This document shows, in pieces, positions 1-32,000 of a stretch of DNA of 32,000 nucleotides. The stretch lies in the NCBI RefSeq assembly GCF_000019345.1, contig NC_010503.1, positions 120,001 through 152,000 of the forward strand. The letters are read 5' to 3'. Both the position numbers and the translations under genes were made by a program. Under the pieces are notes generated by a model, which was given only the letters and a program-made list of their open reading frames with translations, ran no database searches and was not told where the DNA came from. Position 1 is the stretch's first letter; the number at the start of each line of letters is the position of its first letter. The DNA comes from Ureaplasma parvum serovar 3 str. ATCC 27815 (GTDB taxonomy: Bacteria; Bacillota_I; Bacilli_A; Mycoplasmatales; Mycoplasmoidaceae).

Positions 1-33
1 TATTTGATCTGGTAAAATAAATGTGTGTTCCAT
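1..33 (-). CDS. possible 5' end of an unidentified gene running off the left edge (MEHTFILPDQI...)
   Basis: ATG at 31-33 on the minus strand opens a frame that stays open to position 1. Only 11 codons are visible, with no motif and no clear SD. Confidence 0.2.
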   Translation of the reverse strand, partial: MEHTFILPDQI

Positions 34-187
34 TTTATCTATACCAAAACAATTTTCTAATTTACATTTAATTTTATTTAAATTAATAATCTCATTTCTT
101 TAAAAATATATGCTAAATTATATAATTAAAATAAGTACTAATTGTAACGCTATTATTGTTTCAAATATTTTTTATTTTAATGTTCAT

Positions 188-3100
188 TTAACCACGGAAT
201 TTTTCAAAATATTCGAGTAATTTTTCAGTAGCATTTTCTTTTATTTTAGACCTATTACTATTCTGATTACTTTTTTTAAAAAAAGAGGTAGGAGGCATTA
301 AATTAACAATATCTACTCCATTTTCATTAAATTCATTATTTTCAAATGCTTTTTTCATAAATTCAAATGTTTTTTTGTTATCTAATTTATTTTCATTAAT
401 TATTTTTATAAGCTCACTTTCTTTTTTATTTTTAATAAACTTACTCCATTCATTAAAAATATCAATTTCATCCTTATTAGGTAGTTTATTAATTTCATTA
501 ACAAATTCAATAATTAAATCTTTCTTTTTTCGCGCTTTTAGACTAGATAAAATATCTCTTTCTAGATCGTGATATTTAACTTCTTTTAGATCTTTTTTGA
601 GCTTTTCATTCATTAACTTAAGAATATAATCAACACCAATATCTTGTTGACTAATTAATTCAATTTTAAAATCAAGATCACTAACAATGCTATCTGTTTC
701 CATACGTTTTTTATCTTGATATTTATCACGCAACCCGATATATATACTTTGATAATCTTGCATTTCTGTACCAATAAGATCATCGTTTTGTTCAAATTCA
801 CTAAATTGTGAAAGCAAATTTTTATATTTTAAAATATCACCAAAAAGTTTAATAAAAATTCTTTCCTCTTCTTTTGTTCCATTAAAAGGAATTTTAAAGT
901 TACTTTTTAATTCTTCTACTAAGTTTCGATAACCTTGTATATATTGATTATCTTCATTATAATATCCTTCATAATATTCTTTAAATGATCTTAAAATAGC
1001 GATCGAAGAATTAATATTGCTCTCTGATGAAAATAATCTTAAAGCTTCATTCACTTCATCTTCTAAATTTATGAAAAAGACAATATTACCATTTGATTTA
1101 ACACCATTAAGAATTCGATTGGTTCGCGACATTGCTTGAATTAAACTATGATATTTTAGTTTTTTGTCCAATCATAATGTATTTAAAGTTGTTGCATCAA
1201 AACCTGTTAAAAACATATTAACAACGATTGCTATATCTAAGCTTCGATCCTTTAATCTCAAGCTAAAGTCTTTATAGTAATTATTAAAATTAGCATTATC
1301 TGTTGAGTATGATGTCCCAAACATTTCATTATAATCTTTAATCGCTTCATCAAGAAAATTACGTGAATCTAAATCAAGTTGATTAGTGTTTTCGTTATTC
1401 TCATCTAATAGTTCAAAATTAGAAAGTTCATTATCATTACTTTCTTGTTCGCTTGGTAAATAACTATAAATTAATCCAATTTTTAATTTTTCTTCTTGAG
1501 GAAATTTTTGTTGTTGTTTTTTAAATTCTGAATAATATATTTTAGCTGCATTAATAGAAGAGCAAGCTAGAATAGAATTAAATCCATTTAGTGTTGTTAA
1601 TACTTTATTTTCGCTTAATTTATTTCTGCTAGTAATAACTTCATTTATATTAGCAATCTTATTATGTTCAAAAAATTCTTCATTTCTTTTGGTTAAACGA
1701 TTATAGTTTTTTAAAATAAAATCAACAATTTCAGAAATACGAATCGGATTTTCCAAAGCTTCTTTTTTATCTATTCCAGTTGATGATGTTTCATCGTCAA
1801 TGTCATCTTTTTCGCTAAGTGTTTTATAATACTCCGTTCTAAAACCTAAAACATTACCATCACGAATAGCTTTATCAATTGTATATTTATGTAAACAAGC
1901 TCCAAAAAGATGCTCTGTTGTAAAGAAAATATTTTTATTTTTGACATTACTATTTTCTTCTAAAATAGGTGTGCCTGTAAACCCAAAAATCATATATTTT
2001 TTAAAAGATTTTTTAGTAATTTTTTTATGTAAATCACCAAATTGAGAACGATGACATTCATCAAAAACAAGAACAACATTTTTAGAATAAATAGGATGTT
2101 TTGGATTTTTACTAATGAATATGCCAAGTTTTTGAATGGTTGTAATAATAATTTTATTCTCTTGATTTCCAATTTGCTTAGCTAGTTCATTAACATTTGT
2201 ATTAGCACTAACACATCCTTTAGAATACTTTTCATATTCTTTTGTTGTTTGATAGTCTAAATCTTTTCGATCAACAACAAATAGAACCTTATCCACACCT
2301 TCAATTTCTTTTGCTAAAGCGGCAGTTTTAAATGATGTAAGAGTTTTTCCGCTTCCTGTTGTGTGTCAAATATAACCACCAGCGCCTGTAGTTCCTAATA
2401 ATTTTTTATCATTTAAAGAAATCTTAATTCGATTAATAATTCTTTCAGTTGCAACAATTTGGTATGGTCTTAAAACCATTAACGTATTATCGCTTGTAAA
2501 AACACAATATTTTGTCAAAATATTTAAAATAGTATGTTTAGCAAAAAAGGTCTGACAAAAATCGATTAAATCAAGAATTTGATTATTTTTTGAATCAGCT
2601 CAGTATGATGTAAATTCAAAAGAATTACTTGTTTTTTTAGAGTTTGTATTATTTCTTTCTTTTATAGAAGTTTCTCTAGTTGTATTTGAATAATATTTAG
2701 TTTGTGTACCATTAGAAATAACATAAATTTGCGTGTAAAGATATAAATCTGTAAACGAATGATTTGCATATCTTTTAATTTGATTAAAAGCTTCTTTAAG
2801 ATTAGTTCCTCGTCTTTTTAGTTCAATATGTACTAATGGAAGTCCATTAATCAAAATAGACACATCATATCGTGTTTTTTGTTGATTATCTAAATTGTTA
2901 TTTTGATATTGATTAATAACTTGAATAGAATTATTATGAATATTATTTTTATCAATTATCTTTATATTTTTGGTGATACTATCTTTATCTTTTTTTAAAG
3001 GGTAGCTATAATCTTCATGAATTTTTTTTGATCTTGCTTCAATTCCATCATTAGGATTTAATAAATAAGTACTTAAAAAAGATTCTCATTCATTATTAGT

Positions 3101-3325
3101 AAATTGATAATTATTAAGTTTTTCGATTTGTTTTCTTAAATTATTTTTTAAATCATTATTATTTTTAATAGGTAAGTATTCATAACCTTGTGCAATTAAT
3201 AATTTAATAAATGTTTCTTCTAATTCAGCTTCACTTTCAAATTTATTCGAATGAACTTTAATTGATTTAAATTCAGCAACAACCGTTGAATTTTCATGTT
3301 CTGCTAATAGTACCTTATTTTCCAT
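188..3325 (-). CDS. hsdR: Type I restriction enzyme R subunit (HsdR), apparently intact, 1045 aa under code 4
   Basis: Track ORFs 188-1171, 1172-2296, 2600-2863 and 3086-3325 share one frame. I translated the gap 2297-2599 and the 1172 junction by hand and they are broken only by TGA. The gap 2864-3085 is in phase but was not translated by hand. Motifs read: LRPYQIVATERI, GGYIWHTTGSGKT (motif I, with W encoded by TGA), VFDECHRSQ (motif II), QAMSRTNR (motif VI). ATG at 3323-3325 is preceded by AAGGAG; TAA at 188-190. Confidence 0.95.
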
Positions 3326-3345
3326 AATATAAAAACAAACTCCTT

Positions 3346-3867
3346 TTAATATTTTTTAAAATCTAATAATTTATTTCGATAGTATTCATATTGTTTTTTG
3401 CGTTGTTTGATTTCAAAAGGTAATCCTACGCCAATATCTTTTGTATATGCTTCTAATTTATCTAGGATTTCAACAATTTTATTTTGGATTGAAATGTGAG
3501 GGATAGGAATTAATAATTCAATAATCTCTATCATGTTTGGATGTTTTACAGATGCACCACGATAATTTTCTTCAATAAGCATTTTATTTGCTATCAAAAA
3601 ATAGTAAATAAATTTTAAATTACATTCTTTTTTGTTTTTTTGTGAAAAAATTATATTTAAACTATCTATGAAATAACCATTATAGTATTTTATTATTGGA
3701 GAACCACCAGATGGCAAAGCAATTATTTCGCCATAATTAATATTATTATCATTTTCATTATATTTTATATATCCATCATACAATCCTGTTGAAAGAAGTT
3801 TAACATTACCAAAATTACACTTTTCATATCGTTTTAATTCGTTTGCAGATATATGCTTAAATGACAA
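3346..3867 (-). CDS. hsdS: HsdS module A: one target-recognition domain plus a C-terminal conserved region. It has no ATG start, and its frame is open upstream to 4029.
   Basis: The module ends ...LIPIPHISIQNKIVEILDKLEAYTKDIGVGLPFEIKQRKKQYEYYRNKLLDF, the HsdS conserved-region signature. The frame extended upstream with TGA=Trp reads ...LSRDYIWTLKNIYEKLVQNNVKYKKLWEIVNFDKKFKG, a typical central linker plus TRD start. The M in the ORF track is really a TTG. Confidence 0.85.
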   Translation of the reverse strand: MSFKHISANELKRYEKCNFGNVKLLSTGLYDGYIKYNENDNNINYGEIIALPSGGSPIIKYYNGYFIDSLNIIFSQKNKKECNLKFIYYFLIANKMLIEENYRGASVKHPNMIEIIELLIPIPHISIQNKIVEILDKLEAYTKDIGVGLPFEIKQRKKQYEYYRNKLLDFKKY

Positions 3868-4004
3868 TATTTCATTTTGTTTTTCTTTTGGAACTCCTTT
3901 AAATTTTTTGTCAAAATTAACTATTTCTCAAAGTTTTTTATATTTAACATTGTTTTGAACTAATTTTTCATATATATTCTTTAATGTTCAAATGTAATCC
4001 CTAC

Positions 4005-4316
4005 TTAGCTCTCTCTCTCTCGTGCTATATTATCAAAGTCTAATAATTTATTACGATAATATTCGTATTGTTTTTTACGTTGTTCGATTTCAAGAGGAAG
4101 TCCAGTATTAATATCTTTCGTATATGTTTCCAATTTATCTAAAATCTCAACAATTTTATTTTGGATTGAAATGGGCGGAATAGGGATTATGATTTCTTGC
4201 ATAACATTACTCATTAATTTTGGATTTCCTGATGCTTGATTTACATGTTTTTTAGTAATTTTTCTCAAAATAAAGCTCAAATATTTTGTGTTTAAATTAG
4301 AATTAATGAACTTGAT
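4005..4316 (-). CDS. hsdS: HsdS module B: the C-terminal third of a TRD plus a conserved region, 5'-truncated with no start codon
   Basis: The open frame from 4316 reads KFINSNLNTKYLSFILRKITKKHVNQASGNPKLMSNVMQEIIIPIPPISIQNKIVEILDKLETYTKDINTGLPLEIEQRKKQYEYYRNKLLDFDNIARERES*. The track ORF 4005-4280 starts at a TTG. TAA at 4005-4007. Confidence 0.85.
   Translation of the reverse strand: MKFINSNLNTKYLSFILRKITKKHVNQASGNPKLMSNVMQEIIIPIPPISIQNKIVEILDKLETYTKDINTGLPLEIEQRKKQYEYYRNKLLDFDNIARERES
4009..4021 (-). repeat. (GA)6G dinucleotide tract (CTCTCTCTCTCTC on the plus strand) at the junction of hsdS modules B and A
   Basis: Read directly from the sequence. It encodes the RERE of ...DNIARERES* at the end of module B. 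Confidence 0.95.
4147..4188. repeat. left copy of a 42-bp perfect inverted repeat (partner at 5807-5848) in the hsdS conserved region
   Basis: The reverse complement of 4147-4188 equals 5807-5848 exactly (AATCCCTATTCCGCCCATTTCAATCCAAAATAAAATTGTTGA, encoding IPIPPISIQNKIVE). Module A shares 27 bp of it as a direct repeat at 3470-3496. Confidence 0.95.
4295..4305 (+). repeat. AATTAGAATTA core, copy 1 (breakpoint of the hsdM 3' part on plus and of hsdS module B on minus)
   Basis: Exact 11-mer shared with 6829-6839 in direct orientation and with 6290-6300 in inverted orientation. It has the dyad form AATT-AG-AATT. Confidence 0.8.
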
Positions 4317-4346
4317 CTAGGTAATTATCAAGATAATACAATCGAT

Positions 4347-5393
4347 GTGTTCGGTGATGCTTATGAATACTTAATGAGTATGTATGCTGCAAATGCAGGT
4401 AAATCAGGGGGAGAATTTTTCACCCCTCAAGAAGTTAGTGAACTATTAGTAGAATTAACATTAATTGATTTTAATAATGAAAATAAAGATGTTAGAAGAA
4501 AAATTGGAAAAGTTTATGATCCATGTTGTGGTTCTGGATCATTACTTTTAAAGTATGCAAAATTAAATGAAGGAGTTAAATTTTATGGTCAAGAAATTAA
4601 TCTTACTACGTATAATTTAGCAAGAATTAATATGTTTTTGCACAATATAGGTTATGATAAATTTGATATCAAATTAGGTGATACATTACTAGATCCTAAA
4701 CATAATGATGATAAACCTTTTGATGCAATTGTTTCAAATCCTCCATATTCAACAAAATGGGAGGGAAAATCAAATCCTTTATTAGCTAACGATGAGCGAT
4801 TTCATGTTACTCAATTAGCACCTAAAGGAAAAGCTGATTTTGCTTTTGTATTGCATATACTTCATAATTTATCTTCTAGTGGAACAGCAGCTATAGTTAT
4901 GTTTCCAGGAACTTTATATCGAGATCATGCAGAACAAGATATTAGAAAATATTTAGTTGATAATGTTAATGTTGTAGATAGTGTGATTCAATTACCAGAT
5001 AATCTGTTTTTTGGAACAAGTATTTCAACATGTATTATAGTTTTAAGAAAAAACAAAAACAACAATGATAATGCTAATGGTATCTTGTTTGTTGATGCAT
5101 CAAAAGAATTTGTTAAATCTGGTATCAAAAACAAATTAACCAATGCTAATATTAAAAAAATAGTTGATACGATTCGTTTCAAAAAAGAAGTAACTTATTT
5201 TTCAAAACTTGTATCACGAGAAGAAGTTAAAAATAAAAACTATAATTTATCAGTTAACACATATGTGGAAAAAGAAGACACGTCAGAAAAAATTGATATT
5301 AAATTATTAAATATGCAAATTAAAGAAATTGTGGCTAAAATCGAAAAGTTAAGAAAAGAAATTGATGAAATTGTTTTAGAATTAGAAGAATAA
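4347..5393 (+). CDS. hsdM: Type I R-M methyltransferase HsdM, catalytic 3' part only (N-terminal domain missing). The frame is open from 4296.
   Basis: The frame opens as IRINELDLGNYQDNTIDVFGDAYEYLMSMYAANAGKSGGEFFTPQEV, followed by DPCCGSGSLLL (AdoMet motif I) and the NPPY motif (VSNPPYS). There is no ATG or SD; the track start is a GTG. TAA at 5391-5393, 3 nt before the hsdS ATG. Confidence 0.9.
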   Translation: MFGDAYEYLMSMYAANAGKSGGEFFTPQEVSELLVELTLIDFNNENKDVRRKIGKVYDPCCGSGSLLLKYAKLNEGVKFYGQEINLTTYNLARINMFLHNIGYDKFDIKLGDTLLDPKHNDDKPFDAIVSNPPYSTKWEGKSNPLLANDERFHVTQLAPKGKADFAFVLHILHNLSSSGTAAIVMFPGTLYRDHAEQDIRKYLVDNVNVVDSVIQLPDNLFFGTSISTCIIVLRKNKNNNDNANGILFVDASKEFVKSGIKNKLTNANIKKIVDTIRFKKEVTYFSKLVSREEVKNKNYNLSVNTYVEKEDTSEKIDIKLLNMQIKEIVAKIEKLRKEIDEIVLELEE

Positions 5394-5396
5394 ATT

Positions 5397-6302
5397 ATGA
5401 ATAAAATTGAAAAATTAATTAATGAGTTCTGCCCTAATGGAGTGGAGTTTAAAAAATTAAAAAATATAATTACAGTGGCTCCTAAATCACCTTTTGGAGT
5501 TACAAAACTTTTAAAAATGGAAAAGGGAAATTATTTAACAATAACATCAGGGAAGAAATCATTTTATGTTGACAATTTTTTAGTTGATGGAGAATATATA
5601 TTTGTTAATGATGGCGGTCAAGCAGATATAAAATATAATTTTGGAAAAACAATGTATTCTGATCATATATTCGCATTCAAAGTAAATGAATATAACACAA
5701 AATATCTTTACTTCTATCTATTAAATATTTCTAATTTTATTAATAAAAAATTGTTTATAGGTAGTACATTAAAAAATTTAAATAAAAAAGAATTTTTAAA
5801 TCTTGCAATCCCTATTCCGCCCATTTCAATCCAAAATAAAATTGTTGAAATATTAGACAAGTATACAGAATTAGAAACAGAATTAGAAACAGAATTAGAA
5901 ACAGAATTAGAACTTAGAAATAAGCAGTATATATATTATCGCAATGAATTACTAAACTTTAATAAAAATCAAACATTATTAAAGAAAATAATGGACAGTG
6001 ATGATATAAAATCTATTGATCATAAAATTGAGTTTAAAAAGATTGAATATGTGTGTGAAATAAAAAGAGGTCAAGTATACTCTAAGGAATTTATTAATTC
6101 TAATAAAGGAAATTATCCAGTATATTCATCACAAAGTTTAAATGATGGTGTTTTAGGAAATATTAATAAATATGATTTTGATGGTGAATATGTTACTTGA
6201 ACTACAGATGGTGCATATGCGGGAACTGTTTTCTATAGAAAAGGCAAATTTTCAATAACAAATGTGTGTGGAATATTAAAGGTGTTTGATAATTCTAATT
6301 AA
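5397..6302 (+). CDS. hsdS: HsdS module C: TRD1, central conserved region and the N-terminal part of TRD2. It is 3'-truncated and lacks the C-terminal conserved region.
   Basis: The ATG lies immediately after hsdM. Sequence read: ...AIPIPPISIQNKIVEILDKYTELETELETELETELELRNKQYIYYRNELLNF, then a second TRD start, KIEFKKIEYVCEIKRG. One TGA (6199-6201) is read as W. The module ends ...GILKVFDNSN-TAA (6300-6302) without the IPIPP/YYRN region. Confidence 0.9.
5807..5848. repeat. right copy of the 42-bp perfect inverted repeat (partner at 4147-4188)
   Basis: See the entry for 4147-4188. Confidence 0.95.
5865..5912 (+). repeat. 4 perfect tandem copies of the 12-bp unit ACAGAATTAGAA, encoding (TELE)4 in the hsdS central conserved region
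   Basis: Units at 5865-5876, 5877-5888, 5889-5900 and 5901-5912 are identical. Confidence 0.95.
6290..6300 (-). repeat. AATTAGAATTA core, copy 2 (inverted, TAATTCTAATT on plus) at the truncated 3' end of hsdS module C
   Basis: Exact reverse complement of copies 1 and 3. With flanks it shares 14 bp (TTAATTAGAATTAT) with copy 3. Confidence 0.8.
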
Positions 6303-6340
6303 CAAACTTAAAAATATAAATTTATAAAGGGTTTATAAAT

Positions 6341-6904
6341 ATGGATAATAAAAAAGAAATTGAACGAAACAATTTACATGCAACAATTTGAAAAATTGCT
6401 GATGAGCTCCGTGGCGCAATTGATGGATGAGATTTTAAACAATATGTTTTAGGAATATTATTTTATCGATATATATCAGAAAACTTAACTAAATATATTA
6501 ACGATAATGAGCATAAAATAGGTGATCATGATTTTAACTATGAAACATGTAATGATGATGATGTAGATGAAGAAATGAAAATAACCTTAATTAAAGAAAA
6601 AGGTTTTTATATTAAGCCGTCATTTTTGTTTGCTAATATTGTTAAAAATGCTGAAAAAAATGAAAATTTAAATGAAACTTTGGAAACTGTTTTTAACAAT
6701 ATTGAAGGATCATCCTCTGGTTATGATTCTGAAAAAAATTTAAAAGGGTTATTTAATGATATTGATGTTAATAATAGTCGTTTAGGAAGTACTACACAAG
6801 AAAGAAATAAAAGACTAGCAAGAATTTTAATTAGAATTATATATAAAAATATGGATTTATTAATTTTAAAACCATATATAAATAAAAAAGAGATTCCTAA
6901 TTAA
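6341..6904 (+). CDS. hsdM: HsdM N-terminal domain fragment (5' part of hsdM) ending in 21 unrelated codons
   Basis: ATG at 6341. With two TGA=Trp codons it reads MDNKKEIERNNLHATIWKIADELRGAIDGWDFKQYVLGILFYRYISENL... (HsdM_N signature), then ...SRLGSTTQERNKRLARILIRI, then a non-homologous tail IYKNMDLLILKPYINKKEIPN*. Confidence 0.9.
6829..6839 (+). repeat. AATTAGAATTA core, copy 3 (breakpoint at the end of the hsdM 5' part)
   Basis: Exact 11-mer. It sits in the same codon phase (A|ATT|AGA|ATT|A) as copy 1. Confidence 0.8.
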
Positions 6905-6916
6905 CTTAGTAATCTC
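6884..6916 (-). terminator. rho-independent terminator for the convergent Cys/His-rich gene
   Basis: The hairpin GAGATT-C-CTAA / TTAG-T-AATCTC (6890-6916) has an A-run at 6884-6889, which is a U-run on the minus-strand transcript. Confidence 0.6.
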
Positions 6917-6941
6917 TATCATTTAATTAAATACTTTTTAA

Positions 6942-7508
6942 TTAATGTTGGTGACTGTGATGATGATGGTGTTCATGTTCGTGACCACCACAGCAATCAT
7001 CTTTAGTTCCACCACAACATTCTTCTTGGGTTTCTGATGTTTTTGTTTCCGAGTCACAGCAAACTTCATGTTCATGTTCGTGACCACCACAACAATCATC
7101 TTTAGCTCCGCCACAGCATTCTTCTTCAACTTTTACTTCTGAATTACAACAAGCTTCATTTTCTTCATCGCTACAGCATTCATCTTCACAACAGCAATCT
7201 TCTTCATAATCATCATCTTCACTAAAATGAATATCTAAGAAAACTTCTGATAAATCTAATACTGTATCATTAGAAATTAAAAAAGCATCAATTTTTGCTT
7301 GTAACTCTTCTTTTTTAAGATCAAATAAAATGTTTGTTGATTCAAAATCAGCATAATTAATATACAACTCTGATCCTAGATCGCTTGTTTTATAAGCTTC
7401 ATCTCCACCAAGTTCTAAATATGAATCAATATCTTCTGGAAGAATATTAATTGTACGTGCGTTGTCTAAATTAATGTAAGAAACACCTGTTTTAATGTAT
7501 TTAGCCAT
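6942..7508 (-). CDS. acidic protein of unknown function with a Cys/His-rich C-terminal tail (putative metal-binding)
   Basis: A 188-aa ORF with an ATG start and AAGGAG 7 nt upstream. The last 86 residues contain 17 Cys (all in CC or CCC runs) and 12 His, including two EECCGG(A/T)[12 protein letters not shown] units and a terminal HHHHHSHQH. Confidence 0.8.
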
Positions 7509-7733
7509 AAATATACTCCTTAATTATTAAATATTATTAGGTTTCACCTTATTATTTTATACCAAATATTTCATTCTTATATTTATGATTCAAAGAAGAT
7601 TATTTTTAATAAATAACCTAAGGTATTTAAATTATATATGTTTTTTATATTATATATTAAATTGTTATCATTTAAAATGATATAAATAAAATACAATTTT
7701 TATTATTAAAAACAATAACTATTAGGTATAAAT

Positions 7734-10565
7734 ATGGACAAAATTATCATTAAAGGCGCTAGAGAAAATAATTTAAAAAATATTGATCTAGAAATTCCTA
7801 AAAATAAACTAGTTGTTATTACAGGTGTTTCAGGATCAGGTAAATCATCGCTTGCTTTTGATACGATTTTTGCTGAAGGAAAACGTCGTTATTTTGAATC
7901 ACTTTCAAGTTATGCCCGCCAGTTTTTAGGTGGAAATGATAAAGCTGATGTTGAAAGTATTGAAGGTTTATCACCAACCATTGCTGTTGATCAAAAATCA
8001 ACAAATCAAAATCCAAGATCAATTGTTGGGACAATTACAGAAATCTATGATTATTTACGAGTTTTATTTGCTCGTGTTGGAACACCTTTTTGTCCAAATG
8101 GGCATGGTCAAATTAAATCACAAACTCCAAAACAAATTGCTGATTTCTTATTTAGCTTATCACCTAAAAGTAAAATACAAATTCTTGCACCAATTGAAAT
8201 TAAAAAAGGTTATAAAATTAATGATGTTTTAAATAATTTAAGAAATCAAGGTTATTTAAGAGTTTTAGTTAATAATGAAGTTTATCAATTAGATGAAAAT
8301 TTGCCTCAATTTTTAGATAACAAAAAAACAGATGTTGCAATCATTGTTGATCGTTTAATTTTAAATATTGATCACCAAACAAAAACACGAGCACTAGATG
8401 CTATTGAATTTGCTTTAAATTATAGTGGGGGAGAAATTGCATTTAAGGTTAATGATGATATTCATTACTTTACACAAAACGATGTTTGTCAAGTTTGTGG
8501 TTTTAAAATTAAAGAAATTGAACCAACATTATTTTCATTTAATTCACCAATTGGTGCTTGTGAACAGTGTAAAGGGCTAGGATATAATTATGTTCCTGAT
8601 GAGCGTAAAATGATCCCTAATCCAAATTTATCAATTAACGAAGGCGGTTTAGATTATTTTAAAAACACTGTTAATACAACTAATCTTGATTGACAACGTT
8701 TTAATTCAATTATTAAACACTATAAAATTGATAAAACTAAACCTTTAAAAGAATTAGATCGTAAAGAAATAGATTTATTACTATATGGATCAGATGAAGC
8801 AATTGAGATTGATATAACTTCTGCAAATAATAAAAAGTATTCATCAATAGATTATGTTGAGGGGGTTTTAGAATTAGTTAATCGTCGTTATCAAGAGACA
8901 TCAAGTGAATTAGCCCGTGAACATTACAATAAATACATGAGTGAAAAAGTTTGTAAATCATGTAAAGGCAAAAAACTATCTTCACAAGCTTTATCGGTTT
9001 TAATTAATAAAATTAACATTATTGATTTTATTGAAAAAAACATTGATGAGGCGATTGATTTTTTATTACACTTAGATTTGAATGAAGCACAAACAAAAAT
9101 TGCCAATCCAATTTTAAAAGAAGTTTTAGATCGTTTAGGATTTTTAAAAAATGTTGGTTTAGAATATTTAACTTTAGCTCGTCCTGCATCAAGTTTATCA
9201 GGGGGCGAAGCACAACGGATTCGTTTAGCCACTCAAATCGGCTCTAAACTAACAGGTATTTTATATGTACTTGATGAACCATCAATTGGTTTGCATCAAC
9301 GCGATAACGATAAATTAATTAATACATTAAAAGAAATGCGTGATTTAGGTAATACAGTTATAGTTGTTGAACATGATGAAGAAACAATGCTAGCAGCTGA
9401 TTATTTAATAGATATTGGTCCTCAAGCTGGAGTTAATGGTGGTTATGTAATAGCAGCTGGAACACCACAAGAAGTAATGCAAAATCCTAATTCACTAACA
9501 GGACAATATTTATCAAAACAAAAAGATATTTTAGTTCCTAAAACACGAAGAAGTGGTAATGGTCATAAAGTTATTTTAAAAGGTGCAAAACATAATAATT
9601 TAAAAAATGTTGATTTAACAATTCCTTTAGGTAAATTCATTTGTGTTACTGGAGTTTCAGGATCTGGTAAATCATCACTAATTTTAGAAACATTAGTTAA
9701 AGCTATTGAATACACTAATTTTAATCCTTTTGTAATTCCAGGCGAGTATAAAGATTTAATTGGCGCATCGAATGTTGATAAAATCGTTGTCGTTAATCAA
9801 GATGCAATTGGTAGAACTACGAGATCAAATCCAGCTACTTATGTTGGGGTATTTGATGATATTAGAACAGTATTTGAAAATACAATTGAAGCTAAAGCAC
9901 GTGGCTATAGTAAAAGTCGTTTTTCTTTTAATATTAAAGGAGGCCGTTGTGAACGTTGTTGGGGGGATGGTACGATTCGCATTGAGATGCACTTTTTACC
10001 AGATGTTTATATAAGTTGTGAAGAATGTCATGGAAAACGTTATAACGATGAAACACTTCAAGTTAAATTTAAAGGTAAATCAATTTATGATGTACTAAAA
10101 ATGCCAATCGATGAAGCTTTAGTATTTTTTGAAAATTATCCTGGTATTCATCGTAAACTACAATTATTAGTTGATGTTGGTTTAGGATATTTAGAGTTAG
10201 GAGCCTCTTCAACTTCATTATCAGGGGGCGAAGCACAACGTATTAAGTTAGCTAAGTTTTTACAACGTAAGCCAACAGGAAAAACATTATTTGTTTTAGA
10301 TGAACCAACAACAGGACTGCATATTGATGATGTAGCTAAATTAATTAAAATTTTAGATAAAATTGTTGATGGAGGAGACACTGTTTTAGTTATAGAACAC
10401 AATCTTGATTTAATTAAGGTTGCAGATTATATTATTGATATTGGCCCTGAAGGTGGTAATAAAGGTGGTAAAATTATAGCTACTGGTACTCCAGAGCAAT
10501 TACTAAGTAAAAAGGACATATCTTATACTGCTCAATATTTAGAAAAGTATTTAAAAAAGAACTAA
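7734..10565 (+). CDS. uvrA: excinuclease ABC subunit A
   Basis: Track ORFs 7734-8693 and 8937-10565 are in frame, and the first break (8694-8696) is a TGA. There are two ABC ATPase modules ([10 protein letters not shown] twice, LSGGEAQRI twice, Walker B LDEP twice) and Cys-x2-Cys zinc modules. The 943-aa length is typical of UvrA. Confidence 0.97.
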
Positions 10566-10569
10566 ATTT

Positions 10570-12234
10570 ATGAAACATAAGACAAAAAAAATAACGCTTT
10601 TAATAGCAGGAATTACTTTAACTTCATTATGTACAATTTTTGCTATTACAGCTTGTAGTAAGCAAAAATCACAACCAAATCCAAAAATAAAACCCAATAA
10701 AATTATTGAGAAAATTGATCAAGCATTTTTTAATGAATTTAAAACAAAAATTGAACAAAAACGCACACTTCCAAATATTAAAATCACTTCAACCTTTAAA
10801 ATTCCTTTTGAGAAAAACGAAAACACTTTAAAATCCCCACTTTTTAAAATTGGTGAGAAATCGGTTTTTGATTTAAAACAAAATGAAATTCCAATAACAT
10901 GAGTTCAAGATTTAAAAGATTATTTTTTATCGCAAAAAACCATTTTAACTTATTATTCATTAGCAAATTTAAAACTAACAGGCAATGATGCTAAAGATGC
11001 ATATTTTTTAGAATTTATTCAATATATTCAAAATATGCAACAAAAAGGAATTATATCAGAAGATTTTTATCAACAATTATGATATTTAATTAGTGAAATT
11101 AGTGACTATGATATGCAAAATGGTATTTTACGTTCAGTATATCGTATCGCTAATCCTAAACTTGCAATCAAGGATTTTTACCTTGATGGTTCGCTTTATG
11201 GATTTAAAAAAGAAAAAAGTAAATACATGAATTTTACAAGTTTGTTTCAATGACCGAATGCAGAAGAAAAAGCAACTTTTGATGTTGTTTTTAAAAATAA
11301 AAACAGCGCTCAGTCTTATACAAAAAAGATTGAACTGATTTATTCTAAAGAAAAAAAATTTATTTTAGATTCATTAATTAATTATAGTGAGTTTACTCCA
11401 GGTGAATATGAATTAGTATCAATTAAAAAACATGATGATATGAATGCCAAGAATTTGATTAATCCCAACAACCCTAATATTGCAAAAATTTTTAAAATTA
11501 AAGTTTTTAAAGAAAACGAAAAATTTAAACCAATAACCTTAACGTCAATTAATCAACAAGAAGCGGATGAATATGATCGACAAAGAAATCAAATTATTCA
11601 TAAAAATAATTCAGAAATTGGGATATTAGATGATTCAAATAAAATTAAAGAGTTAGGAACTTTTTTATATTTTAAAAAACCTTTATCTGAAATTACAATC
11701 AACGATTTTGATCGTTATTTTAGAACTTATTTTATTTGTCCAGAGCAAGATTTTAATGATTTTAGTCGTCAATATAAAATTACTAAAATTGATAAACAAA
11801 AACAAATAATAGAACTAAGTATATTACATATTAATAATAAAACAAATGAAATTTATAGTTCACCAATTAATTTTAAGTTTTATTACAAAAAAATATATGA
11901 TATTAACAAAAACACTGATGCACGATTAGATTTAAGTTTTGATGAATCTAAAAAAGAACAAAAACAAAAACTACAAGAGTTAGTTAATAAATTAAATTTT
12001 GATAAACTTACTTATAATGATTTAAGTGAATTAGCTGTTGTGATGTTTGAGGATGTGGATTTAGAAAACACTAAAATTTATGTTGAAATGATTAAAAATA
12101 AAGATCGTTCAATTACTTTAAAAGCTTTTGTTGATAAAGCTTTTAAAAATGGAAAATTAAAGGTAAGTAATAAACCAGATATTTTAATAAAAGAGTTTAA
12201 AATAAACTATTTTATGCCTAATTACTTTAAATAA
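10570..12234 (+). CDS. lipoprotein of unknown function (554 aa)
   Basis: Signal peptide plus lipobox MKHKTKKITLLIAGITLTSLCTIFAITAC-S. Track ORFs 10570-10902 and 11440-12234 are in frame. I translated the gap by hand and it contains only TGA codons. The ATG lies 4 nt after the uvrA stop. Confidence 0.85.
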
Positions 12235-12299
12235 TAATAATTACTTAATGGTATAATAGTATGATTAAAAATCAAAAAACAAGAAATGATGGTATAAAA

Positions 12300-12881
12300 A
12301 TGAAAGATATTGATCCAAGAATAAAAGAGGTTTTGATCACTGAAGAACAAATTGATCAAAAAATCACTGAAGCAGCTAATTGAATCAATAAGGAATATGA
12401 AGGTAAAGAACCAATTATAATTGGTATTTTAAAAGGATGCATTCCATTTATTGGCAAATTATTACCAAAAATTAAAATTGACATGAAACTAGATTTTTTA
12501 GCAATTAGTAGTTTTAAGGGAGCAACTAGTGCTCAAACAGAACCAGAAATTATTACTGATCTTAAATTTGAAGTTAAAGATCGTGATCTAATTTTAGTAG
12601 AAGATATTGTTGATACAGGACGCACAATTAAAAAGGTTTATGATTTACTTAAAATTCGAGGCGCTCGTTCAATTAAATTAGTTACCTTGGTTGATAAAAA
12701 AGACGGCCGATTAGTAGATTTACAAGCCGATTTTGTATGTTGTGATATTCCATTAGTCTTTATTGTTGGTTTTGGTTTAGATTATAAAGAAATTATGCGT
12801 AATTTACCATATATTGGTGTTTTAAAAGAAGAAGTTTATCAAAATGATTTAAATAATAAAAACGAAGGGGATGGAGAGTAA
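12300..12881 (+). CDS. hpt: hypoxanthine phosphoribosyltransferase
   Basis: MKDIDPRIKEVLITEEQIDQKI..., GILKGCIPF and the PRPP-binding LILVEDIVDTGRT, then GFGLDYKEIMRNLPYIGVLK. One TGA=Trp. An in-frame ATG at 12261 is an alternative start, but a TGGTATAAT extended -10 at 12249-12257 favours 12300. Confidence 0.9.
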
Positions 12882-12885
12882 TTAG

Positions 12886-15051
12886 ATGTATTTTTTAAAA
12901 AAAATAGTAAATTTATTTAGTTCAAAAATTGAATCAGAAGATAATAATGTTAAAAAAGACGACTTAACTCAACCACGTAAACAATCGCCAGAAGCGCGCA
13001 AACGAAGAAATCGAAGAATTATATTTTGATTAATTATTTTATTAATTATAGGAACAATTATTGGAGTTATTATTTATTTTTCTGTTCGTAAAGAATATGA
13101 TAACGTAATTGTTAAAAGTGCTCAAACAGAAGTTGTTAATAACAAAAAAGTTTTATATTTAAATACTATTAGGCCTAATAGCACTCAAATAACACGTTAT
13201 ACAATTGATGAAGATCAACTACTTACTGCACGTGTTAATATTTTAAATAATACTAATTTTCAAATAATTTCTAATGCATCAAGTTTAGGGCTGTCAAGAA
13301 TCTCATTTAATATTGTGCGTGAAGGTGTTGAAAAGTTTAAACTTGGTGAAACAAATATCTATGCACCAATTTCTGGGAATACTAATAATCAATGAAATTG
13401 GTTAACATCTATTATTACTCAAAATGCAGGAATTCCATCTTCTGGCTTTAATCCACAAGTTATTATTTCTCCATTAATTTCAATTATTTTCTTCATAATT
13501 TTCTTATACATTATTTTACGTGTTTCTAAAGCACAAAGCGACTCTTTATTAGGAACTAATAAGGCGAATGCTAAACTAACAAAATCTGGTGTTCGCTTTA
13601 GTGATGTTGCTGGAATTGCTGAGGTTAAAGAAGAATTAATTGAAATTGTTGATTTCTTAAAAGAACCTAAAAAATATGTTGCTGCTGGTGCTAGAATCCC
13701 AAAAGGTGTAATGTTATATGGACCTCCAGGAACAGGAAAAACATTAATTGCTAAAGCTGTAGCTGGTGAAGCTAATGTTCCATTCTTTCAAACAACGGGT
13801 TCATCTTTTGAAGATACTTTTGTTGGAGTTGGTGCACGTCGTGTGAGAGAATTATTTGAAAAAGCACGTAAGAGTGCTCCCGCCATTATTTTTATTGATG
13901 AAATTGACTCAGTAGCTAAAAAACGTGGTAATTCATTAACTGCTGTACAAGACCAAACAATTAACCAATTATTATCAGAATTAGATGGTTTTGATACTTC
14001 AAGTGGTGTAATTGTTATGGCTGCGACAAATAGATTAGACACATTAGATGACGCAATTTTACGTCCTGGACGTTTTGACCGACAAATTAGTGTTAACTTA
14101 CCAGATATTTTAGAACGTGAACAAATTTTAAGAATTCACTCACGTAATAAAAACTTATCTGCGAAAGTTAGTTTAGAAGATATTGCACGTCGTACTGCTG
14201 GATTTAGTGGTGCACAATTAGAAAATGTTTTAAATGAAGCCGCATTACTATCAGTTAGAGATAAAGCAACATCAATTCATATGAATCATTTAGATGAAGC
14301 GATTGATCGTGTTATTGCAGGACCTTCACGTCCTAATAAAGTTATTTCTGAACGTGAACGTGAACAAGTTTCATACCATGAAGCTGGACATGCATTAATT
14401 GGTTTATATTCACCAGGTGCTGATGTTGTTCAGAAAATTACTATTGTTGCTCGTGGTCGAGCTGCTGGTTATACACTACAAACTCCTGAAAGAAATGAAA
14501 ATATTTTACAAAATAAAACTGAATTAATTAGTCGAGTGCGTACTGCATTAGGTGGTCGAGCTGCAGAAGAGTTAATTTATGGACCTAATGAAATTACAAC
14601 AGGTGCAGCAAATGACTTTTATAAAATTACAAACATCGTAAGAGCAATGGTAGCTTCTTTTGGAATGACAGATGTGGGTTTAACGCAATATATTGCTACT
14701 GAAGGTGTTGATAACCCTTATCGAAATAGTTATTCAGAACAAACAGCATTAGCAATTGATATTGAAATTGAAAAAATTATTCAACGTGAATATAAAATTG
14801 TTAAAGAAATGATTAATGAACATCGTGAAGAATTGGAATTAATCGTTCAAACATTATTAGAATTAGAAACAATTTTAAAGCCACAAATTGATTATATTCA
14901 CCAATACAAACAATTACCACCAGAGGTAATTGCTAATAAAAACAAACGTGAAGCTTCTCAAAAACAAGCAAATAGTAGTGTAGAAGAAGCAAAAGTTGTT
15001 GACGATGAAGAATCAATAAAAGATAAAGAAAAAGATCAAAAATCTAACTAA
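12886..15051 (+). CDS. ftsH: ATP-dependent zinc metalloprotease FtsH
   Basis: ATG at 12886 follows GGGGATGGAGAG. The frame runs continuously into track ORF 13711-15051 through TGA codons. It has two TM segments flanking an extracytoplasmic domain, Walker A GPPGTGKT, Walker B IIFIDEID, the second region of homology (SRH) and the zinc site HEAGHA. Confidence 0.97.
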
Positions 15052-15061
15052 ATTATTAAAT

Positions 15062-15110
15062 AAAATGCTTGCTAACCTTTTTGTTTGGTTAAATAGCATT
15101 TTATTTTATT
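15062..15110 (+). terminator. probable rho-independent terminator after ftsH
   Basis: An imperfect hairpin, AAAATGCTTGCTAACC ... GGTTAAATAGCATTTT, is followed by ATTTTATT. Confidence 0.5.
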
Positions 15111-15161
15111 AAAATATATGTTTATATAGGTTGTTAAGCAAACTTAAAGAGGAAGAGTTAT

Positions 15162-16418
<1,257 letters not shown>

Positions 16419-16425
16419 TAAATAA

Positions 16426-16468
16426 AATAAGAAGTTAACTTTAGTCATAAAGCTAGCTTCTTATTTTT
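16426..16468 (+). terminator. rho-independent terminator after serS
   Basis: AATAAGAAG (16426-16434) pairs perfectly with CTTCTTATT (16457-16465), with inner CTTTA/TAAAG pairing, followed by TTT. Confidence 0.6.
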
Positions 16469-16590
16469 AATAAATACTGCTTGAAATTTTATACCTTTAT
16501 TGATTGATATATCATTAATTACTATATGAAATATTTATTGGTTTTTAAATCAAAATTATTATTTTAATTTAAATAATTAAAAAATAAATT

Positions 16591-16614
16591 AAACTCTAAA
16601 AAAAGAGTTTTTTC
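16591..16614 (+). terminator. orphan terminator-like hairpin in the serS-potA intergenic region
   Basis: AAACTCT-AAAAAA-AGAGTTT is a perfect 7-bp stem followed by TTTT. No ORF lies upstream of it. Confidence 0.3.
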
Positions 16615-16820
16615 TTTGCTTTTACTATTAAAATTTAAGCTATTTTTCATATAAAAAAAACTTAAAAACAAAGCAAATTTTTACTTTAAAATCAAATTTA
16701 AAAAAAATAGTTGTTTTTAATAATTTTATTAGTGTTTTTTATGTTATATTTTATTTGTTTTCAATTTTGAAATATCATGAGTTTACTCATGTTTTATTTT
16801 TTTATTTATGGAGGATATAT

Positions 16821-18380
16821 ATGGAAAAAACACTCCTACATCTTAGAGATATTACAAAAATCTATGATGATGGATTTGCTGCTGTAAACAAATTTGATTT
16901 AAAAATAAAAAAAGGTGAATTTGTCACTTTATTAGGACCAAGTGGTTGTGGTAAGACAACAATGTTAAAAATTATTGCTGGATTTGAACAACCTACTAAT
17001 GGAAAAATTTTATATAATGGAATTGATATTAAGGATATGCCAATTCGACTAAGACCAACATCAACGGTGTTTCAAGACTATGCGCTATTCCCTAATATGA
17101 CTGTTAAACAAAACATAAAATATGGTTTAAAACTAATGCGTAAACCAAAAGATAATGTTGATCAAAGTATTTATTTGCAAGCTGATAAAGTTTATAATTC
17201 AGCTTCTAAAAAAGCAAATGAAAAAATTAAAGAATTAAAAAAACAAAGACGCGGGTTATTGGCTGAAATCAAAAAAATGGATCTTAAATACCAAAAGAAT
17301 AAGAACATTTTTGAAATAAAAGAAATGCGAAAAAACCAATATCTTGGCACACTTGATGAACTTTATCAAAAACAAGGTATTAATAAAAATGGAAAACCAG
17401 GTTTTTTAAATTATTTTAAAAGTTGATTTAGTCATGAAAAATTGAATTTAAACGATCCAATTGATAGAGAAATTTTTAATTTAAAAAAAGCATATAAAGA
17501 AAAAAGTGGATTAGATAAACGATATGATAAGATTACTTACAAATATAATGATCTTGATTATTGAGAATCATATTGAGCAACTTATCCACAATTAAAAAAA
17601 GAACAATTTGAAAATAAAAATATTACACGATTATTAACTAAAGAAGAAGTCGAAAAAGAAGCAAATCGTGTAATTAATTTAGTTGGTTTAAGTGCACGTA
17701 AGGATTCGTATCCAAGTGATTTATCGGGTGGTATGCAACAACGTGTTGCACTAGCACGTTCACTAGTAATACAGCCTGAAATTATTTTATTAGATGAACC
17801 ATTAAGTGCACTAGATGCAAAAGTACGTAAACAATTACAAGATGAATTAAAAAAACTACATAAAAATTTAGGAATCACCTTTATTTTAGTAACTCATGAT
17901 CAAGAAGAGGCTTTAAGTTTATCAGATAAAGTTGTGGTTATGTCAAATGGTCAAATCGAACAAGTCGGTAAACCAAGTGATATTTATGATTCACCAAATT
18001 CATTGTGAGTAGCTAATTTTATTGGTAAAACTAATATTTTTGAAGGTCATTATATTGCTAAAGGTGAAGTTGAATTTGATGGTATTACTTCTAAAACAGA
18101 TGTGATTAATGGTTTTAGCGAAAATGAAGCGTGTTATATTATGATTCGCCCAGAAGACTTTGATGTTGTTAAAAAAGACGAAGGATCAATTAATGCTAGA
18201 GTTGAATCAGTATTATATAAAGGGTTAATGTGAGATATTAAGTGTAAATATAATGACATGATTATTAGTGTTGAAGGTGTTAATAAAGTTAATGAAGGTG
18301 ATGAAATTGGTTTAGATTGAGATGACATTGATGTGCATGTAATTAAAAAGGATTATTTAAATAATGAACAAGCAATTTAA
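16821..18380 (+). CDS. potA: ABC transporter ATP-binding protein, PotA-like (spermidine/putrescine type), with a large internal insertion
   Basis: GGAGG lies 6 nt before ATG 16821, so the track's TTG start at 16755 is rejected. Walker [11 protein letters not shown]-loop [13 protein letters not shown], signature LSGGMQQR, Walker [12 protein letters not shown], and a C-terminal regulatory domain. The frame is continuous through TGA codons to TAA at 18378-18380. Length 519 aa. Confidence 0.92.
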
Positions 18381-19371
18381 TTTCAATTTTGCACCATCTA
18401 AATTATCAGATATTAACAAAAAAAACGAAACAGTATTTTTTTTAAAAGAAGTTAAAGTAATTAAAAAAAACAATCGTAAGCATTATAAACAAACTCTTTT
18501 TGATAAATTAAAAATGAATAAGGCACTAATATTAACAATTCCTTATTTTTTAGTAACTATTTTTTTATTGATAATACCATTGGTTAGTATTATTGTTAAA
18601 ACTTTTATTAACAATACTGATTCAACTGGTGTAACAACAAACATCATTGATAATTGGTCAGTAATTACGCCAACTATTGGAATGAAAATTTTTAATTCGT
18701 TATGAATCGCTGCAGTTGCTACAATTTTTTGTTTAATTATTGGTTATCCATTTGCGTATTTTTTAAGTATTGGTAAATCAAAATTTTTAAAAGCAATTGC
18801 AATTGCACTAATTACTTCACCAATTTGGATGAGTATGTTAGTAAAACTAATTGGTATTAAAACCTTTTTTGATGTAGTAAATGGAGAAATTAATAGTACA
18901 CATGGGCACATTTTTACTATTTTAGGTTTAGTTTATATTAATTTGCCATTAATGATTTTGCCTATTTATACATCTTTGTCAACAATGCCTAAAAACCTAG
19001 TTAATGCTAGTTATGATTTAGGAAGAGGTTTTTTTTACACCTTCTTTCATATTGTAATTCCTTACACTAAAAATGCTTTAATTTCAGGAGTTTGGATTGT
19101 TTATTTAGCAGCATTTACATCAGTTGTGGTTTCAGGTTTTTTAAATAATGATAACGCTGGAGGACTAATTGGTGGAGAAATCTTTGCTCAAGGACAAGAC
19201 GGTATTTCAAGTGGAGTTCAACTATCACGGTCATCAACAATTACTTTAGTAATTAGTTTAATTTTATTAGGGATTTATCTTATTATTGTTATTATTCCAA
19301 AAATAGTCCAATTAATTTATTACAAACGAAAAAATCTAAAAAAAGGAGTAAAGAATAATGAAGCAGATTAA
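18364..19371 (+). CDS. potB: ABC transporter permease, PotB-like
   Basis: The ATG overlaps the potA 3' end by 17 nt. Track ORFs 18364-18705 and 18829-19371 are in frame. The protein is polytopic with an EAA-type loop, ASYDLGRGFFYTFFHIVIP. An in-frame ATG at 18514 (MNKALILTIPYF...) is an alternative start. Confidence 0.88.
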
Positions 19372-20212
19372 TTGATTGTCTTGATTGCGTAATTTTTATA
19401 TTTGAATTATTTTAGCAATCATTTATATTCCTTTAATTATCATTGTTTTATTATCATTTACCACACCTTCAATTAAAGGAAACATTACATCAGCTTTTAA
19501 CTGGAATGATGGTTCAAATTATTTAACACTAACAACCAATCAATTTACAGATGCTTTAATTAATACAATTATTATTTCAGTTATCGCTGTACCAATTTCT
19601 ACAATCATTGCAACAATAACTTGTTTTGGGGTTTGGCATGCAAAAATATTTTATAAAAAATTAATGACAGCATCATCACAAACAAACATAATGATTCCAG
19701 ACGTAATTAGTGGTATTTCATTATCTTTATTATTTGCTGCTACTTTTATTCCAATTGGTTTTAGTTTTGGATTTGGTACGATTATATTAGCACACATTTC
19801 TTCTTGCACTCCTTATGCAATTATGATTATTTATCCTAGAATGTTAAAAATGAAAAAAAATTTAATTCTTGCTAGTTATGATTTAGGTTATACAAAAATT
19901 GCAACCTTTTTTAGAATTATTTTACCTTATTTATTACCTTCAATTATTTCAGCAACAATCATTGTTTTTGCTATGTCTTTTGATGATTTTATTATTACTA
20001 AATTGGTTGGAGGTAAAGTTAATACCATTGGAACAGAAATGTATTCGATGGCTAAAGGAATTAAAGCATGAGCGGTTTGTTTTGGTGCTTTAATGGTTTT
20101 ATTAACAATTTTAATTGCTGCATTAATTAGTGCTAATAAAATTATTAAGTTAAAATTAATTAATAAACAAACTAATAAACGCAAATTAAAAATTTGAAAT
20201 AGACAGGTTTAA
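19358..20212 (+). CDS. potC: ABC transporter permease, PotC-like
   Basis: AAAGGAG precedes ATG 19358. The N-terminus, MKQINWLSWLRNFYIWIILAIIY, contains three TGA=Trp codons. EAA-type loop ASYDLGYTKIATFFRIILP. TAA at 20210-20212. Length 284 aa. Confidence 0.9.
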
Positions 20213-20215
20213 ATT

Positions 20216-22252
20216 ATGAAAATTAATAAAAAATTATTAAAAATTTTTGCTGGAATTACTAGTTTGTTAGTTTTTATACCTATAATTACAGCTTGTAGTC
20301 AAAAATCAAAACTTGTAGTTGGTAATTTTGATTCTTATATGGATCCAGATGTTGCTAATGAGCAAGCAAAACGATTTCGTAAAAATAATTTATCATATAG
20401 TTTTTATGATAATAATGAAATTTTAAGTTCATTAATTAAAGCAAAAATTTCAGATGTACAAGTTGCTTCAGCATATGAAGTAGCTAAATTAGCAAAAAAT
20501 GGATTAATTAAGAAAATTAATTGAGCAAAATTTAATTTGAAAGATGAAAATAACCAAACAATTACTTCAATTGAAGGTTTAAAAAAAATTTTCACAAAGC
20601 AAGTTTGAGCAATTTCAAATGCTTATTCATCATATTTAGGAGATTTAGATAAGGATGGTAAAAATGACCAATTATTAGAATATATGATTCCTTATTTTTA
20701 CCAAGATTTAATTTTTGCTTATCGTGGTAAAAAAATTCCTAATTTGGATGATAATAAAAAAGATGTTTATTGAAGTGATGTTTTTAAAGAATTAACACGT
20801 AATGATGGCACACCCAATCGTTTTTTATATGAACAAAAAGCTAATTTAGGATTTGGTGTAGATAAAAGAACTCCGATTACAATTGCTAAAAATAAAACAA
20901 AAATTATAGCTATTGATGATGCGAGAACAATTTATGATATTGCTAAAATTATGCAATTAGAAGGGGATAATAAAAATAACATTATTAAAATTATTAATCA
21001 TGAAATTCTAGGAATTGATAATAGTATTAGTCAAATTTTACATATTTTAAAAAATCCGAATATAAAAGAAGATATTAAAGAAGAAAATATTAAAAAATTA
21101 AAGCGTTTGCAAAAACAATTAGAAGATAGACAAAAAGAATTAAAAACGAATGTGTTCTTACCAGATAGTAGTAGTGTATCTTATATTGAAGATAAATTAA
21201 ACAATATTAGTAATATGTTTAAAAATCTACATCCTAACTCTATGTATTTAAAAGCAAATTCAAACGATGTATTAAATGATTTAGCAATGGCTAATGTTGC
21301 TGGAGCAATTGCTTATAGTGGCGATATTGCTTTTGCTGCTAATGGGGGCGAGTATACAACTGAAGCTGATTCAAATTATGCAAACATGAAGCCAACATCA
21401 GATAATTTTCATGTTGTACGACCTAAAGATACGATGAGTGTTTTAGATGGTTTTACAATTAGTAACTCAATTAATAAACAAAACGAACAAGCAGCCTATG
21501 AATATTTAAATGAATTATGTTTTGCTGGTCTTAATGAAAAAAACACAGATGGAGAATCTAAAATTTTAGACTATGGTTTGAAAATTCATCGTAATAAAAC
21601 ACCAAAAGAAATTGCTGATTACGAAAATAGTTTAGATGATCAAAATGAAGTTGGTGACGTTTTAGAAGATAGTGGATATTTGTATACGCCAATGCGTAAT
21701 TTTGATTATGTTCAATATTCGCCAACACTAAATACAATTGCTGATTATGTTTTAGATGAAAACAATGGATTTTATGGAAAAACTGGTTTTGAAAGTGATT
21801 TATTAAGACAAAAAATGGTTGAAATCTTTGAAATTGATACAAAATATAAAACAAAAAAAGAGCGCCAACGTAAACATAAATATATTTCATTATTAAATGA
21901 AATTATTAATCACATTTATAATACTTATCAAAAAGATAAAAAATTTATTTTTAATCCTACGTTAATTAATGATATATACGAACAAAAACCGATTAAAAAT
22001 TTAATATATGAGTGTTTAAATAATTTAAATATTAAAATTGAATCACATGTTTTTAATAATTATCTTTTATTAAAATTAGAAGCTATTTTTAATAACATCA
22101 ATGAAGAGGTTGAAGAACACGCTGCTTTAAACGCGACATTAAGAAAAATTTTTAATGTTCGTTTAAATATTAATACTTTAGAATTTCCCACAAATGATTT
22201 ATCAATTTCTAATTTAAAATTAGCATACCTTGCCTTCCGTGAAAAGATTTAA
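20216..22252 (+). CDS. potD: substrate-binding lipoprotein, PotD-like, about twice the usual length (678 aa)
   Basis: Lipobox ...LLVFIPIITAC-S. Track ORFs 20216-20524 and 20951-22252 are in frame, and I checked by hand that the gap contains only TGA codons. The PotD-like segment YMIPYFYQDLIFAYRG and the operon position after potABC support the call. Confidence 0.8.
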
Positions 22253-22349
22253 AAATATTAATTTAAGGTTGTTAAAAGGTTCTCATTTTTCAATATAAAC
22301 GTTAGTTTATTATATAATTAATATATAAGAATTTTATAATGGGGTAGTT

Positions 22350-22952
22350 ATGAATTATAAATATAGTGCTGAAGAAAAACAAATTATTTATAACTATATT
22401 TTAAGAGAATATGGGCAAGTGGACCACATTATATTTTTATCAAATGAACATATACGTGTTCCGATTGAATATGATATTTTAGTTATTAAAAAACAAAACT
22501 TACAAATATTAATGACTTTTGGACTAGGTGCTTTTAAATCACATAATCACGAAGAAAATACGCAAGAGCGTGCTGAGATTTTTTTAGAATTACCTGTTGA
22601 TTGAGATTTTAATAAACATGAAAACATGTGACCAGTTCATTTTTTAATTAATATCGTTAAATATTCTTATTCAAATCATTTAACACTAAAATGATTACAA
22701 ACCTTCATTAATCCCTCTTATTTTAATAAATCAAATAAAATTGCTGGGTTTTTAGATTTATCTTGATATGGCGAGAATTCTTTAGAGTGTAAAATTAATA
22801 ATGATTTTTTTGTAAGTTTTTATCAAATTTTAATTATTGATGATGAAGAATTATTCTATGCAAAAACAAATGGAATTCGTGCTTTAAGTAAATTCTTTGA
22901 TGATGGTAAATCAAGAATTGTTGATTTAAATCGAAAATCATTTGTTAAATAA
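22350..22952 (+). CDS. hypothetical protein, possibly SUFU-like (suppressor-of-fused domain) family
   Basis: The 200-aa frame runs through several TGA=Trp codons. The pattern ...LMTFGLGAF...ERAEIFLELPVDWDF...ENMWPVHFLINIVKYSY...FYQILIIDDEELFYAKTNGIRAL... resembles bacterial SUFU-domain proteins. That family assignment is from memory only. Confidence 0.6.
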
Positions 22953-22979
22953 AATACCAAGTCTAAAACTTGGTATTTT
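22951..22979 (+). terminator. rho-independent terminator
   Basis: AAAATACCAAG-TCTAAAA-CTTGGTATTTT forms a perfect 11-bp stem whose 3' arm ends in a T-run. Confidence 0.75.
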
Positions 22980-23014
22980 TCACAGATAAGTTAATAATAG
23001 TAAAAGAGATAGTG

Positions 23015-24142
23015 ATGAAAATATGTGATAATATTAGTGAAATAAATGATGATCAGGATTTAGTCTTTATTGATATTGAAGCAACAGATAGTAAGGGCGA
23101 ACAACGAATTATTCAGTTTAGCGGATACCGTTTAAATATTAAAAAAAATAAAATTTTTAATTTTAATAAAAAATTCAATCCTGAACAAGAAATTAATTCA
23201 CGTATTAAAACCTTGCTGAACTTTAATAAAAATTTTAATAATATTGAACAAATGCCAAAATTAGATAAGCAAGCAGCAAGAGAAATTTATTGTTTTGTTA
23301 AAAATGCGATTGTCATTACTTTCACAGATTTTGATATTAAAAAAATGCACGAGCTTTTTACATATTATAATTTCGATTTTGAAAAAATCGTTTATTTTGA
23401 TGTTTATAAGTTTTTTGAAAAAAAATTACAAACTAAATCAGTTCCTAGTTTATTTTCATTAGGAATTCTAAGTGGAATTAAAATTAATTTTTTCAAATTA
23501 CATAATGCGCTATATGATGCTTTTATTTTAAAAGAAATTTTTATGTGTATTCGTCATAAAACGAACGAAGAATTATATGAAATGTATCGTTATTATGAAT
23601 TTTTGCCAAAAATTATTTCTTCTTCATATTTTGTTACTAATGAACAAGAAAAAAACAGGGGAATTATTAAAAAAGAAATTAAGTATGTAATGTATATTAA
23701 AGAATTTGATTTCTCAAATAAATTTAATTTAGACTTTGTTGTTTATAAAAAAGATCATCATTTTTATTCAAAACCAATTTATGATAGTAGTTTAGAATTG
23801 CAAACAATTTCTTCACTAACTTCCAAATCTAATTTTATGAAAGTTAAATTAGCAAACATCTTTTTTAATTATTTAAGTAAAAGTGCTGTTTTTAGTATAA
23901 AAAAACTATCAATAAAACAAAGTGAAAAATTCTTAAAATTTTATAAAACACAGACTAATAAAAGAAAGGTTATTAAAGTTTTAAATTTAAATCTTAAAAA
24001 AGAAATTAAACCTGAGAATTTTGTCATAAAAGCTCAAATAATTTGTGAAATACTTTTTAAAAACCCAATAATTCATCATTTTGTACATGAATATTTAAAA
24101 ATTTTTCAAAATATATTTTCTCAAGAAGAAAAAGATAATTAA
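23015..24142 (+). CDS. DEDDh (DnaQ-like) 3'-5' exonuclease domain protein with an uncharacterised C-terminal half of about 200 aa
   Basis: Start taken at ATG 23015, because the track's TTG start at 22970 lies inside the upstream terminator. ExoI LVFIDIEATD, ExoII-like ITFTDFDIKKM, ExoIII HNALYDAFILKEIF. Confidence 0.8.
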   Translation: MKICDNISEINDDQDLVFIDIEATDSKGEQRIIQFSGYRLNIKKNKIFNFNKKFNPEQEINSRIKTLLNFNKNFNNIEQMPKLDKQAAREIYCFVKNAIVITFTDFDIKKMHELFTYYNFDFEKIVYFDVYKFFEKKLQTKSVPSLFSLGILSGIKINFFKLHNALYDAFILKEIFMCIRHKTNEELYEMYRYYEFLPKIISSSYFVTNEQEKNRGIIKKEIKYVMYIKEFDFSNKFNLDFVVYKKDHHFYSKPIYDSSLELQTISSLTSKSNFMKVKLANIFFNYLSKSAVFSIKKLSIKQSEKFLKFYKTQTNKRKVIKVLNLNLKKEIKPENFVIKAQIICEILFKNPIIHHFVHEYLKIFQNIFSQEEKDN

Positions 24143-24165
24143 AACTAAGGATTTAAAATTAAGTA

Positions 24166-25113
24166 ATGAATTTAAAAGAAATTAAAATTAAAATTAACGA
24201 TGCCAATCAACGTTTAGATCGTTTTTTATTAAAAAATTTTCCTAATTTATCAAGAATTGCTGTTTATAAAATAATTAGAACAAAAGATGTTAAAGTTAAT
24301 CATAAGAAAGTTGATCATAATTATTTATTAAAAGAAAATGATGTTGTTAGTATTTATGCTAAGGAGAATTTTTTAGAAAAAAAAGTTGACTTATCTTTTG
24401 CTAATGCTAAAGATGAATTAGATATTATATATGAAGATAAAAATATTTTAGTTGTTCACAAACCGATTGGTTTAATTGTTCATGAAGATAATAGATATAA
24501 AAATGACACTTTACAAAATAGAATTAAGAAATATTTAGTTAAAAAGGATGAATATCATCCTTTTGATGAAAGTGCTTTTGTTCCTAGCTTATGTCATCGT
24601 TTAGATTTAAATACAAGTGGATTAATTGTTGCAGCTAAAACTGCAAATGCTTTAAGAGTAATTACTGAAATGTTTAAAAATAATGATGTGATTCGAATTT
24701 ATAAATGTTTAACATACAATCAATTACCTAAAAATAATGATGTTATTTATAATTTCATGTATAAAGCTGATGATAACACAATGATTGTACAAAATTTTAA
24801 AACAAAATTTAATAAAACAGCAATTACCAAATATACATATATAGATAAGTATAAAAAATATTTTATTTATGACATTGAACTATTAACTGGAAGAACCCAC
24901 CAAATACGAGCAGTTTTAAATTTTTTGCATGCACCAATTGTTGGTGAACAAAAATACATCACTAAAGATATTGATAAGAATCAAAATTATATGTATCAAT
25001 GTTTAGTATCATATAAGATCAAATTTATTAATTTAAAGAAATATCAATGTGAAGAATTAAATTATTTAGAGAATAAAGAATTTAGAATAAAAAATATTTG
25101 ATTTTTAAAATAA
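24166..25113 (+). CDS. RluA-family (RluC/RluD-like) 23S rRNA pseudouridine synthase
   Basis: N-terminal S4-like region (RLDRFLLKNFPNLSRIAVYKIIRTKDVKVN), catalytic HRLDLNTSGLIV, and GRTHQIRAVL. One TGA at 25099-25101 is read as W. TAA at 25111-25113. Confidence 0.9.
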
Positions 25114-25179
25114 AAAATCTATATTGAATTAAGAATTTAAAAATATAAAAATACTTAATTAAAATTTAAAATAAATATC

Positions 25180-25209
25180 TTGACATTTTCTACACTTTTT
25201 TAATATAAT
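25180..25209 (+). promoter_or_regulatory. rRNA operon promoter P1
   Basis: TTGACA (25180-25185), an 18-nt spacer, then TATAAT (25204-25209). Confidence 0.6.
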
Positions 25210-25262
25210 CTTCTAGTGCTTTTAAGCAATTAGTTAAATAATTTAAAAAAATAAAATATTTC

Positions 25263-25296
25263 TTGACATTTTAAAAAAAATTGTTTATACTATAAT
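25263..25296 (+). promoter_or_regulatory. rRNA operon promoter P2
   Basis: TTGACA (25263-25268), a 17-nt spacer, then TATACT (25286-25291), which overlaps TATAAT at 25291-25296. Confidence 0.55.
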
Positions 25297-25368
25297 GTAT
25301 TGTGTTTAAAGATTATTAATAATTAATCACAATAAGAATGTTCTTTGAAAACTAAATAGAATCCGTCA

Positions 25369-26887
<1,519 letters not shown>

Positions 26888-27177
26888 TCGGAGTAAATTT
26901 TTAATTTACGTACTAATAAGTGTACATTTTTATTAAAATCCATATGAATATAAGCCACTTTTTTAAATATTTTTAAAAATTCATATGGTCGGATTCTATT
27001 TAGTTTTGAGAGTTTATTCTCTCCCATAATAATTAATTTATTATGGATGATCGATCTTTGAAAACTGAATAATTATCAACAAATCTTTCTAATCATTGAC
27101 ATTAAGTTGTCAGTGAACAGAAACTATATTAAATTAAATATAGTTAACAATCATAAATAAACAACTTTAAGGATTTA

Positions 27178-30087
<2,910 letters not shown>

Positions 30088-30151
30088 AGTTCTTAGTTAA
30101 TTTTTAGAAGAATAGTTGATAATATTTAGTTTTCAGATGTCGATCATAATT

Positions 30152-30257
30152 GTGTAGTGATTATATCAGAGTGGAAATACCTGTTCCCATCCCGAACACA
30201 GAAGTCAAGCACTCTAGAGCCGAAAATAGCGCAAGTAAAATAGGTCATCGCTACGCT
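30152..30257 (+). rRNA. rrf: 5S ribosomal RNA
   Basis: Contains CCTGTTCCCATCCCGAACACAGAAGTCAAGC. The terminal helix pairs GTGTAGTGAT with ATCGCTACGC. Confidence 0.9.
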
Positions 30258-30293
30258 AAAACCAACCTTGAAATTTAAGAGGTTGGTTTTTTT
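30258..30293 (+). terminator. rRNA operon terminator
   Basis: AAACCAACCT ... AGGTTGGTTT hairpin followed by a T-run that ends at 30293. Confidence 0.8.
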
Positions 30294-30398
30294 ATACTTA
30301 AATAATATATTTTTTAATATATATCAGTCTAATTTAAATAAATTAGTATATAATCAAAATGTGACAATCATTTATGATTAAGGATTTTATATTTAAAT

Positions 30399-30869
30399 AT
30401 GTTAAAGTTAATTTGATGTCAAACATTGAATGGTGGTATATCAAAAAATAATAAATTACCATGATATATAAAAGAAGAATTAGATCATTTTTATAAAACA
30501 ACAAAAAACCATAAAATTATAATGGGTAAAAACACTTTTGATTCATTAGATCAAAAACCATTAAATAATCGAACAAATATCATTTTTTCTTCAATTATGC
30601 AAACACCAGAAGACGAATCGTATTTTGTGACAAATGATTTTCAACAAGTATTAAACGATGCTAAAAAAGAGGATATTTTTATTATTGGCGGCAAGGAATT
30701 ATTTGATATTTTTTTAGCTTATGCAGATGTTTTAATTGTTTCTGTATTAAAAGATTATTATGATTGTGATCTATACATGAAAGTTGATTATAATAATTTT
30801 AATTTAGATAAACAAGATGTTTATGATAATTTTATTGTTAATTATTATTCAAATAAGAAGGAAAAATAA
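30399..30869 (+). CDS. folA: dihydrofolate reductase
   Basis: From ATG 30399 with two TGA=Trp codons: MLKLIWCQTLNGGISKNNKLPWYIKEELDHFYKTTKNHKIIMGKNTFDSLDQKPLNNRTNIIFS...IFIIGGKELF. The track shows only the part from 30522 onward. Confidence 0.9.
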
Positions 30870-30876
30870 AAGATTT

Positions 30877-31557
30877 ATGACCAAAAAACTGATTGTTTTT
30901 GATTTTGATGGTACAATTATGCACACGCATACAACTATGAGCCTATCTATTATTGGTGTTTTAGAATTTTATAATCATCATATACCAAGTTTAAAAGAAA
31001 TGAACGATCTGTTAGGTAATCTTTCTATGGTAAATATTTTTAAAAAGTATGCTAAACACGATCTTTTAAATATCGAAATTGAAATGATGATTTCTAAATA
31101 TTATGAAATATATGAATCTTCGCTTTTTATGATCCATAGTTATTTTTTTGATGGTATTTTAGACCTAATCAAAAAATTAAAATCACTTAATAATAATGTT
31201 AAATTAGCAATTTTATCAAATAAACGATCTTCTTTATTAGCAACAATGGTTGATTATTATAATTTACGACCTTATTTTGATTATATTTTTGGTGCTGAAG
31301 ATGTCGAACAAATGAAGCCAGATCCTAGTGGTTTACTAAAAATTATGAACAACTGTAATGTTGATCATAAAAATACTTTATTGATTGGTGATAGTATAGC
31401 TGATTTAAAAGCAGCTATAAATGCTAATTGTCATTTTATTTTAGTTAATTGAGAACCACAATATCAAAAGCACATGGAAACAATTATTAATTTAAAACCT
31501 CTTATTGTTAAAACAATTGATGAACTAGAAACACAAATTAACCACTTTTTATATTAA
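30877..31557 (+). CDS. HAD-superfamily hydrolase (phosphoglycolate phosphatase-like)
   Basis: ATG 30877 follows AAGAAGGAAAAA. HAD motif I LIVFDFDGTIMHT, motif II ILSNK, motif IV GDSIADLKAA. The TGA at 31453 is read as W. TAA at 31555-31557. Confidence 0.85.
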
Positions 31558-31613
31558 TGAACAAAAATGGCACAAAAAAGACTAGTTTATTATATAATAT
31601 ATAAGTGCTAGTT

Positions 31614-31687
31614 GCAGATGTAGTTCAATGGTAGAACGCAACCTTGCCAAGGTCGAGACGCGAGTTCGATTCTCGTCATCTGCTCCA
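31614..31687 (+). tRNA. tRNA-Gly (anticodon GCC)
   Basis: Cloverleaf read by hand. Acceptor stem GCAGATG/CATCTGC, D arm GTTC-AATGGTA-GAAC, anticodon loop TTGCCAA, T arm GCGAG-TTCGATT-CTCGT, and an encoded CCA end. Confidence 0.9.
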
Positions 31688-31696
31688 TTAATAAAT

Positions 31697-31730
31697 AAAA
31701 AAGCAATTCTATTATGAATTGCTTTTTTTA
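31697..31730. terminator. bidirectional terminator shared by tRNA-Gly and upp
   Basis: AAAAAAGCAATTC-TATTAT-GAATTGCTTTTTT, flanked by an A-run on one side and a T-run on the other. Confidence 0.8.
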
Positions 31731-31751
31731 TTCTTTACTTAATTATTAAAA

Positions 31752-32000
31752 TTATTTAGTACCGAAAATTCGATCACCAGCATCACCTAAACCAGGAGTG
31801 ATATATCCATTTTCATTTAATTTATCATCTAATGCTGCGATATAAACATCAACTTCAGGATGAACTTCTTGAACATATTTAAGACCTTCTGGAGCTGCAA
31901 CAATACATACAAATTTAATGGATTTTGGATTGTATTTTTTAATAATATTAACAGCTTCAACAACACTACCTCCTGTTGCTAACATTGGATCTAAAATAAT
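31752..32000 (-). CDS. upp: uracil phosphoribosyltransferase, 3' part (continues past the right edge)
   Basis: ...[16 protein letters not shown]...[17 protein letters not shown] is the UPRT C-terminal signature. TAA at 31752-31754. Confidence 0.9.

What the first reader, a model, noticed from the sequence alone, without database searches (positions are those of the whole stretch)
3346..6302. Three hsdS modules on two strands share long exact repeats that could drive TRD shuffling
A 42-bp perfect inverted repeat (4147-4188 vs 5807-5848) links the conserved regions of modules B and C. Module A shares 27 bp of it (3470-3496) in direct orientation with B. A further 12-bp match, AACACAAAATAT (5694-5705 vs the reverse complement of 4281-4292), links the TRD ends NTKYL of C-TRD1 and B. 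Inversion across the 42-bp repeat would place C's start codon and TRD1 in front of conserved region B, the (GA)n tract and module A on the hsdR strand. That would be a different two-TRD hsdS from the one made by the 11-bp-site inversions. The locus thus holds four TRD-coding segments (C-TRD1, the split C/B TRD2, the B fragment and A) that can in principle be combined several ways. The conservation is far tighter at the DNA level than protein constraint requires: the peptide IPIPPISIQNKIVE could be encoded many other ways.
Basis: partly seen in the sequence, partly recalled or inferred. Interest (0 to 1): 0.6.

Follow-up and report, generated by a model that had tools for sequence, protein, structure and literature searches.

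The report
Conserved joints of a modular hsdS
The long repeats are the conserved "joint" that follows each of three DNA-recognition modules of one Ureaplasma restriction-specificity gene; strains have swapped modules at these joints over evolutionary time, but no public assembly shows them working as an inversion switch, and the rearrangements that are seen use separate 11-bp sites.

Summary
Observation confirmed. The 42-bp perfect inverted repeat, its 27-bp share with module A and the 12-mer are all present. The 42-mer and 27-mer occur nowhere else in the 751,679-bp genome.

Interpretation partly supported. The repeats encode the IPIPP(I/H)SIQNKIVE box that opens the conserved region after each target-recognition domain (TRD). 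In other public assemblies of the same locus, hsdM (528 aa) is intact. There, modules C, B and A form one 616-aa hsdS frame with three Methylase_S domains. The three boxes then lie as direct repeats 600 and 677 bp apart.

The inverted orientation in this window is a by-product of two inversions at TTAGAA-core 11-bp sites. One of those sites shares a 13-mer with the published XerC site of the mba locus.

Twenty-eight assemblies plus the window were typed. Twelve sequences span box B, eight span box C and eighteen span box A, all with parental flanks. None carries a junction of the predicted inversion or deletion type.

Four natural hsdS alleles are nevertheless mosaics. A's TRD is found joined to all three conserved-region types, with breakpoints at both edges of the 42-mer. 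The boxes are therefore evolutionary recombination joints, not a demonstrated switch. Read-level data were unavailable. This is an ordinary feature of type I systems and a new member of a known kind.

The parts
188..3325 (-). hsdR, 1045 aa with TGA=Trp, intact
   Evidence: Pfam HSDR_N, SWI2_SNF2, T1R_D3-like and EcoR124_C
3346..4008 (-). Module A: linker, TRD-gamma and C-terminal conserved region CR3. It has no ATG of its own and is read only when the GA tract puts it in frame with B.
   Evidence: Pfam Methylase_S. Fused to B in the 616-aa frame of L122.
3458..3511 (-). Box of CR3 (IPIPHISIQNKIVEILDK). It contains the 27-mer at 3470-3496.
4009..4021 (-). (GA)6G tract between CR2 and the linker of module A
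   Evidence: Sequence. 4 to 9 units in other assemblies; 5 or 8 units fuse B to A.
4005..4295 (-). Module B: last part of TRD-beta plus conserved region CR2
   Evidence: Pfam Methylase_S profile 99-168. Continuous with C in L109/L122.
4147..4188 (-). 42-bp repeat, copy in the CR2 box
4281..4292 (-). 12-mer encoding NTKY of the TRD-end motif LNTKYL (TRD-beta)
4295..4305 (+). 11-bp inversion site s1 (AATTAGAATTA)
   Evidence: Junction of rearranged assemblies
4308..5393 (+). hsdM C-terminal part (N6_Mtase)
   Evidence: Pfam E 1e-111
5397..6302 (+). Module C: N-terminus, TRD-alpha, central conserved region CR1 and most of TRD-beta
   Evidence: Pfam Methylase_S, two stretches
5694..5705 (+). 12-mer encoding NTKY of the TRD-end motif YNTKYL (TRD-alpha)
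5807..5848 (+). 42-bp repeat, copy in the CR1 box
5865..5912 (+). Four 12-bp units encoding TELE in CR1
   Evidence: D5. 2, 3 or 4 units in other assemblies.
6094..6103 (-). Fourth, 10-bp copy of the site (s4) inside TRD-beta
   Evidence: Used as a junction with s1 in GCA_037405195 (L121)
6290..6300 (-). Site s2, with arms GTTTGATAA / GTTTGTTAA around TTCTAA
6341..6839 (+). hsdM N-terminal part (HsdM_N)
   Evidence: Pfam
6829..6839 (+). Site s3

Best explanation
The three repeats are the DNA of one protein motif, IPIPP(I/H)SIQNKIVEILDK. This motif is the end of the Methylase_S domain and the start of the conserved helical region that follows every TRD. The organism is inferred to be Ureaplasma parvum. 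Its hsdS is modular: N-terminus, TRD-alpha, CR1 with TELE repeats, TRD-beta, CR2, (GA)n plus linker, TRD-gamma, CR3. In the intact operon (hsdM-hsdS-hsdR on one strand) the three boxes are direct repeats inside one reading frame. In this genome two site-specific inversions at TTAGAA-core 11-bp sites have flipped the 5' two-thirds of hsdS together with the 3' part of hsdM. They have also flipped the 5' part of hsdM. That alone is why the CR1 box now lies inverted relative to the CR2 and CR3 boxes. At the DNA level the box acts as a universal joint. Homologous recombination or gene conversion within it has reassorted TRDs and conserved-region types among strains. This also keeps the CR1 and CR2 copies nearly identical. 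Shown here: the repeats, the one-frame arrangement, the mosaic alleles and the lack of recombinant junctions in assemblies. Inferred: that the exchanges were RecA-type events between strains or sister copies, and that they are rare compared with the site-specific inversions.
For: (1) L109/L122 and at least four similar contigs carry intact hsdM (528 aa) followed by a 616-aa hsdS equal to C+B+A. Pfam finds three Methylase_S stretches in it. The boxes lie 600 and 677 bp apart as direct repeats. (2) All junctions of rearranged assemblies fall at s1, s2, s3 or s4. Ends of non-Logan contigs fall at s1/s2 (L135, L136, L145) and never at a box. (3) Junction typing gives 12, 8 and 18 parental junctions at boxes B, C and A, and no recombinant of allele 1. 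(4) The same 60 nt of TRD-gamma end is followed by the CR3 type in allele 1, by the 42-mer plus CR1/TELE in allele 2 (L118), and by the 42-mer plus CR2/GA in allele 3 (L146). Alleles 2 and 3 diverge exactly at the 3' end of the 42-mer. (5) Allele 4 (P0006/L147) joins alpha-CR1 (96% to allele 1) to delta (98% to allele 2), then CR2-GA and a new TRD. (6) Codon test: 14 of 14 identical codons has P = 4.4e-4, while A is at expectation. (7) recA is present and open.
Against: No read-level data could be obtained, so rare intragenomic events at the boxes are not excluded. Logan contigs break 30 nt into the 42-mer. This is what a k=31 graph does at any 42-bp repeat, so those assemblies cannot tell parental from recombinant forms. 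The excess identity of the CR1 and CR2 boxes implies some recent exchange between copies within a genome or lineage. Allele 4 rests on a single 1.9-kb Logan contig plus a 15-member protein cluster. Allele 3 comes from one broken metagenome contig.
Confidence: 0.8

Rival explanations
1. The 42-bp inverted repeat, together with the A box, is a working inversion site. It flips 4189-5806 and produces an alternative alpha-gamma hsdS, giving a second layer of programmed specificity switching.
For: The product would be a well-formed frame of 416 aa with (GA)5. It has the same architecture as natural allele 3, which is TRD, CR2-GA, TRD, CR3. recA is present. At least five sequences, the window included, keep the inverted orientation and so offer the opportunity.
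Against: No junction of this type occurs in any spanning assembly, and no matching protein is among the best hits. hsdM would remain split after the event. No recombinase gene lies in the locus: the three Phage_integrase hits are at genome positions 189, 267 and 658 kb, and there is no serine recombinase. There is no second inverted repeat at the 5' end of the TRD, as classical shufflons have. In the functional arrangement the repeats are direct, so recombination there deletes rather than switches.
Confidence: 0.07
2. Protein constraint and codon bias only. The boxes are identical because the peptide is conserved and the AT-rich genome leaves few codon choices. They play no part in recombination.
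For: 8.4 of 14 codons are expected to be identical by bias alone. A versus B and A versus C are exactly at expectation, as is the rest of the conserved regions. The 12-mer encodes the conserved TRD-end motif NTKYL.
Against: P = 4.4e-4 for the 14-codon run. The mosaic alleles change partner exactly at the two edges of the 42-mer. That pattern requires crossovers or conversion tracts bounded by the box.
Confidence: 0.12
3. Assembly artefact. The opposed orientation of the modules is a misjoin in this genome.
For: None found.
Against: The same arrangement occurs in four independent assemblies (L108, L111, L134, L143). A published description calls UU095-UU100 'recombined in U. parvum' (PMC2751442). 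Assemblers do not join at 11-bp repeats.
Confidence: 0.01

Closest known systems
Inverting type I loci (hsdS shufflons): Mycoplasma pulmonis hsd1/hsd2 with HvsR, and Streptococcus pneumoniae SpnD39III/ivr with CreX/PsrA. The class is described in PMC7394358.
   Same: hsdS parts lie on both strands of this genome. There is repeated DNA in the conserved region. Inversions really occur at the locus in natural populations.
   Different: Here the inversions use 10-11-bp sites inside hsdM, inside a TRD and upstream of hsdM. They do not use the conserved-region repeats. They break and restore hsdM and hsdS, an on/off effect, rather than exchanging TRDs. No second complete hsdS copy exists, no recombinase gene is in the locus, and no 5' inverted repeat is present.
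TRD reassortment by homologous recombination in hsdS conserved regions. This rests on my own knowledge of hybrid specificities in enteric type I families, Lactococcus plasmid hsdS (cited in PMC5903667 as O'Sullivan 2000), and pneumococcal hsdS TRD variation (PMC7557576).
   Same: Mosaic alleles share TRDs in different combinations, with breakpoints in conserved regions.
   Different: Three-module genes take part. One TRD (gamma) occupies position 1 in two alleles and position 3 in another. Two different central conserved-region types, TELE and GA-linker, are exchanged as well.
AG[n]/SSR-containing hsdS of Mycoplasmataceae and the SSR-extended three-TRD HsdS of Mannheimia haemolytica (Atack et al. 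2020, PMC7383803); NgoAV poly-G hsdS.
   Same: A dinucleotide tract lies between TRD modules and decides whether the downstream TRD is translated. Tract length differs between strains, 4-9 units here.
   Different: The tract follows the second conserved region of an otherwise complete two-TRD hsdS. The choice is therefore two versus three TRDs. It is combined with inversion switching of the same gene.
[quoted passage not shown]
   Same: Site s2 reads like the published XerC substrate. It shares GAATTATCAAACA with IRmba. That 13-mer occurs only at the three mba sites and at s2 in the genome. Junctions as short as 10 bp were reported there too.
   Different: The central six bases are TTAGAA here, against TTTGAA (mba) and TTTAAA (UU172). 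The hsd locus was not among the substrates tested in those papers. This concerns the 11-bp sites, not the 42-bp repeat.
EcoR124I / EcoR124II TAEL repeat (own knowledge).
   Same: A 4-aa, 12-bp tandem repeat in the central conserved region has variable copy number, 2-4 here.
   Different: The effect on spacer length is not tested for this enzyme.

Membership tests
Type I specificity subunit (HsdS, Pfam Methylase_S) | One Methylase_S domain per TRD, ending in the conserved box | tested here: met
   A, B and C each hit PF01420. The joined 616-aa protein has three stretches, E 1.5e-59.
Type I specificity subunit (HsdS, Pfam Methylase_S) | Encoded beside hsdM and hsdR | tested here: met
Inverting type I locus (hsdS shufflon) | Two or more hsdS copies in opposite orientation in the functional arrangement | tested here: not met
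   In the arrangement with intact hsdM, all modules lie on one strand in one frame.
Inverting type I locus (hsdS shufflon) | Inverted repeats both before the 5' TRD and between the TRDs | tested here: not met
   Only the conserved-region box is repeated. No inverted repeat of the N-terminal region was found.
Inverting type I locus (hsdS shufflon) | Alternative forms whose junctions lie at those repeats | tested here: not met
   No recombinant junction among 12, 8 and 18 spanning sequences. Read-level test not possible.
Inverting type I locus (hsdS shufflon) | Recombinase gene in or beside the locus | tested here: not met
   None in the 32-kb window. The three tyrosine recombinase hits lie elsewhere and there is no serine recombinase.
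SSR phase-variable hsdS (AG[n] group of Mycoplasmataceae) | Dinucleotide tract of at least 5 units between TRD modules, inside the reading frame | tested here: met
   (GA)6 at 4009-4021 between CR2 and TRD-gamma
SSR phase-variable hsdS (AG[n] group of Mycoplasmataceae) | Tract length varies between isolates and changes the product | tested here: met
   4-9 units. 5 or 8 units give fused frames (616, 308, 290 aa). Other lengths give separate 91-98-aa and 173-aa frames.
XerC-type site-specific inversion of U. parvum (mba / UU172 class) | Short site resembling IRmba / IRUU172 | tested here: met
   The 13-mer shared with IRmba is found only at mba (3 copies) and s2. Site text from PMC3599477.
XerC-type site-specific inversion of U. 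parvum (mba / UU172 class) | Natural forms that differ by inversion or deletion exactly at the sites | tested here: met
XerC-type site-specific inversion of U. parvum (mba / UU172 class) | XerC binds and recombines the site | not testable with these tools
   Needs EMSA or the M. pneumoniae co-transformation assay of PMC3599477.

The most novel reading that the evidence does not exclude
The near-identity of the boxes is actively maintained, and the boxes are used within single lineages. In the 'off' arrangement, RecA-dependent inversion across the 42-bp repeat would build an alpha-[GA]-gamma hsdS. Together with events at the 11-bp sites this could yield a working enzyme of new specificity. The locus would then combine site-specific on/off switching, two SSR switches and homologous TRD shuffling in one gene.
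Probability: 0.07. Interest if true: 0.55.

Novelty: new member of a known kind. Interest (0 to 1): 0.33.

Why it matters
It separates two things at a heavily rearranged restriction locus of a human urogenital mycoplasma. The eye-catching long repeats are the ordinary conserved joints of hsdS. The rearrangements actually seen use short, XerC-like sites. The module map covers six TRDs, two central conserved-region types and four alleles. It gives a framework for reading Ureaplasma methylomes and strain differences in restriction barriers, which bear on the poor genetic tractability of these organisms. The general principle, TRD exchange in conserved regions, is long known.

Tried and rejected
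I did not pass run ids from other tools to read laying.
- A genome-contig scan with HsdR found only relatives at 53% identity or less, which are useless for isoforms.
- A metagenome scan for the TRD-alpha/box junction found nothing. A second scan, for the 27-mer core, found one contig, L146.
- Look-ups with intact HsdM, with A and with C returned only arrangements already seen.
- A serine invertase was considered because the site has a 2-bp asymmetric centre. It was rejected because the genome has no Resolvase domain.
- Allele 2 was considered as a simple derivative of allele 1 by an A-box x C-box inversion. It was rejected because allele 2 carries a TRD (delta) that allele 1 lacks, and the predicted products differ.
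- The 12-mer was considered as a recombination site. It was rejected as the conserved TRD-end motif NTKYL with biased codons; no junction maps there.
- The Logan contig ends at window 4176, 4188 and 5836 were considered as evidence of heterogeneity. They were rejected as the expected k=31 breaks.
Full report
**1. Observation**

All three stated repeats are real.
- 4147-4188 is the exact reverse complement of 5807-5848, and the match does not extend further. It lies in a 54-nt arm that is 94% complementary (I2).
- 3470-3496 repeats 27 bp of it, in direct orientation with B. A and B share 167 nt at 82% (D1).
- The 12-mer is at 5694-5705 and, reversed, at 4281-4292.
- The 42-mer and 27-mer are unique to this locus in the 751,679-bp genome.
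- The 12-mer is expected 0.04 times per window and occurs twice.

**2. Anatomy**

The window reads with TGA as Trp. Pfam gives the following layout.
- hsdR: 188-3325 (-).
- Module A: 3346-4008 (-).
- (GA)6G tract: 4009-4021.
- Module B: 4005-4295 (-).
- N6_Mtase part of hsdM: 4308-5393 (+).
- Module C: 5397-6302 (+).
- HsdM_N part of hsdM: 6341-6839 (+).
- The 11-mer AATTAGAATTA sits at 4295-4305 (+), 6290-6300 (-) and 6829-6839 (+), exactly at the three breaks.

The organism is inferred to be Ureaplasma parvum. Exact HsdR copies lie in NCBI assemblies GCA_000171355.1 and GCA_000828735.1. The UU095-UU100 locus is described as split and "recombined in U. parvum" (PMC2751442). I also recall the genome length as that of serovar 3 ATCC 27815; this last point is from memory.

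**3. Natural forms of the locus**

Exact-protein look-ups with HsdR, the 188-aa neighbour, HsdM, A and C gave about 28 independent assemblies. I mapped these onto the window.
- Five sequences, the window included, have the window arrangement.
- L109/L122 and at least four similar contigs have both segments the other way round. This gives hsdM (528 aa), hsdS (616 aa) and hsdR on one strand. Five further contigs carry the intact hsdM.
- Two assemblies have lost everything between s1 and s3, which are direct repeats.
- One (L121) has inverted between s1 and a fourth site copy at 6094-6103.
- One has lost the whole locus.
- In one metagenome, one contig ends at s1 and another contig is exactly 4251-6300. 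This is the pattern expected of an invertible segment. Paralanov et al. noted a similar small contig for serovar 1 (PMC3511179).
- The sister species genome G017 keeps a remnant with the hsdM 5' part in the 'restored' orientation.

**4. What the repeats are**

In the 616-aa frame the three boxes read IPIPPISIQNKIVEILDK (after TRD-alpha and after TRD-beta) and IPIPHISIQNKIVEILDK (after TRD-gamma). Pfam finds three Methylase_S stretches. The rejoined TRD-beta matches profile positions 4-168. The boxes are then direct repeats 600 and 677 bp apart. The inverted orientation of the 42-bp pair in this window is therefore a consequence of the s1-s2 inversion.

Three-module HsdS proteins of about 600-640 aa are common among homologues (35-48% identity, full coverage). 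Relatives carry a poly-G tract where this gene has (GA)n (P0019 and P0004; L100).

**5. Is the DNA identity more than the peptide demands?**

Only in part. Codon usage from 302 long frames predicts 8.4 of 14 identical codons, and P = 4.4e-4 for all 14.
- Over the 18-aa box, C versus B has 14 identical codons against 11.2 expected.
- A versus B and A versus C have 11 and 10 identical codons against 10.8 expected.
- The rest of the conserved regions are also at expectation.

The CR1 and CR2 boxes therefore look homogenised, and A's box does not.

**6. Do the boxes recombine?**

Within allele-1 strains there is no sign of it. Typing the 25 nt on each side of every box gave 12 (B), 8 (C) and 18 (A) parental junctions and no recombinant. 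Ends of non-Logan contigs fall at the 11-bp sites, not at boxes. Logan contigs stop 30 nt into the 42-mer, as a k=31 graph must. No ~416-aa alpha-gamma protein is among the best hits of the protein search.

Between strains the answer is yes. Four alleles were found.
- Allele 1: alpha, TELE-CR1, beta, CR2-GA, gamma, CR3.
- Allele 2 (L118/L125, 432/436 aa): gamma, TELE-CR1, delta, CR3.
- Allele 3 (L146): gamma, CR2-GA, epsilon, CR3.
- Allele 4 (P0006/L147): alpha, TELE-CR1, delta, CR2-GA, zeta.

The same 60 nt of TRD-gamma end is followed by three different conserved-region types. Alleles 2 and 3 are identical through the 42-mer and diverge at its last base. The His-variant box travels with CR3, not with gamma. 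Both edges of the 42-mer are thus mosaic breakpoints. recA is intact.

**7. The predicted inversion**

Simulated, it gives a 197-aa frame with (GA)6 or a 416-aa frame with (GA)5 on the hsdR strand. The hsdM 5' part stays on the other strand, so no methylase is restored. In the 'on' arrangement the same crossover would be an irreversible 600-bp deletion.

**8. How switching at the locus most likely works (context)**

- Read on the complementary strand, site s2 is GTTTGTTAA-TTAGAA-TTATCAAAC. It shares the 13-mer GAATTATCAAACA with the XerC substrate IRmba (PMC3599477).
- That 13-mer occurs only at the three mba sites and at s2 in the genome.
- Zimmerman et al. also saw inversions at 10-bp ATTTAAATTA sites (PMC3047005).
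- The genome has three tyrosine recombinases and no serine recombinase.
- I infer that XerC (UU222) drives the hsd inversions; this is not tested.
- GA length (4-9 units) and TELE number (2-4) also vary. These match the AG[n] hsdS class and the three-TRD extension described by Atack et al. (PMC7383803).

**9. Verdict**

The repeats are the ordinary conserved joints of a modular hsdS. They have served as evolutionary recombination points. No public assembly shows them as a switch, and read-level data were not available. The finding is a new member of a known kind, of modest interest. The XerC-like sites at the same locus are the more notable feature. Other notes of this scan already cover those sites, and I confirmed them independently here.

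Noticed in passing
window 6279-6305 (site s2); genome 428126, 428858, 429945: Site s2 shares the 13-mer GAATTATCAAACA with the published XerC-binding repeat of the mba locus. The 13-mer occurs only at those three mba sites and at s2 in the whole genome. The hsd sites look like 9-bp arms around a 6-bp centre: TTAGAA here, TTTGAA at mba, TTTAAA at UU172.
   Followed up: partly
window 6094-6103; L121: A fourth copy of the site (TAATTCTAAT) lies inside TRD-beta. It was used with s1 in assembly GCA_037405195 and gives an in-frame 324-aa hsdS that lacks part of the TRD.
   Followed up: yes
window 4009-4021: The GA tract has 4, 5, 6, 7, 8 or 9 units in different assemblies. Five or eight units fuse module A to B. 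All spanning contigs with intact hsdM carry the fused 616-aa form.
   Followed up: yes
window 5865-5912: The TELE 12-bp unit number is 2, 3 or 4 among assemblies, in both allele 1 and allele 2 (432-aa versus 436-aa proteins).
   Followed up: yes
L118, L119, L125: The three allele-2 assemblies have the hsdM 5' part inverted and hsdR broken into two or three frames. The system seems to be decaying in that lineage.
   Followed up: partly
L099 8566-9640 (G017, sister species): A remnant of the locus: conserved region, site, then the hsdM 5' part in the 'restored' orientation. The junction joins two sites of opposite polarity. This suggests a deletion through wrong-orientation pairing of the near-palindromic site (TAATT-AG-AATTA).
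   Followed up: partly
L100 3879-6532 (G002, same genus): Four TRD-conserved-region modules lie in tandem on one strand, separated by two poly-G tracts (G12 at about 5190), with 179-nt direct repeats 93% alike between conserved regions. SSR-separated tandem modules look like a feature of the genus.
   Followed up: partly
L146 5255-5272 and 5892-5909: In a metagenome contig, TRD-gamma is split by an inversion whose junctions lie at ATAATATTAATTAT. This is another short AT-rich site resembling the XerC-type cores. hsdM is missing there apart from its last codons.
   Followed up: partly
one search hits P0002, P0004 and many others: HsdS proteins of about 600-640 aa with three Methylase_S modules are numerous in public data. 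In P0002 the first and third TRDs resemble each other. How a three-TRD subunit assembles with HsdM is not known to me.
   Followed up: no
window 6942-7508 (-): A 188-aa protein with a Cys- and His-rich acidic tail has no Pfam family. It is conserved next to the locus in all assemblies.
   Followed up: no
genome 507750-508655: A second, degenerate hsdS, interrupted by a stop, lies far from any hsdM or hsdR.
   Followed up: no

What the first reader, a model, noticed from the sequence alone, without database searches (positions are those of the whole stretch)
3985..4030. (GA)6 dinucleotide tract sets the reading frame between hsdS modules B and A
The coding strand reads AAT ATA GCA CGA GAG AGA GAG AGC TAA (...NIARERES*). 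Module A's frame is open from 4029 down to 3346 and is offset by one nucleotide. Deleting one GA unit, or adding two, gives ...NIARERE-LSRDYIWTLKNIYEKLVQNNVKYKKLWEIVNFDKKFKG..., which fuses conserved region B through a normal-looking central linker to TRD A and its own conserved region. Adding one unit gives ...RERERAK*. Module A has no ATG of its own, so the tract length decides whether TRD A can be expressed. This is the classic slipped-strand phase-variation architecture. It resembles the homopolymer tract that splits hsdS in Neisseria gonorrhoeae NgoAV, where truncated and full-length S subunits have different specificities.
Basis: partly seen in the sequence, partly recalled or inferred. 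Interest (0 to 1): 0.72.

Follow-up and report, generated by a model that had tools for sequence, protein, structure and literature searches.

The report
Variable GA repeat switches restriction-enzyme specificity gene
A short GA repeat in the Type I restriction-modification locus of Ureaplasma parvum changes length from strain to strain and decides whether the DNA-recognition subunit is made with two or three recognition domains; this kind of switch is already known in related bacteria, but it has not been described for this human pathogen.

Summary
A (GA)6 tract lies on the minus strand at 4010-4021, between an hsdS conserved region that ends ...NIARERES* and an open, ATG-less half-hsdS (module A, 3346-4029). 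The window is Ureaplasma parvum (genes UU095-UU100).

In 20 independent U. parvum assemblies the tract has 4, 5, 6, 7, 8, 9 or 10 units. Thirteen of them have identical 3.9-kb flanks yet carry six different lengths.

The context needs correcting. Module B is not an N-terminal module. It is the tail of TRD2 plus CR2 of a complete two-TRD hsdS. In this window that gene, and hsdM, are cut and inverted at four TAATTCTAAT recombination sites.

One metagenome scaffold carries the assembled operon: hsdM (528 aa), hsdS (616 aa, three TRDs, n=5) and hsdR. Both proteins match my reconstruction exactly. The tract therefore toggles a 2-TRD and a 3-TRD 'extended' HsdS, as described for Mannheimia and Fusobacterium. 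Metamycoplasma gateae and [Mycoplasma] anseris have the same (AG)n plus TAAGTAG stop-trap design.

Verdict: a real phase-variable repeat and a new member of a known kind. It has no phenotypic effect in this window's scrambled configuration.

The parts
4010..4021 (-). (GA)6 dinucleotide tract, the frame switch
   Evidence: Length is 4-10 units in 20 U. parvum assemblies.
4001..4009 (-). GCTAAGTAG 'stop trap' directly 3' of the tract: TAA (4005-4007) in one off frame, TAG (4001-4003) in the other, and Leu-Ser-Arg in the fused frame
   Evidence: The same [C/T]TAAGTAG follows the (AG)n tract in M. gateae L040, L071 and [M.] anseris L070.
4022..4316 (-). Module B: the last part of TRD2 plus conserved region CR2 of hsdS. 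It is 5'-truncated here at recombination site J1.
   Evidence: Pfam Methylase_S profile positions 94-168 only. It is joined to the rest of TRD2 in L024, L033, L034 and P0121.
3346..4000 (-). Module A: linker, third TRD and CR3 (annotated UU096), with no start codon of its own
   Evidence: Pfam Methylase_S. Identical in all assemblies compared.
188..3325 (-). hsdR (UU095), 1045 aa, 20 nt downstream of module A
   Evidence: Exact match to AAF30501.1. Pfam HSDR_N, ResIII and EcoR124_C domains in the locus tables.
4296..5393 (+). C-terminal two thirds of hsdM (N6_Mtase domain; UU098), inverted relative to hsdR and cut off from its 5' part
   Evidence: It rejoins with 6341-6838 to give the 528-aa HsdM found as WP_316711711.1.
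5397..6302 (+). 5' part of hsdS: N-terminal region, TRD1, CR1 and the first two thirds of TRD2, ending at site J2
   Evidence: It is contiguous with module B in L024.
5865..5912 (+). Perfect 12-bp x 4 repeat encoding (TELE)4 in CR1. Copy number differs between strains (2, 3 or 4).
6305..6904 (+). hsdM 5' leader (the presumed promoter region, placed there by inference only) and the N-terminal domain (UU100; ATG at 6341), on a separately invertible segment
   Evidence: Opposite orientation in L024-L028.
4296..4305 (-). Recombination core TAATTCTAAT, site J1 (junction of module B and hsdM-C)
6095..6104 (+). Recombination core TAATTCTAAT, site J2a (inside TRD2)
   Evidence: It is the inversion endpoint in L001.
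6290..6299 (+). Recombination core TAATTCTAAT, site J2 (end of the TRD2 fragment / start of the hsdM leader). Its flank GTGTTTGATAATTCTAATTA resembles the XerC-bound mba inverted repeat.
   Evidence: PMC3599477.
6830..6839 (-). Recombination core TAATTCTAAT, site J3 (inside hsdM, at codons ...ILIRI...)
   Evidence: It is the deletion endpoint, with J1, in L005 and L012.

Best explanation
The (GA)n tract is a hypermutable simple-sequence repeat at the junction between CR2 and a third half-module of an 'extended' Type I specificity gene in Ureaplasma parvum.

Gain or loss of GA units, presumably by slipped-strand mispairing at replication, moves translation among three frames. In two frames (n = 4, 6, 7, 9, 10) the ribosome stops within three codons, at the TAA or TAG of the GCTAAGTAG trap. 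The product is then a canonical two-TRD HsdS of 397-401 aa (TRD1-CR1-TRD2-CR2). In the third frame (n = 5, 8) translation runs through a linker into TRD A-CR3 and gives a 616-618 aa three-TRD HsdS.

By analogy with the Mannheimia haemolytica extended HsdS, the two forms should direct HsdM (and HsdR) to different bipartite target sequences, which would switch the methylome and the restriction specificity.

The switch matters only when the operon is assembled. In this window hsdM and hsdS are cut and inverted at four TAATTCTAAT sites, so the locus is off whatever the tract length (here n = 6, also off for module A).

Shown: the tract polymorphism, the three reading outcomes, the existence of the assembled operon with the in-frame 616-aa gene, and conservation of the design in other Mollicutes. 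Inferred: the slippage mechanism, expression, and the specificity change.
For: - Tract lengths of 4, 5, 6, 7, 8, 9 and 10 occur in 20 independent assemblies.
- Thirteen assemblies with 100% identical 3,937-nt flanks carry six different lengths.
- All three frames occur. In a sample drawn through HsdR, which is unbiased with respect to the tract, 6 of 10 loci are in frame.
- Fused ORFs are on record: P0001/P0121 and P0002 (serovar 14 ATCC 33697), and the same 308-aa ORF in L015, GCA_000828735.1/AP014584.1, which carries serovar 3 proteins BAO733xx.
- The assembled operon in L024 (ENA ERZ28586575) encodes a 528-aa HsdM and a 616-aa HsdS, both identical to my reconstructions from the window's junctions.
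- The 616-aa protein has three Methylase_S stretches.
- Many 600-aa (three-TRD) and 800-aa (four-TRD) HsdS homologues cover 100% of it.
- The same design, (AG)n followed by [C/T]TAAGTAG between CR2 and a third TRD in an hsdM-hsdS-hsdR operon, occurs elsewhere. It is in frame in M. gateae (600 aa) and out of frame in a syntenic relative (410 + 201 aa, where +1 unit restores 600 aa). It occurs twice in [M.] anseris (844 aa).
- Literature (PMC7383803): AG[n] hsdS genes are common in Mycoplasmataceae. Extended three-TRD hsdS genes with the SSR between TRD2a and TRD2b switch specificity, CAACN4GT versus CAACN5TC.
Against: - No read-level data were available, so switching within a clone is not shown. 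It is inferred from between-assembly variation.
- No methylome or expression data exist for U. parvum.
- Most assemblies have the scrambled, hsdM-split arrangement. Counts of contigs carrying each protein: P0139 36 and P0143 32 for the split N-terminal part, against 4-9 for intact HsdM. Two strains have deleted hsdM/hsdS entirely (L005, L012) and one has a broken hsdR (L013). The locus is therefore often non-functional and the tract could drift neutrally there.
- The assembled arrangement with an out-of-frame tract (the 397-aa product) was not found in the collection.
- How a three-TRD HsdS is used is unknown. The AlphaFold model of a homologue gave no usable answer.
Confidence: 0.75

Rival explanations
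1. The tract is a neutral microsatellite in a decaying locus. The Type I system of U. parvum is a remnant, the GA tract varies only because dinucleotide repeats slip, and its length has no selected function.
For: Published genome papers call UU095-UU100 split, truncated or remnant genes (PMC2751442; PMC3511179). Most assemblies have hsdM split. Deletions of hsdM/hsdS occur in L005 and L012, and an hsdR frameshift in L013. The pooled length distribution shows no clear excess of any frame (7 of 20 in frame).
Against: The split is reversible in the record. An exactly reassembled operon exists in at least five samples. Module A is intact and identical in every assembly, although divergence is too low for this to carry much weight. 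The same tract and stop-trap design is kept in intact hsdM-hsdS-hsdR operons of M. gateae and [M.] anseris. Three-TRD HsdS proteins are widespread. In all four contigs where TRD2 is assembled, the tract is in frame.
Confidence: 0.13
2. Module A is a silent cassette that is brought into use by recombination, not by frameshifting. It could be moved by exchange between the similar conserved regions (CR2/CR3, 82% identical over 167 nt) or between the N-terminal region and the linker. On this view the GA tract is incidental.
For: A related lineage has TRD A in position 1 of a normal two-TRD hsdS, with no GA tract and no third module (P0003, L039). A 215-aa half-HsdS joins the hsdS N-terminus directly to TRD A (P0138). 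Direct repeat D1 and inverted repeats I1-I3 link the conserved regions. Tandem truncated hsdS copies in M. faucium are interpreted this way (PMC11062135).
Against: It does not explain the hypervariable tract, the stop codons placed in both off frames, or the conservation of that design across genera. Fused three-TRD ORFs exist as such. Recombination and frameshifting can coexist, so this is more an additional layer than an alternative.
Confidence: 0.08
3. The length differences are sequencing or assembly errors at a low-complexity site.
For: Most of the loci are short-read assemblies, and consensus calling at repeats can err.
Against: The tract is only 8-20 nt, well within read length. The differences come in whole GA units only. 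They appear in finished or isolate genomes from different assembly projects (the window's serovar 3 sequence with n=6, AP014584.1 with n=8, ATCC 33697 with n=8, three 2024 GenBank assemblies with n=4, 7 and 9). The same length recurs in unrelated samples.
Confidence: 0.03

Closest known systems
Phase-variable 'extended' three-TRD hsdS genes of Mannheimia haemolytica (G[n]) and Fusobacterium nucleatum (AAGAC[n]) (Atack et al. 2019, PMC7383803)
   Same: The SSR lies between TRD2a/CR2 and a third TRD (2b). Off frames give a complete two-TRD HsdS and the on frame gives a three-TRD HsdS. The tract length differs between strains.
   Different: The repeat unit here is GA. A conserved dual-frame stop trap follows the tract. 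The gene is additionally broken and rejoined by site-specific inversions that also split hsdM. No methylome data exist for Ureaplasma.
AG[n]-containing hsdS genes of Mycoplasmataceae (M. bovirhinis, M. dispar and others; PMC7383803), and here M. gateae and [M.] anseris
   Same: The same repeat unit and the same position, directly after a conserved region and before the next TRD. The same following motif (TAAGTAG). The same hsdM-hsdS-hsdR operon order.
   Different: Ureaplasma is not mentioned in that survey's main text. Those loci were not reported to combine the repeat with inversion sites inside hsdM and hsdS.
   Same: An SSR between hsdS modules changes which HsdS form is made, rather than simply switching the system on or off.
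   Different: NgoAV toggles a one-TRD truncated subunit against a two-TRD full-length subunit. Here the upstream part already has two TRDs and the tract adds a third.
Inverting hsd loci of Mycoplasma pulmonis (HvsR) and Streptococcus pneumoniae SpnD39III/cod (PsrA/CreX)
   Same: Site-specific recombination at short repeats inside hsdS reshuffles TRD-coding segments. In M. pulmonis one recombinase serves both surface-antigen and hsd loci. The similarity of site J2 to the mba site suggests the same may hold here.
   Different: Here the sites also lie inside hsdM and upstream of its 5' leader, so inversion switches hsdM itself off. No recombinase gene is adjacent. The GA tract is a separate, additional layer.
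EcoR124I / EcoR124II TAEL repeat in the central conserved region
   Same: A 12-bp (4-aa) repeat in CR1 varies in copy number (TELE x2, x3, x4 among U. parvum assemblies). In EcoR124 this changes the spacer length of the target (cited in PMC7383803).
   Different: This is a neighbouring feature, not the GA tract. Its effect in Ureaplasma is untested.

Membership tests
SSR-mediated phase-variable hsdS (criteria of Atack et al. 2019) | A repeat whose unit is not a multiple of 3, with at least 5 dinucleotide units, within the hsdS coding region | tested here: met
   (GA)6 at 4010-4021 inside the hsdS reading frames
SSR-mediated phase-variable hsdS (criteria of Atack et al. 2019) | Tract length differs among strains carrying the same gene | tested here: met
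   4-10 units in 20 assemblies; six lengths among 13 assemblies with identical flanks
SSR-mediated phase-variable hsdS (criteria of Atack et al. 2019) | Tract located between TRD-coding modules, so that length changes alter which HsdS form is encoded | tested here: met
   The tract lies between CR2 and the linker/TRD A. n = 5 or 8 gives 616/618 aa; other lengths give 397-401 aa.
SSR-mediated phase-variable hsdS (criteria of Atack et al. 2019) | Reversible switching within a clonal population, with a change of methylation | not testable with these tools
   No read sets or methylomes were available
Extended three-TRD hsdS | Three TRDs (three Methylase_S domains) in one ORF when the tract is in frame | tested here: met
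   Three Methylase_S stretches in the 616-aa protein. This protein is encoded as one gene in L024.
Extended three-TRD hsdS | Off frames leave a complete two-TRD HsdS | tested here: inconclusive
   The reconstruction gives 397-401 aa with TRD1-CR1-TRD2-CR2. However, no assembly with an assembled hsdS and an out-of-frame tract was found (the 397-aa sequence is absent from the collection). The homologous off state is seen in L071 (410 aa).
Extended three-TRD hsdS | Two-TRD and three-TRD forms have different target specificities | not testable with these tools
   Known only for M. haemolytica (PMC7383803)
NgoAV-type hsdS switch (truncated versus full length) | SSR between TRD1 and TRD2, so that the off state yields a single-TRD half subunit | tested here: not met
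   The sequence upstream of the tract, once assembled, carries TRD1 and TRD2
Type I restriction-modification system | hsdM, hsdS and hsdR genes in one locus | tested here: met
   Pfam HsdM_N + N6_Mtase and Methylase_S. HSDR_N/ResIII/EcoR124_C in the locus tables. In this window hsdM and hsdS are present only as rearranged pieces.
Invertase-driven hsdS 'epigenetic inverton' (M. pulmonis / S. pneumoniae type) | Inverted repeats within hsdS genes at which segments invert | tested here: met
   Four TAATTCTAAT cores (5 in the window against 0.69 expected). Alternative orientations occur in L001 and L024-L028, and a deletion in L005/L012.
Invertase-driven hsdS 'epigenetic inverton' (M. pulmonis / S. 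pneumoniae type) | A site-specific recombinase gene adjacent to the locus | tested here: not met
   No integrase or invertase domain among the called genes within 10 kb on either side
XerC (UU222)-dependent inversion sites of U. parvum (mba, UU172) | Site resembles the XerC-bound repeat ...TGTTTGATAATTCAAAT... | tested here: inconclusive
   J2 matches 16 of 18 bases with 13 contiguous (against PMC3599477). The other three sites share only the 10-bp core. Binding and catalysis cannot be tested here.

The most novel reading that the evidence does not exclude
The U. parvum hsd locus, written off in genome papers as split remnants, may be a working three-layer stochastic switch. Layer 1: inversions at TAATTCTAAT sites, possibly by the same XerC that flips the mba surface-antigen locus, break or rebuild hsdM and hsdS, which gives system on/off. 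A site inside hsdM itself would be a new way to switch a Type I system. [quoted passage not shown] Layer 3: the (TELE)2-4 repeat sets the spacer length. Together these would give a neonatal pathogen with a minimal genome a multi-state phasevarion.
Probability: 0.35. Interest if true: 0.68.

Novelty: new member of a known kind. Interest (0 to 1): 0.47.

Why it matters
Ureaplasma parvum is a common cause of chorioamnionitis and preterm-infant lung disease, and it has few known regulators. A Type I system whose specificity subunit switches form at high frequency would change genome-wide methylation (a phasevarion) and the barrier to foreign DNA. That could affect gene expression, strain typing and transformability.

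Practically, the result shows that UU095-UU100 should not be annotated as pseudogene debris. It also identifies public samples that carry the assembled, in-frame operon, so the methylation motifs could be measured directly.

The GA switch itself follows a design already catalogued in Mollicutes and other bacteria, so it extends that class rather than founding a new one.

Tried and rejected
I worked around this with TGA-free ORFs and with ids from protein searches.
- The first tract-length sample, drawn through the 173-aa module A ORF, showed no in-frame lengths. I rejected that as evidence because the look-up excludes fused genes by construction. The HsdR-based sample corrected it.
- The genome-contig search with the fused protein returned only seven distant loci and no Ureaplasma.
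- The metagenome scan with the exact flanks found nothing.
- The metagenome scan for GAGAGAGAGCTAAGTAG found 29 matches, none near an hsdS-like sequence, so they are chance hits.
- The model of the M. gateae three-TRD homologue (pLDDT 74, pTM 0.53) matches HsdS structures only domain by domain (rmsd about 26 A). It says nothing about which TRDs pair.
- The promoter/terminator scan gave no enrichment over shuffles in this AT-rich DNA.
- Supplementary tables of PMC7383803 are not held, so I could not check whether REBASE entries for Ureaplasma were in that survey.
- The NgoAV-type reading was rejected because the upstream part has two TRDs.

Full report
**What is in the sequence**

The window is AT-rich (28% GC) and its long genes are open only if TGA is read as Trp. 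It carries a bacterial rRNA operon. Its proteins are identical to Ureaplasma parvum serovar 3 entries AAF30501, AAF30502, AAF30504 and AAF30506, that is UU095, UU096, UU098 and UU100.

On the minus strand the sequence reads ...GAT AAT ATA GCA CGA GAG AGA GAG AGC TAA GTA GGG..., with an exact (GA)6 at 4010-4021. This is the only GA/CT run of four or more units in the window. Shuffled sequence gives 0.02 such runs.

The frame entering the tract encodes the end of an hsdS conserved region (...QRKKQYEYYRNKLLDFDNIARERES*). A frame offset by one base is open from 4029 to 3349. It encodes a linker, a target-recognition domain (TRD) and a further conserved region (module A, Pfam Methylase_S). Module A has no ATG before codon 150. 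hsdR starts 20 nt after its stop.

**The tract is hypervariable**

I used exact-protein look-ups with the TGA-free hsdM fragment, the annotated 173-aa module A ORF, the fused ORF P0002, the intact HsdM and HsdR. These recovered the locus from 20 independent U. parvum assemblies: GenBank isolates, ENA metagenome assemblies and Logan assemblies.

| GA units | 4 | 5 | 6 | 7 | 8 | 9 | 10 |
|---|---|---|---|---|---|---|---|
| Assemblies | 1 | 1 | 2 | 4 | 6 | 5 | 1 |

Thirteen assemblies are identical over 3,937 flanking bases yet carry six different lengths. The tract therefore changes far faster than point substitution.

My first sample, drawn through the module A ORF, contained no in-frame length. 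That look-up cannot find fused genes, so I discarded the inference. The sample drawn through HsdR has 6 of 10 loci in frame.

Lengths 5 and 8 give exactly the predicted fusion ...NIARERE(RE)LSRDYIWTLKNIYEKL.... It is annotated as a restriction endonuclease subunit S in serovar 14 ATCC 33697, and the same 308-aa ORF occurs in GCA_000828735.1/AP014584.1, which carries serovar 3 proteins (P0001, P0002, P0121, P0122).

**Module B is not what it seemed**

Module B begins abruptly inside a TRD. The neighbouring DNA holds the following pieces, all on the plus strand:

- the C-terminal two thirds of hsdM (4296-5393);
- an hsdS that starts normally but stops inside its second TRD (5397-6302);
- the hsdM 5' leader and N-terminal domain (6305-6904).

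The four break points each carry the 10-bp core TAATTCTAAT, at 4296-4305 and 6830-6839 on the minus strand and 6095-6104 and 6290-6299 on the plus strand. There are five copies in the window against 0.69 expected.

Joining the pieces across the cores predicts a 528-aa HsdM and a two-TRD HsdS whose TRD2 tail and CR2 are module B. The predicted HsdM is in the public collection, letter for letter, as WP_316711711.1. One ENA scaffold (L024) carries the fully assembled operon: hsdM 528 aa, hsdS 616 aa, hsdR 1045 aa. Its hsdS is identical to my reconstruction with n = 5.

Other states seen:

- The scrambled order of this window also occurs in GCA_000828735.1 (L015), ATCC 33697 and three metagenomes.
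- A further inversion between J1 and J2a occurs in GCA_037405195.1.
- A J1 x J3 deletion of hsdM and hsdS occurs in two samples.
- ATCC 33697 has both a main contig in the scrambled state and a 1,295-bp contig with TRD2 assembled.
- Three contigs end exactly at the core.

Both of the last two observations point to mixed states within cultures. Paralanov et al. noted only a rearranged hsdS pair in serovar 1 and left the mechanism open (PMC3511179).

**How the tract most likely works**

In the assembled operon the tract sits after CR2 of a complete two-TRD hsdS and before a third TRD.

- With n = 4, 6, 7, 9 or 10 the ribosome meets TAA or TAG within three codons, because the sequence after the tract, GCTAAGTAG, has a stop in both off frames. 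The product is a 397-401 aa two-TRD HsdS.
- With n = 5 or 8 the same nine bases read Leu-Ser-Arg, and translation continues into TRD A and CR3. The product is a 616-618 aa protein with three Methylase_S domains.

This is the 'extended hsdS' arrangement that Atack et al. described for Mannheimia haemolytica and Fusobacterium nucleatum. There the two-TRD and three-TRD forms methylate CAACN4GT and CAACN5TC respectively (PMC7383803). I infer, but cannot show, that the U. parvum forms likewise differ in target sequence.

In this window's configuration the tract has no effect. hsdM is split, module B lacks its 5' part, and n = 6 is an off length in any case.

**Evidence that the design is evolved rather than accidental**

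A search with the 616-aa protein found many 600-aa and some 800-aa HsdS homologues covering its whole length.

- Metamycoplasma gateae has hsdM, a 600-aa three-TRD hsdS and hsdR. Its CR2-TRD3 junction reads ...TTTGATGATAATCT(AG)11CTAAGTAG..., encoding ...DDNLERERERELSSSF....
- A syntenic relative (L071) has (AG)10 followed by TTAAGTAG and is out of frame (410 aa plus a separate 201-aa ORF). Adding one unit restores a 600-aa gene.
- [Mycoplasma] anseris has two such tracts in an 844-aa four-TRD gene.
- Mesomycoplasma dispar has dinucleotide-coded junctions (THTHTERERERE, SLSLSL).
- Some M. hominis homologues end ...FKDLAGGGIK* where others continue ...FKDLAGGGVLSKNY..., which suggests a G-run at the same spot. 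I did not check the DNA.

The survey cited above had already reported at least 14 AG[n]-bearing hsdS genes in Mycoplasmataceae. Ureaplasma does not appear in its main text, and its supplementary files are not held.

**Rivals**

- *Neutral slippage in a decaying locus.* This is supported by the predominance of the split arrangement, the deletions and the broken hsdR in some strains. It is opposed by the exact reassembly seen in at least five samples, by the cross-genus conservation of the tract plus stop trap, and by the tract being in frame in all four contigs where TRD2 is assembled (L024, L033, L034, P0121). One of those four was found with a fused query, so the unbiased count is 3 of 3.
- *A silent-cassette role for module A.* This is plausible as an additional layer. 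A related lineage has TRD A in position 1 of an ordinary two-TRD hsdS, with no tract and no third module (L039). A 215-aa half subunit also exists (P0138). This rival does not explain the tract itself.
- *Assembly error.* This is unlikely for an 8-20 nt tract that differs by whole units across isolate genomes and unrelated samples.

**Comparison and verdict**

The finding is a real phase-variable simple-sequence repeat in hsdS. It works like the extended three-TRD hsdS switches and shares its repeat unit and stop trap with other Mollicutes. It is not an NgoAV-type truncated versus full-length switch.

It is a new member of a known kind, not previously described for Ureaplasma in the literature I could search.

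The more unusual feature lies beside it: site-specific inversion that cuts hsdM itself. One site (J2, GTGTTTGATAATTCTAATTA) closely resembles the XerC-bound repeat of the mba locus (TCTGTTTGATAATTCAAATTA; PMC3599477). Two systematic surveys of Type I invertons do not mention Ureaplasma, and one of them uses hsdM as the fixed, non-invertible anchor for its inversion PCR (PMC7672463; PMC9881135).

**What led nowhere**

- Metagenome DNA scans gave nothing, or chance hits only.
- The species-representative genome scan missed Ureaplasma.
- The promoter scan was uninformative.
- The AlphaFold model of the M. gateae homologue confirmed HsdS-like domains but not their arrangement.

Noticed in passing
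window 4296-6839 (cores at 4296-4305, 6095-6104, 6290-6299, 6830-6839): hsdM and hsdS are cut and inverted at four TAATTCTAAT sites. Two inversions rebuild an intact hsdM-hsdS-hsdR operon, which exists in L024-L028. An inversion site inside hsdM itself was not found described in the papers searched.
   Followed up: yes
window 5865-5912: A perfect 12-bp x 4 repeat encodes (TELE)4 in CR1 of hsdS. Other U. parvum assemblies have 3 units (ATCC 33697, L029) or 2 units (L001, L039). With 4 units CR1 has the same length (46 aa) as CR2 and CR3. By analogy with EcoR124I/II this could change the target spacer.
   Followed up: partly
window 6279-6312 (site J2): The flank GTGTTTGATAATTCTAATTA matches the XerC (UU222)-bound inverted repeat of the mba locus (TCTGTTTGATAATTCAAATTA) at 16 of 18 positions. 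This suggests that one recombinase may flip both the surface-antigen and the hsd loci, as HvsR does in M. pulmonis.
   Followed up: partly
L005 9554-9567; L012 171-184: Two samples (GCA_037407185.1, SRR24889776) have lost all of hsdM and the 5' part of hsdS through recombination between the two same-orientation sites J1 and J3. Module B, the tract (n=9), module A and hsdR remain.
   Followed up: yes
L006 1-10; L010 1-10; L035 1-10: Three contigs begin exactly at the TAATTCTAAT core. A 10-bp repeat cannot by itself break an assembly, so this suggests that alternative left flanks, meaning mixed inversion states, were present in those samples.
   Followed up: partly
L024 12484-12790; L033 and L034 1-350; protein P0121: In every contig where TRD2 is assembled onto module B, the tract is in frame (n = 5, 8, 8, 8). 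The numbers are small and one case was found with a biased query, but this hints that the three-TRD form goes with the on arrangement.
   Followed up: partly
L039 1129-4133 (Logan SRR31758153): A related Ureaplasma lineage has a plain two-TRD hsdS (432 aa) with TRD A in position 1, TELE x2, no GA tract and no third module. Only the hsdM 5'-leader-plus-N-terminal segment is inverted there (two sites). The hsdM inversion switch is therefore shared by lineages with different hsdS alleles.
   Followed up: partly
proteins P0008, P0045, P0057 (Metamycoplasma hominis): At the position of the GA tract, M. hominis homologues read ...FKDLAGGGIK* or ...FKDLAGG(G)VLSKNYLLLL.... This suggests a poly-G tract doing the same job. 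The DNA was not examined.
   Followed up: no
window 6836-6863 (minus strand): A promoter-like TTAATA-16 nt-TATAAT has its -10 box overlapping the J3 core. In the assembled state it would read into the hsdM leader. It is a consensus match only, and such matches are not enriched in this region.
   Followed up: no
window 6942-7508 (minus strand), repeats 6946-7206: A 188-aa ORF next to the hsd locus ends in a Cys/Gly/His-rich tail (...[25 protein letters not shown]) encoded by imperfect 24-99 bp repeats. It has no Pfam hit in the locus tables.
   Followed up: no
L013 870-4008 (Logan ERR1363945): hsdR is split into 437-aa and 601-aa ORFs in this sample. This suggests inactivation of the restriction subunit in some strains.
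   Followed up: no
window 14856-14865: A fifth copy of TAATTCTAAT lies far from the hsd locus, inside another gene. It is probably a chance occurrence, and no rearrangement was seen there in L001.
   Followed up: no

What the first reader, a model, noticed from the sequence alone, without database searches (positions are those of the whole stretch)
4281..6840. hsdM is split and permuted and hsdS is truncated, with all three breakpoints on one in-phase 11-bp core; two in-place inversions rebuild an intact hsdM-hsdS-hsdR operon
Seen directly in the sequence. The HsdM N-terminal domain ORF (6341..) reads ...NKRLARILIRI, then runs into 21 unrelated codons and a stop. The catalytic part lies UPSTREAM on the same strand, has no start codon, and opens as IRINELDLGNYQDNTIDVFGDAYEYL... 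(4296..5393). Both breaks fall on AATTAGAATTA (6829-6839 and 4295-4305) in the same codon phase. hsdS module C stops inside TRD2 at ...GILKVFDNSN* on the inverted copy TAATTCTAATT (6290-6300). The minus-strand module B opens across copy 1 as ...INSNLNTKYLSFILRK..., again in the same phase, and supplies exactly the missing TRD end plus C-terminal conserved region. Inverting 4306-6289 and 6301-6828 each in place gives this minus-strand order: terminator of the Cys-rich gene, hsdM (166+362 = 528 codons, junction ...AGAATTTTAATTAGAATTAATGAACTTGAT...), hsdS (301+96 = 397 codons, junction ...GTTTGATAATTCTAATTTAAACACAAAATAT...), module A, hsdR. These are normal sizes for Type I subunits. No fragment shows any other TAA or TAG disruption, so this looks like a reversible switch captured in an OFF state (no complete M or S subunit encoded) rather than gene decay. 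A recombination site inside hsdM, rather than only in hsdS, would be unusual compared with the hsdS-only shufflons known from Mycoplasma pulmonis hsd loci and the Streptococcus pneumoniae ivr locus. The core has the dyad form AATT-AG-AATT with an asymmetric central dinucleotide. Caveat: an 11-mer in this AT-rich DNA is weak evidence alone (a 10/11 match occurs inside ftsH at 14856-14865). The argument rests on three in-phase breakpoints coinciding with it.
Basis: partly seen in the sequence, partly recalled or inferred. Interest (0 to 1): 0.88.

Follow-up and report, generated by a model that had tools for sequence, protein, structure and literature searches.

The report
Invertible switch that splits a methylase gene
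In Ureaplasma parvum, two adjacent DNA segments flip at three copies of an 11-base site, and other natural strains carry exactly the predicted intact restriction-modification operon, so genes long annotated as broken remnants look like a switch caught in its OFF position.

Summary
The window is Ureaplasma parvum serovar 3 (genes UU095-UU101; TGA codes for Trp). AATTAGAATTA occurs exactly three times in 32 kb (4295+, 6290-, 6829+), each time at an hsd breakpoint. Inverting 4306-6289 and 6301-6828 in silico gives a 528-aa HsdM and a 397-aa HsdS, both EcoR124-like and gap-free across the junctions.

The predicted 528-aa HsdM exists verbatim in public data (WP_316711711.1). Five assemblies carry the rebuilt hsdM-hsdS-hsdR operon.

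Across the 30 related loci I saw four arrangements, all with breakpoints at the core or at a 10/11 copy (6095-6105). Flank SNPs imply at least three independent intact/double-inverted changes among near-identical genomes.

There is no recombinase in the window. The middle site matches the published XerC (UU222) target IRmba at 16 of 18 bases, so XerC acting in trans is the likely enzyme (inferred).

Two further variable layers exist: a (GA)n tract and a 12-bp repeat in hsdS.

Caveats: switching within a single culture and methylation were not shown. A second lineage is fixed in one OFF state with a broken hsdR. I found no paper describing this. I rate it a new variant of a known kind.

The parts
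188..3325 (-). hsdR (UU095), 1045 aa, intact
   Evidence: Table-4 ORF. The exact protein is AAF30501.1. Pfam families on the orthologue: HSDR_N, ResIII, SWI2_SNF2, T1R_D3-like, EcoR124_C.
3346..4008 (-). Module A (UU096): an hsdS-type cassette with an N-terminal-like stretch, TRD-A and a conserved region, but no start codon of its own
   Evidence: Methylase_S match, E = 4.5e-9. The same TRD sits in position 1 of the 432-aa hsdS of a second lineage.
4009..4021 (-). (GA)6 tract between the end of hsdS (module B) and module A; its length varies between strains
   Evidence: n = 6 in the window, 5 in L011, 8 in L019/L021/L026 and 4 in L020. n = 5 or 8 fuses the frames, giving ORFs of 616 or 308 aa. 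n = 4 or 6 stops after ARERAK or ARERES.
4005..4294 (-). Module B (UU097): the 3' end of hsdS, comprising the end of TRD2 and the C-terminal conserved region
   Evidence: It completes the Methylase_S profile when joined to 5397-6289. It is joined in this way in L011.
4295..4305 (+). Core copy c1 (flanks L1/R1)
   Evidence: Exact 11-mer. It is a breakpoint in L011 (L1-core-R2) and in L020 (L1-core-R4).
4306..5393 (+). hsdM 3' part (UU098): the N6_Mtase catalytic domain and C-terminal helices, 362 codons after the core
   Evidence: The same segment lies on the other strand, joined at the core, in L006-L015, L017, L018, L020, L022 and L023.
5397..6289 (+). hsdS 5' part (UU099): N-terminus, TRD1, central conserved region and most of TRD2
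5865..5912 (+). Tandem 12-bp repeat ACAGAATTAGAA x4 (TELE repeats) in the central conserved region of HsdS
   Evidence: Family D4. There are 2, 3 or 4 units among near-identical strains. It aligns to the TAEL region of EcoR124 HsdS.
6095..6105 (-). Secondary site c4: TAATTCTAATA, 10 of 11 bases matching the core
   Evidence: It recombined with c1 in GCA_037405195.1 (L020), giving L1-AATTAGAATTA-R4 and L4-TATTAGAATTA-R1 and a 324-aa hsdS with a truncated TRD2.
6283..6307 (-). Core copy c2 (6290-6300, the only inverted copy) with near-palindromic arms: GTTTGtTAATT-AG-AATTAtCAAAC
   Evidence: Read on the minus strand, ATTAGAATTATCAAACAC matches the XerC-bound IRmba ATTTGAATTATCAAACAG at 16 of 18 bases. 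It is the only match with up to 3 mismatches in the window (IR sequences from PMC3599477).
6341..6828 (+). hsdM 5' part (UU100): start codon and the HsdM_N domain (166 codons, counting the 11 core bases 6829-6838). The whole invertible segment is 6301-6828.
   Evidence: This segment is inverted relative to the flank in L011-L015.
6829..6839 (+). Core copy c3 (flanks L3/R3)
6836..6863 (-). Promoter-like site (TTAATA, 16 nt, TATAAT) in the fixed flank. Its -10 box abuts the core and it points into the invertible hsdM 5' segment.
   Evidence: This is a consensus match only, and the region as a whole shows no excess of such matches. The role is inferred.
6883..6917 (-). AT-rich hairpin plus T-run downstream of UU101: a possible terminator
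   Evidence: -15.8 kcal/mol, z = -2.41. It was not called by the terminator scan.

Best explanation
The UU095-UU100 locus of Ureaplasma parvum is a Type IC (EcoR124-like) restriction-modification operon with a multi-site inversion switch built in.

Three copies of the 11-bp core AATTAGAATTA are involved. One lies upstream of hsdM (A), one in the hsdM linker between the N-terminal and catalytic domains (B, inverted), and one in TRD2 of hsdS (C). Conservative site-specific recombination of A with B flips the 5' third of hsdM. Recombination of B with C flips the rest of hsdM together with most of hsdS.

With both segments forward, the operon hsdM(528 aa)-hsdS-hsdR is intact (ON). With either segment flipped, no complete M subunit is encoded, and with the second flipped no complete S subunit either (OFF). 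The window is the double-flipped OFF state.

The recombinase is not encoded nearby. The most likely candidate is the tyrosine recombinase XerC (UU222), which already drives the mba and UU172 surface-antigen inversions in this species. The central dinucleotide differs between the three site families (AG here, TG in IRmba, TA in IRUU172). That difference could keep the three systems from recombining with one another.

Two further variable layers sit in hsdS. A (GA)n tract decides whether hsdS ends normally or runs on into module A. A 12-bp repeat in the central spacer region varies from 2 to 4 copies.

Shown: the sites, the exact reciprocal junctions, several natural states, and recurrence across near-identical genomes. 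Inferred: the enzyme, the promoter logic, the ON/OFF phenotype, and any adaptive value.
For: - The core is exact at the three breakpoints and occurs nowhere else in the window.
- The rebuilt proteins are full-length and collinear with EcoR124 M and S.
- The exact 528-aa HsdM is public (P0122 = WP_316711711.1). It sits in an intact hsdM-hsdS-hsdR operon in five assemblies.
- L011 equals the in-silico rebuild apart from 3 SNPs in 12.7 kb and one GA unit.
- In the 20 related loci scanned for junctions, every junction is a clean L-core-R reassortment with 0 mismatches in the 12-nt flanks.
- Four arrangements were seen: intact; both segments flipped; only the hsdM 5' segment flipped; and c1 recombined with c4.
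- Outgroup-polarised SNPs place the intact state on three separate haplotype branches. L013 (intact) and SV3F4 (double-flipped) share a derived allele. That requires at least 3 independent changes of state.
- The 54-nt, 94% identical inverted repeat 4135-4188 / 5807-5860 is never a breakpoint. This argues for site-specific rather than homologous recombination.
- c2 matches the XerC-bound IRmba at 16/18 and IRUU172 at 17/21.
- XerC binds those repeats and inverts the mba locus in a heterologous host (PMC3599477).
- Alternative orientations of an hsdS gene pair were seen within one serovar 1 assembly (PMC3511179).
Against: - There is no evidence of switching within a single clone and no methylome data.
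- All finished isolate genomes examined are in an OFF state. The intact state comes only from metagenome or read-archive assemblies.
- A second lineage (about 98.8% identity, 432-aa hsdS, no site C) is in the same single-flip OFF state in all loci examined (9 contigs found through the hsdM and hsdM-N proteins, 10 places found through the 432-aa hsdS, with some overlap). Its hsdR is fragmented in those loci that cover it. That looks like decay.
- Single-inversion intermediates are missing in the serovar-3 clade. The predicted 170-aa state-2 product is not in the collection.
- Only c2 carries the XerC-type arms. c1 and c3 share little beyond the core.
- Horizontal transfer of the locus between strains could mimic recurrent switching.
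- The promoter assignment is only a consensus match in AT-rich DNA.
Confidence: 0.65

Rival explanations
1. Collateral damage rather than a designed switch. The three cores are fortuitous pseudo-sites of the surface-antigen recombinase. The inversions are real and recurrent, but they only inactivate, and occasionally repair, a system that is on its way out, with no adaptive role.
For: - Only c2 resembles the XerC target beyond the core.
- The 10/11 site c4 was used to give a crippled hsdS in L020, which points to promiscuity.
- OFF states predominate, and hsdR has decayed in the second lineage.
Against: - Three exact 11-mers are placed so that one inverted copy pairs with either neighbour. The direct pair, which would delete the operon, shows no deletion product in any locus that spans the region.
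- All gene pieces remain free of other lesions in the serovar-3 clade.
- The hsdM site sits in the inter-domain linker, and homologues in other species have no such sequence there.
- The intact state is common in in-vivo samples.
Confidence: 0.2
2. A fixed, ancient rearrangement followed by gene decay. The split hsdM and truncated hsdS are pseudogene remnants, as the literature has treated them.
For: - UU098 is listed as 'split' and UU099 as 'truncated' in PMC2751442.
- The systems are called remnants in PMC3511179.
- The second lineage is uniformly in one OFF state with a broken hsdR.
Against: - The intact operon exists at 99.97% identity to the window.
- The states are interleaved on the SNP haplotype network.
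- No extra stops or frameshifts occur in any fragment.
Confidence: 0.1
3. RecA-type or microhomology-mediated recombination at an AT-rich 11-mer, with no dedicated recombinase.
For: The core is short, and a 10/11 copy also recombined. No recombinase gene lies in the window.
Against: Much longer inverted repeats in the same locus (54 nt at 94%, 91 nt at 74%) are never used. Every junction is exactly reciprocal. c2 matches a documented recombinase binding site.
Confidence: 0.05
4. An assembly artefact in the window.
For: None found.
Against: The same arrangement occurs in independent records: AP014584.1, ABER01000001.1, ERZ27231560 and others. The proteins match AAF30501-AAF30507 of the finished genome.
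Confidence: 0.01

Closest known systems
Mycoplasma pulmonis hsd1/hsd2 loci with the HvsR recombinase (Dybvig 1998; Sitaraman 2002; cited)
   Same: A mollicute Type I R-M locus is rearranged by site-specific inversion at short sites inside coding sequence. The recombinase is shared with a surface-antigen switch (vsa there; mba and UU172 here, if XerC is the enzyme).
   Different: From my own recollection of those papers (they were not held), the sites there lie in hsdS genes and mainly reshuffle specificity. Here one site is inside hsdM and one is intergenic. The M subunit itself is split, and the main outcome is ON/OFF.
Ureaplasma parvum mba locus and UU172 element, inverted by XerC (UU222) (PMC3047005, PMC3599477)
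   Same: Same species. Short inverted sites share the pattern ATT-NN-AATTATCAAACA (c2 matches IRmba at 16/18). Inversion moves a gene's 5' end and creates chimeric ORFs. The recombinase is encoded elsewhere in the genome.
   Different: The targets there are surface lipoproteins, not an R-M system. Those repeats are 24-41 bp and identical within a pair. Here only 11 bp are shared by all three sites, and the central dinucleotide is AG rather than TG or TA. XerC action on the hsd sites is untested.
Streptococcus pneumoniae SpnD39III (ivr/cod locus) and other hsdS 'epigenetic invertons' (PMC4948785, PMC7672463)
   Same: Phase variation of a Type I system by DNA inversion between repeats inside hsd genes.
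   Different: Those inversions are confined to hsdS, give alternative specificities with hsdM always intact, and have an invertase gene in the locus. The published screen required an invertase within 2 kb, so this locus would be missed.
EcoR124I/EcoR124II (Type IC) HsdS central repeat
   Same: Closest solved relatives of both M and S. The TELE 12-bp repeat aligns to the TAEL repeat region.
   Different: From my own knowledge, the TAEL copy number (2 versus 3) changes the spacer of the recognised sequence. Here the copy number (2-4) varies between near-identical strains, and its effect is untested.
Tandem hsdM-hsdS-hsdS'-hsdR loci of M. hominis and M. faucium (PMC2751442, PMC11062135)
   Same: Related proteins, reported in PMC2751442 as 74-81% for M and 65-70% for R. 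The operon order is the same, with extra co-oriented hsdS cassettes bearing direct repeats.
   Different: No core sites. The five related hsdM loci from other organisms that I fetched have no core in or near hsdM. The split hsdM in M. hominis is reported as a frameshift, not an inversion.

Membership tests
Type I R-M system, family C (EcoR124-like) | HsdM with an HsdM_N domain plus an N6_Mtase domain, collinear with EcoR124 HsdM | tested here: met
   Met only after the two inversions, or in natural locus L011. Pfam result; 7bst_D match, E = 1.9e-162, residues 8-527 versus 8-514.
Type I R-M system, family C (EcoR124-like) | HsdS with two TRDs and two conserved regions, about 400 aa | tested here: met
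   The rebuilt protein is 397 aa, and Methylase_S matches two stretches. Both conserved regions align to EcoR124 HsdS.
Type I R-M system, family C (EcoR124-like) | HsdR with helicase/ResIII domains and an EcoR124_C domain | tested here: met
   Intact 1045-aa ORF. Pfam families are listed for the identical-length orthologue in L011.
Type I R-M system, family C (EcoR124-like) | Methylation and restriction at a bipartite target | not testable with these tools
   Needs a methylome or enzymology.
Inversion-type phase-variable Type I systems (hsdS invertons or shufflons) | Inverted repeats inside hsd coding sequences, with alternative arrangements that break exactly at them | tested here: met
   Four arrangements were seen, and junction flanks reassort with 0 mismatches in the 20 related loci scanned for junctions.
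Inversion-type phase-variable Type I systems (hsdS invertons or shufflons) | Rearrangement confined to hsdS, yielding alternative specificities with hsdM constant | tested here: not met
   Site B lies in hsdM and site A is intergenic. The inversions split hsdM. No alternative complete hsdS arose by inversion in the loci examined.
Inversion-type phase-variable Type I systems (hsdS invertons or shufflons) | A recombinase gene within or next to the locus | tested here: not met
   No integrase or invertase among the ORFs of the 32-kb window.
Inversion-type phase-variable Type I systems (hsdS invertons or shufflons) | Switching within a clonal population | not testable with these tools
   No raw reads were available. 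Contig-end positions near c3 were uninformative. Only between-strain recurrence was shown.
U. parvum XerC-dependent invertible elements (mba, UU172) | Inverted sites carrying the shared motif AATTATCAAACAG | tested here: inconclusive
   c2 matches at 16/18 with both arms box-like. c1 and c3 share only the core.
U. parvum XerC-dependent invertible elements (mba, UU172) | XerC binds the sites and catalyses the inversion | not testable with these tools
   Shown for IRmba and IRUU172 in PMC3599477. Never tested for the hsd sites.
SSR-controlled phase-variable Type I genes | A simple-sequence tract in or between coding regions whose length changes the reading frame | tested here: met
   (GA)n with n = 4, 5, 6 or 8. 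It toggles the fusion of hsdS to module A. The functional consequence was not tested.

The most novel reading that the evidence does not exclude
One trans-acting recombinase (XerC) co-ordinates surface-antigen switching (mba, UU172) with an epigenetic and restriction ON/OFF switch in a human pathogen. It does so by cutting the methyltransferase gene itself in two. Heterospecific central dinucleotides (TG, TA, AG) insulate the three site families from each other. The (GA)n tract and the 12-bp repeat add combinatorial control of specificity. The absence of single-inversion intermediates would then reflect concerted double inversion or selection against a toxic half-assembled enzyme.
Probability: 0.35. 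Interest if true: 0.82.

Novelty: new variant of a known kind. Interest (0 to 1): 0.72.

Why it matters
Ureaplasma parvum is a common cause of chorioamnionitis and neonatal lung disease, and its Type I genes have been written off as remnants. If the locus is a working switch, several things follow.

- The species has a phase-variable methylome and restriction barrier that current annotation hides.
- Phase variation of a Type I system can act by breaking hsdM, not only by reshuffling hsdS. Screens that look for hsdS repeats next to an invertase gene therefore miss a class of switches.
- The link to XerC makes a directly testable connection between antigenic variation and epigenetic state, parallel to HvsR in M. 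pulmonis.
- In practice, 'split' or 'truncated' gene calls flanked by short in-register repeats deserve an inversion check before being labelled pseudogenes.

Tried and rejected
- **Public metagenome scan.** I scanned public metagenome contigs for the hsdM 5'-end-plus-core 22-mer. The single hit (a TARA scaffold, L016) has no similarity to the window and is chance.
- **State 2 look-up.** An exact look-up of the predicted state-2 product (170 aa...IRIIKHL) found nothing in the collection. The exact 397-aa and 616-aa HsdS were also absent.
- **TRD-swap reading, withdrawn.** I first read L006 as a TRD1 swap by nested inversions at hsdS repeats. L017 and L022 show instead that this is a different lineage with a differently composed 432-436-aa hsdS. 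The N-terminus/TRD-A boundary has no long repeat.
- **Contig ends.** I examined contig ends near c3 as a sign of within-sample mixtures. The ends scatter from -3 to +49 nt, and some contigs begin with adapter sequence, so this was uninformative.
- **Promoter and terminator scans.** In this AT-rich DNA the promoter scan gives 37 hits against 39.8 expected, and the terminator scan gives none.
- **Species representative scan.** The genome-contig scan did not return this species, only relatives at 30-61% identity, and none of them has the core in or near hsdM.
- **Missing paper.** The 1998 PNAS paper on M. pulmonis (PMC24968) is not held.
- **Literature searches.** Searches on Ureaplasma with hsdM, hsdS, inversion or methylome, and on the locus tags, found no description of the hsdM inversion.

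Full report
**What the window is.** It reads TGA as Trp and has 28% G+C. Exact-sequence look-ups identify it as Ureaplasma parvum serovar 3. HsdR is AAF30501.1 (UU095), the HsdM_N fragment is AAF30506.1, the Cys/His-rich protein is AAF30507.1 (UU101), and FtsH and Hpt also match. The finding therefore concerns genes UU095-UU100.

**Checking the observation.**
- AATTAGAATTA occurs exactly three times in 32 kb, at 4295 (+), 6290 (-) and 6829 (+). Shuffles give 0.38 on average, and 1 of 100 reaches three.
- Inverting 4306-6289 and 6301-6828 in silico yields minus-strand ORFs of 528 and 397 codons.
- Pfam places HsdM_N at 12-163 and N6_Mtase at 178-494. The hsdM break at residue 166 therefore falls in the inter-domain linker.
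- Methylase_S runs through the hsdS junction, residues 211-373 against profile positions 4-168 of 168.
- The rebuilt HsdM aligns end to end, with no gap at the junction, to EcoR124 HsdM (7bst_D, E = 1.9e-162).
- The conserved regions of the rebuilt HsdS align to EcoR124 HsdS. This is a Type IC system.

**The decisive test: do the predicted arrangements exist?** They do.
- The exact 528-aa protein is in the public collection as WP_316711711.1 / MDU7891773.1 from U. parvum.
- The contigs that encode it (L011-L015, five samples) carry UU101, hsdM (528 aa), hsdS and, where the contig is long enough, hsdR (1045 aa), all on one strand.
- BLAST against the window shows exactly the two in-place inversions.
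- I named the 12-nt flanks of the three sites L1/R1, L2/R2 and L3/R3. In the 20 related loci I scanned for junctions, every junction is a clean recombinant of these flanks with zero mismatches.

**Four arrangements were seen.**

| State | Junctions | Where seen |
|---|---|---|
| 3 (both segments flipped) | L1R1, L2R2, L3R3 | The window, SV3F4 (AP014584.1), ABER01000001.1, ERZ27231560 and others |
| 0 (intact) | L3R1, L1R2, L2R3 | L011-L015 |
| 1 (only the hsdM 5' segment flipped) | L2R1, L3R3 | L006-L010, L017, L018, L022, L023 |
| c1 x c4 variant | L1-core-R4 and L4-TATTAGAATTA-R1 | GCA_037405195.1 (L020) |

In the last case c1 recombined with a fourth site of 10/11 bases at window 6095-6105. 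The result is a 324-aa hsdS lacking most of TRD2. State 2 was not found.

**Is this recurrent, or one old event?** I aligned 7.1 kb of shared flank and polarised the SNPs with the second lineage as outgroup.
- The window, L019 and L024 (all state 3) share the ancestral haplotype.
- The intact state sits on three separate branches: 7523G with 12817C; 7305T with 10659C; and 7051T.
- L013 (intact) shares the derived 7305T with SV3F4 (state 3).
- This needs at least three independent changes between intact and double-inverted among genomes that differ by at most 6 SNPs in 7.1 kb.
- Transfer of the locus between strains could mimic this, and the number of SNPs is small.
- The single-inversion intermediates are not seen in this clade, which I cannot explain (note).

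**Site-specific or homologous?** In the window arrangement the locus contains much longer inverted repeats: 54 nt at 94% (4135-4188 / 5807-5860) and 91 nt at 74%. None of the related loci breaks there. All break at the 11-mer or its 10/11 copy. In L020 the mismatched first base stayed with its own left flank, so the crossover lies inside ATTAGAATTA. This pattern points to a site-specific recombinase.

**Which enzyme?** No recombinase is encoded in the window.
- Published work shows that U. parvum XerC (UU222) binds the inverted repeats IRmba (ATTTGAATTATCAAACAGAAAAAG) and IRUU172, and inverts the mba locus in M. pneumoniae (PMC3599477).
- Read on the minus strand, c2 is ATTAGAATTATCAAACAC, which is 16 of 18 identical to IRmba. 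It is the only match with up to 3 mismatches in the window. No match with up to 2 mismatches appeared in 40 shuffles.
- c2 matches IRUU172 at 17 of 21.
- c2 is nearly palindromic (GTTTGtTAATT-AG-AATTAtCAAAC), and it is the one site that takes part in every inversion.
- c1 and c3 share little beyond the core, so I hold the XerC assignment at roughly even odds.
- The three site families differ in the central dinucleotide (TG, TA, AG). If strand exchange needs identity there, this would keep them from recombining with each other. That is an inference.

**Further layers of variation.**
- A (GA)n tract (window 4009-4021) separates the hsdS stop from module A. n is 6 in the window, 5 in L011, 8 in three state-3 genomes and 4 in L020. 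n = 5 or 8 fuses hsdS or module B in frame to module A, giving 616-aa or 308-aa ORFs.
- The 12-bp repeat ACAGAATTAGAA (5865-5912) has 2, 3 or 4 units among near-identical strains. It aligns to the TAEL region of EcoR124 HsdS. From my own knowledge, copy number in that region sets the spacer of the target sequence.

**Evidence that tempers the switch reading.**
- A second lineage (98.7-98.9% identical) has a conventional 432-436-aa hsdS with TRD-A and a different TRD2. It has no module B and no site C.
- It is in state 1 in all loci examined (9 contigs found through the hsdM and hsdM-N proteins, 10 places found through the 432-aa hsdS, with some overlap). Its hsdR is fragmented in those loci that cover it. 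There the system looks frozen and decaying.
- All finished isolate genomes I saw are OFF.
- No within-culture data were available. Contig ends near c3 were uninformative.

**Literature.**
- Pereyre 2009 lists UU098 as 'split' and UU099 as 'truncated' (PMC2751442).
- Paralanov 2012 calls most ureaplasma R-M systems incomplete. The same paper reports two orientations of an hsdS pair within the serovar 1 assembly and asks for further work (PMC3511179).
- Surveys of Type I invertons and programmed inversions describe hsdS-only events. One required an invertase within 2 kb (PMC7672463, PMC9881135).
- Searches on Ureaplasma with hsdM, hsdS, inversion or methylome, and on the locus tags, found no description of the three-core geometry, the hsdM split by inversion, or its restoration. 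The held library lacks many subscription papers, so prior description elsewhere cannot be excluded.

**Verdict.** The locus is best read as an inversion switch that turns a Type IC R-M operon ON and OFF by splitting hsdM, probably driven in trans by the species' antigen-switching recombinase. It is a new variant of a known kind. The open points are the within-clone switching rate, the methylation phenotype and the enzyme.

Noticed in passing
window 4009-4021: A (TC)6 tract, which is (GA)6 on the gene strand, lies between the hsdS stop (module B) and module A. The count is 4, 5, 6 or 8 in near-identical strains. n = 5 or 8 puts module A in frame, giving 616-aa or 308-aa fusion ORFs.
   Followed up: partly
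window 5865-5912: The tandem 12-bp repeat ACAGAATTAGAA (TELE repeats) lies in the central conserved region of HsdS. It has 4 units here and 2 or 3 in other strains. It aligns to the TAEL region of EcoR124 HsdS.
   Followed up: partly
window 6095-6105; L020 4979-4989 and about 6755-6765: A 10/11 copy of the core (TAATTCTAATA) inside hsdS TRD2 recombined with c1 in GCA_037405195.1. The product is a 324-aa hsdS lacking most of TRD2.
   Followed up: yes
window 6942-7508 (minus strand): UU101 is a 188-aa protein with Cys- and His-rich repeats (CCGG...HEHEH) and no Pfam match. It contains internal 99-nt direct repeats. It has a premature stop in L014 (7051 G>T) and a 3-nt deletion in SV3F4. Its function is unknown.
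   Followed up: no
L017, L018, L022, L027-L036: In the second U. parvum lineage (432-aa hsdS, state 1), hsdR is broken into two or three ORFs (for example 537 + 378 aa) in every locus that covers it.
   Followed up: partly
serovar-3-like loci L011-L015, L019-L021, L024-L026: Only the intact and the double-inverted states appear in this clade, apart from the c4 variant, even though each change between them needs two inversions. The single-inversion intermediates are missing.
   Followed up: partly
window 4135-4188 versus 5807-5860, and 3458-3548 versus 5770-5860: Long inverted repeats formed by the hsdS conserved regions (54 nt at 94%, 91 nt at 74%) are never breakpoints in any related locus.
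   Followed up: yes
window about 25000-30000: A stretch with only short spurious ORFs, which I took by eye to be a ribosomal RNA operon. I did not examine it with any RNA tool.
   Followed up: no
window 22329-22952: A 207-aa ORF with a clear SUFU (Suppressor of fused) domain match (E = 4.4e-28). This is an unusual family name to meet in a mollicute.
   Followed up: no
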